Shown here piece by piece: positions 1-64,000 of a stretch of 64,000 nt of DNA. The notes beneath the pieces were generated by a model. The model searched no databases, had not been told where the DNA came from, and saw nothing but the letters and a program-made list of their open reading frames with translations. The DNA lies in assembly GCA_018396415.1 (NCBI GenBank), contig JAGTRE010000002.1, positions 96,824 through 160,823 of the forward strand. Direction: 5' to 3'. How positions within the stretch are numbered: the stretch's first letter is position 1; each line of letters opens with the position of its first letter. A program made the position numbers and the translations under genes. This DNA is from Candidatus Bathyarchaeota archaeon. Lineage in GTDB: Archaea; Thermoproteota; Bathyarchaeia; RBG-16-48-13; JAGTRE01.

Positions 1-447
1 GTATTAATCTTATTATCTTCCTAGTGGCTATTCTATCCATTTTTTCCCCTTTTTATTTTTGAAGAGATTTGGAAAAACAAATAGAACATTCAATTCACTT
101 TTGCATCCTAGGCCACTAAAAACCCCAGTCTGATGAGGACTACAAAGGATAGCGTTAAATGCAATTAACTGAAGTATTGATGCGGTGAGGAAATGATCTT
201 TATCACCTTGGCTAGCGCTTAGTTACTTTTTGGTAACAAAGTTTATATGGGACCTAGCTTATTGAGGAGTAAAAAATAGTTCGAATTATTTGTGAGGAAG
301 TGAAATCTCAATGCTACTTCGACCGGATCCAGAGAATAGATTATTACCTGAAGACCGCCCTCTGCCTGAGAGGCAATGGTAGGAATTATTATGAATTATT
401 CAAAAACGGTTGAAATCTAGCTTTCAGTTGGCTTTGCTCAAAATAGG

Positions 448-509
448 TATTTGCCCGAGTTTTTGGACTTTGACTATATAATGTTATTTGCCCAGTTTTT
501 TGAATCTGA
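448..509. repeat. Two imperfect direct repeats (TATTTGCCCGAGTTTTTGGACTTTGA / TTATTTGCCCAGTTTTTTGAATCTGA) about 37 bp apart, about 130-190 bp upstream of the actin-like gene
   Basis: Read directly from sequence: 24-26 nt units sharing ATTTGCCC-AGTTTTT-GA-TTGA, with a TATATAAT element between them. Confidence 0.4.
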
Positions 510-635
510 ACGACATTTTCTTGGAAAATATGCAAACAGTTAGGTCAAAAACAGCCAAGTAATTTCTAGAAAATTGCTGTAAGTTAGTAGAATACGGAAA
601 TGAGAGAGCAAGTTCACCTAATTTAGCGCGAGGAA

Positions 636-1580
636 ATGATTATGCCAATAATGGGTCTGGATGTTGGAACAGCATATTGTAAGGCGTACGGTGATACTGG
701 ACGAGTGGTTTTCCCAAGCATGGTTCTGATGCGTCGTAAGACTGTTTGGAATTGTATTAAGCGAAGGCCTTTGACACTAGTGGGCGAAGCAGCTGAAAGA
801 GCCTTAGCTGAAAAAGGAAGATTATTACGTCCGGTTCGTGAAGGCAGAGTTGTTCATGAGGATACTTACCAGACTGTAGTGCTTGAGGCCCTTTATCGAT
901 TGGGGTTACCACCCGAGCAGACGCGAGCTGTTGTCGGGACTTTATGCCGCCCAACCGAAGAGGAAATGGGAAAGCTGGAAAAAATGTTGAAGGAAAAGGT
1001 TAAGCTAGGTGATGTGCAGGTATACCCCGCATCACTAGGCGCCCTCTTAACAATGGGCTTCGATTCTGGAGTTGTCGTAGATATCGGAGAGGGAACAACA
1101 GGCTACTTGGCAGTTGAAGATCGAGAGGTCGTAGACTTTGCCACCACAGCGATTGCAGCAGATAGCGTTCTTGACGCCCTACATGACCTAGTGCTCACAG
1201 AATTAGAGGCAGATTTAAAAAAAGAAGAAATTAGGATGCTAATAACCGGGTCGAAAAAAACTATCAGCAGATACACCGCTACACTCGGAGTTAAAACAGT
1301 AACCAGCGAGAAAATCAAAGAAATGGCTCAACGAGAGGCTATATTCTTCGCAGAGGAACTCGCTGAATGGATGAGGACATACCTAGCAAGCGCCCCTACA
1401 GCCGCGTTGGAAAATCCAATCCTTACCGGAGGCGGATCACTGATCTATCGTGAAGCATTAACCAGTCTAATACCTGAAGTCAGCTTCAAAGTGCCCGAGG
1501 ACGTCATTTACGCAAACGCCGAAGGACTATTTAAACTCGCGAAGGAAACTTTCGCCGCCCCGACCTCTCTACCACAATAG
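636..1580 (+). CDS. Actin-like ATPase of the ParM/StbA/Ta0583 family (archaeal actin homologue)
   Basis: N-terminal phosphate-1 motif GLDVGTAYCK (DxGxxxxK); phosphate-2 DIGEGTTGY; adenosine motif ILTGGGS; 314 aa; strong similarity in layout to Thermoplasma Ta0583/ParM N-terminus (MxxxGLDVGxxxxK). Confidence 0.6.
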   Translation: MIMPIMGLDVGTAYCKAYGDTGRVVFPSMVLMRRKTVWNCIKRRPLTLVGEAAERALAEKGRLLRPVREGRVVHEDTYQTVVLEALYRLGLPPEQTRAVVGTLCRPTEEEMGKLEKMLKEKVKLGDVQVYPASLGALLTMGFDSGVVVDIGEGTTGYLAVEDREVVDFATTAIAADSVLDALHDLVLTELEADLKKEEIRMLITGSKKTISRYTATLGVKTVTSEKIKEMAQREAIFFAEELAEWMRTYLASAPTAALENPILTGGGSLIYREALTSLIPEVSFKVPEDVIYANAEGLFKLAKETFAAPTSLPQ

Positions 1581-1739
1581 TCGCAACTAAATTTCATCCA
1601 GAACACCCTAACTACCTTAAATTGCGTCCGTAATCTTACATCTACTTTTTCAGTTGAAATCTTAATCATTAGTTACGTCGAATGCTTGACAAAGATAGAA
1701 GCCATCCGACAACTATGTACCAATGATAAAAATTAAGAA

Positions 1740-2015
1740 TTAACAGAGACGCCTCACCGCGTTTTTTATACTTCTCAAAAATTCGCGAAGCACAGGCGTG
1801 TCGTAAAGCGAAACATGTCCGCCAAGGCCGACATCTTCGTGAATTGAAATTTGTGTTTCCGTCTTAGATAGGGGCTTTAAGTAAACATGGATTTGACTTG
1901 CAATGTAGCCAAGACGATAGGATGTCCTGCTATTGCGCCGTGTGAACTGGTAAAAGCCCAGCTGTTTAAGGGCGGCTACAATTGAGTCATAGGATGCATG
2001 TAATACCTGTTTCAT
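1740..2015 (-). CDS. Hypothetical small protein (91 aa) downstream of the actin-like gene, convergent with it
   Basis: ORF only; no recognisable motif. Position after the actin-like gene is where a ParR-like adaptor would sit, but it is on the opposite strand. Confidence 0.2.
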   Translation of the reverse strand: MKQVLHASYDSIVAALKQLGFYQFTRRNSRTSYRLGYIASQIHVYLKPLSKTETQISIHEDVGLGGHVSLYDTPVLREFLRSIKNAVRRLC

Positions 2016-2409
2016 TCAAAAACCTCCCGAGATGTTTCGGCGTAAATGTGGGTTATATAAATTAGTTTTGAAGGGAAAAGTAGGAGAAAAATGGCGTAGA
2101 AATTCTTAACGATGTTATTTCGCGAATAAAACCTGAAGATAACATAAATTACACCATGAAATTCATAGTTAGCTAGAATTATTGCTTATTAAATGATAGG
2201 AAATCGTAACAGGATTTTTAACTTATTAAAGCATTACACAAAAATTCAGATATGTTAAAAATGCTACAAGTCACCCTTCCAAGTTCATCGAGTTGTAGCT
2301 GTAAAGTGGTGGAGCCCCGAAAGAAGCGAGAACCGGTCTGCCTCACCTACCAACATGAACTAACTAATCCATTCGGGTCTGGAAGAGGTAGATGTGCAAA
2401 GTATTGGAC

Positions 2410-3198
2410 TTATAATTTATACCCGCATTTCGGGCAGTAATTTGCCCCTTCTTGCAGTTTTTCACCACAAATTGGACAATAAATAAACTCCGGGGGCTTT
2501 GGAACCAGAGGACGTGGGGTCAGCGGCATTGTTGGTGCAGAGAGTTCAGGGGCTCCGTCACAATAGATCAATGCAGCGGATCTTGAAACAAAAACATAGA
2601 AAACCGGAGTTATCACGATTGAGATTAGCCATCCAACTCCTGGAATTCTACTAATAGCATGAACAACCATCATAACTATAAAGACAATCGCTAACCAAGC
2701 CATGTATTTGCCCCACCCAATCTTTTTAATGATAGACAAAATTTCCCTGAAGGCAAATGCCTTGCCAAAATTGTTATGCTTGATCATGTGTACGATTCCC
2801 ATGGCTAGAATTATGCTCAAGAGAAATGCTAAGACTATACCTATGAAAATTGCAATAATTCCAGTTATAGTTAAAAATCTCAGTTGCAAGCCATGAATCA
2901 TAGTACGTACTATTAACTCCCAAGTCCCGAATAGAATAATTATTATTGGAATAATCATGTAAATGAGTGAAACTACGACAATTTTAAGCCCGTTAACCCA
3001 CATTTCACCATAATGCTCTAATTGTGGAGGATCTTTAGAACTTGGAGTGCTGTGAACAACTCTCCACATATACCCTTCAACAATGAAATTTACAATGGGT
3101 ATGAAATTAAGCACAATCAGTATCAACAGTCTACCTAGATAGGTAAACATCTTTTTAGCATATCCAGCCGAATCACTAAAATTTTCGTCTAAATTCAT
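2410..3198 (-). CDS. Polytopic membrane protein with C-terminal Pro-rich linker and CxxC...CxxC zinc ribbon
   Basis: Five to six hydrophobic helices; C-terminus PKPPEFIYCPICGEKLQEGANYCPKCGYKL. Confidence 0.5.
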   Translation of the reverse strand: MNLDENFSDSAGYAKKMFTYLGRLLILIVLNFIPIVNFIVEGYMWRVVHSTPSSKDPPQLEHYGEMWVNGLKIVVVSLIYMIIPIIIILFGTWELIVRTMIHGLQLRFLTITGIIAIFIGIVLAFLLSIILAMGIVHMIKHNNFGKAFAFREILSIIKKIGWGKYMAWLAIVFIVMMVVHAISRIPGVGWLISIVITPVFYVFVSRSAALIYCDGAPELSAPTMPLTPRPLVPKPPEFIYCPICGEKLQEGANYCPKCGYKL

Positions 3199-3350
3199 AG
3201 TTTAAAAGTCCTCGCGGGGTATTTGCAGTTCATAATATTTAACGCTTCTCGAAAAGTCAAAAGCAATCATGAACATTCTGAAAAAATAACGTCACCGATT
3301 CTAGTTCTAATTTATCCTTTTTTGGTCAATAGAGGTGCCCGATACAAATC

Positions 3351-4016
3351 TTACATTTGTAAAGATAGCAACCTATCGGTAGCGGTTATAGCCATAGCCC
3401 AAAGGGCATCTGGGAGCATATGGTGTTCTGCTGTCGCATCAAAGAGGATGGACGCGTTTGGAGGAAATTCCTCGTTACCAACCCAAAGTATATAGGTTAG
3501 CGGAATTCGTGGAAGCACCTTCAGCTCAAAAGCTGCATCCCCGTAAGGGACCTTCCTTCCTCCAAGTGAAAGCCCAGCCTTCAAAAAAGCTTCAGGGTTA
3601 TGGCCGAATTTTTGCTTAATCGGTTCAACTGGCATGGCATGGGGCCCAACGAAAAATACATCCCCACTCTTGAATTGAGTAGGCTTAACCAGTATGCCAC
3701 TAGGTTCGATTTCCTTAGCATTTACAAGATATGCAACAGTCATGATGCGGAAAGGAAGTTTAATTTTCGGAGGGTTTGTTTCTGCACAATAGGCTTTTTC
3801 AATTAATCGCTTACTTGGCCAAATTAAGTAGTCTTCATTAAGAATTTTTAAGGTGTAACAGTTAGTTTCAGCGTTATAATTTGCCAGACTTCTTTTGCAA
3901 ACATCTGTTGGATCAAGGTGCGCTAAATCGTTCCAAATAGCCTCTTCCCCGGCGCCAAGTGTTTGGAGGAGTGGAGCTAGACGGTCAAGCAAGGAGAAAC
4001 TCCTGTTAATTTTCAT
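3351..4016 (-). CDS. DUF3786-like protein (family often found next to corrinoid/cobamide genes)
   Basis: 221 aa; N-terminal WNDLAHLDPTDVCKRSLANY...YLIWPS pattern recalled from DUF3786; sits next to the cobamide salvage genes. Family assignment is from memory. Confidence 0.35.
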   Translation of the reverse strand: MKINRSFSLLDRLAPLLQTLGAGEEAIWNDLAHLDPTDVCKRSLANYNAETNCYTLKILNEDYLIWPSKRLIEKAYCAETNPPKIKLPFRIMTVAYLVNAKEIEPSGILVKPTQFKSGDVFFVGPHAMPVEPIKQKFGHNPEAFLKAGLSLGGRKVPYGDAAFELKVLPRIPLTYILWVGNEEFPPNASILFDATAEHHMLPDALWAMAITATDRLLSLQM

Positions 4017-4099
4017 GCGTATTCACCGATGGTCGTCAAGTTTTCTTAAATCTATTGGATTCAAAGTAAATTTCAACCTTATTGTTGGCTATGGAATTT

Positions 4100-4630
4100 C
4101 TACTTAATCCAAAATTTTCCTCTCATTCCAACGTAGCCCAGCGCCGCAATGATGCCGTTCAAAGTTGCCGCTAGTAAAAGAAATGGCGCGACAAGCGTGA
4201 GAGCTGCAACCCAGCCAAATAGTGGAGCCGCAAGAGGAAAAAGTGCTGTGTTAATTGCTATGCCAACAAGCGTCGCTGGAATAAATCCCCATTTACTGTT
4301 AACCCTATTAACAACCCCCATAGCTCCACCAGCTACAGCCATTCCTAAAGCGATAGGAATGTGAAGCCATCCTAGCGGAAAGCCATTGATTAATGAGGTA
4401 ATTAGGTGCCCAATTCCACATATGAGAGCCCCGTCATATGACCCGAAGTACAGCGCCGCAAAGAAACCTGGTGCAGAGTCAAACGCAATAGTCTGAATTG
4501 GACTCGGCGGATGAATAAATGAGCCGATAACACATAAAGTAGAAAATATTGAAAGCCGCGCAATACGTTGGGATTTAGATCTTTTAAAAATGCCGATAAC
4601 CCGAGGCTCCCGTCCCATGCTTGCCAGCAC
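4100..4630 (-). CDS. Small integral membrane protein, possibly an ECF-type vitamin/corrinoid uptake S component
   Basis: 176 aa, five hydrophobic segments, immediately downstream of cobY/cobS in the same orientation; no catalytic motif. Confidence 0.35.
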   Translation of the reverse strand: MLASMGREPRVIGIFKRSKSQRIARLSIFSTLCVIGSFIHPPSPIQTIAFDSAPGFFAALYFGSYDGALICGIGHLITSLINGFPLGWLHIPIALGMAVAGGAMGVVNRVNSKWGFIPATLVGIAINTALFPLAAPLFGWVAALTLVAPFLLLAATLNGIIAALGYVGMRGKFWIK

Positions 4631-5263
4631 CTACTTACAAGTAATGACCCGACCCTGTTTCATTTGAGTGAGCAAACGCTCAGCGATCTCCAAATCATGG
4701 ATTGTATTAACATTTACAGCAAGCTCTTCCTTTTCAATTACGAGTATTTCTTGTTCCAACTCAGCCTCGTCAATTTTTTTCCCATCGATTACATTTATGC
4801 CAGAGGGAATAAGCACGTTCTTTCCTGCAAAGGCATGATTAATTTTAAAACCAAGCTTTCTGGAAATTTTCCTAGGAACCATTACGGCTAAGGCCGGCTT
4901 ACCGCAGTGCTCGTACGCCATAATAACGTTATTGATGATTTCACTTGTAACAAATGGGAGATCAGCTGAGATTACTAACACTGTTCCTAGTCCAAGCTTT
5001 TTAATTGCATATCGCGTGTCTGATACGTAATCTTCTCCAGGTGTTTCTAAGACCTCAACTGACAATTCTTTAACCATGCTTTTGGTGCGGGGTGTATGCT
5101 TACTCACTGCAACTATTATCCGATCTATTTTCTTAGCATCCTTTACCGCTTGTAAGACGTATCCAATGATTGGCTTGTTCCCAAGGTTGACCAGTGGCTT
5201 TTCGGTTTTGAGTTTCATTCGCGTACCCTTGCCGCCAGCCATTACTAAAGCAGTTATACCCAT
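4631..5263 (-). CDS. cobY: Adenosylcobinamide-phosphate guanylyltransferase (archaeal CobY-type NTP transferase)
   Basis: N-terminal LVMAGGKGTRM nucleotidyltransferase motif, about 200 aa, overlapping and co-oriented with cobS. Confidence 0.6.
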   Translation of the reverse strand: MGITALVMAGGKGTRMKLKTEKPLVNLGNKPIIGYVLQAVKDAKKIDRIIVAVSKHTPRTKSMVKELSVEVLETPGEDYVSDTRYAIKKLGLGTVLVISADLPFVTSEIINNVIMAYEHCGKPALAVMVPRKISRKLGFKINHAFAGKNVLIPSGINVIDGKKIDEAELEQEILVIEKEELAVNVNTIHDLEIAERLLTQMKQGRVITCK

Positions 5264-6072
5264 TGGATCATCACCAAAATGATAATTAGAGAAAACATTC
5301 GGGTAAGCTCATTTGAAGCTCCTAAAACATCTCCGGTTATACCTTTAAAGTGTCTACTCGAAATCAATACAATTAATAAGGCGGCCAAAATGCTAGCTAG
5401 AGCCGCGACAAGTCCAGTTAATCCCAATAGAAGTGCCGCTATCCCGAACGATATAATTAAGGCAATAATTAGGCGCAGGTTGCCCCGTGGATCGTGCATG
5501 GCGTTAACGAAATATGTATTTAATCCCTTTTGAGCAGATTTTCCAGCCCAAGCCTCAACAACCATTGAAAATTTAGCTAACATCTCGGATACGATTAAAG
5601 CTTGGAGGATAGTTTTGATAGTTAATTCGCCGATACATAAAGCGGTTGTTAACAAGACGGTTAAACCTAGAGTTAACCCACCAGCGCCAGTGTGTTGGTC
5701 GCGCATAACCTGGATTTTTGCTTCCGAAGTACCACGAAACATGACCCCATCTCCAAAATCTAGCAATCCATCTGTATGGTTGACACCTGTTATCAAAAGT
5801 AGAAAACCAAGAGTTAGCATACCCACTACCAAGCTTGGCAAAACATGAAAAAGAAACCAGGCGAATATGCCTGCCAGAAAACCTATGAAAACCCCAACTA
5901 ATGGAAAAAGGTGCATATGATTTGCAGCTTCAGCAATTCCATCTTCACTCATCCCCACTGGAATCGTTGTAAGAAATCCGATTACATTTTTTATTCCCTT
6001 TAACTTGCTCAACCAGTCATCTCTCGCTTTGCCTTGTAGCTTGGGTATACATTTTTGATGAGCAACCCGCAA
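5254..6072 (-). CDS. cobS: Cobalamin (5'-phosphate) synthase CobS
   Basis: Polytopic membrane protein with the CobS signature HTDGLLDFGDG (HxDGxxDxxDG), about 250 aa core; real start may be internal. Confidence 0.7.
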   Translation of the reverse strand: MRVAHQKCIPKLQGKARDDWLSKLKGIKNVIGFLTTIPVGMSEDGIAEAANHMHLFPLVGVFIGFLAGIFAWFLFHVLPSLVVGMLTLGFLLLITGVNHTDGLLDFGDGVMFRGTSEAKIQVMRDQHTGAGGLTLGLTVLLTTALCIGELTIKTILQALIVSEMLAKFSMVVEAWAGKSAQKGLNTYFVNAMHDPRGNLRLIIALIISFGIAALLLGLTGLVAALASILAALLIVLISSRHFKGITGDVLGASNELTRMFSLIIILVMIQWV

Positions 6073-6487
6073 TTAAACCGCCGATGGCATCGTTCACGAT
6101 TGGTCCCAATTTCTTTAGAATTCCAGGTTTGGTTTGGTCAAAACGAATAAACTCGAAAATTCCTCTCGCCCCAGCAATATAGTTGGCAATACATATGCCT
6201 AAAAGTTCGTCAGCCACTAGACCCGGACGCCCAGCGAACCTATCCTTTGATAAACCAGGAACTAAACCAGCTTTTGCATCTTCTTCTAGGCGAAAACATG
6301 CGATTACCAGGCAGGAGATATTAACATCCGATAAAGCATCATTAAACTCTCCCACTAAGTAGTTAATCGCTTTCTCCTTGGTTTCCACCCCGGGATGCGG
6401 GACAAATAGTTCCAATGCGGTATCAATCATAGCTTGTAGCGTTATTCCTTGTTTTTCAAGGTATTCAAGTAATTGAGGTTTAAACAT
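6017..6487 (-). CDS. cobZ: PgpA-family phosphatase-like protein, candidate alpha-ribazole phosphatase CobZ
   Basis: 156 aa, co-oriented and overlapping the cobS start. Archaeal CobZ is a PgpA-family protein (established knowledge); assignment here rests on size and context only. Confidence 0.35.
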   Translation of the reverse strand: MFKPQLLEYLEKQGITLQAMIDTALELFVPHPGVETKEKAINYLVGEFNDALSDVNISCLVIACFRLEEDAKAGLVPGLSKDRFAGRPGLVADELLGICIANYIAGARGIFEFIRFDQTKPGILKKLGPIVNDAIGGLIAGCSSKMYTQATRQSER

Positions 6488-6720
6488 ACTGGGTCTCCTT
6501 TGAGTGAGTTAATCCCCATTAAGGTTATTTATGGTTGGATTATCCATCCAATAAAACTATTGGTAAGATAATGTCTAATAAAACAGGTTTTCGACGATAG
6601 CGCGTTTTTATTTACACCATTCTAATTAAGGATTATTAAGTTAATACACGCAATGATAATACCGAATCACTCTCTATGCCTATAATTAATCTCTTCACCA
6701 CTTCCAGCCTGGCCTTGCCT

Positions 6721-7395
6721 ATGAAGGTAGCAGTTTTCTGGAGCGGGGGGAAAGATTCTGCCTTAGCCTACTATAGAGCGATAACTGAAGGACATGATAT
6801 CGCATTTATTGTTACCTTTATCTTCAGCGATTGGCCTTTTATTTGTCACCCGATGCCGATAATTCAGCTTCAATCGGAGGCTTTAGGAAACGCGCACCTT
6901 ATAGTTAAGGTTGAGGAGCCATATCGAGAAAATTATAGAACGGTTCTCTCTCGTTTAAAGAAGGATGCGGGAATCGAAGGTATAGTGACTGGTGATATCT
7001 GGATTGAAGACCATAAGCGTTGGAATGAAAGTGTTTGCGAAGGATTGGGGGTTAAAGTGATTATGCCATTATGGGGTTTAGATCGCCATCAAATTCTAAA
7101 CGAGGTGATTTTAAGCGGATTTAAATGCGCAATCACTTGCGTGAAGGAACCTTGGTTTGACGAGGGTTGGTTAGGTCGCGAGTTAGACCTTAATTGTATA
7201 AGGGATCTAAAAGTCCTGAACACGCGGCACGGGATAGATCCTTGCGGAGAAAACGGGGAGTATCACACCATGGTTGTCGATGGCCCGGTCTTCAACAGGA
7301 AAATTACGATTTCAAGTTTTAGTAAAGAAAAAAGGGATAAGGTATTATTTATGAAGATTAATCAATGCTCATTAACGCGCAAGGATAACTTGTAA
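6721..7395 (+). CDS. PP-loop ATP pyrophosphatase of the MJ0570/Dph6 (diphthine-ammonia ligase) family
   Basis: VAVFWSGGKDS PP-loop (SGGxDS) at the N-terminus. ORF track starts at 6676, but the motif places the likely start at the Met of MKVAVFWSGGKDS (6721). Confidence 0.6.
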   Translation: MKVAVFWSGGKDSALAYYRAITEGHDIAFIVTFIFSDWPFICHPMPIIQLQSEALGNAHLIVKVEEPYRENYRTVLSRLKKDAGIEGIVTGDIWIEDHKRWNESVCEGLGVKVIMPLWGLDRHQILNEVILSGFKCAITCVKEPWFDEGWLGRELDLNCIRDLKVLNTRHGIDPCGENGEYHTMVVDGPVFNRKITISSFSKEKRDKVLFMKINQCSLTRKDNL

Positions 7396-7832
7396 ATTTT
7401 TTAGTTTGAGCGAAAGATTAGTTGATAATTCCGTGTTAAATCCATTGATTTCTCCAGGGGTTGTATGAACATTCATTTCGGCAGTAATTACTACGCTTGT
7501 ATATACACCCCCGACATTCAGGCGGGATGATTATTCGGGGTGGTTGTTTTAGGGTTTGTTGAGACGTCTAAGATTTCTCCCCTATTTTGGTGTGTTTTAG
7601 ATAAGTTAAGTTTTTTATGGGTTTGTAACAATAGGCTTGGTAAAAGTTTGGTTTAAAATGCGATGTTTAACATATTTTTGTACCGTTAATTTGCTTATTA
7701 CTACAAATTTCTTGCATAGGGGTCTCGAAGAACCATGTTCTAAGGTTTTATCCTTGCTGAGTTCTTTATAAGGCGAGTTCTTAACAAAATGATTCAACTG
7801 AAAAATGTCCTGACCATTACGAGCCTTACCGA

Positions 7833-8270
7833 TTAAATATCGAAAAGAACTTTCACAACCACATAGCCAGGTTGTTTAATTATTTCCATTTGATGATAGG
7901 TAACGGCTTTTATTCCGGTTTTAGAGGGATGTCTCTCAGGATTATATGGTTCACCCCAGATTATCGCGGTCAAGCGGTAACCCCGCGGTACTTGTTCAAT
8001 CGACTTTACTTTAAATTTCGAGTATAATGAATTCTCGGTTTCGAATTTTATAAGGAGCCTTTCTAACCAGTTGTAAAGAAGGGCATATTCATCTTCTCCG
8101 AGAACTTCAATTTGTTCCTGATTTTTAGGCAAAATTGCTTCAGTATCAGTCATCACATTGAACATGGCTACGGCGGCGTTCTCAAATGCTTCTTCGAGAG
8201 TTCTTCCATAAGCAGCAATATAAGCATCACTAACGTGTTCCAGGAATTCGAAGAGCTTCCTCTGCGCCAC
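7833..8270 (-). CDS. Archease (RtcB tRNA ligase cofactor)
   Basis: 145 aa; FEFLEHVSDAYIAAYG...TGIKAVTYHQMEI matches the archease N- and C-terminal conserved blocks. Confidence 0.8.
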   Translation of the reverse strand: MAQRKLFEFLEHVSDAYIAAYGRTLEEAFENAAVAMFNVMTDTEAILPKNQEQIEVLGEDEYALLYNWLERLLIKFETENSLYSKFKVKSIEQVPRGYRLTAIIWGEPYNPERHPSKTGIKAVTYHQMEIIKQPGYVVVKVLFDI

Positions 8271-8364
8271 AATCCACCACCAAAATTATCTAACTACTGT
8301 CAAACTTCCTATAAGAGGCACGCAATAAGGTAATAAGGCTCATGGATTCAGTTAAAAATGTAAT

Positions 8365-8487
8365 GCCGGGGTGGCGGAGTCCTCCAAGGGAGGACGGAAT
8401 GGACGAACGCGCCGGCCTTGAGAAACTAGCCAAGAAAGCCGGTGACCCTTTTGGGTCTCAAGGGTTCAAATCCCTTCCCCGGCGCCA
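8365..8487 (+). tRNA. tRNA-Ser (anticodon TGA) with an extra hairpin insertion in the D-loop and an about 14-nt intron in the anticodon loop
   Basis: Acceptor GCCGGGG/CCCCGGC, discriminator G, encoded CCA; T-arm AAGGG-TTCAAAT-CCCTT; long variable arm GACCC-TTTT-GGGTC (class II). Anticodon stem CCGGC/GCCGG flanks CTTGA...AA with 14 extra nt. D-region contains hairpin GTCCTCC-AAG-GGAGGAC about 20 nt beyond a normal D-loop. 123 nt total. Confidence 0.55.
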
Positions 8488-8712
8488 ATCATCGATGGGC
8501 TCTAACACCCTTAAAGAAGGATCTGGGGGCTGGGTAACCTCTTAATGAGCTTGATCCCCTGACCAGATTTCTTTTCCATGCAACCGGCTGATTCTTACAA
8601 CGCAATTTATATCTTATACACTCGTAGCGTGTTCTGAGATCTAAATCGGCTTAGCCTTCTCTTGTGAAGAAATATCTATCTACAAAGCTAAATTAACTCA
8701 TATTAAGTTAAC

Positions 8713-9540
8713 TTGTTAAGCAACGGTGAGAAGACTATGACCTTTGAAAAACCTGTTTGTTTTTTAAAAAATAATCAAAAGCTATTTGGAATACTCCATC
8801 TGCCGAAACAGAGGGGAAAGTTTCCTGCAATAGTGTTTTGCCACGGTTTTATGGGCCATAAACTTGGTGCAAGACACGGCGGAAGGCTATTTGTTAAAGC
8901 TGGAAGGACATTAGCGCAGGAAGGATTCGCAGTTTTAAGGTTTGATTTTAGAGGCTCAGGTGACAGCGACGGTGAGTTCGAAGATATGACCACCTCCGGG
9001 GAAATTAATGACTTAAAAGCAGCGTTGAAATTTCTTGAAACACTCAATCAGATCGACAAGAAGAGGATTGGTGTTGTAGGGCTGAGTTTAGGTGGGACTG
9101 TGGCTATTTGTACAGCTGCAGAAGACCGTCGTATTGGGGCTGTTGCTTCTTGGAGTGGGGTTGCATTTCTTGAAGATGTTTTCCGTGTAAAAATTATTGG
9201 TGAAGAAAATTATCATAGGCTGATGAAAAATGGTTTTTACGACATCATTAGAGACGGGCAGCCAGTAGGATATAGGGTTAGTAAAGAATTTTTCATCGAT
9301 CTCAAGAATCATAATCCAATAGAAGCTGTCGCTAAGATATCGCCCCGACCGGTCTTGATTGTTCATGGAACAAAGGATGTGGTTGTCCCCCCTGAAAATG
9401 CTGAAGCCCTCTATAGGAGCGCGGGAAATCCAAAAGAGCTTAGATGGATTGAAGGCGCAGACCACGTATTTATGGAACGGGACAAAACCGCTGAGGTAAT
9501 AGCTGTGACTACAAAATGGTTTAAAGAAGTTTTCTTTTGA
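8713..9540 (+). CDS. Alpha/beta hydrolase (dienelactone hydrolase / S9-like)
   Basis: HGFMGH oxyanion region, GLSLGG nucleophile elbow, C-terminal GADHVF; 275 aa. Confidence 0.6.
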   Translation: MLSNGEKTMTFEKPVCFLKNNQKLFGILHLPKQRGKFPAIVFCHGFMGHKLGARHGGRLFVKAGRTLAQEGFAVLRFDFRGSGDSDGEFEDMTTSGEINDLKAALKFLETLNQIDKKRIGVVGLSLGGTVAICTAAEDRRIGAVASWSGVAFLEDVFRVKIIGEENYHRLMKNGFYDIIRDGQPVGYRVSKEFFIDLKNHNPIEAVAKISPRPVLIVHGTKDVVVPPENAEALYRSAGNPKELRWIEGADHVFMERDKTAEVIAVTTKWFKEVFF

Positions 9541-9619
9541 CGATTCCGAGAAGCTTCGTATAGGTAACCTATTTTTATATTCAGAAATCTATGTAGTTAC
9601 ATCTCCGCTGGGAAATCCT

Positions 9620-10855
9620 ATGAGTGAACGAACCCCTTGGAAAACTGAAAAATGGTGGGTTAGTCACTTCAATTATCTCGATGAAATTCGGAGAGAGTTT
9701 ACCCCTCCTGAGAAAGTGATTGTTCACGACATTACACTTAGAGATGGGGAACAGCAGCCTGCGCTTGTTTTTCGCAAGGAAGAGAAACTTAGAATCGCAC
9801 GGAAACTTGACGAAACCGGGATCCATCGAATTGAGGCGGGAATGCCTACGGTATCGGCTGAGGATAAGGAGGCTGTCAAAGCGATAGCTCATGATGGATT
9901 AAGTGCGAAAGTCTTCAGTTTTGCACGATGTATGAAAAAAGATGTCGATGAAGCATTGGCCTGCGATGTCGATGGTGTAGTTATGGAAGTTCCTGCTAGT
10001 GAGCATATTATTCCCAACGCTTATGGTTGGCCTATAGAAAAGGCGATTGAATTGTCAGTTGAGTCAACGACGTATGCTGGAGAACATGGGTTGTATGTCA
10101 CCTTCTTTACGATCGATCAAACGAGGGCAGATCTTGCATGGTGTCTCAAACTTTTGGAGAGGGTTGCTACTGAGGGACACATGGATTCTCTTGCCGTAGT
10201 AGACACATTCGGCGTTTGCGGTCCTCAAGCAATAGCATACTTAGTTAAGAAAATTAAGGAAAGCATAAAAAAACCTGTAGAGATACACTGCCACAACGAT
10301 TTTGGATTGGGGACAGCGAACACTATTAGCGCTGTGTTGGCTGGCGCCGAAGTTATTCATACAACAGTAAATGCAATTGGTGAGCGAAGTGGCAATGCAG
10401 CGATAGAGGAAGTTGCATTGGCATTGCTTACTATGTATGGGATTGATCTCGGCATCAAGTACGATAAACTTTTGGAGTTATCCGAATTAGTTCAGCAGCT
10501 GTCTGGAGTCGCTATGCCTCCAAATAAACCTGTTGTCGGGGCAAATGCGTTTAAAATCGAGTCAGGTATTATTGCAGCTTGGTGGGCGAGAGTCAGTGAT
10601 CTGGGAATACCACTTGAAATACTTCCTTTCAGATGGGATCTCATTGGTCAAAGAAAGCCGCAATTGCTCCTAGGGAAAAAGAGTGGAAAAGACTCTGTGA
10701 CATTTAAGGCTAGGGAATTAGGATTATCTATCCCAGATGAATTAGTTGATAAGATTCTGCTCGAAATAAAAACTGCAGCCATAGCGAAGAAGGCGCCGCT
10801 GGCGGATGAAGAGTTTAGGACAATAGTAGACCGAATTAAAACAACTAAAGAATAA
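9620..10855 (+). CDS. 2-isopropylmalate / homocitrate / citramalate synthase family enzyme (DRE-TIM metallolyase), no regulatory domain
   Basis: DITLRDGEQ motif, HCHNDFGLGTAN metal-binding block; 411 aa. Confidence 0.7.
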   Translation: MSERTPWKTEKWWVSHFNYLDEIRREFTPPEKVIVHDITLRDGEQQPALVFRKEEKLRIARKLDETGIHRIEAGMPTVSAEDKEAVKAIAHDGLSAKVFSFARCMKKDVDEALACDVDGVVMEVPASEHIIPNAYGWPIEKAIELSVESTTYAGEHGLYVTFFTIDQTRADLAWCLKLLERVATEGHMDSLAVVDTFGVCGPQAIAYLVKKIKESIKKPVEIHCHNDFGLGTANTISAVLAGAEVIHTTVNAIGERSGNAAIEEVALALLTMYGIDLGIKYDKLLELSELVQQLSGVAMPPNKPVVGANAFKIESGIIAAWWARVSDLGIPLEILPFRWDLIGQRKPQLLLGKKSGKDSVTFKARELGLSIPDELVDKILLEIKTAAIAKKAPLADEEFRTIVDRIKTTKE

Positions 10856-10874
10856 TGCTGTCTAAAAATTCTAT

Positions 10875-11222
10875 TTATTGAAGGGAAATTTCTATAAATA
10901 CTTCATCTGGCACTTTAATCCGCATGATTCGGCGCATAACTCTCTCCTCTGCTGAAATATCGATAAGTCGCTTGTGAATGCGGAGTTGATATTTGTCCCA
11001 TGTGTGAGTCCCTTCTCCACAGGGAGACTTGCGAACCGGAACCATTAAGCGTTTAGTAGGCAACGGAATTGGACCGGCCATTTTAACGCCAGTCCGCTCA
11101 GCGATACTCTTAAGCTCATTACATATTTCATCGAGTTTTTTTGGATCCGTACTGGTGAGGCGAATTCGGGCTTTGTTAACCATTGGTATTTTCCACGCTT
11201 TGAAGTATGTGTAGGGTTGCAT
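10875..11222 (-). CDS. rps10: 30S ribosomal protein S10 (uS10)
   Basis: [40 protein letters not shown] is the canonical uS10 core; true start probably the internal Met at about 11183. Confidence 0.85.
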
Positions 11223-11377
11223 ATGGATTATTTATGGGTTTTGGCAAGGCTTATGCTATAATTTCGCCTAAAATATTTAGGAATTTATCTCTAGGTAGGT
11301 TGAAGTTACGAAAAAATAGATGCGAGGCTTAGGGCTAGAAGTTTATAAGAAGCCAGCAAAAAAGTAAAAGGAAGCAC

Positions 11378-12709
11378 TTAAGCCTTTTGAGTGATTTCCT
11401 TGACTACCCCTGCAGCGATTGTTGTTCCCATGTCGCGAATTGCAAACCTGCCCATCGGTGGTATTTCAGAGTAACATTCGATTGCAACTGGTCGTAATGG
11501 TTGAAAACGAACCAAGGCTCCATCCCCAGTCTTAAGAAATGCCGGCTTCTCCTCGAGTACTTGCCCAGTTCTTGCGTCGAGTTTCTTGATTAATTCAGCA
11601 AACTTACAGGCAACCGTGGCAGTATGAGCATGAAGGACCGGTGTGTAACCAGCTGCGATGGCAGTTGGATGATAAATGACAATGATTTGTCCAATAAATT
11701 CTTTAGCAACCGTTGGAGGCTTATCGACTGGACCGCCAACATCTCCCCGATGAATGTCGGTCTTAGATATCCCTTTAACGCTGAATCCGATGTTGTCTCC
11801 TGGGACAGCTTGTGGGATCCGAACGTGATGAGTTTCGATCGACCGCACTTCCCCTTTGACATTGGCAGGCATGAAAACTATGGTATCCCCCTCTCTGAGA
11901 ATGCCAGTTTCGACTCGCCCCACTGGAACCGTTCCTACCCCTGTAATTGTGTAGACATCCTGAATTGGAAGTCTTAACGGTTTGTCGATTGGTTTGGGTG
12001 GAACGGTTAACACGTCGAATGATTCTATTAGCGTCGCCCCTTTGTACCACGGCATGTTTGTGCTTGGCTTCACCAAGTTGTCTCCAGTCCAACCAGAAAT
12101 CGGAACAAATGGGATTTTAGAAACATTATAACCGACAGTCTTGAGGAGGGATTCGACACCACTTTTAACTTCTTCAAATCTGTCTTTGCTCCACTTTACT
12201 GTGGGGTCATCCATTTTGGTTATACCGACAACTAGTTGGTCGACGCCTAGGGTTTTCGCGAGAAAAACGTGCTCCCGCGTCTGTCCGCCCGGTCCAATCC
12301 CTGCCTCATAGTCGCCTTTCTTCGCTGAAACTATTAAAAGAGCAGCATCAGCTTGGCTAGTTCCAGTAATCATGTTCTTAACGAAGTCCCGGTGGCCAGG
12401 TGCATCAATGATGGTAAAGAAGTACTTCTCAGTTTCGAATTTCCAAAAAGATAGATCAATTGTCATTCCGCGTTCTCGTTCTTCCTTTAACTTATCTAGA
12501 ACCCAAGCGAATTTGACTTCATCTAGCCTCATGCCGTACTTTTGGGCTTCAGTTGCATGCTCTTGAATGGCGCGTTCATCGATGTAGCCTGACAACAACA
12601 GCAGATGTCCTACACAGGTTGATTTACCGTGATCGACATGTCCGATTACCACTAGGTTTAGGTGGGGTTTCTCCGAAACACCGCCCTTTGCAGGCCCAAA
12701 TGATGACAA
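11378..12709 (-). CDS. tuf: Translation elongation factor 1-alpha (aEF-1a/EF-Tu)
   Basis: GHVDHGKST G1 motif, DAPGHRDF, NKMD; 443 aa. Confidence 0.95.
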   Translation of the reverse strand: MSSFGPAKGGVSEKPHLNLVVIGHVDHGKSTCVGHLLLLSGYIDERAIQEHATEAQKYGMRLDEVKFAWVLDKLKEERERGMTIDLSFWKFETEKYFFTIIDAPGHRDFVKNMITGTSQADAALLIVSAKKGDYEAGIGPGGQTREHVFLAKTLGVDQLVVGITKMDDPTVKWSKDRFEEVKSGVESLLKTVGYNVSKIPFVPISGWTGDNLVKPSTNMPWYKGATLIESFDVLTVPPKPIDKPLRLPIQDVYTITGVGTVPVGRVETGILREGDTIVFMPANVKGEVRSIETHHVRIPQAVPGDNIGFSVKGISKTDIHRGDVGGPVDKPPTVAKEFIGQIIVIYHPTAIAAGYTPVLHAHTATVACKFAELIKKLDARTGQVLEEKPAFLKTGDGALVRFQPLRPVAIECYSEIPPMGRFAIRDMGTTIAAGVVKEITQKA

Positions 12710-12945
12710 TTTCGTTTTTAACCTCCTTTTTGACTACATCAAATTGTGGTGGAAAGACCGTAGGGTTTATCGAATCACTCGGTTATTTTAAGCTTTTTCT
12801 TATTTACTAGGACTTTATAAGTAAGACTGGAATTGATTGGTTTGAAAGTAAACGATGCTGTTTGCACGCATTGCTAAGTCTTTAATGTATATACTTGAAG
12901 GCGAGCTTTATAGAGGATAATCATCTTAGTGCAGGTCGTTCTTCC

Positions 12946-14091
12946 TCAACCTTTTGCAGCCTGATTTATCACCTGATTCAAATCGTATATTTTTATCGGC
13001 AACCTTCGCCGCTTCGCTGCAAGTGTCAAAATCCTATAGCAGAACGGGCAGGTTGATGTGATTACATTCGCTCCGGCGTCGACCGCTTCTTTTAGTCGAT
13101 CTTCACCTATAACTAAGGAAGGAATAGGGAATGCTATCCCAGCCACACCCGCGCCTCCACCGCAACACTCCGCAGTCTTCCGATTACGACCCATCTCCAC
13201 AAATTTTAATCCTGGAATGTTTTCAAGAACTTTTCTTGGTTCTTCATAAACATTCTCTTGCCGACCTAAGTGGCATGGATCATGGTATGTTACTGTAGCT
13301 TCGAATCGCCCTGGAAATTTGAGTTTTCCCTGATCAATGAGTTCAGCGAAAACTTGGGCAGTATGTAGCACCCGAAGTCCTTCCTTTCTCAGATGTTGGT
13401 TAAAGACATGATAGCAGGCCGCACAGCTAACAATCAGTTCTTGAGTCCCAGCTTTGGTAAAGCTTTCAGCCGCTTTTTCAACAAAGTTATCATATACATC
13501 TTTATATCCTGACCATAATGCGAAACCTGAGCAGCAATATTCTTTTTCACCCAGCACATTGAATTTTATACCTGCCCTTTGAAGCGCTTCGGCTGACGCT
13601 TGGGCAATTGGTTGCTCGATATACGCGGCTGTGCAACCGGGATAGTAAACAGTTGAGCTATTTGGATAAATGGTTACAGTCTGTGGAATCCATTTAGACC
13701 GTTCTACCAGGGGCTTTCCATAGGGGTTACCTGTTTTATTGAGGTTTTGAATGGCTGTGGTGAGGCTTTCAGGAATTGCCACTTTTCCTGAGGAAACTAT
13801 TCCAATTCTCGCGGCGTTTAATGCTTCAACAATATTGAGCCCGGCAGGGCAGACTACTTCGCAATGACTACAGAAGAAGCATTGAAAGATACGTTTCATC
13901 GCTGTCTCAGTTAGTTTCAGTTGATCTTTAAACAGGGATAAGGTGATTCTAAGTCGACCTCGCGCTGTCGCCGACTCCATCCTATAATAATCGTAAGTCG
14001 GGCAGCCCTGGAGACAATAGCCGCAACGTACGCAGTTCATGAACTCCTTCTCTATTCTCTCGATTGGTTTCTTAAGGGCAGCTTCCGCCAT
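12946..14091 (-). CDS. Fe-S oxidoreductase with 4Fe-4S ferredoxin and CCG domains (GlcF / heterodisulfide-reductase-like subunit)
   Basis: CVRCGYCLQGCP and CSHCEVVCP clusters plus C-terminal Cys-rich CCG repeats; directly downstream of the FAD oxidase. Confidence 0.7.
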   Translation of the reverse strand: MAEAALKKPIERIEKEFMNCVRCGYCLQGCPTYDYYRMESATARGRLRITLSLFKDQLKLTETAMKRIFQCFFCSHCEVVCPAGLNIVEALNAARIGIVSSGKVAIPESLTTAIQNLNKTGNPYGKPLVERSKWIPQTVTIYPNSSTVYYPGCTAAYIEQPIAQASAEALQRAGIKFNVLGEKEYCCSGFALWSGYKDVYDNFVEKAAESFTKAGTQELIVSCAACYHVFNQHLRKEGLRVLHTAQVFAELIDQGKLKFPGRFEATVTYHDPCHLGRQENVYEEPRKVLENIPGLKFVEMGRNRKTAECCGGGAGVAGIAFPIPSLVIGEDRLKEAVDAGANVITSTCPFCYRILTLAAKRRRLPIKIYDLNQVINQAAKG

Positions 14092-14093
14092 TT

Positions 14094-15467
14094 TTATAAC
14101 CCCATTTTTCCAGGATTGAGAATATTATTTGGATCGAGAGCTTGCTTTATCTTCCTGATAACGTCAACGCCCTCTTTGCCATATTCCCATTCAACATAAT
14201 CTGCTTTCGATAGGCCAATGCCGTGTTCGCCTGTAAGAGTCCCGCCAAGTTCGAGGGCAGCCCTAAAAATCTCAGGGATCGCCTCACGGGCTCGGGCGAA
14301 CTCTTCTTTATTCCGTTCATCAACCATTAAGACTGGATGCAAGTTTCCCTCTCCAGCATGACCGTAAGTAATAATCGTAATGTTATGTTTCTTGGCGATT
14401 TCATCGAGGCGACCTATGTATTCCGGAAGCTTAGAAACTGGCACCGATGGGTCTTCCGTGATGGCGGTCGGTTTTAATCTGCTGATTGTGCCAAACGCGG
14501 CCTTCCTCGCAGCCCAAAGTCGGTCAGCTTCTTCCTTAGTTTTAGACCTTTCAAGTTTAACCGCTTCTTTCTTTAGAATTTCCTCAACTATGGCTAGGTT
14601 TTGGTTAACCTCCTCTTCGGTGCCATCACATTCTACAAAAACCATTGCCGCCACATCGGGTAGTGGAAGCTTTGTGAAATCTCGTATCATTTTAACTATA
14701 TTTCCGTCGAGATACTCAACCGCAGAAACTGGGACTCCCCGTCTAATAACCTCGGAAATCGCCCTTCCAGCGGCTTTAATGTCTGCGTAGGAACCCATGG
14801 CCACAGAATAAAATTTTGGAGGAATATAGACCTTCAATGTGGCCTTTGTAATAATTCCTAAAGTCCCCTCAGAACCGATAAAAAGCCTTGTTAAAAGAAG
14901 CCCTACAGAAACACATTTGAGACATTTTGAACCGGTCTTTATAATTTCCCCCGTGGGTAAAACTACCTCGAGGCCAAGAGTATGATTACCGATTGTTCCA
15001 TACTTAGGAGAGTGCATGCCCGAGGCGTTTGTCGAGATCATTCCACCGATCGTTGCGGATGGACTGCTACCCGGGTCAACTGGGAAGTAATATCCTTTCT
15101 TTTGCAGGAATACGTTAAGCTCCCTTAAAGTTAATCCAGCCTCTACAGTAACTATGCGATTTGCCTCATCGAATTCAATAATTTTATTCATGAAGTCAAA
15201 AGCGAGCACTATTCCCCCTTTGATTGGTATTGGACCACCCGCAAGGTCTGTCCCAGCTCCCCGAGGAGTTACTGGAATTTTCTTTTCATTAGCTAGCTTC
15301 ATGACCTTAGAAACTTCTTCCGCTGACCGCGGAAAAACTACAGCCTCCGGCATATGCCAGCGCTCAGTTGCATCATAGGAATAACATACGAGATCAGCCT
15401 CATCTGTAAGAACGTTATCCGCTCCAACAATTTCACGCAATGCTGCTACAACGTTTGAAGATAACAA
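14094..15467 (-). CDS. FAD-linked oxidase (GlcD / D-lactate dehydrogenase family)
   Basis: PCMH-type FAD-binding N-terminus (PRGAGTDLAGG) and C-terminal HAGEGNLH / GEHGIG motifs; 457 aa. Confidence 0.8.
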   Translation of the reverse strand: MLSSNVVAALREIVGADNVLTDEADLVCYSYDATERWHMPEAVVFPRSAEEVSKVMKLANEKKIPVTPRGAGTDLAGGPIPIKGGIVLAFDFMNKIIEFDEANRIVTVEAGLTLRELNVFLQKKGYYFPVDPGSSPSATIGGMISTNASGMHSPKYGTIGNHTLGLEVVLPTGEIIKTGSKCLKCVSVGLLLTRLFIGSEGTLGIITKATLKVYIPPKFYSVAMGSYADIKAAGRAISEVIRRGVPVSAVEYLDGNIVKMIRDFTKLPLPDVAAMVFVECDGTEEEVNQNLAIVEEILKKEAVKLERSKTKEEADRLWAARKAAFGTISRLKPTAITEDPSVPVSKLPEYIGRLDEIAKKHNITIITYGHAGEGNLHPVLMVDERNKEEFARAREAIPEIFRAALELGGTLTGEHGIGLSKADYVEWEYGKEGVDVIRKIKQALDPNNILNPGKMGL

Positions 15468-15562
15468 AGTTTTTCTCCTCTTCGTGTATCCCTAAGGTCG
15501 ACCATAATTCCCTAACTTGTGGTCGGTAGAACAATGTGTAAAACAAAATAAGTTTTAAAAGC

Positions 15563-16168
15563 TTACCGTGAGGAAAGCGCAATTCGTTCCATTTCATCCC
15601 TTTTTGATACAGCGTAACTCCGACTATCCCGACTTGCGGCTAGAATAATTTCCTCAGCTAAGCATTCATCAAAAGTTTTAGGACTGCCAAAAGCCGCCTT
15701 CTTTGCTCCCTCTACAAGAAAACGTAAGGCTAAATCAATTCGCCTTTGCGGGGAAACATCAACAGCCACGTGATAAATTATTCCACCGTAACTAATTCGA
15801 GTGGTATCCTCACATGGTGCCGAGTTTTCAAGCGCTCGAATCAGTACTTCTATCGGGTTTTTCCCTGTTTTTAAACTAATGATCTCAAAAGCATTTTTAA
15901 CCGTCCTAATCGCTCTAGCTTTTTTACCTCCACTCCTGCCTGGTCGCATAAGGTGTGTAACTAACCGCTCAACTATATTGACTTCAGACTTTCTAAATTG
16001 AACGTGTTCATGGCGACCTCCACTATGAGGGATATACATTGGCTTCAAGGAGATATATCGCTGGAGACCAGGGTCTTGGACCTCAATTCCACTAAGGCTC
16101 CATTTTCCGAAGAGTTTAACCTCTTCCCTCTCCTTCTTCTCGCCTTTCCCACTCACAGACTGCTTCAC
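15563..16168 (-). CDS. rps7: 30S ribosomal protein S7 (uS7)
   Basis: KLFGKW..., 201 aa archaeal uS7 layout. Confidence 0.9.
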   Translation of the reverse strand: MKQSVSGKGEKKEREEVKLFGKWSLSGIEVQDPGLQRYISLKPMYIPHSGGRHEHVQFRKSEVNIVERLVTHLMRPGRSGGKKARAIRTVKNAFEIISLKTGKNPIEVLIRALENSAPCEDTTRISYGGIIYHVAVDVSPQRRIDLALRFLVEGAKKAAFGSPKTFDECLAEEIILAASRDSRSYAVSKRDEMERIALSSR

Positions 16169-16206
16169 CTGCTACCTCAAAGAGTTAGAGTGTTCGTGTC
16201 AAGTTA

Positions 16207-16220
16207 ATGATATAAATATT
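16207..16220 (-). promoter_or_regulatory. Candidate TATA box (AAATATTTATATCA on the minus strand) about 45 nt upstream of the rps7 start
   Basis: AT-rich TTTATAT element in the 59-nt gap between porG and rps7. Confidence 0.25.
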
Positions 16221-16227
16221 TGGGAAA

Positions 16228-16794
16228 TTATTCGAACTGAACCTCCTCATACGCCCGTTTAATGGCATTTACGTTTCGCTGTCCGGCTTCACCTGAAAAC
16301 CGCATTAAAGCAGCCGAGGTTAACGCCTTTAAGCCAACTTGACCTGAAACTCTGGCGAAAGCGCCAAGCATCGCGGTATTAGCAATTGCCACACCAAGCT
16401 CCTCCAAGGCGATTTTCGTAGCATTAAGAGAGGCTACCCTAACCCCTTTTCGGAATCTGCTTGACAATTCCCTTGGAGATAGATGACTATTTACAATGAC
16501 AACTCCGTCTTTCTTCAGCCCCTTTGAGACATCCATTAGGTCCATTACCGAGGCATGTATAACAACTGAGTAGTCAGGTTCATATATCTCGCTTCTGATT
16601 TGTATCGGTTCGTTGCTAATTCTTCCGAAGGCTCTTACTGGAGCTCCCCGCCGCTCTACTCCGAAGATCGGTATGGCTTGCCCATATTTGCCTTCACGAG
16701 AAACGGCTTCAGCTAAGACCTCTGCAGCGGTGACTACCCCCATGCCGCCCCTGCCGTAAAAGATGACTTCAATTAGGCTGGTTGTGCTTCCCAT
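16228..16794 (-). CDS. porG: 2-oxoacid:ferredoxin oxidoreductase gamma subunit
   Basis: 188 aa; GRGGMGVVTAAEVLAEA...FGVERRGAPV typical of POR gamma. Confidence 0.8.
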   Translation of the reverse strand: MGSTTSLIEVIFYGRGGMGVVTAAEVLAEAVSREGKYGQAIPIFGVERRGAPVRAFGRISNEPIQIRSEIYEPDYSVVIHASVMDLMDVSKGLKKDGVVIVNSHLSPRELSSRFRKGVRVASLNATKIALEELGVAIANTAMLGAFARVSGQVGLKALTSAALMRFSGEAGQRNVNAIKRAYEEVQFE

Positions 16795-17696
16795 AACTTA
16801 TCCACCTCCCTCTGAATCTCCTCGATATCTGCAGGTGTCAAGTGTCGGAAACGCCCCTGTAGCTTCAAGTATTCAGCTACTGGTTTCCGCTTAGGAACCT
16901 TCAAAGTGAGGCGGTATTGCCCATCTTCAATCTCGAATAGTCGCCACATACCAGTTAGCACTGCCAAACGGGCGATTTCTATCGTCTTGTCTGGTGGAAA
17001 ACGCCAGCCTACTGGACATGGGGAATGCACATGTATATAGGATGGCCCACCAAGCTCGGTGGCTCGTTTGATTTTGCCTATGAAGTCCCCTGGAAATGCT
17101 ATGGACGCTGTTGCTACGTAACGTGGATTATGTGCAGCCACAATTCGAGGCATATCCTTCTTGCTTTCGCGTTTGAAGTGTTTAAGACTGCCTACCGGAG
17201 TTGTCGTGGTCCACGCACCATATGGGGTTGTTCCACTGCGCTGTATACCTGTATTCATGTAAGCTTCATTGTCATAGCATATGTAAATTATATCATGCCT
17301 ACGCTCAAACGCCCCAGATAAGGCTTGGATACCTATGTCGGCCGTCCCGCCATCCCCGGCGAAGCCCACGACATTGACGCCTTTCTTACGCCCCTTTAAA
17401 TCTAGTGCTGCCTCTATACCTGCAATAAAGGCACCTGTAGCATCGAATGAGCATAGAATTGTGGGAACAGATAACCCAGCGAGAGGAAGAGGACCTCCAG
17501 CAACGACTGGCACGCAACCGGCTGGAATTGCTAGCACGGTGTTTTTCCCAAGCCCCTTCAAAGCTTGGCGAAGGGATATACACATTCCACAACCTGGGCA
17601 ACCGTTATGACCTTTCGAAACTAGCTCTACCCGCGAAATTTCTTTTAACGGAACAACTTTTGAAGGCATCATTCTCCCCCCACAAGATTCACCCAT
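16773..17696 (-). CDS. porB: 2-oxoacid:ferredoxin oxidoreductase beta subunit (TPP-binding)
   Basis: CPGCG near N-terminus, GDGG TPP motif; 307 aa; overlaps neighbours as in an operon. Confidence 0.85.
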   Translation of the reverse strand: MGESCGGRMMPSKVVPLKEISRVELVSKGHNGCPGCGMCISLRQALKGLGKNTVLAIPAGCVPVVAGGPLPLAGLSVPTILCSFDATGAFIAGIEAALDLKGRKKGVNVVGFAGDGGTADIGIQALSGAFERRHDIIYICYDNEAYMNTGIQRSGTTPYGAWTTTTPVGSLKHFKRESKKDMPRIVAAHNPRYVATASIAFPGDFIGKIKRATELGGPSYIHVHSPCPVGWRFPPDKTIEIARLAVLTGMWRLFEIEDGQYRLTLKVPKRKPVAEYLKLQGRFRHLTPADIEEIQREVDKLWEAQPA

Positions 17697-18856
17697 TCTA
17701 CTTCACGCTCAACCCTACCAGTTTCACTAACTTTCAACGCCTTATTCAAGATGTATTTGATGCTTTCAACGCCCACATCCTTCCCCCCTAGCCCAGCAAT
17801 GAAACCCAAGACTTTAGGACGATTAGGAATACTATATAGCGCGGATTGCGCCTCAATGCAGGATGCACCTCCTGAGCCGAATACACAGTTTCTGTCAATC
17901 ACCGCCAGCACCTTTAATTGTGAGCCGAGCTTCCGGATCTCTTCTATTGGAAATGGTCTAAAAGCCCTAAGCTTAATTAAACCAACTTTGTGACCAGCCT
18001 TCCTCATCTCGCGAACCGCAACGCGAGCGGTTCCAGCTATTGTACCCATAGCCATTATAGCTACCTCCGCGTCTTCCATGAAGTAAGAATCGACTAAACC
18101 GCCCCAATCGCGGTTAAATTTCTTTGCAAAATCACGATTCGCCTCTCTAATTACCTCCCTAGCGTTCCTCATAGCGACTTCCAACTGGTATTGGTACTCC
18201 ATGTACCAAGCTGGCGTGACAATCACGTTTTCAGTAAGTGGCCGATCAAAGTCGATTACAAAGTGTTCTGGACGGTATGGTGGTAGGTACTCGTCTACAG
18301 CATCTTGCGGCGGGACATCTACACGTTCTCTGGTATGGGTGAGAATGAAGCCGTCTAGGCAAACCATAGCAGGGAGTAAAACCCGCTTGTCCTCTGCAAC
18401 TTTATAAGCCTGAATAATGGTGTCGAGGACCTCTTGGTTATTTTCGCAGTAAAATTCTATCCAGCCTGTGTCCCGTTGCGCGATTGAATCCTGATGGTTC
18501 GCATAGAGGTTCCATGGAGGAGCAAGAGCCCTGTTGCCCACCGCCATTACAACAGGGGTTCGGGCTCCTACAGCCCAATGTAACATCTCATGCATAAGCG
18601 CTAATCCCTGTGAAGACGTCGCCGTGAATGTGCGAGCACCAGCAAGGGATGCACCTATGCAGGCAGACATAGCGGAGTGCTCAGATTCAACGTTTATCAG
18701 TTTAGCCTTTAGTTCACCATCAGCTATGTATTGGGCTAAATATTCAACGATGAACGTCGATGGCGTAATCGGGTAGGCTGCAATAACCTCTGCACGCGAC
18801 AGTTTAGCTCCTAAGGCAGCTGCTTCGTTGCCAGATCTTGTCAGCTGCTCCATCAT
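17669..18856 (-). CDS. porA: 2-oxoacid:ferredoxin oxidoreductase alpha subunit
   Basis: 395 aa; N-terminal GNEAAALGA...AYPITPST block of POR alpha. Confidence 0.85.
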   Translation of the reverse strand: MMEQLTRSGNEAAALGAKLSRAEVIAAYPITPSTFIVEYLAQYIADGELKAKLINVESEHSAMSACIGASLAGARTFTATSSQGLALMHEMLHWAVGARTPVVMAVGNRALAPPWNLYANHQDSIAQRDTGWIEFYCENNQEVLDTIIQAYKVAEDKRVLLPAMVCLDGFILTHTRERVDVPPQDAVDEYLPPYRPEHFVIDFDRPLTENVIVTPAWYMEYQYQLEVAMRNAREVIREANRDFAKKFNRDWGGLVDSYFMEDAEVAIMAMGTIAGTARVAVREMRKAGHKVGLIKLRAFRPFPIEEIRKLGSQLKVLAVIDRNCVFGSGGASCIEAQSALYSIPNRPKVLGFIAGLGGKDVGVESIKYILNKALKVSETGRVEREVEWVNLVGGE

Positions 18857-19140
18857 TGGCTTTCAACCTCCTCAACCATCTTAATTGCACCGACCGGACA
18901 CTCGTTAGCGCAAATACCACAACCTTTACAATAGTCGTAATCGATCCCGATGTTTTCCTCATCGAAGGCAATAGCCACGTCTGGGCAGTATATCCAACAT
19001 AGTAGACATTTTGTGCATTTACTCCTATCCAAAACCGGTTTAGAAACCCGCCAGGTGCCTGTTTTATTGAGGTAACAAGTTCCACCAGGCACTACAGCAC
19101 CGATCGGCAGATCTTTCCAACTTTTATACTGCTGAGCCAT
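18853..19140 (-). CDS. porD: 2-oxoacid:ferredoxin oxidoreductase delta subunit (2x[4Fe-4S] ferredoxin)
   Basis: 95 aa with two CxxCxxCxxxCP motifs. Confidence 0.8.
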   Translation of the reverse strand: MAQQYKSWKDLPIGAVVPGGTCYLNKTGTWRVSKPVLDRSKCTKCLLCWIYCPDVAIAFDEENIGIDYDYCKGCGICANECPVGAIKMVEEVESQ

Positions 19141-19241
19141 GATTTCCCCCTCTATATAGGCGCGATTACTATGACAGATATACGATATAAATTTGATATT
19201 TTAATTAATGAAAATAAGAGCTGTAAATAGCCTGGTTGCCG

Positions 19242-19664
19242 CTAGTTCTGCCCTAGCGGTTTGAACTTATAATATACGAATTCATTAGGAGTTTGCTCGA
19301 ACACTGCTTCCACACGCATCCCAATTTTCACGTCTTCAGGCTTAACGCCTATTAACTGAGAAAGCAATTTTGATCCTTCGTCAAGTTTGACTACAACGAG
19401 TATATACGGTGCCAAGTGTGAAAAGCTTTCAGGGGCGACATATATCACTGTAAACGTCTCAACAATTCCTTTCCCACTTAGCTGAACGCGTTCCATATCA
19501 CTTATGTAACACTTCGGGCAGTCCGCCCTCGGAGGGCAGTGTATAACCTTACATTTATTGCAACGAGTGCCCACCAGTTTCTTGTTCTTTAGCTCTTCAA
19601 AAAACCAGGCTACCTTAGTCTGAAATGGCGCTACCACACTCATAAGGTCATCTCCTATAAACAT
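19242..19664 (-). CDS. DUF35 OB-fold / zinc-ribbon protein (thiolase partner subunit)
   Basis: CNKCKVIHCPPRADCPKC rubredoxin-like ribbon followed by OB-fold region; overlaps the thiolase stop, the usual archaeal thiolase-DUF35 arrangement. Confidence 0.75.
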   Translation of the reverse strand: MFIGDDLMSVVAPFQTKVAWFFEELKNKKLVGTRCNKCKVIHCPPRADCPKCYISDMERVQLSGKGIVETFTVIYVAPESFSHLAPYILVVVKLDEGSKLLSQLIGVKPEDVKIGMRVEAVFEQTPNEFVYYKFKPLGQN

Positions 19665-20805
19665 GCACGTACACGAAGTGCCCAGTTCCGCCTACATTAT
19701 GGCTCACAGCAACTTCAGCACCTGCCACCTGTCGCAAGCCCGCCTCTCCGCGAAGCTGCTTTGTTATTTCCACAGCCTGCGAAATACCCGTAGCCCCAAG
19801 CGGATGCCCCTTCGCTAACAAGCCCCCATCAACGTTAATGGGAATCTTACCGCCTATTTCACTTTGACCTTCTTCAATGAACCTACCACCCTTACCCTTT
19901 TCGCAGAAACCCAGATCCTCGTAAGCCATGATCTCAGCTATAGTGAAACAATCATGTACTTCAGCCAAGTCGACGTCTCCTACTTCAATTTTCGCCATCT
20001 TATATGCCTGCCTTGCAGCTATAACAGTGCTTCTTATGCTGGTAAAATCAGGCCGATCAAATACAGCCATTGAATCACTAGCACATCCTAAACCAACTAT
20101 GTAAACTGGTGTATCAGTAATCCGCTTTGCCTTTTCCTCCGAAGCTAAGAGTACAGCCGCTGCACCGTCTGATATTGGACAACAGTCATACAACTTCAGT
20201 GGATATGCAATTGGCTTTGACTTTAACACCTCTTCAACTGAAATCTCCTTTGGGAAATGTGCATAGGGATTCTTAGTTGCATTACGATGATTCTTAACGG
20301 ATACGAGGGCCAGTTGACTTTCTGTTGTCCCATACTCACGCATGTGAGCGACGGCATACATTGCATAGAAGCCGGGGAAAGTGGTTCCAAAGGGCTTAAA
20401 TTCCCATTGAACATCACCGCCCATCCCCATTATCTCAACCGCTCGAGCAGTTGGAACTTCAGTCATTTTCTCCACACCGCAAACTAAAACGAGATCATGC
20501 AAACCGGACGCTATTGCCATCCAACCAGTACGAAGGGCAGCCCCTCCTGTCGCGCATGCCGCCTCAACTCTAATGTTAGGCTTAGGATTCATTCCTACAT
20601 AGTCAGCTACAGGAGCTGCAGGAAGTAGTTGACCAGCAAATTCATCGCTTGCAATGCCGACAATTGAGGCCTCAACCTCATTCAAAGACACGTTAGCATC
20701 TTCAATCGCGCCTTTCACAGCTTCAAACGCTAGTTCTCTTAAAGAAGCATCTGAGCACTTCCCAAACCTTGTGTGACCAACACCGACAATTGCAACCCTT
20801 CGCAT
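19648..20805 (-). CDS. Thiolase (acetyl-CoA C-acetyltransferase, archaeal SCP-x-like type)
   Basis: VAIVGVGHTRFG N-terminus, active-site Cys region, C-terminal GGTG; 385 aa. Confidence 0.85.
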   Translation of the reverse strand: MRRVAIVGVGHTRFGKCSDASLRELAFEAVKGAIEDANVSLNEVEASIVGIASDEFAGQLLPAAPVADYVGMNPKPNIRVEAACATGGAALRTGWMAIASGLHDLVLVCGVEKMTEVPTARAVEIMGMGGDVQWEFKPFGTTFPGFYAMYAVAHMREYGTTESQLALVSVKNHRNATKNPYAHFPKEISVEEVLKSKPIAYPLKLYDCCPISDGAAAVLLASEEKAKRITDTPVYIVGLGCASDSMAVFDRPDFTSIRSTVIAARQAYKMAKIEVGDVDLAEVHDCFTIAEIMAYEDLGFCEKGKGGRFIEEGQSEIGGKIPINVDGGLLAKGHPLGATGISQAVEITKQLRGEAGLRQVAGAEVAVSHNVGGTGHFVYVHVYRR

Positions 20806-20894
20806 ATTAATTCCAACTTTTTAGCGTTTTAATAGAGAAAAGCCAATTAGATATATATGCCCTTCCCGCTCAACAAAAATTAGGATGTGGTAAA

Positions 20895-21755
20895 TTGATG
20901 ATCGTCAAAAATACTAGCGTGATAGGCGCAGGGACAATGGGACATGGAATCGCATTAGTTCTGGCACAAGCAGGCTTCAAAGTTACTTTAAGAGACATCA
21001 CCAATGAACTAGTTCAAACCGGACTAGAAAGGATTAGAAAAAACCTACAGAAGAGTGTAGAAAAGAAAATTATGACCCATACGCAGGCGAACGAGATAAT
21101 CTCCAGACTGAGGGGAACCACAGACTTAACCGAGGCGGTCAAGGATGCAGACTTCGTGATAGAAGCGGTAATTGAAAACATGGACCTGAAAAAGCAGGTC
21201 TTTAGGGAAGTCGATAAGGCCTGCCCTAAACACGCGATAATATCCTCAAACACCTCCTCACTCAGTATAACCGAAATTGCATCAGCCACAGAAAGGCCTG
21301 ATAAGGTAATTGGGACGCATTTTTTCAACCCGCCATGGATGATGAAACTGGTGGAAGTAGTACGAGGTGCAAAAACTTCAGAAGAAACTATTGATATCAC
21401 TAAAGAGCTGGTCACAAAGTTAGGCAAGACGCCGATAGTTGTAAACGATTCACCAGGCTTCGTCGCCAACAGAATTGGCATGCCAATGATCAACGAAGCG
21501 ATTTATACATTAATGGAAGGAGTGGCAAGCGCAGAAGACATAGATACAGCATTAAAACTCGGATATAACCATCCCATGGGACCATTAGAGTTAGCTGACC
21601 TAATTGGGCTAGATACCTTGCTTTCCGCAATGGAAACATTATACAGAGATTTCGGTGATCCCAAGTATAGGCCATGTCCACTCCTTAGGAAAATGGTGAG
21701 AGCAGGTCTACTAGGAAGAAAATCTGGGAAGGGGTTTTACAATTATACTAAATGA
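20895..21755 (+). CDS. 3-hydroxyacyl-CoA (3-hydroxybutyryl-CoA) dehydrogenase
   Basis: Rossmann [12 protein letters not shown], 286 aa, HBD family layout. Confidence 0.85.
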
Positions 21756-21774
21756 ATTGTTCGGGGCGTAAAAT

Positions 21775-22557
21775 ATGGAATTCAAAAACATCATTTTAGA
21801 AAAATCTGAGGGAATAGCAACACTGCGAATTAACCGACCAAAAGACTTGAACATTCTAACCATAGAAACACTCCTTGAAATTAAAGCTGCAGTCGAACAT
21901 CTTCGAAACGACTCCGGTCTAAGGGCACTAATCATCACAGGAAGTGGTGATCGGGTATTCTCTGCCGGCGCGGACATTAAAGAAATGAGTAAAATGAATG
22001 CAATAGAGGCGAGAGAGTATTCAGTGTTAGGCCATGAAATTTTTGCAAGTATAGCAAATTTAGAGGTGCCAGTCATCGCTGCCATTAATGGTCACGCAAT
22101 AGGAGGCGCATGTGAATTAGCATTGGCCTGTGACATTAGAGTAGCTTCTGAAAGCGCCAAAATTGGAATGCCTGAAACAGGAATAGGAATCACTCCAGGA
22201 TGGGGAGGAATGCAACGACTATCAAGATTAGTCGGGTTAGGCAAGGCAAAGGAGCTTGTATTTACCGGAGAGTTGATAGAGGCTAAGGAGGCTGAAAGAA
22301 TAGGTCTAGTTAACAAGGTTGTCCCACCCGATAAAGTGGAAGATGCGGCCAGAGAAATAGCAACCAAGATAGCATGCAAAGCTCCAATTGCAATTAAACT
22401 GGCTAAGGATGCGATCAATAGAGGCGCTGAGATGGATTTAGAGAAGGCTTTGGACTACGATTCCGAGGTGTTCGGAATATCTTGCTCAACTGAAGATCAA
22501 AAAGAAGGAATGAAGGCATTCTTGGAGAAAAGAAAGCCGGAGTTTAAAGGTAAATGA
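21775..22557 (+). CDS. Enoyl-CoA hydratase (crotonase)
   Basis: Crotonase fold motifs FSAGADIKEM, INGHAIGGACELALACD; 260 aa. Confidence 0.85.
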   Translation: MEFKNIILEKSEGIATLRINRPKDLNILTIETLLEIKAAVEHLRNDSGLRALIITGSGDRVFSAGADIKEMSKMNAIEAREYSVLGHEIFASIANLEVPVIAAINGHAIGGACELALACDIRVASESAKIGMPETGIGITPGWGGMQRLSRLVGLGKAKELVFTGELIEAKEAERIGLVNKVVPPDKVEDAAREIATKIACKAPIAIKLAKDAINRGAEMDLEKALDYDSEVFGISCSTEDQKEGMKAFLEKRKPEFKGK

Positions 22558-22574
22558 AAATGAGGTGGTGAAAT

Positions 22575-23198
22575 TTGAAAATAATAGGTATAAGTGGTAG
22601 TGCCTCAAAATCACCCTATAGAACAACGGAATTCCTCGTAAAGAAAGCCTTGGAAAGTGCTAGCGAGTGTGGTGCTGAAACTGAGTTTATCCGCCTATCT
22701 GATCTAAATATTCAACCTTGCGACGGCTGTAATATATGCTTAAAACAGAAAATATGCACCATAAAGGATGACATGCAAATGTTGTATGAAAAACTAATCA
22801 AATGCGATGGAATAATATTAGGCTCACCCTCTTATTTCGGCACGGTCAGCGGCCTAGTCAAGAATTTTATGGATCGTACACGCCCTCTGCGCGGTGGACT
22901 TGAATTGTCACTTGCAAATAAGGTCGGAGGCGCTATAGCAGTAGCAGGCTGGAGACATGGAGGACAAGAATTCGTTGCAGACACTATAATTAGGTTCTTC
23001 CTTACACATGGAATGATTGTAGTGGGAAACCTAACTGACACGGGTTACCTACAAAATACAGCTTACGGGGGTCTTGGAACATTGCAAGGAAAGCGGGCTA
23101 AGGAGTGGGACAAAATAACTGAAGATGAAGTTGGAATTAATAGTGCAATAGCTCTAGGGAAAAAAATAGTGGAAGTATTGAGGCTGATGCATAAGTAA
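22575..23198 (+). CDS. Iron-sulfur flavoprotein-like NADPH-dependent FMN reductase
   Basis: Flavodoxin-like N-terminus KIIGISGS and compact CDGCNICLKQKIC (Cx2Cx2Cx5C) Isf-type cluster motif; 207 aa. Confidence 0.55.
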   Translation: MKIIGISGSASKSPYRTTEFLVKKALESASECGAETEFIRLSDLNIQPCDGCNICLKQKICTIKDDMQMLYEKLIKCDGIILGSPSYFGTVSGLVKNFMDRTRPLRGGLELSLANKVGGAIAVAGWRHGGQEFVADTIIRFFLTHGMIVVGNLTDTGYLQNTAYGGLGTLQGKRAKEWDKITEDEVGINSAIALGKKIVEVLRLMHK

Positions 23199-23217
23199 TG
23201 TAATAATAGTTATTCGG

Positions 23218-24693
23218 CTACCTGTTTTCAGGTATTCCTGCGAGAATTTTTGCTAATTTCTTTTTGGCTTCTATGTTAGCTTGACGAGCGATCATAATTT
23301 TCTGCGCTTGAGGAGAACCTGCGCCGTGCATATCCTCTAGCAACCCTGTACCCATAGTCATATTTTCTATTAATCTAACGATACGCATCCTGTGTTCTGT
23401 GGGCACATCGGCCTTTCCTTTCAGATATTTCTCTACATATTTTCCCACGTCAGGACTTCGAAGATCGCGTTCTGAAGGCATTGTTCCAATTATACCACCA
23501 GTCAAATCTATTGCCAACCTAGCCATTTCAAATGGGAATCGAGTTACATTGAGTTTGGTAATGTTAGCGAGAAGTGGGTTAATGAAATAGGTCCCTGAGG
23601 GGAGCTTATACCCCTCGTAAGAGCAGGCTAAACTACCAGCATACAATGTTTCATTCAAGTGAATCATTTCAATTATTTTATCCCTTACGTGAAATGCATT
23701 TTCTACTCCATTATACTCGGCTATTGTCGCGGCAGCACCAATTAAAACGTCTCCAAGACCTACCTTGCACCCCCCATAGTTCTGCCTATGGTAACCCGCA
23801 AACCTTTCAACCAATTGCCCCGAGTATTCGTATTCCCCGCACATGAAAACCCTCTCCCATGGTACAAAAACTTCATCGAAGATGATTAAAGCTTCATGTC
23901 CAGCCACACCATAAGTGGCATTACCAACGTCCATCGTTAAGTCTTCGAGCTTTCGCGTATCATTTATCTGCCTTCCAATTATGTGGGTTATGCCTTCTGC
24001 ATCAGTGGGAATGGCAAATGAAACTGCGTAATCTTTGTCCTCCGAAGTCATCGACAATGTGGGCATAACAATGATCTCATGAGAGTTTATGGCGCCGGTT
24101 TGATGGGCTTTTGCACCCTTAACAACGATTCCATCCTCCCTTCGTTCAACAACATGCACAAATAGATCGGGATCAGCCTGCTGACTTGGCCTTAACCCCC
24201 TATTTCCTTTAACGTCAGTCATCCCCCCAACGCAGACCAAATCATTTTCTTGAACATACTTGAGAAAGGCATTAAAACGAGCATAATACTCAGTCCCGAG
24301 TTTCTGATCCATCTCATAGGTTACGCTTGAAAGCGCAAGCAAAGCATCTAAGCCAACGCACCGTTGGAAGCAACACCCTGTCTTCTGTCCTAGCAAACGT
24401 AGCATCTTCACCTTCTTAACCAGGTCTTCAGCACTCTGCGCAATATGGGTAAACCTGTTGATCTTCTTCCCTGTTAGATGCGATGTAGCTGTCATCAAAT
24501 CTGTGTATTCCGGATCGTGTGCTAAATCGTAGGTTAACTTAACAGCGTTTTGTGAGGGTTTAATAAATGGAAAGTCAACTGGGTTTTTGATTTTCTCTCC
24601 AAACATGTAAACATTCAAGTGAAGCTTCCTAAGGCTATCGATGTATTCTGACCCGGTTTTCAATTCACCTAACCTCCAAATCCAATTAACCAA
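23218..24693 (-). CDS. 4-hydroxybutyryl-CoA dehydratase / vinylacetyl-CoA isomerase-like enzyme (HpaB-family fold)
   Basis: 491 aa (AbfD is about 490); TGCCFQRCVG Cys pair matching the AbfD [4Fe-4S] CxxxC ligands; adjacent to crotonase, HBD and thiolase. Confidence 0.6.
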   Translation of the reverse strand: MVNWIWRLGELKTGSEYIDSLRKLHLNVYMFGEKIKNPVDFPFIKPSQNAVKLTYDLAHDPEYTDLMTATSHLTGKKINRFTHIAQSAEDLVKKVKMLRLLGQKTGCCFQRCVGLDALLALSSVTYEMDQKLGTEYYARFNAFLKYVQENDLVCVGGMTDVKGNRGLRPSQQADPDLFVHVVERREDGIVVKGAKAHQTGAINSHEIIVMPTLSMTSEDKDYAVSFAIPTDAEGITHIIGRQINDTRKLEDLTMDVGNATYGVAGHEALIIFDEVFVPWERVFMCGEYEYSGQLVERFAGYHRQNYGGCKVGLGDVLIGAAATIAEYNGVENAFHVRDKIIEMIHLNETLYAGSLACSYEGYKLPSGTYFINPLLANITKLNVTRFPFEMARLAIDLTGGIIGTMPSERDLRSPDVGKYVEKYLKGKADVPTEHRMRIVRLIENMTMGTGLLEDMHGAGSPQAQKIMIARQANIEAKKKLAKILAGIPENR

Positions 24694-24820
24694 CGGTAAT
24701 TAAACTTGAGTACTAAAATGATATGCAATTTAAAATTATTGTAACTGTGCAAAAGATAAAAGGTAAAGGAAGAGCCAGATATAGTTCTACCAAATTTTCA
24801 CTATTAAGGGGAGAGCACGG

Positions 24821-25882
24821 TTGAGTTTTGAAAGTGTAAAATTTGGAATTTGCCCAAATCTCTATCCACTAGAATTAATCTATGAGGTGGCAGAATTCGC
24901 TGAGAAAATCGGATTAGATTCGGTAATGATGGGTGATCACCTAGTTGCCATAGGAATTAAAAGGCGAGAAGCACTAGAAGCATGGACTACATTAGCAGCA
25001 ATAGCGTCTAGAACGCACCGTATAAAATTGGGAACATGCGTTACGGATCCCCATAGACGCCACCCTGCAGTATTAGCTCAAACTGTAGCCACATTAGATA
25101 TAATTTCTAGTGGACGTGTCATCTTTGCGATTGGCCCAGGGGAAGCTATGAATTTGGATCCATATGGGATCCCATGGAATAAACCAGTCTCAAGAATGCG
25201 CGAAACAATCGAGATACTTAAAAAACTTTGGGTTGAGCAGTCAGTCAATTACACTGGAGAATTCTTTAAGCTTCAGGAAGCAACCCTTGAACCAAAACCT
25301 ATTCAAAAGCCTCATCCGCCAATTTGGATTGCCGGAATATCACCTAGAACGATGAAATTGACGGCTGAAATTGCAGATGGCTGGTTTCCGCTGCTCATAA
25401 CACCCGAACAATATAGAGCAGGATTAAACAACATTCGCCAGTTGGCAGAGCAAGTTGGAAGAAAGAGCGAAGACCTAGAACCAGCACTTTTTCTTTACAC
25501 GGTCGTGGCTGAAGACCGTGAAAAAGCACGCCAACTTATTGAGGTTCCCGCAAAAATGTTGCTAACCTTATTTCCCAAGAATCTGGCGAAGTTGGGCTAC
25601 AGTGCTCCGAAAGAGCTTAATGCCTCTAGTTTTATCGTTAAACCTGAAACAGTTAAAACGGTATTAGAAAAATCAACTACAATCCCATCTGAAGCTATTA
25701 AACAATTTTTCGTTTTCGGATTGCCTGATGATTGCATAGCAGGACTTGAAAAATACATAAAAGCGGGAGTCAGGTATTTTGCCTTGGCGCTACTGACGCC
25801 CCCACCGTTAACCATGGCGACGTTCAAGCTCTACGTAGAAAAGGTATTGCCATATTTTAGGGAGGACATACAGAGTAAATAG
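24821..25882 (+). CDS. Luciferase-like monooxygenase family, F420-dependent oxidoreductase type
   Basis: KFGI start, TIM-barrel LLM motifs; 353 aa. Confidence 0.7.
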   Translation: MSFESVKFGICPNLYPLELIYEVAEFAEKIGLDSVMMGDHLVAIGIKRREALEAWTTLAAIASRTHRIKLGTCVTDPHRRHPAVLAQTVATLDIISSGRVIFAIGPGEAMNLDPYGIPWNKPVSRMRETIEILKKLWVEQSVNYTGEFFKLQEATLEPKPIQKPHPPIWIAGISPRTMKLTAEIADGWFPLLITPEQYRAGLNNIRQLAEQVGRKSEDLEPALFLYTVVAEDREKARQLIEVPAKMLLTLFPKNLAKLGYSAPKELNASSFIVKPETVKTVLEKSTTIPSEAIKQFFVFGLPDDCIAGLEKYIKAGVRYFALALLTPPPLTMATFKLYVEKVLPYFREDIQSK

Positions 25883-25894
25883 AGTAAAACAAAA

Positions 25895-26338
25895 TCACCG
25901 AACCGGTTTTTCTTTCTTCCCAAGTATGAGAGAACGAAGAGCCACCCCGTTAACTGCGATTACCTGGTAGCGAACCCCGGGCAAGTCTCCGAATGCTCTT
26001 CCCCTAGGTCCTCCGATTCCAGTTATTAATACCTCGTCATGTTCATCAACAAAATTAAGAGCACCGTCACCAGGCAGAAAAGCAGTAACTTGTTTACCAT
26101 TCTTGATTAATTGTACCCTTACACATTTGCGCACAGCCGAGTTTGGCTGTCGACTTTCCACACCGACCTTTTCAAGAACTATCCCACGAGCCATTGGGGC
26201 GCCTTCAAGAGGATCTGCCTTGACATCCAACCCAAGCATTCGCCGCTTGAAATAGCGATATTTCCAGCGAAAGTGCTTTCGCTTCTTAATTAATTTTCTA
26301 GCCGCAAATTCCCCTTTTGGCGACTTTGTTCCAGTCAT
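25895..26338 (-). CDS. rps12: 30S ribosomal protein S12 (uS12)
   Basis: [28 protein letters not shown] is the canonical uS12 core; 147 aa. Confidence 0.9.
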
Positions 26339-26653
26339 TATGACACCTAATCAAACCGGTGTATGTAGGTTAGAAGTGGTTTATTTATGGTTTTTGTTAA
26401 CGAAGTCTCCACTCTAAGTACTTATTTGGCTAACAGTAGCAATCTAAAAGAAAAATCTACAAACATTTTGTATCGTTTGTATTTTTAAAGAAAAACGCAA
26501 GATATCGCGCCGAAAGATTACTGTGCATAATGCTAAATGAGAGAGCTTGCACGCCATTGGTTGCGTCAGTTCGATAGTAAAGCATCAAACCGACCTTGTA
26601 GGCTCATTGGATAAAACCATTTTTATTGAAAATTACCCATTGTTATAGATGGT

Positions 26654-27304
26654 ATGGCACTAAAATTATTGAGAAGAAAAGATGTTCGGCTCGCAGCGTG
26701 TTCTCTAGGTTTAATACTCTTAGCCGCTGGAGTGCTCATACCGCTTCAAACGCCAGTGACAGAGTCAAATACGATTATTGAGTACTCGTTTGTGCTTCGT
26801 GGCAGATGGTGGAAAGCATTTCCAGTTGATATTAATGTTGCCGGAAAGACGACTTATAAATTAACTGTAACATTTTCCTCGGATAATATAATTACAGCAG
26901 CAATTATAACCGATTCAACAATGTACACTATAACACATGATGTCCGCGCCTCAATCGTGTGTGAAGCATGGCTACCAAGTTCTAAAGGTGGTTCCTTTGA
27001 TTATGCCCCTAAACAATCTGGACGATACTGGATTTTCTTTGGCAATGTCCAACCCAGACAGGAATTGACTATTTCGCCGCCACGATTTGGACCCGGCTGG
27101 ATTGACCAAGTGAGTCAGATCATGTTCACCGTAAATGAAACATACACAATTTTGAGAAACATGATTAACTGGCCTCTGATGTGCGTCGGGATCCTAAGCC
27201 TATTGGTAAGTCTTGTAGGCTTTTTATCAAAGAGGAAAGTGGTTGAGCCCATAAAACCCCTCTATATTTGTGGTGAAAATCCAATGCTTACAAAAGCTCG
27301 TTGA
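26654..27304 (+). CDS. Hypothetical secreted/membrane-anchored protein (N-terminal and C-terminal hydrophobic segments)
   Basis: ORF with signal-anchor-like N-terminus and C-terminal helix; inserted between nusA and rps12. Confidence 0.35.
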   Translation: MALKLLRRKDVRLAACSLGLILLAAGVLIPLQTPVTESNTIIEYSFVLRGRWWKAFPVDINVAGKTTYKLTVTFSSDNIITAAIITDSTMYTITHDVRASIVCEAWLPSSKGGSFDYAPKQSGRYWIFFGNVQPRQELTISPPRFGPGWIDQVSQIMFTVNETYTILRNMINWPLMCVGILSLLVSLVGFLSKRKVVEPIKPLYICGENPMLTKAR

Positions 27305-27547
27305 TAGTCTGATGACTATACAAATATAAAGGCAACCAAAACAGGGGTTACTCATAGGATAACGCTTCGCCGCTTAAAAATTAATTGCGTTAGATATGGA
27401 TAAAGGGCATTACTACAAGCATTCAGACGTAAAAGCGCATTTCACCTGGTTTCCGGCACTACTAAAAACTCGTTGCCTCAAATTACTGTACAAAACATTT
27501 CCTCGTGAACATGATCTGTCTCCCTAGATTTTCTAGGGTAAATAAGC

Positions 27548-27997
27548 TTACGTTATCACAACGTTGTCAATTTGGAAATATCGTTTAACAAGGAATCTGG
27601 TTCGCTCAGCAGTTTTTCCGTTTTTGCCGATGGCTACTCCTTTGTCTCTTGGTTCGACTATAACAACGGCGATCCGACGCCCATCTGGCCGATCAAGAAT
27701 TTGAATTTCCTTAACACGTGCAGGGGCCAAGCTGTTCTTAATGAATTCCGATGGAACATCAGCGTATTCAACGACTTCAATGTCACGCCCGGTCATTCGG
27801 CGGAGAAATTTAATATTTGCCCCACCTTTTCCAATGGCGAATCCGATGTCCCCGGGTTTTACGGTAAAGATCACGCGGTTCGACTTCTCGTCAATAATAC
27901 AATCCTTGGCAGTAGCTCCAGTGACACTTTCGAAAAGCGAGATGTATCGAATTTCGTCGCCAGTTAGCCTAATCTTGGACATCGCTTTCCTCCACAA
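27548..27997 (-). CDS. nusA: Archaeal NusA-like transcription factor (tandem KH domains)
   Basis: GFAIGKGGANIKFL and GVAIGKNGKTAE KH GxxG motifs; about 143 aa; true start likely the second Met (MSKIRL). Confidence 0.8.
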   Translation of the reverse strand: MWRKAMSKIRLTGDEIRYISLFESVTGATAKDCIIDEKSNRVIFTVKPGDIGFAIGKGGANIKFLRRMTGRDIEVVEYADVPSEFIKNSLAPARVKEIQILDRPDGRRIAVVIVEPRDKGVAIGKNGKTAERTRFLVKRYFQIDNVVIT

Positions 27998-28310
27998 GTT
28001 TTAAAATTTCAGAGTCACCCGGCTCGCGAATAGCCATTGCAGCAACCGTGAATACTTTACCGCAGGCTTCACCTAGATCAATGGAATTACCTTGGTAGAT
28101 GTAAACCGGAGTTTTAGATAGGCGAGCATAATACTCTATGTCCCCACGGATGGAAGGGGGACAGTTGGAAGCTAAAATAACGAGTTTCGCTTTTCCTATT
28201 CGCACCGCATCTATCGTCCGTTTTGAGCCAAGTATGACTTTTCCTGTTTGCACAGCTGTAATGATAGCTTTGTTTACGTCAATCACGTGATTGACCCCGT
28301 TAATTGGCAT
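27969..28310 (-). CDS. rpl30e: 50S ribosomal protein L30e
   Basis: GKVILGSKRTIDAVRIGKAKLVILASNCPP...VYIYQGNSIDLGEACGK matches L30e; 113 aa. Confidence 0.85.
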   Translation of the reverse strand: MPINGVNHVIDVNKAIITAVQTGKVILGSKRTIDAVRIGKAKLVILASNCPPSIRGDIEYYARLSKTPVYIYQGNSIDLGEACGKVFTVAAMAIREPGDSEILKLVEESDVQD

Positions 28311-28370
28311 TTAAAGGTTGGTAAACTATCCTTTAAGATTATTTGACGTTAGCTTAAATGTGAAATTAAA

Positions 28371-31300
28371 TTAAGAGCTAACTGGAGGTTTTGATAATTT
28401 TTCCTCGGTTTTTCCTTCGATTTTTTGAGGGGGAGACATATAAATGTCTATTGCCCCTGTTCCAACCGGCACCATTTGCCCGACTATAATGTTCTCGGCA
28501 ACACCTTTCAGCGGATCCGTCGCCCCTTCAGCAGCGGCTTGAATGAGATTTGGAACAGTAATTTCAAAGGCAGCCTTAGCCAGAACACTTGCCTTTTCAC
28601 CGCTCACTCCGTGTCGACCAATTTGCCGAACCTCTCCGGTACAAGTCATTGCATCGGCAACAAGCATCACATGCCGAATATCTACGTCAAGCCCTTGTTC
28701 TTCTAAAACGCTTAAAGCTTCTTTAATAATGGCATTGCGAGCGGCTTCGATTCCGAGAGTTTCAGCAATTTCGTGAATATGGTTAGTAGTTGTTCGAGTT
28801 GGGTCTACGCCTGGAACTTTGAGGACCCGCTGAAGGTTTGACCCGTCTGTATGGATTACCCACTCGCCATGTTCTTCGGTAACAAGCACCCTATGGATTC
28901 CCGGTATTCCTTTAACGTGAATTGCTGAGATTTTGTCACTAAGTTTACGAATATCGATGGCTACTATCTCTTTTGGTGTAATTGTGATTGTATCGCGTTC
29001 AATTTGAACATCACAATTTGGAATATGAAGAATGGCTCGAAGATCGTTAACAGCAACGCCGCGATCCCTCATCATAGCTCGATCCAGCATGACAACAACA
29101 GCCCCTAACTTCGGGTCAATATATATGGATTGGGCAAGGTCTTCCAAAGTAGTGAAGATAATTTGCTGGGCTACCTCCGTGGCTTTCTCCCGGCTTACCC
29201 TATGTTTTTTGTCTAGGTAGATATTCATAATCGGAGTTGAAGGAGTTCGTCGCGCATCGACAATTTCGATGAGACGTGGAAGACCAAGAGTGACATCCCT
29301 CTCTTTAACTCCAGCGTAGTGAAATGTCCTTAAGGTCATTTGTGTACCAGGCTCTCCAATTGATTGCGCTGCAATAATTCCAACAGCTTCGCCGGGTTCA
29401 ACGAGGGCGCGCTTATAATTCTCTACAGCCAACGAAAGAACGGTATCAACCGCTTCCCTATTTAACTTCGCACTGAGTATAGTTTTGCGTAACTCTTTCA
29501 CTAATAATGGAGTTAATTGATCAGCAATTTCGTTTAATCGCTTTTCTACGTATTCTGCAGATGCAGCTCTTCCACCTTCCATGGAAATTCGTATTCGCTC
29601 AACGAGACGGTCAACGTTTACCGCCTTTCCATGATCACTCTTCGCTGGATCGACACCGTCTTCTCCGTAGCGGAATTGGATAATATCACCCCTTGAGTCC
29701 CTGACGGTCCCATCATACTCAACACGTAGATACTCTAAGGCATTAATTAATCGTCTTTGCATGTATCCGCTTTGTTGAGTGCGTACTGCGGTATCAACGA
29801 GTCCTTCACGCCCGCCCATAGCATGGAAAAAGAATTCAATAGGATTCAGCCCATCTCGGTAAGATGAAACTACGAAACCCCTCGCCCCCGGGCTGGGATC
29901 CCCAACAGGGAAATGCGATAACGCTCTATCACGATATCCTCGAATAATTCTTTTTCCACGTACAGATTGTTGCCCAACGCAGGCAGTCATTTGGCTGATA
30001 TTCAAGGTTGACCCTCGAGCTCCGGTCCGAGTCATTATAATTCCCTGATTGTCCATTCCGAAAAAGGAGTCAGCAGCTTCCCCTGCCTTATCCCGAGCAT
30101 TTGCCAACTCATTCATGATATAAATTTCTAGCGACTCTTCAATGGTTTGACCTGGAAGACGTGGAAGAGTTCCTTTTCGATAAGCTTCAATTAATCCCTG
30201 AACACGCTCTTGCGTAGCTTGAATAACACGGTTTATTTTATGCTGCGTTTCTTTGGAAAGGTCGAGTTCATCAAGGCTATACGTGAAGCCACGCATCGAC
30301 ATGAACGCGTTTACAAGTTTGCAGATTGACCTGAGAAACGATTGACCTGCACTGGTCCCATAATCCTTGACAATTCGATGGTATAGGCTTTCAGATCTCT
30401 CTGCCCCAATAGAATTTTTGTCAATTACTCCACATTCGAGTATTCCATCTCTGATAACGACATACGCATCATATGGACACTTCTCTTTTAGACAGTTAGC
30501 ACATTGTCGGCAGGTATTCGCTTTGAGGACATAATTGAAACCCTTTGGCAGGAAAAGACTGAAAACCTGTTTTCCAGTCCAACGTGGCGAGGGTTTCTTT
30601 ATAAATGGCTTGGGCAGTTGACCCTCGTAGCCCGCGGCTGTAACAAGCCTAGAAACCTCATCCTTCGTGAGGAGAGTCGTATTGTTAGTAAGTAAATATG
30701 CAGCGGTGATAAAATCTCTGATCGCTCCGATGATTGGTCCCCCATATCTTGGAGAGAGGATTTGATCTTGAACTTGCATCAAGAGGCGGGCTTCAGCCTG
30801 TGCTTCCTCGCTTTGGGGAATATGAAGGTTCATCTCATCCCCATCAAAATCTGCGTTATAAGGCGGGCAGACACAGAGATGAAGTCTAAAAGTCTTGTAG
30901 GGAAGAACTTTAACATAGTGAGCCATGATTGACATTCGATGCAAAGATGGCTGTCGATTAAAAATCGCAATATCTCCATCCCGAAGATGCCGTTCAACGA
31001 TAAAGCCTGGTTGAAGAGATTCTGCGACTTTTTCCCTTTCTGCAACAAATTCAAGACGAATTCGCTTCCCATCTGGTCGAACTACATATAAAGCTCCCGG
31101 ATAGTTTTGAGGGCCGGCGATAACTAGTTGCTTCATCTGGTCTAAATTCCATTGAGTAACTTTCTCGGGCACTGTCAAACGCATTGCAACGTCAATTGGG
31201 ACGCCGACCTCGTTTATATCGAGGTTCGGGTCAGGAGAAATCACTGTTCTAGCGGAGAAATCAACTCTCTTCCCTGATAAATTACTCCGAAATCTACCTT

Positions 31301-32234
31301 CCTTTCCCTTAAGGCGCTGAGAAAGAGTCTTTAACGCCCTACCGGACCGGTGCCTGGCTGGAGGAATTCCAGATGCTTCATTGTCAAAGTATGTCGTTAC
31401 ATGATATTGAAGCAACTCAGATAGGTCTTGAATGATTAGAGTTGGTGCACCGGCATCAATATTCTCCTTTAACCGTTGATTAATTCGAATTATGTCAACA
31501 AGTTTATGAGTTAAATCGTCTTCAGACCGAATTCCCGATTCGAGAGTAATTGATGGTCTTACATATACAGGTGGAACAGGAAGAACTTGAAGGATCATCC
31601 ATTCAGGACGAGCGACCGTTGGATCAAATCCAACTAAGCGTAGATCATCGTCGATAATTCGCTCAAGCCGCTCTCGAATCATACTAGGAGTTAGCCTACG
31701 AGCCCCGCCATCCTCTAAAACCTCATAAAAAGTAGTAGGTTTGCTGAATTCCACTACATATTGCCCAGCACCGCAATGCGGACATTCTGAACACTTCTTT
31801 GCTTCACGAATAACTTGCTCGTATAAAACCTCTGGAACAGAGCCTAATTGGGCCTTAATCTCTTCAATCCGTAAGCGAAATTCATTAATTTTTGCATCGG
31901 TTAGGAGAATTCGACCACAATTTCGACATGTTGCAGTAAGAAGCGCATAAATAAGTTTGGCAAAGCCAACATGAACAACTGGCACAGCCAATTCGATATG
32001 ACCGAAATGCCCGGGGCAGCGGGCGGCAGTATTTCCACAGGTTTTGCATCGTTGCCTCGGCTCCAATGTTCCAAGGCGCCCATCCATCAATCCAGAGGTA
32101 ATTGGAGCCCCATCTTCATCATAGGTGTCCGCAGTCTGAACCTCTACCACAGAAAGTTTTCGGATATCGTTTGGTGAAAAAATTCCAAACTTAATAGCAT
32201 CTATGACTTTGTAAAGCTCAGCCTCCATCGCCAT
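28371..32234 (-). CDS. rpoA: DNA-directed RNA polymerase subunit A as a single 1287-aa polypeptide (A' and A'' portions contiguous, no intervening stop)
   Basis: N-terminus carries A' zinc-binding region ([20 protein letters not shown]); [10 protein letters not shown] active site; residues about 880 onward are a typical A'' ([29 protein letters not shown] trigger-loop region) ending with the A'' C-terminus. Confidence 0.9.
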   Translation of the reverse strand: [1287 protein letters not shown]

Positions 32235-32235
32235 T

Positions 32236-35200
32236 TTACGCCCGCTCCTTCAACTTCAGTTTTGGAAAAATACACAGGCTCATCAACTCCTGTAAGAGAA
32301 GCTTAAATGCATACGACATTGTCACCGCAGAAATCTCTGCCACGTCGCCGCAGATTTTGCAGAGATACTTACGCTGCTTCAAATCATAATATGCAACAGA
32401 GCCGCATCGCTCGCAGACATAAATCACGCATTTATCCGACTCCTCAAGAAGTCTATCCTTTAGAAGCATTGCCGCCCCATGACCAATAAGACAATCCCGC
32501 TCCATTTCGCCAAACCGTAGCCCACCACCTCGAGCCCTACCCTCAGTTGGTTGTCGAGTTAACATCTGGACTTGCCCTCTGGCCCGAGCATGCATTTTAT
32601 CCGAGACCATGTGGTGGAGCTTCTGGTAGTAAACGATCCCGATGAAAATATCAGCGGAAAACTTCTCGCCAGTCGTTCCATTATACATTACTTCCCGCCC
32701 ACTGTGTTGGAACCCCATTTCCAAAAGTGCCTTACGAATTGCTTCCTGCTTTTCGTTAGCAAAGGGAGTCCCGTCAACGAAGACCCCTTTCAAGGCAGCG
32801 AGCTTGCCAGCGATCGACTCGATAAATTGCCCTATAGTCATCCGCGATGGGATGGCATGTGGGTTAATGATTATATCTGGCACGATCCCATCTTCGGTAA
32901 AGGGCATATCCTCCTGTGGAATGAGCATCCCAATAACTCCTTTCTGCCCATGGCGAGAAGCAAACTTATCTCCAAGCTCTGGCACCCGAAGGTCGCGGAC
33001 CCTAACTTTTACAAGCTTACTCCCTTGAACGGATTCCGTGACAAAAACTGCGTCAACAATGCCAACTTCTGCCGGCCTCATACTAATCGATGTGTCTCTC
33101 CGCGTCAGACCCTTTACTTCAAATTCCTTGTACTCTTCTAGGAATCTAGGCGGACTTGTTCGCCCAATTAGAACGTCCCCCCCGCTTACTTCTGCTTCTA
33201 CGCCAACTATTCCATCCTCTTCAAGCAGGCGGTAGTACTGCTCGCCACGATAACCACGAGTTCCAGGCTCAGAAATCTCAAATTTATCTTTAAGTCCGCC
33301 GAGGTATTGGCGGCATTCTGCTTCATAAACGCGGTAGAATGTTGACCGCTCAAGCCCTCGATCAATTGAAGACTTATTGAAGATTAGGGCATCCTCCATG
33401 TTATATCCCTCGAACGACAGAACTGCAACGACACAATTCTGACCAGAAGGCCGCTTGTCGTAACCAATGACGCTCATTGGATCAGTTCGAACTAACGGGA
33501 CCTGAGGATAGTGAAGAAGATGAGCGCGTGAGTCGACTCGATTAAAATAATTAGTGGCGTATACGCCCAGAGCTTGCTTTGCCATCGCCGCCTCATAGGA
33601 GTTTCGGGGAGATTGATTATGTTCAGCGTAGGGAATCAGTGATGCGCAGATTCCAAGAATTGTGCATGGCGCGATTTCCAAGTGAGTTGTATCTTTATTA
33701 ATTTGAGCAACTGACAAAGCAACATACGCATTTTCCTCTTCCTCTGCGTCGAGGTATTCAACAATACCTTGCTTGACTAGATCTTCCCATTTAAGCTCTC
33801 CAGACCGAATTCTTAACACATGCTCTGGTTTCAACTTGGGTTCGCCGTTTTCCACTATAATAAGTGGGCGGCGAACTCGACCAGCATCGCAATTCACATA
33901 GATTTCGTGAGATAGCCGATTTTGCAAACCACTAACAAAATGTGCAATATTAATTTCCGAACTTAATTCGCCTCTCCGGCGCATTTCGCGAACTTCTCTA
34001 ATCAAACGATATGGATCGGTGCAATAGCCAATTAAACGCCCATCTACAAACAGCTTCGCTCCCGACCCTCGCAAATCGGTGTCCGCTTCGTGCACCGGTG
34101 TGACACCAAGTCGATAGAGAATGCGTTCAACTTCCTCGGGATTGATATAAACTGAGCTACAGGCCATTAAAGCAAGGTTTTTAACCAAACCACAATTTGA
34201 ACCCTCGGGTGTCTCGTTTGGACAGAGGCGCCCCCAATGAGTAGGATGCAGATCTCTCGCCTCAAAGTTTGGTTGGCTTCGGCTTAACGGTGATTGTAGA
34301 CGTCTTAGGTGGCTCAGGGTGGAGGTAAAGTTTGTTCGATCCAAAATTTGAGTGATCCCGACTTTTCCCCTCCCCCAGTTTCCAGTGGCAAGCGCATGCT
34401 GAATCCGCTCAGTAATTATGCCGGGACGAATAGCTGCAGAAATTACCCCCGTCCCATGACGCCGAATACTCATTCGCTCAAGTTGATACTTTACATCTCG
34501 ACAGAGGTTTCTAAACGCAATCCGAAACAGATCAGCAAGTAACGGTCCAGCAAGTTTAAGCCGCTTGTTCGCGTAGTGATCCTTATCGTCGGGCTTACGA
34601 CGCCCCAACTTTAGTTCAATAACTCGCGCCGCCATTTCTCCAAGGTAAAGTGCTTTTTCACGACGCTTATCCGACGTACGCCCGATATGCGGCATGAAGT
34701 TTTTGTCTAGTATTGCTTCAGCTTTCCGAATTCGATACTCTTCAATTTGCCCGTGAGCAACCCTATTTCCAATGAAGAGAATTGCATCTTGAACTGTTAT
34801 TATACCAACCGCTTTCTCAAATGAGGGGTCCAATCGCTCCTGAATTTCCTTATCAAGAGACACGGCATCAGCGATCATCTTATCGGATTCTAACCCGAGG
34901 GCACGCATCAAAATAGCAAACGGAATTTCCGTTGGAATCCCAGGCATTGATACATATAATGCTTCATCGGATTTCATTCGAAGTTCAATTCTCGCTCGGA
35001 ACCCAACTGTTGTGGAAAAAACCTTCGCCCGATAGATCGGAGTGCTTCCACTATCATCGATGTCAACTAATATCCGGTTTGGTGCCAAATCCTCTAATGC
35101 AACAATCACCCGCTCAGAACCATTAACTATAAAGTAACCACCTGGGTCATTTGGATCCTCTCCAACCTCAATCAACTCTTCTGGAGACCTATTTGACAGG

Positions 35201-35604
35201 GGACAAAACTCCGACTTCAACATTATTGGCAAATCGCCTATGTAAACCTGCTCGGTTGACCCCTCTTTCCCATCCCTAACCTCTGAAACTTCCAAGAACA
35301 TTGGCGCAGCATACGAAAGATTTCTAAGCCTTGCCTCCATCGGATAAATTGGATGATCTGAACCGTCAACCTCAACAACCCTCGGCCTTCCAACCTCAAC
35401 CTTTCCAAGCTTAATTTTAAACATGAAATCAGGAATCTCGATTGGAATCTCTCCAACTTCATTCACGATTTCTTGAAGACCCCGTTCCACAAATTCATTA
35501 TAAGAGTCGAGATGTTGCCGAACCAGCCCTTTCTCACGGAAAAAGGCCTCCATTAGGGGCCACAAATCATAATCAGATAAGGCCATAGTATTATTGACCT
35601 CCAT
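32236..35604 (-). CDS. rpoB: DNA-directed RNA polymerase subunit B (unsplit)
   Basis: 1122 aa single ORF with all Rpb2 conserved blocks (GEMERD, C-terminal Zn ribbon CxxCG...CxxC). Confidence 0.95.
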   Translation of the reverse strand: MEVNNTMALSDYDLWPLMEAFFREKGLVRQHLDSYNEFVERGLQEIVNEVGEIPIEIPDFMFKIKLGKVEVGRPRVVEVDGSDHPIYPMEARLRNLSYAAPMFLEVSEVRDGKEGSTEQVYIGDLPIMLKSEFCPLSNRSPEELIEVGEDPNDPGGYFIVNGSERVIVALEDLAPNRILVDIDDSGSTPIYRAKVFSTTVGFRARIELRMKSDEALYVSMPGIPTEIPFAILMRALGLESDKMIADAVSLDKEIQERLDPSFEKAVGIITVQDAILFIGNRVAHGQIEEYRIRKAEAILDKNFMPHIGRTSDKRREKALYLGEMAARVIELKLGRRKPDDKDHYANKRLKLAGPLLADLFRIAFRNLCRDVKYQLERMSIRRHGTGVISAAIRPGIITERIQHALATGNWGRGKVGITQILDRTNFTSTLSHLRRLQSPLSRSQPNFEARDLHPTHWGRLCPNETPEGSNCGLVKNLALMACSSVYINPEEVERILYRLGVTPVHEADTDLRGSGAKLFVDGRLIGYCTDPYRLIREVREMRRRGELSSEINIAHFVSGLQNRLSHEIYVNCDAGRVRRPLIIVENGEPKLKPEHVLRIRSGELKWEDLVKQGIVEYLDAEEEENAYVALSVAQINKDTTHLEIAPCTILGICASLIPYAEHNQSPRNSYEAAMAKQALGVYATNYFNRVDSRAHLLHYPQVPLVRTDPMSVIGYDKRPSGQNCVVAVLSFEGYNMEDALIFNKSSIDRGLERSTFYRVYEAECRQYLGGLKDKFEISEPGTRGYRGEQYYRLLEEDGIVGVEAEVSGGDVLIGRTSPPRFLEEYKEFEVKGLTRRDTSISMRPAEVGIVDAVFVTESVQGSKLVKVRVRDLRVPELGDKFASRHGQKGVIGMLIPQEDMPFTEDGIVPDIIINPHAIPSRMTIGQFIESIAGKLAALKGVFVDGTPFANEKQEAIRKALLEMGFQHSGREVMYNGTTGEKFSADIFIGIVYYQKLHHMVSDKMHARARGQVQMLTRQPTEGRARGGGLRFGEMERDCLIGHGAAMLLKDRLLEESDKCVIYVCERCGSVAYYDLKQRKYLCKICGDVAEISAVTMSYAFKLLLQELMSLCIFPKLKLKERA

Positions 35605-35609
35605 GAGGG

Positions 35610-35864
35610 TTATCCCTCAATTACATATCGATAGGCAATTGCCTCGCCAGCCGTAGGACTTTTTCTAATAATTTTCACAATGTCTCCCGGCTTCGCTCCA
35701 ATCGCCTTTGCAGCCGGATCAGATTCCAAAATATAGGGCAATTGATTTGGTGCAATTCTGTACAGCTTTAGCAGCTCTTCAACTTCTCTCTTATTTAGCA
35801 AAATGTGTTTCGGCACCAGCTCATGTTCAAATAAGTCGAGTTTGCTTTCTTTTTCCTCAGTCAA
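35610..35864 (-). CDS. rpoH: DNA-directed RNA polymerase subunit H (Rpb5 homologue)
   Basis: 84 aa, HELVPKHILL...GDIVKIIRKSPTAGEAIAYRYV matches RpoH. Confidence 0.85.
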   Translation of the reverse strand: MTEEKESKLDLFEHELVPKHILLNKREVEELLKLYRIAPNQLPYILESDPAAKAIGAKPGDIVKIIRKSPTAGEAIAYRYVIEG

Positions 35865-36090
35865 TTGAGGGTTTCCCCCAGGCCGACGGGCAAAAAATCA
35901 TCTGACCCGAAATCCGGGCCTCAAGGGGTTTAATGGAGCCCCACCCGTTGAAACTACAACTGGATACCAGAAGGCTGCTAATAAACTTTATCGTAAAACT
36001 CTTTTTAACGAGTTGCAAGCACCTCAATTCATGGAAAAGATAACCGAATAGGCAAATGTAACAAATTGTTTCTTAAAACTAGCTGAAATC

Positions 36091-36235
36091 TGGCGGGCCC
36101 GGCGGGAATTGAACCCGCGACCCATCCCCAGGGAGAGGTGAATCATCATCCCTTCCGGGTGTCCTCCGAGCTCGGATAAAAGCCTCACCGAGAGATTTTC
36201 TCCCCGGTGCTCTATCCTAGCTGAGCTACGGGCCC
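36091..36235 (-). tRNA. Intron-containing tRNA (about 70-nt intervening sequence); anticodon not resolved
   Basis: Minus-strand RNA: GGGCCCG-TA-GCTC-AGCTAGGATA-GAGC ... GCGGG-TTCAATT-CCCGC-CGGGCCC-G-CCA. Acceptor, D-arm and T-arm are canonical and CCA is encoded. The anticodon region is interrupted by about 70 nt containing hairpins; exon junctions could not be fixed by eye. Confidence 0.6.
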
Positions 36236-36270
36236 GGAGCCGAAGCATCAAACGCGTCTAAACCAGTCTT

Positions 36271-36462
36271 TAACCCTGGTGGGGGGTATGGCGCCCCTCG
36301 GCAAGGGTGAGATTTCCTCTGACCCTTTTGGCCGGGATTTGAATTCCCGAGCTAACGCTTGTTGCTAGCGTTAAGCTTCCCGGGTCGTGCGGGCGAGTCG
36401 GCATCCAAGGAATTACCCCCCGGATCCAGCCGCACATACTAGACCGGACTATACTACCAGGG
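36271..36462 (-). ncRNA. tRNA-like locus (about 190 nt) that would require 2-3 introns: tRNA 5' acceptor+D-arm, split T-arm, distant 3' acceptor strand
   Basis: Minus-strand RNA begins GCCCTGG-TA-GTAT-AGTCCGGTCTAGT (Asp/Glu/Gly-type D-arm). Contains TGCGG...CCGCA (possible anticodon stem) and CCGGG...[35 nt]...TTCAAAT-CCCGG (T-arm only if an intron sits at 53/54). It ends ...CCAGGGT, complementary to the 5' acceptor with a G1-U72 wobble. Long-range G6TA/TAC6 pairing also present. Confidence 0.25.
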
Positions 36463-36581
36463 CAATGACTCCTAAAAGCCCTATCAATCGTTTTTATTTA
36501 AAACTTTCTTAAACTAATTTGACGCGCCCCTTATAGGACTGAATATAATAAATTTAGGAGACATGTTTCGGATCTTAGCGA

Positions 36582-37343
36582 TTATATTCTTTCGAGCTTT
36601 GGCTTTACTTGTAGCACGATTTCAGTAGGGCAATCTGAAGGAATGTCGATTGTCTTCTTCCACTCTTCCCCAACGGCAATTAACGCGAATATCCCTGCCA
36701 CTTCAGCCTTTGACTTAGTAACAAGGTTTATGAGAGCCCGCTGAGTTTCACCACTTCGAATTATATCATCAACAATTAGGACACTGTCTCCTTTTTTAAT
36801 CGTCCCCTTTGGAATGTACAACGCCATCATTATCGCAGAATTACTGGGAATGTAGGTTTCCTCAGTAAAGTCATGAACCCCAACTTCTTTAGTTTTCTTA
36901 GCGATTACTAAGTCGACGCCCAGCGCTGCTGAGACAGTTGTAGCCAAGGGAATCCCATCGACAGCCGCGGTCATAACCTTTGTAATCCTATGACCAGCAA
37001 ACTTGGAGAGAGCATGCTGTGCTGCTTGATTTAATAATGAGAGGTCGCAAATGATTGAGGTATTATCAAAATATCCAAACTCGTCAAATCTGATTCGTCC
37101 TCGCAGTTCCTCCTCCAAGCTGATCATCTTCTCTAAGGCACTCCAGATATTTTTAGCCCGCTTCGTCGTCGGCAAGACATGTCCCTTTACATATCGACTT
37201 AGAACCGTAACTGGAAGACTAGTTCGCTGTGCCAACTCTCGATACGTGTAATGTTTCTTTGCTGTCCGTAGGAGTTCAATTGTCATCAACCTGAACTTCA
37301 AGTCATGTAAGTGGGTTTCAGTACTCATGCTCATACTCTCCAT
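36582..37343 (-). CDS. HTH-domain + type I phosphoribosyltransferase-domain protein (PurR/GfcR-like putative regulator)
   Basis: N-terminal winged-helix region (YTYRELAQRTSLPVTVLSRYVKG) and PRTase PRPP-binding loop VLIVDDIIRSGET; 253 aa. Confidence 0.6.
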   Translation of the reverse strand: MESMSMSTETHLHDLKFRLMTIELLRTAKKHYTYRELAQRTSLPVTVLSRYVKGHVLPTTKRAKNIWSALEKMISLEEELRGRIRFDEFGYFDNTSIICDLSLLNQAAQHALSKFAGHRITKVMTAAVDGIPLATTVSAALGVDLVIAKKTKEVGVHDFTEETYIPSNSAIMMALYIPKGTIKKGDSVLIVDDIIRSGETQRALINLVTKSKAEVAGIFALIAVGEEWKKTIDIPSDCPTEIVLQVKPKLERI

Positions 37344-37470
37344 CCAATTAACAGATTACTGTAAATTTACTAATTAGGCATTCTCATTTTCTTCAAGATT
37401 ATTTATGCATTCTGATTGAGTACAGGCGAAAACTCCATTAAGCGGATTCTTCTCTTGAGACTTTTCAGAT

Positions 37471-37563
37471 GGGCCCGTGGCCTAGTTGGATAAGGCGTCG
37501 GCCTTCGGACATTTCGATTTGGAAGAGAGCCGGAGATCGAGGGTTCAAATCCCTCCGGGCCCG
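37471..37563 (+). tRNA. tRNA-Arg (anticodon TCG) with a 19-nt intron at the canonical 37/38 position
   Basis: GGGCCCG-TG-GCC-TAGTTGGATAA-GGC-G-TCGGC-CTTCGG[ACATTTCGATTTGGAAGAG]A-GCCGG-AGATC-GAGGG-TTCAAAT-CCCTC-CGGGCCC-G; CCA not encoded. Confidence 0.75.
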
Positions 37564-37947
37564 CTATAGTTAGAGACGCAAATATTAAGCGATGGTACAA
37601 AACCTTGCCCTAACAGCCCCGTTAGGGTTGAGGTATTTTCTTTCTACCTCATTCACGTAATCGATGAAGTTGTAACCTCTCTTTTCTCTATACTTTAAAT
37701 TTAGTTTGGGGTAGTTTTTAGAATTTATCTCAGGAATATAAAACGCTCTAGAGCTGGGGCTAAGGCATTGTTCGTTCTTTCCATTCTATTCCAAACGGTC
37801 ATCTAAAACCTCTAATCTCCGCGCCCATTCTTTGAGAAACGCGCTTGCTTGGGATATTCCTTTATTCAAATGCCTGCGACGCGTTAATTCATAAGAATTT
37901 ATCCGGGCAAAATTTATATCGTGGGCTTTTTGTCTTCTCCATTGGTT

Positions 37948-38147
37948 CCCGCGGTAGCTCAGCTTGGTAGAGCTTCCGAGTCCGCCTCCCCTAAAGGACG
38001 GACGGAGATGCTGTAGACGTGTGCCACGAGCACGCGTCATTTAGCCTACTAAGCAGACACCGGAGTGTCGCCGGAGAATAGTGGAAAATTCCCCTATTCG
38101 GCGAATTCAAAGCCGAGAAACCTCGGTGAAATTCCGGCCCGCGGGAC
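37948..38147 (+). ncRNA. Second tRNA-like locus (about 200 nt): canonical 5' acceptor+D-arm and a matching 3' acceptor strand with encoded CCA, separated by about 150 nt
   Basis: CCCGCGG-TA-GCTC-AGCTTGGTA-GAGC at 37948 onward; ...CCGCGGG-A-CCA at 38138-38147. Interior has a stem-loop CGGC-GAATTCAAA-GCCG resembling the T-arm-like element of locus 36271-36462, and CGGAG repeats. Could be a multi-intron tRNA or another ncRNA. Confidence 0.25.
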
Positions 38148-38233
38148 CAAACTCCTTTAACATTAGTTGGTTGGATTTTTTAGAGCTAAAATTACTTAGT
38201 TGATACGAAATAACGAAGATTTTAGGCTCAAAG

Positions 38234-38240
38234 TTATAAA
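38234..38240 (+). promoter_or_regulatory. TATA box (TTATAAA) about 40 nt upstream of the histone start codon
   Basis: AAGTTATAAAGG followed by an A-rich stretch and ATG at 38278. Confidence 0.35.
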
Positions 38241-38277
38241 GGAGGAAATTAATGACATATAAGCAGGGATTATTCGT

Positions 38278-38499
38278 ATGCCATCTCCTGAAGATCTTTC
38301 AGTAGCAGCTGTACATCGCATAATTAAAAAATCGGGAGCTGAAAGAGTAGGGGATGACGCTGCTAGAGAGTTAGGTAACGCACTCGAGGAAATTGGTATT
38401 CGAATTGCTAGAGAAGCCCTTGATTACGCTGTTCATGCCGGTCGAAAAACGGTAAAGGCAGAAGACATTAAGATCGCTGCTAAAAAGATCGTTAGATAA
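38278..38499 (+). CDS. Archaeal histone (HMf-like histone-fold protein)
   Basis: 73 aa; [30 protein letters not shown]...[20 protein letters not shown] matches archaeal histone A/B throughout. Confidence 0.9.
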
Positions 38500-38640
38500 A
38501 CCGCCCTCACAATACATTTTCTTTCCAGAAAACTTAGAAAAACAGACGAAAACTATGGTATGCCCATGAGAGTCGCTGTCAAATCAGAGACATATACAAC
38601 AAATAGAGTATTTATAAAATGGCTCCATGGCCTCGATCTC

Positions 38641-39693
38641 TTATATGTTAAGGTCCCCTGACCACGCAGACACTTTTTCTTCAATTTCATCCGGCCTAAG
38701 CAAGCCGTTTTCGGTGATTATTAGCTTAATGAGATCCGGAGGAGTGATGTCAAACGCTGGATTTAATGCTGGCACTCCACGATATGCGATACGCCTCCCC
38801 AAGAAGTGTGTGACCTCAAGCGGGCTACGCTCTTCAATTGTTATATCTGATAACTTCGTCTTCAAATCAAATGTAGAAAGGGGAGCTGCAACATAGAAAG
38901 GAACATGGTAATAGTTTGCAGTTATAGCAATCGACAAAGTACCAATCTTGTTGATAACATGACCAGTTTTTAAAATTCGATCTGCGCCAACGAGGACTTT
39001 ATTCACCATTCGCTTTTCCATTATGTAGCCGACCATCCCGTCTGTGATTAACGTAACTGGGATGCGCTCCCTTGCTAATTCGAATGTTGTAAGCCTAGCC
39101 CCTTGAAGCATCGGCCTTGTTTCGGTTACAATCACCTTAATTTTCTTGCCAGTTTGGAAGGCTGCCCTAATAACGCCCAGCGCGGTTCCATATCCCACGG
39201 TGCCAAATGCACCGGGATTGCAATGTGTGAGAATAACATCGCCGTCCTCTAAGAGAATCGCCCCATTTTGCCCAATAGCTTTATTTACCATGAGATCCGT
39301 ATCGGCGAGTTTCTGAGCCTCTTCGATAACTGCCCTTTTTACATCATTTACCGATCCTTCACACTGTCGGGCTATCTCTATAATCCGACTGATCGCCCAA
39401 AATAAATTAACCCCAGTTGGTCTAGTTGATTTAAGGATATTTGCAGCTTTGGTAAGCTCGTTAAAAAGGCGCCTTCGCGTCTTTGCTGATGAATGCCACG
39501 CGGTTAAAGCCAGACCATAGGCAGCGGCAACTCCAATTAGTGGGGCACCACGAACTTGCATCTTCTTAATTGCAGTAGCCACATCTTTGGCAGAACGTAA
39601 TCGAAGGTAAATTAAACGGTTTGGAAGTTTCGATTGGTCAATCGTGACGACGACGCCATCTTTCCACCAGATTGTCCTCATACTTTTCCCCAT
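38641..39693 (-). CDS. eIF-2B alpha/beta/delta-family protein (methylthioribose-1-phosphate isomerase MtnA / ribose-1,5-bisphosphate isomerase family)
   Basis: TIWWKDGVVVTIDQSKLP...VRGAPLIGVAAAYGLAL N-terminal signature; 350 aa. Confidence 0.75.
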   Translation of the reverse strand: MGKSMRTIWWKDGVVVTIDQSKLPNRLIYLRLRSAKDVATAIKKMQVRGAPLIGVAAAYGLALTAWHSSAKTRRRLFNELTKAANILKSTRPTGVNLFWAISRIIEIARQCEGSVNDVKRAVIEEAQKLADTDLMVNKAIGQNGAILLEDGDVILTHCNPGAFGTVGYGTALGVIRAAFQTGKKIKVIVTETRPMLQGARLTTFELARERIPVTLITDGMVGYIMEKRMVNKVLVGADRILKTGHVINKIGTLSIAITANYYHVPFYVAAPLSTFDLKTKLSDITIEERSPLEVTHFLGRRIAYRGVPALNPAFDITPPDLIKLIITENGLLRPDEIEEKVSAWSGDLNI

Positions 39694-40184
39694 ACTTTCT
39701 CACCTACTTTTGCTACAATTTTTTGCAAAAGCTCAGCAAGCGTTCTAGATGTTTTTTCTAGCTCTGGAGTAAGTCCAGTTCCGAAGCTTGTGTCCTTCGG
39801 CTGGATAGCTAAAAGAATGACTTTGGCATTCGTCGTTTGTTTAACGTATTCAGCGAATATATTCAAGGGAAGAGTGTGAGTAGAGATTGCAAGCCCTTTG
39901 ATTTTATCAGGGGGGACTAAACGCGCTCTCCCAGGCGGAAGCTGGAGCAATGCAGCATCAATCATGATCACGTGCGTTGGGTGAAATTGTTGCACATCTC
40001 GGGTGAAACTTTCAGGAACAGTTTCACAATTAATTAACCTAACGGTTCGTGGTACTCTTCCCTTTAACTGATTAACTATGGCCACGCCAATTGAGTCATC
40101 TCGGCGAATAGGGCTTCCAATCCCAAGAATTACGAGGCGCTTCGCTCCTCTCAGCCATGACGCAAGTTCTCCTGCGATAGGCAA
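39678..40184 (-). CDS. Hydrogenase maturation protease-like (HycI/HybD/FrhD family)
   Basis: LVILGIGSPIRRDDSIGV matches the GxGNxxxxDDGxG family motif; 168 aa; overlaps the downstream eIF-2B-family gene. Confidence 0.6.
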   Translation of the reverse strand: MPIAGELASWLRGAKRLVILGIGSPIRRDDSIGVAIVNQLKGRVPRTVRLINCETVPESFTRDVQQFHPTHVIMIDAALLQLPPGRARLVPPDKIKGLAISTHTLPLNIFAEYVKQTTNAKVILLAIQPKDTSFGTGLTPELEKTSRTLAELLQKIVAKVGEKVWGKV

Positions 40185-40242
40185 ACTCGATTCTCCTCAA
40201 AACCTAACCTTTATTGGAGAAACGTTATAATACTTGTAGACG

Positions 40243-40779
40243 GTGTTAACGTTGGCTCTACAAATCGAGGCGATTTATGTTGAAGGAAAACTAATCGTTT
40301 CCTCATCGGAAGCAGTTTCATCTCTAGAGCAAAGAGGCTATGGCACAAAGGAAGAAAAAACGGGTTTAATTCTTTCACCCACTGAAGCCCTCTACTTACT
40401 TGGTGACAAGAAACTCCGTGTAGTTGACAAAGATAGTGGCATTGAACAAGATTTTCCAACGCTCCTTGGAAAAATACGTACAATTGATCCTGAAATTTGG
40501 ATAAGATATCTGATTTACAGAGATCTTAGAGATCGAGGTTACGTTGTCCGCGAAGGCTTTGGTCTCGGAGTTGACTTCCGAGTATACGAACGGGGGCAAT
40601 ACGGGGAAGAAGCAGCCAAATACATTGTATTTGGGATTTCAGAAGGGACTCCAATTCCTGTTGGGAAAATTGTTGAACTCCTAAGATACGTCCAAAGTTT
40701 GAAACGTGAACTCGTACTCGCAGTTATCGACCGACGGGGAGAGATTGTGTATTACTCTGTCTCACAATTGACATTCTAG
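40243..40779 (+). CDS. endA: tRNA-splicing endonuclease EndA (short, about 178-aa form)
   Basis: Catalytic-domain block RDLRDRGYVVREGFGLGVDFRVYERG with conserved Tyr/His/Lys context. Confidence 0.85.
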   Translation: MLTLALQIEAIYVEGKLIVSSSEAVSSLEQRGYGTKEEKTGLILSPTEALYLLGDKKLRVVDKDSGIEQDFPTLLGKIRTIDPEIWIRYLIYRDLRDRGYVVREGFGLGVDFRVYERGQYGEEAAKYIVFGISEGTPIPVGKIVELLRYVQSLKRELVLAVIDRRGEIVYYSVSQLTF

Positions 40780-40806
40780 TAACAATTTGGATCCAAAAAA
40801 GGATAA

Positions 40807-42117
40807 TTATTTGCCGCAACTTAACATTTGTATCAACTCATCAACAGAAATCTCTCTTTCTTCTCGAGTTTCCATCACTTTCAATCTAAACTTCCCTTTT
40901 TGAATTTCTTCTGGACCAATGATAAGCACATATGGAATTCCTTTAGAATCAGCGTATTCGAGTTGCTTTGTCAGCCGCCTTCCCATAAGGTCGACCTCAG
41001 TTGAAATCCCAGCTTCCCTAGTTCGTCTGGCAATTGCCAAGGCATCCTTATGTAAACTTTCATCAACCGTGGAGATGAATAACTTCACCAAGGTCTTTGG
41101 CTGATTAAACATTCCCTCGTCTTCCATTATCTCAACAATCCGCTCAATACCAATTGATATTCCGGTCGCAGGCGAAGGCGCGCCACCATAAAGTGCGATC
41201 AAATTATCGTATCGCCCGCCCCCAGCAACGCTCCCTACATTTTTCTTGGCTTGAACATTAATTTCATATATGGGTCCAGTGTAGTAATCTAAACCCCGCA
41301 CTAAGCTAAAATCAACGATAAATTTACCTGCAATTGCATAGTCGGTAGCTTTTTCAAGTATTTCGTCAAGCTCACTCAATCCCTCTTCTGCAATTTTAAT
41401 TCCGCCCAAAAGTTTTCTTGCCTTTTCAGGGATTTCGTTAACACCCTTCAGTGAGACGTATTCCAGTAGCATTTCACTAGACTCCTCAGATATGCCACGC
41501 TTTAAAAGTTCCTTTTTAACTCCATCTAATCCTATTTTATCTAGTTTATCAAACGCACGAAATACACCAAATGCCTTGGACTCCGGGATGCCAGCTAATC
41601 GGACAAACCCGTCTAGAACTTTCCGATTGCTAAGCCTAAGCGTGAAATTCGTAAAACCTAAAGCCTTTAGGCAGTCTGCTGCCACAGCAAGTACCTCGAC
41701 ATCAGCGTCCATCTTACTACTGCCAACCACATCCGCGTCCGCTTGCCAAAACTCGCGAAAACGCCCGCTTTGAGGTTCCTCATAGCGCCAAACCCGCGAG
41801 ATACAATATCGCTTGAATGGTTTGGGAATTGCCGGATTGCTGGCCACTAACCGTGCCAGGGGAACCGTCAAATCAAATCTCAAGCCAAGCAACCGGCCAC
41901 CACGATCTTCGAATTTATAGATTTGTTCTCGGATTTCTTCACCGCACTTTGCAGTTAAAACATCCCACTGCTCAAAAGCTGGGGTTTCAATTTCGTCAAA
42001 ACCATAGTTCTCAAAAACCTTACGAATTTTCTCCATAACAAACCGACGCTTAATCATTTCTTTCGGCATAAAGTCTCGAGTTCCGCGAGGGCGTCCAATC
42101 TTTTTTCCTTTAAACAT
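40807..42117 (-). CDS. hisS: Histidyl-tRNA synthetase
   Basis: Class II motifs, HisRS N-terminus RGTRDFMP, C-terminal anticodon-binding domain; 436 aa. Confidence 0.9.
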   Translation of the reverse strand: MFKGKKIGRPRGTRDFMPKEMIKRRFVMEKIRKVFENYGFDEIETPAFEQWDVLTAKCGEEIREQIYKFEDRGGRLLGLRFDLTVPLARLVASNPAIPKPFKRYCISRVWRYEEPQSGRFREFWQADADVVGSSKMDADVEVLAVAADCLKALGFTNFTLRLSNRKVLDGFVRLAGIPESKAFGVFRAFDKLDKIGLDGVKKELLKRGISEESSEMLLEYVSLKGVNEIPEKARKLLGGIKIAEEGLSELDEILEKATDYAIAGKFIVDFSLVRGLDYYTGPIYEINVQAKKNVGSVAGGGRYDNLIALYGGAPSPATGISIGIERIVEIMEDEGMFNQPKTLVKLFISTVDESLHKDALAIARRTREAGISTEVDLMGRRLTKQLEYADSKGIPYVLIIGPEEIQKGKFRLKVMETREEREISVDELIQMLSCGK

Positions 42118-42189
42118 ATTGCACCAGCTTCTAGAAATCGCTTGAAATAAATGGGAAATTAAAGCTTAAAGATGTTTAGTTAGGTGAGG

Positions 42190-42299
42190 TGGCGGGCCTG
42201 ACGGGATTTGAACCCGCGACCTACAGCTTTCCCCAGAGGCTATAGGAGGCTCGGCTGATCTGGTCATCTGCCGCGCTGTCCAAACTGCGCCACAGGCCC
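42190..42299 (-). tRNA. Intron-containing tRNA (about 32-34 nt extra); anticodon not resolved, intron probably non-canonical
   Basis: Minus-strand RNA GGGCCTG-TG-GCGC-AGTTTGGACA-GCGC-G-...-AGGTC-GCGGG-TTCAAAT-CCCGT-CAGGCCC-G-CCA. Intervening region contains hairpin GGCAGAT-GACCAG-ATCAGCC; no U33-containing loop is found at a canonical position. Confidence 0.55.
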
Positions 42300-42630
42300 C
42301 AGTTTAATCGATAACTTAGATATTCCTTAAACTTTCTGTTTGACAAACTTATAGTTGAATAAACTTGGCACGTCTATAGGCTCATTAGCCCGTTTTAGCC
42401 GACCTTTCGAACTTAGACTCTGTAATTGCCTCCTCCTGCCAACGCGAACGCCACATTTTCAAATTCAGCTGTTCACATACCCTTCCGCCATGAGCTCCCA
42501 GAATCGTATCATTCATTAACAGATATTGTCATAAATGCACTGAGCAATAGTAAACCTTCGATAAGGCATTGGATATTAAGGTCCATTAAGTAAAGACTTA
42601 AGTTTAACAAAAAAATTCGATAAACTAAGG

Positions 42631-42764
42631 CGGGGGTACCCGAGCCAGGTCTATGTCGCGGTCCAGAAGCCGGACGGCTTGAGGGGGCGGTAGCTAGACA
42701 CTGCCCAAACTTAAGATCCGCTGGCGAAGGCCTTCGTGGGTTCGAATCCCACCCCCCGCACCAC
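42631..42764 (+). tRNA. tRNA-Leu (anticodon TAA) with a 47-nt intron inside the 5' strand of the anticodon stem (near position 30/31, non-canonical)
   Basis: GCGGGGG...CCCCCGC-A-CCA acceptor; T-arm GTGGG-TTCGAAT-CCCAC; long variable arm. Exon 1 ends ...GTCGCGG (42662); exon 2 resumes A-CTTAAGA-TCCGC (42710 onward), giving stem GCGGA/TCCGC and loop CTTAAGA. Intron TCCAGAAGCC...TGCCCAA spans 42663-42709. Confidence 0.8.
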
Positions 42765-42941
42765 CGAAAATCAAAGTAGATTCGAAAACAGACCGTGCCA
42801 AATTGAACATAAAAATTGAGGAGTCAACTAGCTATAAAGGCATGCGACAAAGTGAAGGGATATAACCGCTGTTCTTCCCAACATGTTTTTGTCGGTATGT
42901 GAAAATTAATCGGAAAACGACAAACGAAATTCTTTACCGAC

Positions 42942-44390
42942 TTAAACCTTCACAACTTCAAGATTTGCGGCAAACTCTTTACTGGGCTCCTCTAATTCAC
43001 GGATACAGCCAGGATCTGGTGCCAGATAGTCTTTGTAGTATCCATAAGCCCTAGCTCTACAACCCCCGCATATATACATATACTGGCAATGTCCACATCG
43101 TCCCTTTAGATTTTCACGCCTCCGTAAATCCGCTAGAACAGGCGAGTTAAGCCAGATTTCTTTAAAGCTCTGGGTTTTAAGGTCGCCAACAGCAATTGGC
43201 ATAAAAACGCATGGCGTGACCAAACCGTTTGGCTCAATTGCACAATAAATCCTCCCCGCACCGCATCCACCTAGGAAGTCAGCTAGATATTTGGTTTTAC
43301 CGGATAAGTTGTACGCAGCAAAGTGAGTGGGTGCTGTCAAATCTTTATTTTCCTCCAAGGCCTTTTGCATACATACTCTTGCATACTGTGGTGCAGTACA
43401 AAACGTTTGGATTTCACCCTTGGTCAATTCGTTATATAAATATTCGAGGAGATGTTCCCGTTCAACAGGGGATATATCAAGACTTACTATCTCAGACCCG
43501 CGGCCAGCGGGAATAAAGTTGAAGACTACCACTCGTTTAACTTTGAGCCTTTTACCCAACTCTACAATATCGGGGATGCTATGAATATTATGCTTGGTCA
43601 CGGTTACAGCGATACATGTATAAATGTCCTTTTCAATTAAGTTACGAATACCCTCAACTGCTCTTTCGAAACAGCCAGGAACCCCACGAAAGGCATCGTG
43701 GACCTCTGGAGTTGCACCGTCAAGACTCACCTCTACATAACCTATATCGGCTTCTCTTAATTTCGTAGCCATCGCCTTTGTTACCATAGTCCCATTGGTA
43801 GCTACAGAAACGTAGATCCCTTTCTTGGCTGCATACCCGGCAACGTCTAAAAAGTCTGAACGGAGAAACGGTTCACCCCCCGAGAAAGCTAGGGAAACGA
43901 CGTTTTCCTGATCAAGTTCATCTACGATTTCTTTTCTCTTCTCCGTTGGAAGCTCGTCATATGAAAGTTCCCCCGCATTTTGGTAACAATGCTTGCACCT
44001 TAGGTTACATGCGTTTGTGTAATTCCATACAACGAGAAAGGGAGCTCCAGCGGTCTGAGGCTTATTGATTCCAAAGGTAGCTATCCCAGATAGAACATTG
44101 GCTATTCCCCGTTTGACATAGGGGTCGCGAAGAGCTCTCCTTAACTGTTCACCGGTTATACCGAATGCTTTGCCACCGTTATTGAGAGCCCGATTAACAG
44201 CTATTGAAACAAGTTTTGCAGAGAGACAACGGTGTTTTCCTTTTCCTTCGTTGAAATAATCGTCAAGCGCCACTTCTAAATGCGTTTCTCCACATTTAGG
44301 ACATATTTTACTTGCTGATTTTATTACTGCTCTGATTATAGGATTATTTACAACGGATAGAAACGTATATACTTCTTCTGTCATCGGCAT
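42942..44390 (-). CDS. Radical SAM / SPASM-domain enzyme with an about 110-aa N-terminal extension containing a zinc ribbon
   Basis: CNLRCKHC (CxxxCxxC) radical SAM cluster; C-terminal Cys-rich SPASM region (CxxCxxxxxC...CGGC); N-terminal CPKCGETHLEV; 482 aa. Confidence 0.7.
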   Translation of the reverse strand: MPMTEEVYTFLSVVNNPIIRAVIKSASKICPKCGETHLEVALDDYFNEGKGKHRCLSAKLVSIAVNRALNNGGKAFGITGEQLRRALRDPYVKRGIANVLSGIATFGINKPQTAGAPFLVVWNYTNACNLRCKHCYQNAGELSYDELPTEKRKEIVDELDQENVVSLAFSGGEPFLRSDFLDVAGYAAKKGIYVSVATNGTMVTKAMATKLREADIGYVEVSLDGATPEVHDAFRGVPGCFERAVEGIRNLIEKDIYTCIAVTVTKHNIHSIPDIVELGKRLKVKRVVVFNFIPAGRGSEIVSLDISPVEREHLLEYLYNELTKGEIQTFCTAPQYARVCMQKALEENKDLTAPTHFAAYNLSGKTKYLADFLGGCGAGRIYCAIEPNGLVTPCVFMPIAVGDLKTQSFKEIWLNSPVLADLRRRENLKGRCGHCQYMYICGGCRARAYGYYKDYLAPDPGCIRELEEPSKEFAANLEVVKV

Positions 44391-44695
44391 CGCCAGACCG
44401 ACTTATCAAGAAACTTGTTATTCGAAAACCACCTATTGAATACTCTTTAGAAAATTTATAGTTAACCATCATCAGACAATCACACATTAAAAAGTTGCCT
44501 TACCATTCCATTTTCGATTCATTTAGAAACTTAACATAAGCTTAATATAGGAAGCATACCACACGCTTTACAGAGTTAGACTAAGATGATAAGTGCCAAA
44601 CCAAGATACACAGTAAATAAGACCCTTTTTTTAAGTAGGCAACGCTCATATGATGACGACTTTTTTCTCATTCAAGAAAAATAGGAGGATAGTAT

Positions 44696-44983
44696 TTGCC
44701 GAGAAGGCTTCCAAAAAAGACAGTTGAACGGGGTGAGCGTAGTTTCAGAACCTTCAGAAGACCAGTATTTGACTTTGATCCTAGAAGACAGGTAAGGCTA
44801 GCCCCGGTTAAAGAAGGAGAAGAACATAACGTGACAATTGAGGCAATAGGACGAAAAGGTGATGGGATAGCAAAGATTCAAGGCTTCACCATTTTTGTAC
44901 CGGGGACAAAAACCGGTGACAGTGTCAAAGTTCGCATCACCAGCGTGAGGGGAAGCTCTGCTTTAGCTACTGTGTTACATTAA
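44696..44983 (+). CDS. TRAM-domain protein (standalone OB-fold RNA-binding protein) with Arg-rich N-terminal extension
   Basis: EAIGRKGDGIAKIQGFTIFVPGTKTGDSVKVRITSV matches archaeal standalone TRAM proteins. Confidence 0.7.
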   Translation: MPRRLPKKTVERGERSFRTFRRPVFDFDPRRQVRLAPVKEGEEHNVTIEAIGRKGDGIAKIQGFTIFVPGTKTGDSVKVRITSVRGSSALATVLH

Positions 44984-45063
44984 GCTAAGAGGTGCAACTC
45001 TCGTATAGATTGAACACAAGATTCGGCAAATTAATGTTATCAAGAAAAGTGGAGGTAAAATAA

Positions 45064-45291
45064 ATGGGTTATAGAGAAAGATCGTTCAGGGATAGAGGTT
45101 TCGCACCGAAGCCCGTGGAATTAGGTAAAGAATATGAAGTAGATATAAAGGAAACCAGTCGCAGAGGAGAAGGAATCGCAAGAATACGTGGATTTGTTAT
45201 TTTTGTACCAGATACTAAACCGGGAGATCACGTGAGGGTTAAGGTAACTAGAGTAAGCAGTCGTTTTGCGGCAGCGGAAGTAGTTAAGTAG
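45064..45291 (+). CDS. TRAM-domain protein (paralogue of the preceding gene)
   Basis: KETSRRGEGIARIRGFVIFVPDTKPGDHVRVKVTRV; 75 aa. Confidence 0.75.
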   Translation: MGYRERSFRDRGFAPKPVELGKEYEVDIKETSRRGEGIARIRGFVIFVPDTKPGDHVRVKVTRVSSRFAAAEVVK

Positions 45292-45339
45292 CACAGCAAA
45301 AGCATTCGCAAGAAAAAGTTTCCGTACCTATTGAATGGA

Positions 45340-45482
45340 GGCCGCGGTCGGGATTTGAACCCGAGCGACCGTCCCATTCCTTTAATCAATTAATGGAATG
45401 GGTGTCCGGCTCCATTGACCAGGATAGAGGCTACGCATTAATCCTTCAGGCCGGTAGGCTAACCAGACTACCTCACCGCGGC
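45340..45482 (-). tRNA. tRNA with two introns (about 32 nt in the anticodon loop, about 36 nt hairpin in the variable region); anticodon reads GAA (Phe-like) but discriminator is C
   Basis: Minus-strand RNA GCCGCGG-TG-AGGT-AGTCTGGTTAG-CCTA-CCGGC-CTGAAG[32 nt]A-GCCGG-[CCCATTCC-ATTAATTGATTAAA-GGAATGGG hairpin]-TCGGG-TTCAAAT-CCCGA-CCGCGGC-C; 143 nt. Confidence 0.5.
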
Positions 45483-45584
45483 CAACTTTTGCCATCCTTA
45501 CAACCATCACTTTTTCATTAAGTTTTCTTTAAAGGTTGTTGGACAACTAACCTTAGGGAATTTGGAAGATTGAAGTATGAGCCC

Positions 45585-48500
45585 TTAATTAGAATTTGCT
45601 GCTTTTTTAAAACATCGTTTACATCGGATAACCGGGAAAAGTAGTTTACGAGTGCGAATGAGGCAGTCAGAGCAAGCTTTTGCACCGCAATGTGGACAAA
45701 CACTTATGTGTTGACGACATACAATTTTACCACAAACCTCACATCGCTGCGAACAAGCAGCACATAAAATTTGACCGCACACTGCACATGTATACTTTCC
45801 TTCCTTGATACAATAGGTCGTACCACACGTCGGGCAGCTCCAAGAATCTGGTTTACAAACCTTAAGTCCACAGATATTACATACAACAAGGCATTTCTCA
45901 CAATTCATTTTTCCACAGATTGGGCATTGCACAAGAAGCGACGGGCATACCTCCCTTTTGCACGTAACACAGGGGGTTAAGTGCCTTTGAAAATCCTCCC
46001 GACAAAAAACCTTTCCACACCCTACGCAAACAATCTTGTCTTCATCGCAAATTGGGATAAGACAGGTTTCACAAAAGGCTGATGGCAAAGTTTCAAGCAG
46101 TTTATGACAGGTTTTACAATATCCAAAATCTCCACTTCCGGTAAGCCCATTCCAAGTGATGGTGAAGGATTTTCGGAAATCGCCTCGTGAGACTTCCAGC
46201 TTAGCAGAAAACATCGGAATCCAAATTAGTTCAAAAATTGTGACATCAACTTCTCCGCGTTTAGGTTGAATTTCTCGGGCTTCAATTTCAACTGATTCTA
46301 AGGTTTTAATTTCGGCGTTTAACGCGGTTAATTTCATATCCCTTTGGCGAATAATTCCTTTAATCTTAGCCTCGAGGGATAGAATCTCTTGTTGTAATTT
46401 TCGAATATCGACATGCATGGTTTGGCGGCGAAGTTTTCTTGCCTCAATTTGATCGCGTAATCGAGTTACCCCGCGACCCTCACGTTTCACCTTTTTAATC
46501 CGATCGTTTAATTCTTGAATCTCACGATCAAGAGTTTGAATAAATCGAGTTTTAGCGGTGAGTTCCTCTTGCCGTCGCTCCAAATTACGACGAATAGATG
46601 CAACAGTCCTTTCAAACGCTTCTTCGATTTTCATAGCTCGCTTTCGCTGGATCTCGGCAATTGTTCTACGAATTTCCTCTCGAAAGTTATTGAAAGCTTC
46701 TCCAGGCGTGGAGAAGCGATCTAATAACGGATGATAGTAAACAGGTCTCACGGTCTTTTTCATAGTATATAATTCAAACTGTTTTTTCACAGCTTCAACT
46801 TTCAACCGATCTTTTAGACGAAAGTTAATTGGTGCAAACCTAGCTTTTTCAACCGGTTGCGTATCAAAAGGTTTACGAGAAACATCGGCAACTGTCACGC
46901 CATAGGCACTTTCACTGTCCCAGTCAAATGAGTTCTCACATGCGAGGAGGAGACGCCGGATTTGTTCAGAATATTTTACCTTGGGGGAAGCCCGATTTAT
47001 TCTGACTATGGCTTCGCAGTATAGGGCAGGACAGTAGGTTAGCGTAGACTCGGATAAATCAAAATTAAGTTTGGGCGTTCGATTTCGAAGTTCTTGAATA
47101 ATCCAATCCGTTCCTTTTTGAAGAGTAATATAAAATTGGGGTAAAGCCTCGGGTAAAACCGGAATAGGGGTGGTAGCATACGCAACTGAAGGCTGTGCTA
47201 GCGCCGATATCTCGGGCAGTTTAGTTGTTGGTTTAACGATTAAATCTTTGAGGCGCTCACGCTGAAGGGTGGTAATTTCCCTTACTTCATCCTTTGTTAA
47301 TGGCCCCCTATGATACACCATTAGGTGGCGAGTTGCAAAAATAATTGGGCTTGTTTGTTTTGCACTATGCAAGACAAAGAGTCTGGCCCGAAGCGAAGTA
47401 ATAATCCGGTCAAGAGCCTTCTGATCAAGCGCAACGCCTTGCTCGGAGAAAACGGTTGAGAGCCCTTCTAGAACTCGCATTCGATCCCGACTTGTTTGGA
47501 GTTTTCCAATGATCCAAATTCCACAATTGGATAACGCTTTATAATCAACATCCACTGGATTCTGGGTAGCAAGAATATTTCCTAGTCCAAATGCGCGTCC
47601 CTGCTTAAGAAGTAAAGTTAGCGGTCGCTTCGTGGGTGGTGTATATGGATGGGGAGGCAGATAACCGTAAATTTCGTCGAAGTAGAAGAGATATTTTACT
47701 GTTGGTGAGCCGGGCTGAGTGATCATCCAACCGAATAATTGCCATAAAAGTAAAGTAACGAAAAAGTGCCGCTCCCGCTCATCAAGATGAGCTACGTAAA
47801 AAATGGAGACTCGTGGCTTTTTCTCCCCTACACCAAAGAAGAAGCCAATGTCAAGTGGCATCCCCTTAACCCAACTTTCAAAGGAGGGTGAGGCGATAAT
47901 CTTGTTTAAGTCTACGGCTAATCTCTGCCGCTCCTCTGGGGTAACAAACGTATCAACCTCGATTACTCCCAACTGAGTGAAGGGGGGATTTCGAACAAAA
48001 CCGATTAACATCGGGATATCTAAGCCTTGACTATTCCGCCACGCGTGCTCAATTACATTTGAAATCAATATATGTTCCTTGCTCTTTACTGGATCCGACT
48101 CATGACCAATCATATCTAACAGAGCTGAAGCGACGTCGCGGATTCTCTCCCGCAGTATTTCCGCATCTCGGTCCCAAGACAAGCCAGCTGGCACTTGAAG
48201 CGTCTGAAGAATTGAAACTGGGATGCCCGCATCGCTTCCCGGTGTAAAAACAAGAATGTCTGCAACTTCCTTTAATTTACGGACTTTCTCCTGGGTTATC
48301 CCCCATTTAGCAAGTCCCTCACGCCATGATTCAGCGACCTCTTTGGCATATTCTTGAACACTCTTTCCGTGTCGCCGTGCCTCATCTAAACTGACCCATC
48401 GTTCGAAATCCTCTGATCGCAACTCCGGAAAAGCTAACATCAAGTTAGTTAAGTCGCCCTTCGGATCAACAAGAATAGCTGGAATCCCTTGAAGAATTGC

Positions 48501-48698
48501 CTCTTCAAGAAGCACAAGGCAAGCGCCTGTTTTCCCTGAGCCGGTCATTCCGAGAACCATGGCATGAGTGACCAAGTCGGCCCTGTCAATATAAACTGGT
48601 TCTTTGGAGACTTCCAATGTTTTTTCATCTACTTGGCGCCCAACATAGAAAAGATCTTCTCGAATACTTTCCTGAGGAGGTGTCGGAGATGAGGACAT
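45585..48698 (-). CDS. Large multidomain protein: N-terminal HerA/FtsK-superfamily (DUF87/AAA_10-like) P-loop ATPase, central coiled coil, C-terminal array of about 8-10 tandem CxxCGxxxC zinc ribbons
   Basis: Walker A LGMTGSGKTGA near residue 45 followed by DPKGDL; long heptad-rich segment (IRRTIAEIQRKRAMKIEEAFERTVASIRRNLERRQEEL...); C-terminal 180 aa with repeated C-x2-C-G-x3-C units (CVGCGKVFC, CPICGKMNC, CNICGLKVC, CPTCGTTYC, CAVCGQILC, CEVCGKIVC, CPHCGAKAC). Confidence 0.6.
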   Translation of the reverse strand: MSSSPTPPQESIREDLFYVGRQVDEKTLEVSKEPVYIDRADLVTHAMVLGMTGSGKTGACLVLLEEAILQGIPAILVDPKGDLTNLMLAFPELRSEDFERWVSLDEARRHGKSVQEYAKEVAESWREGLAKWGITQEKVRKLKEVADILVFTPGSDAGIPVSILQTLQVPAGLSWDRDAEILRERIRDVASALLDMIGHESDPVKSKEHILISNVIEHAWRNSQGLDIPMLIGFVRNPPFTQLGVIEVDTFVTPEERQRLAVDLNKIIASPSFESWVKGMPLDIGFFFGVGEKKPRVSIFYVAHLDERERHFFVTLLLWQLFGWMITQPGSPTVKYLFYFDEIYGYLPPHPYTPPTKRPLTLLLKQGRAFGLGNILATQNPVDVDYKALSNCGIWIIGKLQTSRDRMRVLEGLSTVFSEQGVALDQKALDRIITSLRARLFVLHSAKQTSPIIFATRHLMVYHRGPLTKDEVREITTLQRERLKDLIVKPTTKLPEISALAQPSVAYATTPIPVLPEALPQFYITLQKGTDWIIQELRNRTPKLNFDLSESTLTYCPALYCEAIVRINRASPKVKYSEQIRRLLLACENSFDWDSESAYGVTVADVSRKPFDTQPVEKARFAPINFRLKDRLKVEAVKKQFELYTMKKTVRPVYYHPLLDRFSTPGEAFNNFREEIRRTIAEIQRKRAMKIEEAFERTVASIRRNLERRQEELTAKTRFIQTLDREIQELNDRIKKVKREGRGVTRLRDQIEARKLRRQTMHVDIRKLQQEILSLEAKIKGIIRQRDMKLTALNAEIKTLESVEIEAREIQPKRGEVDVTIFELIWIPMFSAKLEVSRGDFRKSFTITWNGLTGSGDFGYCKTCHKLLETLPSAFCETCLIPICDEDKIVCVGCGKVFCREDFQRHLTPCVTCKREVCPSLLVQCPICGKMNCEKCLVVCNICGLKVCKPDSWSCPTCGTTYCIKEGKYTCAVCGQILCAACSQRCEVCGKIVCRQHISVCPHCGAKACSDCLIRTRKLLFPVIRCKRCFKKAANSN

Positions 48699-48808
48699 CG
48701 TACATCGATGAACGATAGCTCTAAAAACTCTTAAAAAGTGATCGGGCTAAAACCCAGATAAAATGCATTCTAAGTGTTAAATAACATAAGTAATATTCAA
48801 ACAAGCAG

Positions 48809-49558
48809 GTGGCAACTAGCGTGACTAATGAGACTATTCTTAAAGGACTAAAAATCGCAGTCGCTGAAAGACGTGAACATGATGCCTGGCTCGACTTTTC
48901 CCTTCGTGAAATCCGCGAAGGCAGAGTTTATTATTACAAAGTTCAAGACCCGGTCACCGGTGAATGGCTGTTTAAGATATGTGTTGATCCAGATGGAAAG
49001 GTGATTGTTAAAGCTGCAAAATGTCCTCCCGGTCGAGTATACGCACAATTAGAAGGCGACTCAATGGTTTTCCAAAAATCTCTAAAAGAAGGTTATTTTT
49101 ATGACGTTATCAGCCTTGCCTATGTTGACGAGGCCGGCCGAGTTCGACGAAAAATAATTTCAGCCACGGATAATATACCGCAAACCATCCGAGAAATATC
49201 TGAAATCGAAACCTACGAAAAAGCTACTGGAAAACCCCCAACTTTTGGCCGCGGACTTGTATCCCTTGTACGACGAGACGATTACAAGGTTATGATTACA
49301 TTATTTATTCTTCAAAAAGCATGGCCCCTAGCTTCCTTCACGCCTGAAACAGCTTTAAAATACGCCCGCCACGCCCCAGATGTCCTTGCGGTCATACGAA
49401 GGCTTGAAAAAGCCCGAGAAGAGGAAGTTTACAGGGTCCTCGAAGCGGAATACGGTATGACAAAAGATGAAAGCATTGTCATTCTTGACACTCTAAAAGA
49501 ATCGGGGAAAATAATCGCCCCAGAGCCCGGATATATTAAAGTAAAGCCTAAACTCTAA
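48809..49558 (+). CDS. Hypothetical protein (249 aa), divergently transcribed from the ATPase/zinc-ribbon gene
   Basis: ORF with no recognised motif; possible C-terminal winged-helix-like region. Confidence 0.35.
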   Translation: MATSVTNETILKGLKIAVAERREHDAWLDFSLREIREGRVYYYKVQDPVTGEWLFKICVDPDGKVIVKAAKCPPGRVYAQLEGDSMVFQKSLKEGYFYDVISLAYVDEAGRVRRKIISATDNIPQTIREISEIETYEKATGKPPTFGRGLVSLVRRDDYKVMITLFILQKAWPLASFTPETALKYARHAPDVLAVIRRLEKAREEEVYRVLEAEYGMTKDESIVILDTLKESGKIIAPEPGYIKVKPKL

Positions 49559-49665
49559 TTACGGCGAACAGTGTTTATTCGTTTCCCATTTTTGTCTAAG
49601 TATTTTTGTGTAAGTAAAAATGGCAACCAGAAAGCGGTTTATGCTTACTTACATAGATTGAAGGA

Positions 49666-50070
49666 TTATGAGGACTTAGGCTCATTAAGCCCTATACAAT
49701 TTTCTCCCTTACCTGGACAGCCAATGATGCAATAGAATTCACATGGCTCATCGCCTACCGCTTTGAATCCATGTTCCTCATTAGCTGCAAAGTAGAGCAC
49801 ATCTTCAGGCTTAGCCTCTACAGATTTTCCTTCAGCGGTTGCAACTAGCCTACCCTTTACAATTGCTATTTCTTGCTCCCAAGGATGTTTATGAGGTGCT
49901 AAGTAGCCTCCAGGTTCGATTACGAAGTAACGTAATGCAAAGTGATGCATGTATTCTTCTCCTCCAGTTCTTTTCTCTGAAATCCATCTTATTGTCACGC
50001 CCTTGGCATTTGAACCGTAAGCCTCTTTCACATCGTATCCCTTGATCTCTTTGATGTTCTTAACAATCAT
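49666..50070 (-). CDS. Cupin-domain protein
   Basis: HKHPWEQEIAIVKG...ANEEHGFKAV cupin motifs; 134 aa. Confidence 0.7.
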   Translation of the reverse strand: MIVKNIKEIKGYDVKEAYGSNAKGVTIRWISEKRTGGEEYMHHFALRYFVIEPGGYLAPHKHPWEQEIAIVKGRLVATAEGKSVEAKPEDVLYFAANEEHGFKAVGDEPCEFYCIIGCPGKGENCIGLNEPKSS

Positions 50071-50451
50071 ACAATCAACTCTCTTTGGTTAAATATGAAA
50101 GGTAGTAATCCTAGGGAGTATTAATCTTATCGATATTTATACTGTTATGACGGCTTTTACATTTATCGAAAATGTAACAGTGGGGATATATGCTCCTCTT
50201 CTTCATGCGCAAGAGCCTTGGAAGCCCGTAAATCTTACAAATAACCTACGACCGCTACTTAAACTTCTTTTGAAAAGTTCATCAAGTTGAATATTCGATA
50301 AGCCAGTTACATCTCTGATAATTACTCCCTAGCAATAGCATTTGCTACTCCGAGAGCTAGTGTCCTGAAGAAAACCATCTTCATCGAATTTTAAAATCAT
50401 AAACATTTATACTATATTTATTCCTCCAAATGACGAATAAAATCACAAAGG

Positions 50452-50545
50452 TGGTGGACCGGGCGGGATTCGAACCCGCGACCCCTTGGTCTTTTGAGAA
50501 AGCCCATGCAAACCAAGTGCTCATACCGAGCTGAGCTACCGGCCC
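50452..50545 (-). tRNA. tRNA-Ala (anticodon TGC) with a 16-nt intron at/near 37/38; G3-U70 present
   Basis: Minus-strand RNA GGGCCGG-TA-GCTC-AGCTCGGTAT-GAGC-A-CTTGG-TTTGCA[TGGGCTTTCTCAAAAG]A-CCAAG-GGGTC-GCGGG-TTCGAAT-CCCGC-CCGGTCC-A-CCA. Confidence 0.85.
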
Positions 50546-50651
50546 AGTATGAATAGCCAAATGAATATGTTGATTTTAAGAGTTTCCATGAAAAGATTTG
50601 ACTTCAACTAAGCGTTGGAGATGTTAATCTTGATCTAATCGGTGGTATGCC

Positions 50652-51374
50652 ATGATTAAAGCTGTTCTCTTTGATTTTTGGGATACCTTGGTTCCATCTG
50701 CCGATGAGTTTGCCTATGTAAGAGAGCAGGCGAAAACGCTTTCCAAACAACTTGCCAAATTTGGTTATCCGGTAAAGCTGGGTGTAATGATACGCGCCTT
50801 CTTAGAGAATCATCAAGCATGCGAGGAGGAACGCGACCGTACAGAGATTGAAGTACCAGTTAACATTGAAGTAGCTCGACTTATCGAGTTGTTGGGTTTC
50901 CCAGTTTCCCCTGAACTAATAAGAAAACTAACTGACGCATTCCAACGAGTTTTTATTAAATACATTCCCTCACCGAGGCCTGATGCTATACAAGCTCTTC
51001 GAATTTTAAAATCAAGTGGATTTAAACTCGGTATAGTTTCTAACACTTCGTGTGGGAAATGTCTTCGTTATCATTTAGAAAAACACTTATTGATGCAATG
51101 TTTAAATGCCGCGGTATTTTCGGATGAGGTTGGATACCGAAAACCAAACCAGAAGATATTCAGAGATGCTCTCACCCAATTAGGAGTTACGGCTGAGGAA
51201 GCAATTCACGTAGGCGACAATCTCTATGCAGATATTCAGGGCGCCAAACAATTAGGTATGAAAACCATTTTATATTCTGAAAAAATATTAGCTAAAGCCC
51301 AACCGAAACCGGACATTGTAATCACCACCTTCAAGCAATTACCTGAATACGTGTATAAGTTGTCCGTTGGTTAA
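50652..51374 (+). CDS. HAD-superfamily hydrolase
   Basis: N-terminal LFDFWDTL (DxD motif I), C-terminal GDNLYADIQGAKQLG motif IV; 240 aa. Confidence 0.7.
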   Translation: MIKAVLFDFWDTLVPSADEFAYVREQAKTLSKQLAKFGYPVKLGVMIRAFLENHQACEEERDRTEIEVPVNIEVARLIELLGFPVSPELIRKLTDAFQRVFIKYIPSPRPDAIQALRILKSSGFKLGIVSNTSCGKCLRYHLEKHLLMQCLNAAVFSDEVGYRKPNQKIFRDALTQLGVTAEEAIHVGDNLYADIQGAKQLGMKTILYSEKILAKAQPKPDIVITTFKQLPEYVYKLSVG

Positions 51375-51398
51375 TCTCAAGCCGAAATTAACGGAGGT

Positions 51399-52370
51399 TT
51401 ACTCAGGCATCACCAAGTCGGCGATATCCATTCCACACTCGTAAATTCGTTTTAGGCAAGAAACGATAGTGGAGGCATAAGCGAGAAGGTCTGACGGTAA
51501 CTTAGTAAGAGCATCTTCAACTTCTGTTAGAATAGTTTTGATCTTTTCTGATAGATTGACAATACTCATAGCTAATTGAAAGTCGCGAGCGAAAACAGAC
51601 TTCATAGCCTTCTCATGAGCTTCGTAAGCTAATTCACTCAACTTAATAATCTGCTTTAATAGAGATTCCGGTAACCGTATCTTAGAAGACTTACAAACAT
51701 GCCATGCAATTTCCGCCGCGTAATCGCTGATTCCCTCTACAAGGGATGCTACTAAACGAAGATCGAGGCAATCGATTGGAGAAATTTTTAGCTGCTCACT
51801 TAATGGTGGGTGTTGAATAACTGTTCTTAGTTGTCTGACAAGAAGAAAATATAACCGATTAACTTCCTCATCCCGCTCGAACACGCCCCGTGCCAATCGT
51901 TCATCGCCCTCTAGGAGGGCGGTTATGGCTTCCTTGTGCATTCCGGATGCAATTAAATATTCCCGCCGAAGAACCTTTTCTGGGGTAAGTGCAGAGGGTT
52001 CGAGCAGGCATTGCATAACGATCCGACGGGCATCTTCTTCAATAACTTCGAGACCTACTAGTCTACGGCAAGTTGTTTTCACTATCTCACGGTCTTCAGG
52101 TCTAATTCGACCCTCAGCCTCAACTCTAATTATGTCATACCCGAGAAGATATTTGGCAGTAATTTCACGTTCTAATCCAAGTGATACAGGTACCGTTGTC
52201 TCGGTTAGCTGTCCCTGTTGATGTTTGGGATCTATTACTAAGCAACCATCACCTCGTTCCACTAATGTGACAAAAGAACCACGGGTGAGAGAGCTTCTCT
52301 TAGCCCATTCTTTAGGTAGAGAAACTAGGAGAGTTCCTCCTCCAGTTTCCTGAATTTTGCGAAGTTCCAT
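51399..52370 (-). CDS. PhoU-family phosphate-uptake regulator-like protein with N-terminal AbrB/SpoVT-type swapped-hairpin domain
   Basis: LRKIQETGGGTLLVSLPKEWAK N-terminus then two PhoU-like helical repeats; 323 aa. Confidence 0.7.
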   Translation of the reverse strand: MELRKIQETGGGTLLVSLPKEWAKRSSLTRGSFVTLVERGDGCLVIDPKHQQGQLTETTVPVSLGLEREITAKYLLGYDIIRVEAEGRIRPEDREIVKTTCRRLVGLEVIEEDARRIVMQCLLEPSALTPEKVLRREYLIASGMHKEAITALLEGDERLARGVFERDEEVNRLYFLLVRQLRTVIQHPPLSEQLKISPIDCLDLRLVASLVEGISDYAAEIAWHVCKSSKIRLPESLLKQIIKLSELAYEAHEKAMKSVFARDFQLAMSIVNLSEKIKTILTEVEDALTKLPSDLLAYASTIVSCLKRIYECGMDIADLVMPE

Positions 52371-52474
52371 TCTTCATCATCTATATAGAAGTTCAAATAA
52401 TTTAAAGATAAGAATAATTGTTTGAGTATTTAATCTGATAACTTTTAATGTATAAACAGACCTGAACTTAAAAG

Positions 52475-53410
52475 CTAAGTTAGCAACCTCGCTCCTTGAA
52501 AATCTATCTCAGAGATTACAATTTTTTCCTCAGGAAGATGCCGTTTAAAAGCTTCATATACTGCTTTCACGGTTTCTTGTCCAGTTATTGCATGAGCCGA
52601 TTCGCCAAGCATATTTTGAGTGGCACCGATAGCCCCTGCGCTTTCTGCGTCTTCAATTAGTCGCCTGACACGCCTAGACATCAATCCCAAATCATATGCA
52701 AACTGTTTACATGCTTTAATGAAAGTTGTTAGGTTGGGATTTGATTGTATTTTCTTTAATGTTCTGCGACCTAGTTTATTAACTAAAGTCCTCTCCTTAG
52801 GTGAAAAAAGTACATAACGTTTATTTATTGGTCCAAAACTCCCGGCAATAACTTTTAAATTCGGCTGGATGGGAATGCGATCAACTAGACCTATTCCAGC
52901 GGCACCACTTCTAACCACTAAGACTAACCCACCAACAAGCAATCCCTCTACTGTACCGAGCCCTGTGTGACATATAACATCTGCCACATGGGCCATTCTA
53001 CCAATTTGACCGTATGTTAAGTTTAATCCAAGTTCACGAGAAAGTGCCAGTCCGGTCGAAAGTGCGCCTGCCGCGCTTGTTCCAAACCCTGCCCCGATAG
53101 GCACCTCAATGAAATGCTTAACTGTCACATGATAGGTGCCTTTAACTTGATCGAGTAGCATGTTTACCATAGCTTTAGTTGTTTTTGCCCGAGGCGCAAA
53201 TTTTCCATTTATGTAGATTTCGACTTTACGTTTCTTTGATTTCCGGGCTATCACTTCAGTTGTGGTTCCTTTCGAGAGGGCGAAACCCCCGCCTCGAGCA
53301 CCTATCCTTTCTGGATCCCTAATCGGGGTACCATTTTCTTCATGGTCGCATATCTCAAAGAAGCTGGAAATTCCACTTGGTGAAAACGCTCGAGTCAAGC
53401 ATGCTACCAT
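52475..53410 (-). CDS. GHMP-family kinase (archaeal pantoate kinase / shikimate kinase-like)
   Basis: GHMP ATP motif PIGAGFGTSAAGA; 311 aa. Confidence 0.55.
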   Translation of the reverse strand: MVACLTRAFSPSGISSFFEICDHEENGTPIRDPERIGARGGGFALSKGTTTEVIARKSKKRKVEIYINGKFAPRAKTTKAMVNMLLDQVKGTYHVTVKHFIEVPIGAGFGTSAAGALSTGLALSRELGLNLTYGQIGRMAHVADVICHTGLGTVEGLLVGGLVLVVRSGAAGIGLVDRIPIQPNLKVIAGSFGPINKRYVLFSPKERTLVNKLGRRTLKKIQSNPNLTTFIKACKQFAYDLGLMSRRVRRLIEDAESAGAIGATQNMLGESAHAITGQETVKAVYEAFKRHLPEEKIVISEIDFQGARLLT

Positions 53411-53413
53411 CTA

Positions 53414-54217
53414 TTACTTTACTTTAGGTCTAAAGCTTGGAAAAGCCAGAAAACATGCCTTTAGAATTGGCGGCCCCGCAAAAATTAGGAATGGAATTTC
53501 GGTGCAGAAGGTCCAAGTAAACCAGATGACGCTTGCATATAATGGTAGTTGAAAGCCTCCTGAAGGTAGTAAGAAGAATTGGCTAAATAGCCAAACCCCC
53601 ACACCGATGATTGCACTACCGACACCAAGTCCTACTAGAGATCCTATCCCATAACTAAGCCAATCAGGCCAAGCGAGACCAATAGCTAAGGCAACTCCAA
53701 TGCTTGCTAAACAAGTCGCCGTAAATAGCACGAATGCAATAAAATCCAAACTCCCAGTCCAAAATAACCATGTTGAAAAAATGACAATCAAACAACCTAT
53801 TAGACAACCTAAGGCTACAGTAAGAAAACCAATTTTCTTTCTGGCAATGTAGCCTACTAAATAGAAGCCAATGAAGTTTGATGGAATCCCAACAGTTATG
53901 CTTAACAGGGCATTGCCGTGAATTAACATATCGCTAATAAAGATGCCGATAGCGGCTCCAGCTCCGCCGACAAATGGTCCAAATAATGTAGCAAATACTG
54001 CTGGGATTATCACAGCGGGCCAGAATCTAACAACCCCGATAACAGGAGTGAAGATTCCCAAGTAAGTTAAGTAACCGAAGGCAGCATATAGTGCAGCGTT
54101 TAGACTTATAGTGATCGCTTCTAGTGGCTTCATGGCATTAATGAATTGTGGTATTCGTAAAAATAAATTGAATCTATATATTTTATAAAATCTATAAAGA
54201 ACTATATTTTGATTCAA
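53414..54217 (-). CDS. Polytopic membrane protein resembling an ECF-transporter substrate-specific (S) component
   Basis: Six to seven hydrophobic helices, about 240 aa from a likely internal start; immediately downstream of the GHMP kinase. Confidence 0.35.
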   Translation of the reverse strand: MNQNIVLYRFYKIYRFNLFLRIPQFINAMKPLEAITISLNAALYAAFGYLTYLGIFTPVIGVVRFWPAVIIPAVFATLFGPFVGGAGAAIGIFISDMLIHGNALLSITVGIPSNFIGFYLVGYIARKKIGFLTVALGCLIGCLIVIFSTWLFWTGSLDFIAFVLFTATCLASIGVALAIGLAWPDWLSYGIGSLVGLGVGSAIIGVGVWLFSQFFLLPSGGFQLPLYASVIWFTWTFCTEIPFLIFAGPPILKACFLAFPSFRPKVK

Positions 54218-54399
54218 ACTTGAAAGTCCACTTTTCTTAGAATCTTCACTTGACTGATTATGAAAATCCGTCAGGTTTCGCTAAACTTTACGCTGAAGAC
54301 CTACACTGTTTTTTCAACCATGAAAAAGATTAACAATGATTTAAGGAGTATACCCATAGTCTAAAATCGAAGTTCCGATCGCAGGGCGTTTTAACAAAA

Positions 54400-55275
54400 A
54401 TGAGAGTACACAAACGAGCTAAACATATTATAGAGGTTGCTAAGGCGTGCGTAGTTATTGAAGATGGTATCATAAAGAAGATTGGCAAGCCGCGTACAAA
54501 ATATTGCCCTTTATACGAGGACCTTTACCACGCCAAACGTATCACAAAGCAGCTTATTAAATCCATACTTGAGTATAAAATAGAGAACCTTGGAATGTAT
54601 ACTGAACATAGGAAGTTAGATCACGATGATATTGTACCATTTGGAACTTCGGAAATCGTAAAGACAGCTATGAAAAAGGGTCTTTTAGATTCCGCTGTAT
54701 TAGTTTGTGAGGGTGCTGGCACAGTTATAACTAATGACCCAAACTTGGTTCAAGGGATCGGTGCTCGCCTTACTGGCATTCTTTATACCACACCTATACT
54801 GGGCATAATTGAAAAATTGAAAAGCAGAGGGGCTGTTGTTTTAGATCCCGCTAAAGCCACAATAGATCAAATCAAAGGCGTAACTAAGGCTGCTGAACTT
54901 GGATTCAAAAAAGTTGCTGTAATGCTTGCTGGACATGACGCTCGGAAAGCAGCTGAACTTCGGAGGCTGGAAAAAAAGTTAGGAATTGAGGTTTGGATAT
55001 TCGTTCTTCATACTACTGGAATTAAAGTAAGAGAGGCTAAACGCCTCGTAAAATCTGCGGACGTGGTTTGGGGATGTGCATCAAAGGTGGTTCGCGAAGT
55101 TATTGGTCCTAAGGCATTAGTTCAAATTGGAACCGCAATACCTGTGTTTGCCGTTTCAGAGAGAGGAAAAATGGCTATTTTGGCAAGAGCCGAGATGATC
55201 AAAGAGCCTTTAGCCTTGTTGAGGGTCAAACCACCAGTGTTAGCCGCTGAAAGACAACCTAAACCCTTAACTTAA
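54400..55275 (+). CDS. Conserved hypothetical protein (291 aa), upstream of the nifB-like remnant
   Basis: ORF only; Gly-rich VLVCEGAGTVITNDP segment; no confident family. Confidence 0.35.
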   Translation: MRVHKRAKHIIEVAKACVVIEDGIIKKIGKPRTKYCPLYEDLYHAKRITKQLIKSILEYKIENLGMYTEHRKLDHDDIVPFGTSEIVKTAMKKGLLDSAVLVCEGAGTVITNDPNLVQGIGARLTGILYTTPILGIIEKLKSRGAVVLDPAKATIDQIKGVTKAAELGFKKVAVMLAGHDARKAAELRRLEKKLGIEVWIFVLHTTGIKVREAKRLVKSADVVWGCASKVVREVIGPKALVQIGTAIPVFAVSERGKMAILARAEMIKEPLALLRVKPPVLAAERQPKPLT

Positions 55276-55290
55276 AATAGGAGGGCTTCC

Positions 55291-56069
55291 TTGCGGAGCT
55301 TCAATTATTTTTCTGATGAATATAATCATGTAACAAAAGTGCATCCTTGCTTTAGCCACGCATGTCATGCTAAGTACGCCCGAATACATATTCCCGTTGC
55401 ACCAAGGTGTAATATCCAATGTAACTATTGTGAAAGAGGCCTAAATACCTACGTACAGAAGCCTGGATTCGCCTCTAAAATTCTAACTCCCTTTGATGCG
55501 CTTAAAGCCGTTGAAAGAGCAGTAGAAGATAAAGACAAATACGAGTTGTCAGTAGTGGGAGTTGCGGGTCCAGGAGATGCGCTAGCCAACGAAGAAACGA
55601 TTGCGGAGTTAAAGCTATTACGGTTACGGTAAATGCGGTAGACCCGATTATCGCGTCACGGATCTACGAGTACATAATTTTTAATGGTGAAAAACGAGCT
55701 GGAATCGATGCTGCTCAAATTCTTATTTCAAATCAGCTTAAAGGGATAGAATTGTCATCAAAGTTTGGACTTTGTGTGAAAGTTAACACGGTTCTGATAC
55801 CGGATGTGAATAATAGGCATGTGGTAAAAGTTGCTGAAACAGTTGCCATGCATGGGGCTTTTATCATGAATGTTATCCCGCTGATACCTGGATATAAGTT
55901 TAGGCAACTAAAACCCCCTACTCATGAGGAGATAAAAAATACTCGTAAATTATGTAGTAAATACATAATCCAATTTAACGATTGTAAACTTTGTAGAGCT
56001 GATGCTTACGGAATACCTGGTTTAGAGACAAAATTTAGTAAAGACCAACTGAAGTGTTGCAGCATATAA
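55291..56069 (+). pseudogene. nifB-like radical SAM gene disrupted by an internal deletion of about 100 nt plus frameshift
   Basis: Frame 1 (55291-55632) encodes the NifB N-terminus (HPCFSHACHAKYARIHIPVAPRCNIQCNYC...GPGDALAN) and stops at 55632. Frame 0 is open from 55533 and from 55617 encodes ITVTVNAVDP...GLCVKVNTVLIPDVNN...IPLIPG (NifB middle and C-terminal blocks) to 56069. The PDLKLCLSTNG segment expected between them is absent. Confidence 0.5.
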
Positions 56070-56071
56070 AA

Positions 56072-56407
56072 CTAAGAACCCTTCTTTAAGACTTTTGGCC
56101 ATCGAATCATTGTCCATTTATTTTTCTTTGCAAAGTATCGGATTACGTCGTTGAAGGCACGACTATGGCTTTCCAAGTAAAACACATGAGCACAAGCTTC
56201 TTCCAAGGTCATATCATTTCCAAAGGACTTTATCCAAAGATTTGCGCGAAGCAACATACTTTTATACGCTTTAGAATGCTCTTCGCAAAACTCCTTTCCT
56301 GGAGCGCATTGGCGAGTACAAATTGGACATTTCATTGCTGATACAGCCATTTTTAACCTTAACAATTCAATTGACATTAAGAACCTGAAGACATTTACGG
56401 TTTTCAA
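56072..56407 (-). CDS. Hypothetical small protein with CPICTRQC...C...H zinc-finger-like motif
   Basis: 111 aa ORF; Cys/His pattern only. Confidence 0.3.
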   Translation of the reverse strand: MKTVNVFRFLMSIELLRLKMAVSAMKCPICTRQCAPGKEFCEEHSKAYKSMLLRANLWIKSFGNDMTLEEACAHVFYLESHSRAFNDVIRYFAKKNKWTMIRWPKVLKKGS

Positions 56408-56744
56408 GACGGGTATACGAATATTCCCGATGTCATAATTTGCATATCACTATACATTGGGTGCCCGCGAAGTGATTTAGGGCTTATAAGAAACAAAAAG
56501 TTTGACAACAATTCCATTCTGCTAAAGATGTGGCAATTACCTGAAAACCTAGATTTCCTAATAGGAAAAATATAACTGAACAGCTGATGCACTTAGACGG
56601 TCTAGGGCATTAATTAAAAGCCAGACGAAAAGGACTTGTTACTTAGGCAAACTCAATATCAATAAGTACTTCTCAGTTATGCCAAAAAGGTTAGGAAAAT
56701 GCTTAATAGGTTCAATTTTTGCTTTAAAACTCGGATATCGTATT

Positions 56745-56886
56745 AGCGGGGTGGGGTAGCAAGAGAGGACAATGAAGTCCCTCTTGCCGAACCAGGTTTA
56801 ATGAGTACTTGTAGTGAACAAGCCTCGAATTCCCCGCAGGGCTCATAACCCTGAGATCGGTGGTTCAAATCCACCCCCCGCTACCA
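56745..56886 (+). tRNA. Initiator tRNA-Met (anticodon CAT) with about 62 nt of intervening sequence inside the D-loop (non-canonical)
   Basis: A1-U72 (AGCGGGG.../...CCCCGCT-A-CCA); anticodon arm CAGGG-CTCATAA-CCCTG with three G-C pairs (initiator hallmark); T-arm GGTGG-TTCAAAT-CCACC. D-stem GGGG/CCCC encloses TAGC + about 62 extra nt with hairpins AAGAGAGGA/TCCCTCTT and CTTG-TAGTGAA-CAAG. Confidence 0.7.
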
Positions 56887-57001
56887 TCCTTCGCATACTG
56901 TTCTAAAGAAAATTTCAGCTAATCTTCAATAGGTGAAGAAGATTAAAGCTGACAACGCCATTGGTCATGATAGGCTAGCGGCCGCCTAAAAGTAGAAACC
57001 G

Positions 57002-57604
57002 CTAAACAAAGCCAAGTTTTTCTGCAACTAGTTTTGGCGTGGATTTAGATGTAACTGAATCTTTTTGGATGTCGAGCTTTTCAAGTGCCGTGCATATTTT
57101 TTTAGCTACGGCATCACAACCCCCGCCACGTATCTCAACTTCTAACAGATAACCGATCCCACTTACATGCTCCAGTGCTACGGTGAAGGGAAAAGGCTTG
57201 GAAATCTTATACAAGACACAATTAGATTTGATTATGCTAAACCAATATTCAAAATTCCAGTCTTTTAGTAGCTGTTCCGCAATTCTTTTTCGTCCTCGAA
57301 AAAGTTCAATCTTGCCCTGGGGGTAAGCAGTTCGTTTGAATTTGATGCCCATTAAATCTATAGTTCGGGTTTTTGTGAAAAGAATCTGCGAGTATGTAGT
57401 TGGATATTTCCATTCTCTGATTCTCATAATTTTCCGCGCAGGATCCCAGTCTTGCGCGGATGCCCCGACTGGCTTATAGCAGTGGTCATGGAAAAGATAT
57501 TCAAGTGTTTTTTCAGCCTTGAGGGATGCCAATTTATCAAGGAACTGTTTAACGTTTAAAACTGGAACTCTAATTTCTGATTCATATTTTTCTTTATTTG
57601 ACAT
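57002..57604 (-). CDS. CYTH-like domain protein (triphosphate tunnel metalloenzyme / class IV adenylyl-cyclase-like)
   Basis: N-terminal ESEIRVPV (ExExK-like) and later LEVEIRGG strands; 200 aa. Confidence 0.4.
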   Translation of the reverse strand: MSNKEKYESEIRVPVLNVKQFLDKLASLKAEKTLEYLFHDHCYKPVGASAQDWDPARKIMRIREWKYPTTYSQILFTKTRTIDLMGIKFKRTAYPQGKIELFRGRKRIAEQLLKDWNFEYWFSIIKSNCVLYKISKPFPFTVALEHVSGIGYLLEVEIRGGGCDAVAKKICTALEKLDIQKDSVTSKSTPKLVAEKLGFV

Positions 57605-57649
57605 CGGGTCTTATCCCACAGCATACCATCACATATATCGAGGTTTCCA

Positions 57650-58717
57650 CTAGTTGAAACATTTCCAATATTTTTTAAGAATTAGTTTGAGATTTGTCAA
57701 GGTTTCTTCCACTTTTCGACGAGTTGAGTTAGGCTCAGAGGGTGGTTCAGTTGGTTCCTTAACATCAATTGATTCAAGACCAATTACGGCAGCGGCAAGT
57801 GCGTACCAACACATCGGTAGAACAGTCGGATTATAACCACTTCCTATCATCAAAACAAGTTTGCCGTTACATACCCTCTCAGAAACCTTGGATATCAACC
57901 TTGCAAGTTGAAAAAACCCTTGGGAGGTTAGTTGTAGGCTTCCAAGAGAGTCTGCAAAATGTGCATCGCTTCCCCCATTTGCTAGAATTATGTCCGGCTT
58001 AAATTCTTCAGCGAGAGGTGTGAAGATTTCATTTACCGCGTATAAGTAGGTTTGGTCAGAAGTACCTGGCGGCAATGGAATATTAACTTTGTATCCCTCA
58101 CCTAGCCCGCTTCCAATCTGGTTGATAAAACCTGTCCCTGGATAAATTGTTCGCGGATCCTGATGTACTGAAATGTAAAGAAAATCGGGATCGGAGTAAA
58201 AAATATTGCTAGTTCCATTTCCAAAGTGAACATCGTAATCCAAGTTTAAGATGCGCCGTACGTGATATTTCTCCCGAAGATAATTGGTCAATATTGCTAT
58301 GTCATTAAATAAACAGAAGCCCCCACCATAGTCTTTGCCTGCATGGTGGTAACCACATCCAAGAGCTATAGCCCGATCCACAACTCCTTTGTAAATTAAT
58401 TCTCCTGCAGTAATTGCTCCACCAATGATTAACATAGCTGCTTCGTAAATTTGCGGAGAAACAGGGGTTTCAATATCGTAAGGCACTTTCTCTTCAGCTA
58501 AGCGGCTGATTAAGTCAACATAGGTTGAACTATGAACTCTGAGTAAGTCTTCTTTGGTAGCGGGTAAAGGTTCCTGAAGAATTACATTAGGTAATTTGAG
58601 TAACGCCTTTTTCTCGAAGAACCGCATCGCATTAATAAAGCGATCCCCTCTAAAAGGGTGTCCTGCACCAAGATCGTATTGGCTATATTTATCATGATAA
58701 ACTATGGCTACCTTCAA
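57650..58717 (-). CDS. Histone deacetylase-superfamily protein (AcuC / acetylpolyamine amidohydrolase-like)
   Basis: HHAGKDYGGGFCLFNDIA and DVHFGNGT blocks of the arginase/deacetylase fold; 355 aa. Confidence 0.8.
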   Translation of the reverse strand: MKVAIVYHDKYSQYDLGAGHPFRGDRFINAMRFFEKKALLKLPNVILQEPLPATKEDLLRVHSSTYVDLISRLAEEKVPYDIETPVSPQIYEAAMLIIGGAITAGELIYKGVVDRAIALGCGYHHAGKDYGGGFCLFNDIAILTNYLREKYHVRRILNLDYDVHFGNGTSNIFYSDPDFLYISVHQDPRTIYPGTGFINQIGSGLGEGYKVNIPLPPGTSDQTYLYAVNEIFTPLAEEFKPDIILANGGSDAHFADSLGSLQLTSQGFFQLARLISKVSERVCNGKLVLMIGSGYNPTVLPMCWYALAAAVIGLESIDVKEPTEPPSEPNSTRRKVEETLTNLKLILKKYWKCFN

Positions 58718-58838
58718 AATCAGTTCACCGATTTGTCAGTTATATGCAGGTTACTCGTAAATCTAGTGTTCAGGAAAACCAATGTTGAAATAACCTTCTA
58801 ATAGAAGGAAAAATTCTCATTTACTTGCCCTTAATTTA

Positions 58839-60023
58839 TTAAGTCGAGTTAAGTTTCTCTACAGCAATTTTAATTTTCTCAAGACCTTTCTTTATATTAG
58901 TTATCGAGGTAGCGTATGATAATCGCAGATAACCTTCTCCAAACTTGCCAAACGCAGTACCATGCAGTGCAGCCACCCCACCATTAGTCAAAAGATACTG
59001 TGCAAATTCTCGAGATCCCATGCCCAATTTCTTTATGTTCGGAAAGACGTAGAAAGCCCCACTCGGTTTTTTACACGATATGCCTCGAATACTATTTAGA
59101 CCCTCAACGATAATTTCTCTTCTTCGCGCGTACTCCTGTAGCATCTCTTTAACGCAGTCCTGAGGCCCTCTTAAGGCTGCAATTCCAGCCATCTGGACGA
59201 AGGCTGCCGCACAGGAGGAGATGTTTAAGTGAAGTCTAGCCATTTGGCTGATTATAGATTTATTTGCTACTGCGTAACCAAGCCGCCAGCCAGTCATAGC
59301 GTAGGTCTTCGAAAACCCATTAATAATAATCGTATGATCCTTCATATCCGCCTCTGAGGCAATGCTGTAGTGCTTCTGCTCGTAGGTTATTTTATCATAA
59401 ATTTCGTCTGACAGTACAAATAAATTATGCTTCTTAACGATTTCTGCAATCTCTTCAATGTCGCGTTTTGTGAGCATTGAGCCGCATGGATTATGTGGAG
59501 AATTTAGTATAATCATTTTAGTCTTTGGTGTAACTAGCTGTTCAACATCTTCCGGAATTAGCCTAAAGTCATTCTCTTCCTTTAATGGTATAGGAACAGG
59601 GATGCCTCCTGCAAAGTTGACTACAGACTCGTAGGAGGGAAAGCTAGGGTTTGGAATCAGTACTTCGTCTCCAGGATTTATCAGCACGTAAATAGCAGTA
59701 AAAATACATGGCTTTCCGCCTGGCATCACTACCACTTCAGAAACTGGATCAACGTCGATTCCAAGTTCGTTTGAAATGTTTTCAGCGATAGCTACTCTCA
59801 ACTCCAATAAGCCAGGTGAGGGTGTGTAGTGAGTATATCCATCCCTTAAGGCTTTCACAGCCGCCTCCTTTATGTGCTCCGGAGTATCAAAATCTGGCTC
59901 TCCAATTTCAAAATGTATAACTTCAACGCCTGTCTTCTCCAATTCCTTGGCGCGCGCCAAAACCTCGAATGCCGACTCTGTCCCAAGCCGATCCATTCTC
60001 TCCGCGATGAAGCTTTTCTTCAT
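58839..60023 (-). CDS. Aspartate/aromatic aminotransferase (PLP fold type I)
   Basis: FEIGEPDFDTP N-terminal block, PLP-lysine region SKTYAMTGWRLGY; 394 aa. Confidence 0.85.
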   Translation of the reverse strand: MKKSFIAERMDRLGTESAFEVLARAKELEKTGVEVIHFEIGEPDFDTPEHIKEAAVKALRDGYTHYTPSPGLLELRVAIAENISNELGIDVDPVSEVVVMPGGKPCIFTAIYVLINPGDEVLIPNPSFPSYESVVNFAGGIPVPIPLKEENDFRLIPEDVEQLVTPKTKMIILNSPHNPCGSMLTKRDIEEIAEIVKKHNLFVLSDEIYDKITYEQKHYSIASEADMKDHTIIINGFSKTYAMTGWRLGYAVANKSIISQMARLHLNISSCAAAFVQMAGIAALRGPQDCVKEMLQEYARRREIIVEGLNSIRGISCKKPSGAFYVFPNIKKLGMGSREFAQYLLTNGGVAALHGTAFGKFGEGYLRLSYATSITNIKKGLEKIKIAVEKLNST

Positions 60024-60298
60024 GAAAAACTCACCTTACCTTAACTGTAATTCTATGAAGCACTTAGTATGCTATGAGGTTATACATCTACTTTTCTAGA
60101 GTTTCTGCTAATACATGCTATATTAATTTGAAGACTGGAAGACAAGTTTTAAACAGTGTAGAGAAGAAACTATGTAGTTAAATTTTTACGAGAACGGTGA
60201 GAATGCCCAATACTGCTGGAAACGAGGGATAAATTCAGGAACTCGTTGTGAGTAACTTACAAGATATATTAAGAAAAAGGATAGACTAGACTATCAAT

Positions 60299-60949
60299 CT
60301 AAAAGCCCAATTCTTCCCCTACAAGGATTACTGTTACGTCAGTCCTAACCGGTTTCTTCTCTATGATTGTTGTGATACGACATGCCCTCTCAGGAACATC
60401 GCATTCAGTGCATGCTCCAGTTATTGCGCATGGAGTTTTCTGCCCCAATCGTTTGGTGTTCATGGGAGTTGCGACATTTTTGATCCGCTGAATTCCTTCA
60501 GCTACATCTCTTACTATCTTGTTTATTCCGGCAATCACTATAACCTTCGGGGGACCAAAGATCATTGAGGCAACTCTGTTACCGGTCTGATCGACATTTA
60601 CAAGTTTCCCGTCCTCAGTCACAGCATTACTACTAGTTATAAAAATATCTGAGTTCAACTCTTGCTTCATTATGGTTGTAACTTCTTCTGAAGATAATCC
60701 CTCCTGCCAGTGATGGAACACCCGGTTCCCTCGCGCGAGCAAAGCGTCTACGAGGCCGATTTCGCGAATGGTTACCGAGCCGCCAATCCCAACTTTAGCC
60801 TCCGAGGGAATCAAGGTTAGCAGTTTTTCAAGCGCATCTTTCCTCGAAGCTACAAAAAACGTTTTAAAACCGTTCCTCTTAAGGGCGGTCAGCGTCCTTG
60901 AGATTTTCTGATCAATATACCATTTCTTTACTTCATGCAATTCTCTCAA
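60299..60949 (-). CDS. LUD-domain protein (LutC/YkgG, DUF162 family)
   Basis: 216 aa with the LUD pattern (GIGGSVT...IFGPPKVIVIAGINKIV...CAITGACTEC). Confidence 0.65.
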   Translation of the reverse strand: MRELHEVKKWYIDQKISRTLTALKRNGFKTFFVASRKDALEKLLTLIPSEAKVGIGGSVTIREIGLVDALLARGNRVFHHWQEGLSSEEVTTIMKQELNSDIFITSSNAVTEDGKLVNVDQTGNRVASMIFGPPKVIVIAGINKIVRDVAEGIQRIKNVATPMNTKRLGQKTPCAITGACTECDVPERACRITTIIEKKPVRTDVTVILVGEELGF

Positions 60950-60982
60950 ACCCCAGAAGCTAATAACCTAAACCATGGTTAC

Positions 60983-61345
60983 TTATGTTTCACGTAATCT
61001 CTTGCAAGCCTTAATTGCCGCAACAATTGCTTGGTAGAGTTGCATATCTGAGGCATCCGTAACGGGGATTTCAGTGCCCTTCTTCACTTCATAAACCCTG
61101 TTATAGTTTGGGTAAGGAGAATAGCACACTTGACTGATTGGGAAGAAACCCCGTTCTACCTCGTATTCGAATGCCTTATCGTAAACTTCGAGACAGAGAA
61201 GATATCCATCAATCCAAAAAAGACGATTTACGCCAAAGGTAACGGCACACCAACTAAGGGCATCTGGCGTACGCCGATCGAGACCGAGAACTCTGACGTC
61301 GGTTGTTGGAGCTATCTTAACTCTTATCTTTGATTGTAGGGGCAT
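60983..61345 (-). CDS. Hypothetical protein (120 aa)
   Basis: ORF only. Confidence 0.35.
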   Translation of the reverse strand: MPLQSKIRVKIAPTTDVRVLGLDRRTPDALSWCAVTFGVNRLFWIDGYLLCLEVYDKAFEYEVERGFFPISQVCYSPYPNYNRVYEVKKGTEIPVTDASDMQLYQAIVAAIKACKRLRET

Positions 61346-61430
61346 GTAACAACTCCCCCATATGAGACAATTGTGAAAATAAAATGAAGCAGGATTTTAT
61401 TTTAAGGCTCCTTCATGGTTTTATTAGATT

Positions 61431-61772
61431 TTAACAATTTGTATTCCCTGCGAGGAGACGCGATAACTCCTCAGCCAACTGTTTAGAGGTTTCTGAACCT
61501 AAATCTAAAGTTATCTGACTCGGAAGCGTTCTCTTTCTTCTAATTCGACAAGCTCCCCGTTTAGTAATTGTGGCGTTAGCTATTTCTGAAACTGGAATAA
61601 TTAGAGGCCGAGCAAAAACCCGTTTCGCCAAAGCGCCAAGGATCCGATGCTGTTTTGCCACTTCCTTTAACTTTTCAGTAACTTCGATAATAAGCCTAGA
61701 TGTTGTCAGGGTAATTATGACACTTTCCTTCTGAATTGCGAGAATTGGTTTCTCATGCTGATACAGATTCAA
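61431..61772 (-). CDS. Hypothetical protein (113 aa)
   Basis: ORF only. Confidence 0.3.
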   Translation of the reverse strand: MNLYQHEKPILAIQKESVIITLTTSRLIIEVTEKLKEVAKQHRILGALAKRVFARPLIIPVSEIANATITKRGACRIRRKRTLPSQITLDLGSETSKQLAEELSRLLAGNTNC

Positions 61773-62382
61773 TGCATCGTTCGCCCTTCGTTTCCATGAC
61801 GTTTAAAAAAATGACTTTAAGAATTTTAAGGCGAACGGGGAGGCGAACAGATAGATTTTATTTGATTATAAAAATAATTAACTGCAGAGGCAGAAATTTG
61901 CTATTGGGGATCTTAAAGTCGACTAACGCCAAAACTTGAATCGTGACCCATAATGACTGCTAAATCGCGAGTAATATCGATGTACTTTTTTCTATTTGCT
62001 ATCCTATTTTTAGTTCCATTTATAATTGCTTTCCAGCTCGTGGTTAGACGCCTCTCTGAAGCATGGCTGCTTATCTGCTCAAGTTTGGCTATTTGCGCCG
62101 GTGTTTACCTTTTCCTGGTCTGGCACAAATTGAAACATAATGAAGGAGAATTAAACTGCTACAGCATCTGAAACGCTCTTATCGGGAAGGATTAGATTGA
62201 AGAGTTAAAATAGGTTTAGAGAATTAGATCTTGGCAAGTCCGTAACATTTTACTCAGCACGAGGATTGATGCACTAGATATTACATGGATGAAAACTTTT
62301 ACTTTGACATAATTTGCGGCAATAAAATGTCTATAGCTGAGGGAAGGGGCATTCTTACATAGCAATTAGGGATGCACGAATC

Positions 62383-63027
62383 ATGAACAAACCATACTTA
62401 AGGATTTTGAAGAAACCAAAACTGATAGCACCGACATTTATAGTGGGTTTACCAGGATTTGGAAACGTCGGAAAAATTGCAGCTGAACTCCTTATCGAAT
62501 TCACCGAGGCAGAAAGATTCGCTGAGCTATATTCACCCTACTTTGCAGATTACGTAATAATCGACCAAACAGGAATTTGCCGCCTTCCACGTTACGAGTT
62601 TTATTCGTGCCAAATTAGTAAACCTAACTTGGTCATTGCAACTGGTGATATGGAACCCTCATTTGATGAAACGTGCTCACATTACGTTCTTTGCGCTATC
62701 ATTTCTGATTTTGTATTGAAGCTTGGCTGTCGAAGGATAATTACCCTTGGAGGCTATCCAGTTTCAACCTCAGAAATTGGTAAAGTTTATGTTGCTGCAA
62801 CATCGGGACGAATTGCGGCTGCCGCGACGAGAAATGCGAGTGTTATTTATAAGGAGGGACAAATTGCAGGTGCTGCTGGCTTGCTTCTTGGATTGGCAAA
62901 ACTTCGGGGAGTCCCAGGACTTTGTATCTTGGGACATACCACGGGAATAATACCAGATAGACAAGCAGCGTTAACTGTTTTTAGATATCTAGTTCGCATA
63001 CTTCGACTGAAACGAATTAAAACTTGA
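62383..63027 (+). CDS. Proteasome assembly chaperone (PAC2) family / COG1938 ATP-grasp-like protein
   Basis: PTFIVGLPGFGNVGKIAAELLIE N-terminal signature; 214 aa. Confidence 0.7.
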   Translation: MNKPYLRILKKPKLIAPTFIVGLPGFGNVGKIAAELLIEFTEAERFAELYSPYFADYVIIDQTGICRLPRYEFYSCQISKPNLVIATGDMEPSFDETCSHYVLCAIISDFVLKLGCRRIITLGGYPVSTSEIGKVYVAATSGRIAAAATRNASVIYKEGQIAGAAGLLLGLAKLRGVPGLCILGHTTGIIPDRQAALTVFRYLVRILRLKRIKT

Positions 63028-63584
63028 CAGGAAGAAGGTGTCTGATGGTCCAAGCAGTCTTACTTTTAACCATTTTTCTTGCGGCGGGAATATCCTTAAA
63101 AATAGCAGATATAACAGGTGAGAGGACTAACGGTGTTTTAAGTTACCTTTTGGCTGGCATATCTGGAGTATTGTTTGGGATACTTATCGCGGAAAGTAAG
63201 ATTTCATCCGCCATTATGTTTGGAATCATAGTTGGGGTAACGGCGTCAGCTAAAGTTGATAAGCCAAATCTAGCCTTTGGATTATTTATAGCAATTATTA
63301 CCGCTATTAAATGTGGATTGGTAATACCAACCATATGGCTGTTTTTGGTTGTGGCAACTTTCGCGTTCGCTGACGAGCTAGGTCATAAACGTTACAGGAA
63401 GCTTAAAGGCCCTTTAAAATGGTTTTTTCAATATCGTTGCGCACTTAAAGTTACTATGGTTTTTCTGGCAATCATTGCGGTTCTTCCGCCAGTATATTGT
63501 GTTGGATTCTTCTTGTTTGATGCTGGATACGAAGCGACTTCTGCGCTCATCCGTCGATTAGGGCCAATGCCAAGGTTCAAATAG
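63024..63584 (+). CDS. Hypothetical integral membrane protein (about 5 helices), overlapping the PAC2-like stop
   Basis: ORF with multiple hydrophobic segments. Confidence 0.4.
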   Translation: MTGRRCLMVQAVLLLTIFLAAGISLKIADITGERTNGVLSYLLAGISGVLFGILIAESKISSAIMFGIIVGVTASAKVDKPNLAFGLFIAIITAIKCGLVIPTIWLFLVVATFAFADELGHKRYRKLKGPLKWFFQYRCALKVTMVFLAIIAVLPPVYCVGFFLFDAGYEATSALIRRLGPMPRFK

Positions 63585-64000
63585 TTTTGTGGGCGGTTCA
63601 CGTTGTTTTAGCTTATGCCGTGATAAAGGCCTTGTTAAATGCCTCTGTGCTCGCGGAGGTGGTACATACAAACCAGTTTTAATTCCCCGCGGTATTTCGA
63701 CGATATTCTTCATGGTGTTTTTTGTTTTAAAGCCACAATACTCGCACCGAAAACCTTTGCCACTGCCTGCGGATTTTAATCGCTTTCCACAAGTAGGACA
63801 ACTTGGATTTACAAGCTTGGTCGTACGGGTGAGAGAAAGGATTTCAATTTTTTCAAGGTTAATAGTTCGTGAGTGGGCAGGAGAAGCGGGACGTACGCCA
63901 CCATAAACCCTAACAACATCCTTAGGAGCTAACTGCCTAATAATTTCCCGAAAACTTCCTGTGGGCTCGTAAGCTGCGCAATCAACTTCCCCTGAACTGT
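63561..64000 (-). CDS. 3' part of a gene running off the window end; C-terminal region with CPTCGKRL...CEYCG zinc ribbon (possibly a TiaS/COG1571-like tRNA-modification protein)
   Basis: Minus-strand frame is open from the window edge to a TAA at 63558-63560 (...VRVYGGVRPASPAHSRTINLEKIEILSLTRTTKLVNPSCPTCGKRLKSAGSGKGFRCEYCGFKTKNT...). The plus-strand ORF 63589-63906 in the track is probably its shadow. Confidence 0.35.

Follow-up and report, generated by a model that had tools for sequence, protein, structure and literature searches.

Introns of archaeal tRNA genes are marked by a bulge-helix-bulge (BHB) motif, in which two 3-nt bulges on opposite strands are separated by a 4-bp helix and the cleavage point lies after the second base of each bulge. 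For the resolution of tRNA genes with more than one intron, tRNAscan-SE 2.0 was designed. Non-canonical introns in multiple BHB motifs, up to three per gene, have been described for Thermoproteales, other Crenarchaeota, Thaumarchaeota, and Caldiarchaeum (PMC4090602; PMC8450103; PMC3218864; PMC3293823), and multi-intron tRNA genes are also attributed to Marck and Grosjean (2003) and Sugahara et al. (2008), as these works are cited in PMC8450103 and PMC4090602. The list of intron positions in PMC4090602 includes 3/4, 20/21, 22/23, 25/26, 29/30, 30/31, 45/46, 53/54, 56/57, 59/60, and “etc.” Among these, 45/46 is a documented non-canonical site (PMC4090602; PMC3293823), and the tRNA-Thr of C. subterraneum has introns at both 24/25 and 45/46 (PMC3293823). 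For non-canonical sites, broad-specificity forms of the splicing endonuclease EndA are generally needed (PMC3241643; PMC5829648). A different type of interruption is known for the tRNA-His of Nanoarchaeum equitans, which is split at 37/38 into two separately transcribed halves joined in trans (PMC4090602).

The locus analyzed here belongs to a 64-kb stretch of DNA, herein referred to as the window, from a hot-spring Candidatus Bathyarchaeia archaeon. With high confidence, this locus can be interpreted as a functional pre-tRNA-His(GUG) with two introns, for which protein-mediated splicing and both junctions are predicted. Similarly to the multi-intron tRNAs of other archaea, the gene contains two short introns (32 and 37 nt) located in BHB motifs, one of them at 45/46, and their removal restores the cloverleaf; an EndA gene is present, and tRNAs of the same genome carry one to three introns. 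Unlike the cases from Thermoproteales, the host is a metagenome-assembled genome (MAG) of hot-spring Bathyarchaeia, and the first of the two introns separates bases 34 and 35 of the anticodon. The 34/35 site is absent from the position list of PMC4090602, which is open-ended and beyond which the primary catalogues lie. No published example of a 34/35 intron was found in a literature search, in which “34/35” could not be matched as a term. The site is considered mildly unusual here, and novelty is not claimed.

The gene occupies positions 45340-45482 on the minus strand, with exact bounds, and an encoded G-1 precedes it at 45483. In the first-pass annotation, a tRNA with two introns had been described at these positions, and both the covariance-model search and the BHB scan agree with this description. 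In a search of a 321-nt region, the Rfam model RF00005 matched with 39.1 bits (gathering score 29, E = 5e-7) over the full model length (model positions 1-71), with two large insertions. The gene was not reported by the gathering-threshold Rfam scan of the full 64-kb window, being lost to the speed filters; multi-intron tRNAs can be concealed by such filters. ARAGORN in the default mode also did not call a tRNA at 45340-45482. The fold of the unspliced RNA is better than that of shuffled sequence (z = -3.5), and 0 of 200 shuffles folded equally well.

With introns in square brackets, positions 45340-45483 of the minus strand are arranged as G-GCCGCGG-UG-AGGU-AGUCUGGUUA-GCCU-A-CCGGC-CUG[AAGGAUUAAUGCGUAGCCUCUAUCCUGGUCAA]UGGA-GCCGG-AC[ACCCAUUCCAUUAAUUGAUUAAAGGAAUGGGACGGUC]GC-UCGGG-UUCAAAU-CCCGA-CCGCGGC-C. 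As read from the sequence, G-1 can form an eighth acceptor pair with C73. Exon 1 (45447-45482, tRNA positions 1-34) was delimited by the Rfam alignment, the BHB scan, and the splice search; it contains the 5' acceptor strand GCCGCGG, the D-arm, the 5' strand of the anticodon stem, and C32, U33, and G34. It is followed by the 32-nt intron 1 (45415-45446, at 34/35) and by exon 2 (45404-45414, positions 35-45), which contains U35, G36, G37, and A38, the 3' strand of the anticodon stem GCCGG, and A44 and C45. The 37-nt intron 2 (45367-45403, at 45/46) was located by the BHB scan and the splice search. Exon 3 (45340-45366, positions 46-73) contains G46 and C48, the T-arm UCGGG-UUCAAAU-CCCGA, the 3' acceptor strand CCGCGGC, and the discriminator C73, the last of which had been correctly recognized in the first-pass annotation and corresponds to window position 45340. 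The CCA end is not encoded.

The BHB cleavage rule was checked on tRNA-Arg(UCG) and tRNA-Ala(UGC) of the same window, for which canonical 37/38 splicing was correctly reproduced. Intron 1, the sequence of which is AAGGAUUAAUGCGUAGCCUCUAUCCUGGUCAA, was the top candidate of the BHB scan and has a strict hBHBh' motif: the H helix has 4/4 pairs, both bulges are 3 nt long, and the helices on either side have 2 and 5 bp. In this motif, the H helix is formed by G29-G30-C31-C32 (GGCC) and GGUC, and the bulges are U33-G34-A (UGA) and A-A-U35 (AAU). The inner helix is AGGAU/AUCCU, and the outer helix C27-C28/G36-G37 (CC/GG) has only 2 bp. No other strict BHB was found in the anticodon region than this one, CUG|...|UGGA. 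An insert of about 32 nt had previously been placed after CTGAAG; its length agrees with that of intron 1, but its start does not, as the 5' site given by the BHB follows CUG (position 34) and the 3' site precedes UGGA. Since the intron is placed at 34/35, the “GAA” visible in the DNA consists of G34 and the first two intron bases.

The motif of intron 2 (ACCCAUUCCAUUAAUUGAUUAAAGGAAUGGGACGGUC) is slightly relaxed. The second insert had been described as a perfect hairpin between the anticodon stem and the T-stem; such a hairpin is indeed present, with a perfect 8-bp inner helix CCCAUUCC/GGAAUGGG, and forms part of the 37-nt intron. The bulges of its BHB are ACA and UCG, and the outer helix is GAG/CUC, so the flanking helices have 3 and 8 bp. 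In the H helix, C40-C41-G42-G43 (CCGG) faces ACGG, giving 3 pairs of 4 and a conserved G.A. In the motifs of both introns, the helix on each side reaches the minimum of 2 bp that was applied here to a BHB. The site of intron 2 can equally be written as 44/45, with an identical product.

Both the BHB helices of intron 1 and the hairpin of intron 2 were formed, unprompted, in the minimum free energy fold of the unspliced RNA. In the precursor, the 5' strand of the future anticodon stem is paired with the 3' end of intron 1, and the 3' strand with the 3' end of intron 2. Because the two strands are held by different introns, the BHB motifs are mutually compatible, and the mature stem is possible only after splicing. 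All BHB-consistent splicing paths with up to three introns were enumerated and subjected to a strict cloverleaf test; only solutions with the GUG anticodon were found, and none with GAA. The strict test replaced brute-force splicing at every weak BHB candidate with ARAGORN as the judge, which was too permissive and accepted many spurious products. Copies of intron 1 or intron 2 elsewhere in the 64-kb window were also searched for, with self matches only. A likeness of the hairpin to a CRISPR repeat (Rfam CRISPR-DR35, 14.1 bits vs. a gathering score of 35) was treated as chance.

The predicted junctions of the spliced product are GGCCUG^UGGAGCCGGAC^GCUCGGG, i.e., CUG^UGGA and AC^GC. The product would have 74 nt, or 75 nt together with G-1, with the anticodon loop CUGUGGA, the anticodon GUG, and the 4-nt variable loop ACGC. 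Its cloverleaf has 7/4/5/5 pairs in the acceptor, D, anticodon, and T stems, and U8, U33, and the T-loop UUCAAAU are present. ARAGORN identified the spliced product as tRNA-His(GTG) with an 8-bp acceptor stem including G-1:C73. The GUG anticodon arises only by splicing at the predicted BHB sites. The hallmark of tRNA-His is a G-1 paired with C73, and in archaea and bacteria this G-1 is encoded in the genome. The identity set of the gene had been regarded as unusual in the first-pass annotation, where the G-1 at 45483 was overlooked; C73 and an encoded G-1 are together the normal set for tRNA-His. The G-1:C73 pair corresponds to alignment columns 1 and 144 and is G-C in 6/6 orthologs, the tRNA analyzed here included.

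For comparison, a pattern based on the D-arm of the gene was searched for in 185,579 species genomes, one per archaeal and bacterial species. In total, 78 matches were found, all of them archaeal; 67 belong to tRNA-His, with CUG followed by UGG, and 11 to tRNA-Pro(GGG) of Archaeoglobi. Among the matches listed, every tRNA-His has a G before position 1, and the tRNA-Pro genes have A, G, or T. The matches with the UGAGGUAG...UUAGCCU variant, as in the gene analyzed here, are all tRNA-His, all with G-1 and C73, and come from Bathyarchaeia, Geoarchaeota, or Korarchaeia-like Thermoproteota. The spliced product is 88-91% identical to intron-less tRNA-His of Bathyarchaeota, e.g., that of CP070759.1 (L069), and scored 59.4 bits with a tRNA-His profile HMM, about 20 of the 75 positions being circular in these identity and HMM figures, as the D-arm pattern behind the comparison set was derived from the gene itself. 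With the same HMM, the other spliced tRNAs of the window (Arg, Ala, and iMet) scored 7-13 bits. The product and the intron-less Bathyarchaeota genes also have the same length of 75 nt, the D-arm UGAGGUAGUCUGGUUAGCCU, the loop CUGUGGA, 4-nt variable loops (GCGC or CCGC in the intron-less genes), and G-1:C73. A tRNA-His covariance model built from 24 intron-less genes performed poorly on unspliced DNA: the 5' half scored 25.3 bits and the T-arm, separately, 14.8 bits, generic tRNAs scored higher, and the alignment was broken by the 69 nt of inserts.

The identity proposed earlier from the DNA was tRNA-Phe(GAA), in which a canonical 37/38 intron follows CUGAAG, another intron is present, and C73 is aberrant. 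We regard this reading as highly improbable, even though a formal cloverleaf, called Phe(GAA) by ARAGORN, also results when the 32 nt that follow CUGAAG are removed, and ARAGORN in the intron mode reports the unspliced sequence as Phe(gaa) with a 69-nt intron. No BHB exists at the sites required for it: the H helix worked out from the sequence, CUGA vs. CAAU, would have 1/4 pairs. Furthermore, these sites fall inside conserved BHB helices, the 5' site lying between alignment columns 40 and 41 within the helix 39-43:59-63, and the exhaustive BHB and cloverleaf search contains no GAA solution. The discriminator of archaeal tRNA-Phe is A73, and C73 with G-1 are elements of His, not Phe. Even with GAA forced into the anticodon, the tRNA body retained 53.3 bits on the tRNA-His profile, with the same partial circularity. 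The doubt about the splice position or the identity that accompanied the GAA reading was justified, as the site lies 3 nt upstream and the predicted identity is His.

The class of the tRNA was also considered. Since the hairpin is located in the variable region, it might be a genuine long variable arm of a Ser- or Leu-type class II tRNA, and one contrived removal does give the anticodon UGA and a “Ser” call by ARAGORN. The probability of this explanation is close to negligible. The UGA reading requires C33, and the discriminator is C, in contrast to G in archaeal Ser and A in archaeal Leu. The distance between the anticodon stem and the T-stem is 41 nt, with an AU-rich hairpin of 8-13 bp, far above the arms of class II tRNAs, and the loop and outer pairs of the hairpin vary freely among orthologs. 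The hairpin is bounded by a BHB, and its removal leaves ACGC, resembling the GCGC and CCGC of intron-less Bathyarchaeota tRNA-His; the body of the tRNA and its 4-nt variable loop are those of a class I tRNA-His.

A metagenome search with the D-arm of this gene, in which CUG and then any base except U had to come next, yielded five orthologs (L083-L087) of the interrupted tRNA-His gene, all with both introns at identical positions. Their loci are syntenic, with the gene order DUF87, tRNA, TRAM, TRAM, radical SAM, tRNA, HisRS, and EndA, and the encoded proteins are 71-93% identical to those of the window, except for one small TRAM protein with 93-100% identity. The two-intron form is limited to one hot-spring sublineage, represented by the window and these five metagenomic orthologs. 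When the six sequences are aligned, variation is seen in 2/75 columns of the exons and in 20/69 columns of the introns (Fisher p = 1e-5). The two variable exon columns are in the D-loop (exon 1) and in the T-loop (exon 3, A/G); exon 2 is invariant in 6/6 sequences. Within intron 1, variability is confined to the loop, which differs in both sequence and length (variable columns: 0/18 in the BHB-forming segments vs. 11/14 in the loop, p = 3e-6). In intron 2, the orthologs differ at the first intron base and at the base that opens the 3' bulge, but agree at the adjoining exon bases. In the covariation test on the six orthologs, 0 pairs were changed on both sides, and the BHB helices were invariant; with no compensatory double changes, the support for the motifs consists in conservation and constraint, not in covariation.

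This pattern bears on whether the gene might be a decaying or redundant pseudogene with inserts that are never removed. The mismatch in the H helix of intron 2 would fit such decay, and the tRNA survey covered the 64-kb window, leaving room for a second tRNA-His elsewhere in the genome. Nevertheless, the exons are near-invariant across six lineages in which the neighboring proteins have diverged to the identities given above, and in which the intron loops and the flanks have diverged as well. The BHB-forming intron segments are invariant, a TATA-like element is conserved upstream, and the cloverleaf of the spliced product is perfect. Near-invariant exons combined with variable intron loops make a pseudogene unlikely, and we assign only a very small probability to this explanation.

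The upstream region of the presumed functional gene contains a conserved A/T-rich element, CCUUUAAAGAAAA, at 45523-45535 on the minus strand (-53 to -41). This element is retained in 6/6 orthologs, the surrounding sequence being diverged, and is a probable archaeal BRE/TATA promoter. Its distance from the gene is similar to that of the tRNA promoters of T. pendens, for which 30-49 nt were reported (PMC3218864). As a separate observation, the segment 45484-45535 (minus strand) consists of the TATA-like element CCUUUAAAGAAAACUUAA followed by a 5' leader, GUGAUGGUUGU, conserved in 6/6 orthologs, one of which has GUGGUGG. The conservation of the leader may reflect only the close relatedness of these genomes. 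A box C (GUGAUGG) in the leader, combined with CUGA at the exon-intron junction, was considered and dropped, as one ortholog has GUGGUGG instead. Downstream of the gene, a run of five U at 45313-45317 on the minus strand, 23-27 nt 3' of C73, is a possible transcription stop; the orthologs have CUCUUUCUU at the matching position.

The genes for the histidyl-tRNA synthetase (HisRS) and for EndA are located side by side in the window, 3 kb and about 5 kb from the tRNA-His gene, respectively. The HisRS (40807-42117, minus strand) matches the NCBIfam model TIGR00442 (hisS) with 428 bits vs. a cut-off of 287 and is named histidine--tRNA ligase [Candidatus Bathyarchaeota archaeon]. The tRNA-splicing endonuclease EndA (40252-40779, plus strand, 175 aa) matches TIGR00324 (endA) with 87.9 bits vs. 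a cut-off of 59.6 and contains the Pfam domains tRNA_int_endo_N and tRNA_int_endo. Its closest solved structures are those of Methanopyrus kandleri (5x89) and Methanocaldococcus jannaschii (1a79). No EndA paralog was found within the 64-kb window, and the EndA at 40252-40779 is expected to be the enzyme that cuts both BHB motifs. A neighborhood of tRNA-His and HisRS was also observed in two loci of Korarchaeia-like Thermoproteota (L009 and L047).

By analogy with the archaeal tRNA-splicing pathway, the following maturation route can be proposed. Transcription would start downstream of the conserved TATA-like element, producing a precursor in which both strands of the future anticodon stem are each locked in a BHB. 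Cleavage by EndA would take place in all four 3-nt bulges, leaving three exons for an RtcB-type ligase to join. Splicing would thereby create the anticodon stem, the loop CUGUGGA with the GUG anticodon, and the 4-nt variable loop ACGC. RNase P would leave the encoded G-1, CCA would be added, and HisRS would recognize G-1:C73. This route resembles that of the split tRNA-His of N. equitans in that the anticodon region would be assembled via EndA cleavage at a BHB and ligation; unlike in N. equitans (PMC4090602), a single transcript is predicted here, with splicing in cis at 34/35 and 45/46.

The window contains six tRNA genes, located between 36 and 57 kb, and each of them is interrupted. Together they carry about 11 introns, or about 1.8 per gene in this small sample, a higher density than the averages published for Thermoproteales. 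On average, the tRNA genes of Thermoproteales have 0.84 introns, and P. calidifontis has 71 introns in 46 genes (PMC8450103). Besides tRNA-His(GUG), with its two introns at 45340-45482, two genes have a single canonical intron at 37/38. One of these is tRNA-Arg(UCG) (37471-37563, plus strand), resolved by BHB splicing and called “???(cgga)” by ARAGORN. The other is tRNA-Ala(UGC) (50455-50545, minus strand), with G3:U70 and A73, which ARAGORN called Pro(TGG) at 50452-50545. The tRNA-Arg(CCU) gene (42193-42299, minus strand), located between the radical-SAM gene and the HisRS gene, has two introns in the anticodon arm, namely 18 nt after position 30 (approximately 42250-42267) and 14 nt after position 38 (approximately 42228-42241). 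These introns were not recovered by the strict BHB search. Between the window and L085, the differences in the anticodon arm of this tRNA fall in the two intron segments, and the 8-nt middle exon CCUCCUAU is conserved.

The initiator tRNA-Met (56745-56883, plus strand; AGCGGGG...CCCCGCU-A, CCA encoded) has two 32-nt D-loop introns (56760-56791 and 56796-56827). Its Rfam match covers only model positions 7-64, with 29.2 bits, and the 5' acceptor strand was located by a search for AGCGGGG. The sixth gene (36094-36235, minus strand; Rfam 42.7 bits, G73, encoded CCA) contains three inserts in about 142 nt and is probably a tRNA-Lys(UUU). The removal of its 20-nt insert near 30/31, which has a strict BHB, exposes the loop CUUUUAU; the 16-nt insert near 38-40 and the insert of about 31 nt at 45/46 fall outside the strict BHB rule. 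Together, the tRNAs of the window suggest an unusually intron-rich lineage of Bathyarchaeia. A bolder proposal can be offered only tentatively, with somewhat less than even confidence: this hot-spring lineage might have independently gained a tRNA-intron load at least as high as that of the record Thermoproteales, including anticodon-splitting 34/35 introns, with an EndA that is closer to the types of M. kandleri and M. jannaschii than to the crenarchaeal alpha subunit.

In contrast to the gene analyzed here, the tRNA-His genes of Bathyarchaeota relatives are uninterrupted or have a T-loop intron instead (L064). Since related tRNA-His genes of Bathyarchaeota are intron-less, both introns appear to be gains. 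More broadly, interruptions of tRNA-His appear to have arisen on repeated, independent occasions within the sample of the D-arm scan.

Introns at other sites of tRNA-His were observed in the archaeal loci L009, L016, L019, L024, L025, L028, L032, L039, L047, L048, L064, and L070, and further tRNA-His loci with introns elsewhere are L014, L022, L038, L040, L061, L079, and L080. T-loop introns in tRNA-His were observed in several Thermoplasmata, in Kor3-like Thermoproteota, and in one Bathyarchaeota genome. In Altiarchaeota-like genomes, this tRNA has long introns at the canonical 37/38 site.

Interrupted by two BHB introns, the tRNA-His gene is an ordinary case of a phenomenon already known in archaea, and the knowledge of the splicing mechanism is unchanged by it. 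It is mildly notable for the anticodon-splitting position and for the heavy intron load in a lineage of Bathyarchaeia, and it provides a clean, conserved example of an anticodon-interrupting intron. The raw DNA reads GAA, and the gene is overlooked by ARAGORN or reported as Phe; an automated tRNA census of this MAG could therefore list tRNA-His as missing and include a spurious tRNA-Phe with unusual identity elements. Such an error invites wrong conclusions on the genetic code or on genome completeness. The apparent intron gains are useful for the study of intron spread, and the findings suggest that a heavy proliferation of non-canonical BHB introns, best known in Thermoproteales, also took place in a sublineage of Bathyarchaeia. 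If the high intron load holds true genome-wide, standard annotation of such MAGs would mis-assign or miss many tRNAs, and broad-specificity splicing together with intron proliferation would have arisen outside Thermoproteales.

What the first reader, a model, noticed from the sequence alone, without database searches (positions are those of the whole stretch)
56745..56886. Initiator tRNA-Met with about 62 nt inserted in the D-loop
Acceptor (A1-U72), GGG/CCC anticodon stem, CAT anticodon and T-arm are all intact and contiguous. The D-stem GGGG/CCCC encloses TAGC plus about 62 extra nucleotides forming two hairpins. This implies one or two introns in the D-loop, a rare location.
Basis: seen in the sequence. 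Interest (0 to 1): 0.6.

Follow-up and report, generated by a model that had tools for sequence, protein, structure and literature searches.

The report
Twice-interrupted archaeal initiator tRNA gene
This is the initiator methionine tRNA gene of a hot-spring Bathyarchaeia archaeon, interrupted in its D-arm by two short introns of the ordinary archaeal protein-spliced kind; it is a real feature, but an example of a phenomenon already well described in related archaea.

Summary
Window 56745-56886 (+) has every hallmark of an archaeal initiator tRNA: A1:U72, acceptor AGCGGGG/CCCCGCU, three G:C pairs in the anticodon stem, a CAU anticodon, an intact T-arm and an encoded CCA. About 62 extra bases sit in the D-arm.

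The extra bases are two separate introns, not one. [quoted passage not shown]
- Intron 2 is 56802-56832 (31 nt, position 22/23).
- Intron 1 is either 56760-56791 (32 nt, relaxed motif, normal 11-nt D-loop, my preferred reading) or 56761-56790 (30 nt, perfect motif, odd 13-nt D-loop).

Splicing in silico gives a tRNA-Met that matches intronless Bathyarchaeia genes except for one extra U and one compensated T-stem pair. Five further distinct sequences at syntenic loci carry the same two introns. Across the six sequences, 17 of 64 intron columns vary against 1 of 76 exon columns.

All five tRNA genes in the window are interrupted (nine introns). The window also encodes a splicing-endonuclease subunit with no catalytic histidine, which implies a heteromeric enzyme. 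D-arm introns and multi-intron tRNAs are already documented, so this is a new member of a known kind.

The parts
56693..56735 (+). Conserved upstream block with two TATA-like boxes (GCTTAATA at 56701-56708, CTTTAAAA at 56722-56729). Probable archaeal BRE/TATA promoter; the roughly 10-nt leader downstream of it is variable.
   Evidence: Nearly invariant in all five orthologous loci, while sequence further upstream and the leader diverge. Its role as a promoter is inferred from position and composition only.
56745..56886 (+). Whole interrupted initiator tRNA-Met(CAU) gene, including the encoded CCA (56884-56886).
   Evidence: Sequence; partial Rfam tRNA hit at 29.2 bits; spliced product called tRNA-Met(cat) by ARAGORN; matches archaeal initiator tRNA genes.
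56745..56759 (+). Exon 1 (tRNA positions 1-15: acceptor 5' strand, U8, G9, D-stem 5' strand GGGU, A14, G15). It ends at 56760 if the strict register applies.
   Evidence: BHB scan; invariant in six distinct sequences; identical to the intronless L018.
56760..56791 (+). Intron 1, preferred register B (32 nt, position 15/16). Bulges AGC and AAC, central helix of 3 bp plus one outer mismatch, intron-side helix of 5+4 bp. The strict register A is 56761-56790 (30 nt, position 16/17): perfect 4-bp helix GGUA/UGCC, bulges GCA and GAA, outer helix 3 bp.
   Evidence: Both registers found by script. Register B gives an 11-nt D-loop and a clean ARAGORN call; register A gives a 13-nt D-loop and a mis-registered call. 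Intron columns are variable in relatives.
56792..56801 (+). Micro-exon 2, CCAGGTTTAA (D-loop C16 to A21 plus A22). It starts at 56791 if the strict register applies.
   Evidence: Invariant in six distinct sequences although flanked by variable intron positions. Matches the D-loop CCAGGTTAA of intronless L018 and CCAGGTCTA of L031.
56802..56832 (+). Intron 2 (31 nt, position 22/23). Central helix GUUU/GAAU, bulges AAU and UCC, intron-side helix of 3+5 bp, outer helix of only 1 bp (relaxed, HBh'-like).
   Evidence: BHB scan. The junction ...TTTAA|CCCG... restores the D-stem GGGU/ACCC. Helix pairs survive through U-A to U-G and G-U to G-C changes in relatives.
56833..56886 (+). Exon 3: D-stem 3' strand CCC, G26, anticodon arm (anticodon CAT at 56844-56846), variable loop, T-arm, acceptor 3' strand, A73, CCA.
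   Evidence: Sequence; Rfam alignment; found in other archaeal initiator tRNA genes by a pattern built on this exon.
40243..40779 (+). tRNA splicing endonuclease (EndA) family subunit, 178 aa, with no histidine. Probable structural (beta-like) subunit of the enzyme that would excise these introns.
   Evidence: Pfam PF01974 and PF02778; TIGR00324 at 87.8 bits. In alignments to 1a79 and 2cv8 the catalytic His aligns with Ala and the catalytic Lys with Arg. The translated protein has no His at all.

Best explanation
This is the functional initiator tRNA-Met gene of a Candidatus Bathyarchaeia archaeon, and its D-arm is interrupted by two short archaeal BHB introns.

Proposed mechanism (inferred; no splicing data are available):
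1. The gene is transcribed from a conserved TATA-like promoter as a precursor of about 150 nt.
2. In the precursor the D-arm cannot form. Instead, two adjacent arms fold side by side between the acceptor and anticodon stems, spanning gene positions 8-50 and 51-90. Each arm presents a bulge-helix-bulge motif.
3. The archaeal splicing endonuclease cuts after the second nucleotide of each 3-nt bulge, releasing introns of about 32 and 31 nt.
4. An RtcB-type ligase joins exon 1, the 10-nt micro-exon and exon 3.
5. The D-stem GGGU/ACCC and an 11-nt D-loop AGCCAGGUUUA can then form, giving a 76-nt tRNA plus CCA.

I prefer the relaxed register for intron 1 (56760-56791) because it yields a normal D-loop. 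The strict register (56761-56790) would leave two extra nucleotides.
For: Shown here:
- All initiator identity features are present.
- Both inserts carry BHB motifs at positions that leave a D-loop-like micro-exon.
- The cut rule was validated on the window's canonical introns and on L032, where it reproduces the intronless sequence exactly. It is also stated in PMC4307357.
- The spliced product is called tRNA-Met(cat) over [1,79] by ARAGORN. It differs from intronless L018 only by one extra U in the D-loop and a compensated 49:65 pair.
- Five further distinct sequences at orthologous loci carry the same two introns. Four of these loci (L021, L025, L028, L033) were checked by tblastn and are syntenic, with neighbouring proteins 70-89% identical.
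- 17 of 64 intron columns vary against 1 of 76 exon columns (Fisher p = 5e-6).
- 99% of cells keep the proposed pairs, against at most 56% when partners are slid.
- The upstream TATA-like block is conserved.
- All five tRNA genes in the window are interrupted, and all splice in silico to clean tRNAs.
- The window encodes an EndA-family subunit lacking the catalytic His, which implies a heteromeric endonuclease. That type is the one reported to cut relaxed and non-canonical introns (PMC6379350, PMC7714728).

For register B of intron 1:
- Closest relatives have 10-11 nt D-loops (L018 and L031).
- The same '3 bp plus outer mismatch' motif is the only one available in the 7/8 intron of L022 and L034, and there it gives a canonical product.
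- The same choice restores a 5-nt variable loop in the window's tRNA-Lys.
Against: - No RNA data exist, so splicing and the exact junctions are inferred.
- Neither BHB arm is in the minimum-free-energy fold. The two-BHB structure scores -45.7 kcal/mol (register A) or -41.7 kcal/mol (register B) against an MFE of -57.2 kcal/mol.
- Covariation support is weak. The six sequences are close relatives, with only one double-sided change, and the shuffle control is not exceeded.
- Intron 2 has an outer helix of only 1 bp.
- For intron 1 the structurally perfect motif is register A, not the one I prefer.
- Only 64 kb of the genome was visible, so a second, uninterrupted initiator gene cannot be excluded.
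- The catalytic endonuclease subunit and the ligase were not seen.
Confidence: 0.85

Rival explanations
1. The gene and mechanism are the same, but intron 1 is cut at the strict BHB (56761-56790, 30 nt, position 16/17). The mature initiator tRNA then keeps two extra nucleotides and has a 13-nt D-loop, AGCACCAGGUUUA.
For: Register A is a textbook hBHBh' motif: a 4-bp central helix, two 3-nt bulges, an outer helix of 3 bp and an inner helix of 4+4 bp. It is 4 kcal/mol more stable than register B. All of its pairs are invariant in the relatives.
Against: - All 29 other initiator genes retrieved whose product could be read (intronless, or spliced by homology) have 10-11 nt D-loops.
- ARAGORN cannot register the 13-nt product properly and calls it over [6,81].
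- Alternative registers one nucleotide apart are common in this genome. Where they can be judged (tRNA-Lys introns 1 and 3, iMet intron 2), the register that restores a canonical tRNA is not always the best-paired one.
Confidence: 0.3
2. This is a disabled or decaying copy (a pseudogene) of the initiator tRNA that has picked up insertions. The working gene lies elsewhere in the genome.
For: ARAGORN does not call it and Rfam scores only the 3' part, just at threshold. Only 64 kb of a contig of at least 492 kb was examined.
Against: - Exons are invariant and introns variable across six distinct sequences; the four comparison loci checked for gene order are syntenic.
- BHB pairing is maintained through wobble changes.
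- The promoter-like block is conserved.
- The spliced product is a perfect initiator tRNA.
- Every other tRNA gene in the window is also interrupted, so interruption is the norm here.
- From general knowledge, not checked here: archaeal genomes usually carry a single initiator tRNA gene.
Confidence: 0.06
3. There is one long intron: the whole 72 nt between 56758 and 56829 is removed at a single BHB formed by UGGG/CUCG, leaving GGGGU|UUCCCC with no normal D-loop.
For: The BHB scan finds such a motif, with an inner helix of 2 bp and an outer helix of 4 bp.
Against: The product lacks A14, G18, G19 and A21. The invariant block CCAGGTTTAA in the middle of the insert matches the D-loop of intronless relatives almost base for base, which a single intron would not explain.
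Confidence: 0.02
4. The insert is not removed. The tRNA functions with an expanded D-arm carrying two extra hairpins closed by GGGG/CCCC.
For: At 70 C the minimum-free-energy fold is a cloverleaf whose D-stem GGGG/CCCC encloses the two hairpins.
Against: - The insert evolves like a spacer (17 of 64 columns vary) while the tRNA body is frozen.
- The closing C (56832) is a T in the five related sequences that carry the two introns.
- From general knowledge: no expanded D-arm of this kind is known in cytoplasmic tRNAs.
- BHB motifs sit exactly where excision restores a normal tRNA.
Confidence: 0.02

Closest known systems
Multi-intron tRNA genes with non-canonical BHB introns in Thermoproteales and other Crenarchaeota (Sugahara et al. 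2007/2008, Marck & Grosjean 2003, as summarised in PMC4090602, PMC4033280, PMC3218864)
   Same: Short (14-35 nt) protein-spliced introns bounded by strict or relaxed bulge-helix-bulge motifs. Two or three occur per gene, at positions outside 37/38, including 22/23. Most tRNA genes of a genome can be affected. The host belongs to the TACK group, which has a heteromeric endonuclease.
   Different: The host is a Bathyarchaeia MAG, a lineage for which I found no description of tRNA introns in the searchable literature. Both introns sit in the D-arm of the initiator tRNA, only 10 nt apart. No sequence similarity between introns was seen, in contrast to the intron transposition reported for Thermoproteales.
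Experimentally verified D-loop/D-arm introns: Aeropyrum pernix pre-tRNA-Thr2(UGU) (PMC3241643), Sulfolobus tokodaii tRNA-Glu (PMC4307357), Methanopyrus kandleri tRNA-Glu at 20b/21 (PMC5829648)
   Same: A BHB or HBh' motif lies inside the D-arm and is cut by the splicing endonuclease alone, between the second and third bulge nucleotides. The (alpha-beta)2 enzyme is needed for efficient cutting at this location.
   Different: Those genes have a single D-arm intron, in elongator tRNAs. Here two tandem BHB arms replace the whole D-arm of the initiator. Cleavage has not been tested here.
Disrupted initiator tRNA genes: split iMet of Nanoarchaeum equitans (37/38) and permuted iMet of Thermofilum pendens (59/60, plus a 37/38 intron) (PMC3218864)
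   Same: The essential, usually single-copy initiator tRNA gene is not exempt from BHB-dependent disruption.
   Different: Here the exons are colinear and contiguous in one transcript, neither split nor permuted, and the anticodon loop is intact.

Membership tests
Archaeal BHB (splicing-endonuclease-dependent) tRNA intron | Two 3-nt bulges on opposite strands, separated by a 4-bp helix, with splice sites after the second bulge nucleotide | tested here: met
   Intron 1 register A: GGUA/UGCC with bulges GCA and GAA. Intron 2: GUUU/GAAU with bulges AAU and UCC. The preferred register B of intron 1 has 3 bp plus one outer mismatch, which is a relaxed form.
Archaeal BHB (splicing-endonuclease-dependent) tRNA intron | Flanking helices h (exon side) and h' (intron side) of at least 2 bp, as required for the strict hBHBh' form | tested here: inconclusive
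   Intron 1: h = 3 bp (register A) or 2 bp (register B), h' = 4-5 bp plus 4 bp; the requirement is met. Intron 2: h' = 3+5 bp but h = 1 bp only, so it is the relaxed HBh' type.
Archaeal BHB (splicing-endonuclease-dependent) tRNA intron | Excision restores a canonical cloverleaf tRNA | tested here: met
   ARAGORN calls tRNA-Met(cat) over [1,79] on the spliced sequence. The product equals intronless L018 apart from one U and a compensated pair. With register A the D-loop would be 13 nt.
Archaeal BHB (splicing-endonuclease-dependent) tRNA intron | The host encodes the splicing endonuclease, of the broad-specificity heteromeric type for non-canonical positions | tested here: inconclusive
   An EndA-family subunit without the catalytic His or Lys lies at 40243-40779, which implies a heteromer. 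The catalytic subunit and its specificity loop are outside the window.
Archaeal BHB (splicing-endonuclease-dependent) tRNA intron | The intron is actually removed in vivo or in vitro | not testable with these tools
   No RNA-seq or biochemical data are available.
Archaeal initiator tRNA-Met | A1:U72 pair, CAU anticodon, three consecutive G:C pairs (29-31:39-41) in the anticodon stem | tested here: met
   Read directly from the sequence. Acceptor, anticodon arm and T-loop match 33 other archaeal initiator genes retrieved.
tRNA pseudogene | Loss of constraint: substitutions in stems, no conserved promoter, not conserved among relatives | tested here: not met
   1 of 76 exon columns varies against 17 of 64 intron columns. 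The upstream block is conserved. The four comparison loci checked keep the same gene order.
Split or permuted tRNA gene | Exons encoded at separate loci or in rearranged order | tested here: not met
   The three exons are colinear within 142 nt.
Self-splicing group I / group II intron | A ribozyme core of hundreds of nucleotides that matches Rfam models | tested here: not met
   The inserts are 30-32 nt, and no Rfam hit other than tRNA appears in 56600-57000 at E up to 10, apart from one chance match of 14 bits.

The most novel reading that the evidence does not exclude
The endonuclease uses the perfect BHB of intron 1, so this Bathyarchaeia clade makes an initiator tRNA with a conserved 13-nt D-loop (two extra nucleotides between C16 and G18). 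By the same logic its tRNA-Lys(UUU) would have a 7-nt variable loop. That would mean intron gain left permanent 'scars' that enlarge the tRNA core in an essential tRNA. A weaker add-on is that the two tandem BHB arms, which prevent D-arm folding until both are removed, make the supply of initiator tRNA depend on endonuclease activity and so act as a maturation checkpoint.
Probability: 0.25. Interest if true: 0.45.

Novelty: new member of a known kind. Interest (0 to 1): 0.3.

Why it matters
- It extends intron-rich, multiply interrupted tRNA genes to Bathyarchaeia. Here that includes the essential initiator tRNA.
- Standard tRNA finders fail on this genome. ARAGORN missed this gene and mis-typed two of the other four, so tRNA complements of such MAGs will be under-reported unless BHB-aware tools are used.
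- Among iMet genes sharing the same 3' half (mostly unnamed metagenome contigs), about five different intron sites occur in the 5' third of the gene. This is a compact natural data set on intron gain and loss.
- The one-nucleotide register ambiguity is a concrete test case for how relaxed motifs are measured by the endonuclease.
- None of this changes current understanding of tRNA splicing.

Tried and rejected
- **ARAGORN on the window** found no tRNA at this site. On the unspliced gene with intron search it gave nonsense (tRNA-Lys with a 51-nt intron).
- **Rfam** aligned only model positions 7-64, so neither tool defines the introns.
- **Thermodynamic folding** at 37 C and 70 C does not show the BHB arms. 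It prefers a continuous hairpin GCAAGAG-A-GGAC/GUCC-CUCUUGC and, at 70 C, a GGGG/CCCC closing stem. I therefore relied on motif geometry and comparative data.
- **A single 72-nt intron** (56758-56829) was considered and rejected because the product has no D-loop.
- **Covariation statistics** on five sequences were uninformative: one double-sided change, and shuffles reach the observed value 284 times out of 500.
- **More divergent two-intron orthologues** were sought through the neighbouring 200-aa protein and its homologues. This returned only the same narrow clade (L036-L039 are the same sequence as L028; L042 is new). Synteny is lost at 56% identity or below.
- **Intron transposition** was tested by comparing all nine introns of the window; no similarity was found.
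- **Taxonomy from paper supplements** was not available. Lineage was taken from NCBI protein names and the accession range in PMC11770067.
- **BHB motifs for the iMet insertions in L031 and L015** could not be defined with my simple scanner.
- The single genome-collection scan and the single metagenome-collection scan were both spent on 3'-exon patterns. Introns in the 3' half of iMet genes could therefore not be sampled.

Full report
**Source and context.** The window is part of contig JAWCKP010000001.1 of assembly GCA_038851825.1. NCBI names its proteins as from Candidatus Bathyarchaeota/Bathyarchaeia archaeon. The accession falls within the range of the Tengchong geothermal-spring archaeal MAG set (PMC11770067). 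The surrounding genes are ordinary archaeal core genes: RNA polymerase A and B, EF-1alpha, ribosomal proteins S7 and S12, HisRS and an IF-2B family protein. The finding lies in a 594-nt gap between two minus-strand ORFs.

**The observation.** Bases 56745-56886 contain the following elements:
- the acceptor stem AGCGGGG/CCCCGCU with A1:U72;
- U8, G9 and GGGU;
- then AGC and about 62 extra bases;
- then CCC, G26 and the anticodon arm CAGGG-CUCAUAA-CCCUG (three G:C pairs next to the loop, anticodon CAU at 56844-56846);
- AGAUC, the T-arm GGUGG-UUCAAAU-CCACC, A73 and an encoded CCA.

ARAGORN does not report the gene. Rfam's tRNA model aligns only the 3' two-thirds, at 29.2 bits.

The identity is nevertheless beyond doubt. 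A pattern built on the 3' exon retrieved 18 genome contigs and 15 metagenome contigs, 31 of which carry an AGCGGGG...CCCCGCUA archaeal initiator tRNA gene; the two others, on contigs labelled bacterial (L008, L019), lack the A1 start. One of these, an intronless Bathyarchaeia gene (L018), is identical to the window over the first 16 nt and almost all of the last 54 nt.

**What the insert is.** I scanned for the archaeal bulge-helix-bulge geometry: a 4-bp helix flanked by two 3-nt bulges, with cuts after the second bulge nucleotide. I checked this rule in three ways:
- It is stated in PMC4307357.
- It reproduces the canonical 37/38 introns of the window's tRNA-Arg(UCG) and tRNA-Ala(UGC).
- In the iMet gene of L032 it gives a product identical to intronless L018.

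Two motifs stand out.
- Intron 2 is 56802-56832 (31 nt). It has helix GUUU/GAAU, bulges AAU and UCC, and an inner helix of 3+5 bp. Its junction ...GGUUUAA|CCCG... puts A22 next to C23 and so restores the D-stem GGGU/ACCC. The outer helix is only 1 bp, which makes this the relaxed HBh' type.
- Intron 1 has two registers one nucleotide apart.
  - Register A (56761-56790, 30 nt) is a perfect hBHBh' motif. It has helix GGUA/UGCC, bulges GCA and GAA, an outer helix of 3 bp and an inner helix of 4+4 bp.
  - Register B (56760-56791, 32 nt) has bulges AGC and AAC and a central helix of 3 bp plus an outer G-G mismatch (G-A in the relatives).

Between the two introns lies a micro-exon, (A)CCAGGTTTAA. 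It corresponds to the D-loop CCAGGTTAA of L018 and CCAGGTCTA of L031.

**Choosing the register of intron 1.** Register A leaves a 13-nt D-loop (AGCACCAGGUUUA), and ARAGORN then mis-registers the product over [6,81]. Register B leaves 11 nt (AGCCAGGUUUA) and gives a clean tRNA-Met over [1,79]. Several observations favour register B:
- All 29 other initiator genes whose product could be read have 10-11 nt D-loops.
- The '3 bp plus outer mismatch' motif is the only one available for the 7/8 intron in L022 and L034. There it yields the canonical AGCGGGG|UAGGG.
- In the window's tRNA-Lys(UUU), the fully paired register of the third intron would give a 7-nt variable loop. The relaxed register gives GGGUC, the same loop as the window's tRNA-Ala.

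Register A is 4 kcal/mol more stable and is geometrically ideal. I therefore put roughly 65-70% on register B and regard the question as open.

**Comparative evidence.** Loci L021, L025, L028 and L033 are syntenic with the window. The shared gene order is DUF2099, radical SAM, a small ORF, the tRNA, a 200-aa protein, a deacetylase and an aminotransferase, with 70-89% protein identity. All four carry the same two-intron gene. A search through homologues of the neighbouring 200-aa protein added L036-L039 (the same sequence as L028) and one new variant, L042.

Among the six distinct sequences, 17 of 64 intron columns vary against 1 of 76 exon columns (Fisher p = 5e-6). The single exon change turns G49:C65 into G49:U65. 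The proposed pairs hold in 99.1% of cells, against 39-56% when partners are slid. Changes in the helices are wobble-compatible (G-C/G-U, U-A/U-G), and there is one C-G to U-A exchange. With so few, closely related sequences this does not amount to statistical proof of covariation.

A 43-nt upstream block with two TATA-like boxes is nearly invariant, while the leader and more distal sequence diverge. That fits an expressed gene.

**How it most likely works.** In the precursor the D-stem's 5' strand is sequestered in the BHB of intron 1 (gene positions 8-50), and the D-loop's 3' part is sequestered in the BHB of intron 2 (positions 51-90). Two BHB arms therefore stand where the D-arm will be. 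The splicing endonuclease removes both introns, a ligase joins the three exons, and only then can the D-arm and the D/T-loop elbow form. These steps are inferred from the established mechanism (PMC3241643, PMC6379350), not shown here.

One supporting observation comes from the window itself. Bases 40243-40779 encode a 178-aa EndA-family protein (PF01974 plus PF02778; TIGR00324). It contains no histidine at all. In alignments to M. jannaschii 1a79 and S. tokodaii 2cv8, Ala aligns with the catalytic His and Arg with the catalytic Lys. It is therefore probably a structural subunit, which implies a heteromeric enzyme. That is the type reported to handle relaxed motifs and non-canonical positions (PMC7714728, PMC6379350).

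**Genome habit.** All five tRNA genes in the window are interrupted:
- Lys(UUU) has three introns (30/31, 37/38, 43/44).
- Arg(CCU) has two (30/31, 37/38).
- Ala(UGC) has one.
- Arg(UCG) has one.
- iMet has two.

All splice in silico to tRNAs that ARAGORN accepts. The nine introns share no sequence similarity. Among iMet genes sharing the same 3' half (most from unnamed metagenome contigs), some are intronless. Others carry an insertion at 7/8 (L022, L026, L034, and near there in L031), at 19/20 (L032) or around 20/21 (L015).

**Comparison with what is known.** Non-canonical and multiple BHB introns are well described in Crenarchaeota, especially Thermoproteales (PMC4090602, PMC4033280, PMC3218864).
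- Position 22/23 is listed explicitly.
- D-loop and D-arm introns have been verified biochemically.
- Initiator tRNA genes are known to be split or permuted in other archaea.

I found no account of this in Bathyarchaeia in the searchable literature, and none of an initiator gene with two D-arm introns. These are differences of host and position, not of kind.

**Verdict.** This is a new member of a known kind. The only unusual possibility left open is a conserved 13-nt D-loop if the strict register is used. Interest is modest.

Noticed in passing
window 36094-36235 (-): tRNA-Lys(UUU) with three predicted introns: 36184-36203 (20 nt, 30/31), 36161-36176 (16 nt, 37/38) and 36124-36154 (31 nt, 43/44). 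The third intron contains GAUGAUGA, which resembles a C-box, but has no D-box. It shows the same two-register ambiguity as iMet intron 1 (variable loop of 7 or 5 nt).
   Followed up: partly
window 42193-42299 (-): tRNA-Arg(CCU) with two introns: 42250-42267 (18 nt, in the anticodon stem at 30/31) and 42229-42242 (14 nt, 37/38). ARAGORN did not report this gene at all.
   Followed up: partly
window 50455-50545 (-) and 37471-37563 (+): ARAGORN labels 50452-50545 as tRNA-Pro(tgg). With the BHB intron 50491-50506 removed it is tRNA-Ala(UGC) with the G3:U70 identity pair. The gene ARAGORN calls 'tRNA-???' at 37471 is tRNA-Arg(UCG) with a 19-nt canonical intron (37509-37527). Every tRNA gene in the window is interrupted.
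   Followed up: yes
window 40243-40779 (+): A splicing-endonuclease family protein (178 aa) passes the TIGR00324 endA cutoff but contains no histidine. Ala aligns with the catalytic His and Arg with the catalytic Lys. It is probably a structural subunit, which automatic annotation would name as the lyase. It lies between a HycI-like protease gene and HisRS, 1.4 kb from tRNA-Arg(CCU).
   Followed up: partly
window 55291-56069 (+): A NifB-like radical-SAM gene (CNIQCNYC motif) is broken by a frameshift near 55600-55640 into two ORFs (55291-55632 and 55752-56069). In the orthologous loci L021 and L033 the two parts are in one frame. This is an assembly error or a recent pseudogene. The gene table for the source contig lists a 292-aa product here.
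   Followed up: partly
window 56693-56735 (+): There are two tandem TATA-like boxes 21 nt apart (GCTTAATA and CTTTAAAA), both invariant in five orthologous loci. Only the first is at a plausible distance for a transcript starting about 12 nt before the tRNA. The reason the second is conserved is unexplained.
   Followed up: no
L022 517-622, L026 6735-6840, L034 2080-2186, L031 13752-13864 (-), L032 1215-1324, L015 3387-3497 (-): Initiator tRNA genes sharing the same 3' half, mostly from unnamed metagenome contigs, carry single insertions at other sites: after G7 (31-32 nt; 37 nt in L031), at 19/20 (35 nt) and around 20/21 (36 nt). Others are intronless (L018, L023, L024, L027, L029, L030, L035). 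I could not define BHB motifs for L031 and L015.
   Followed up: partly
window 28371-32234 (-): RNA polymerase subunit A is encoded as one 1287-aa ORF containing Rpb1 domains 1-5, rather than as the split A'/A'' pair typical of most archaea. From memory, unsplit rpoA is known in some TACK lineages; I did not check this.
   Followed up: no
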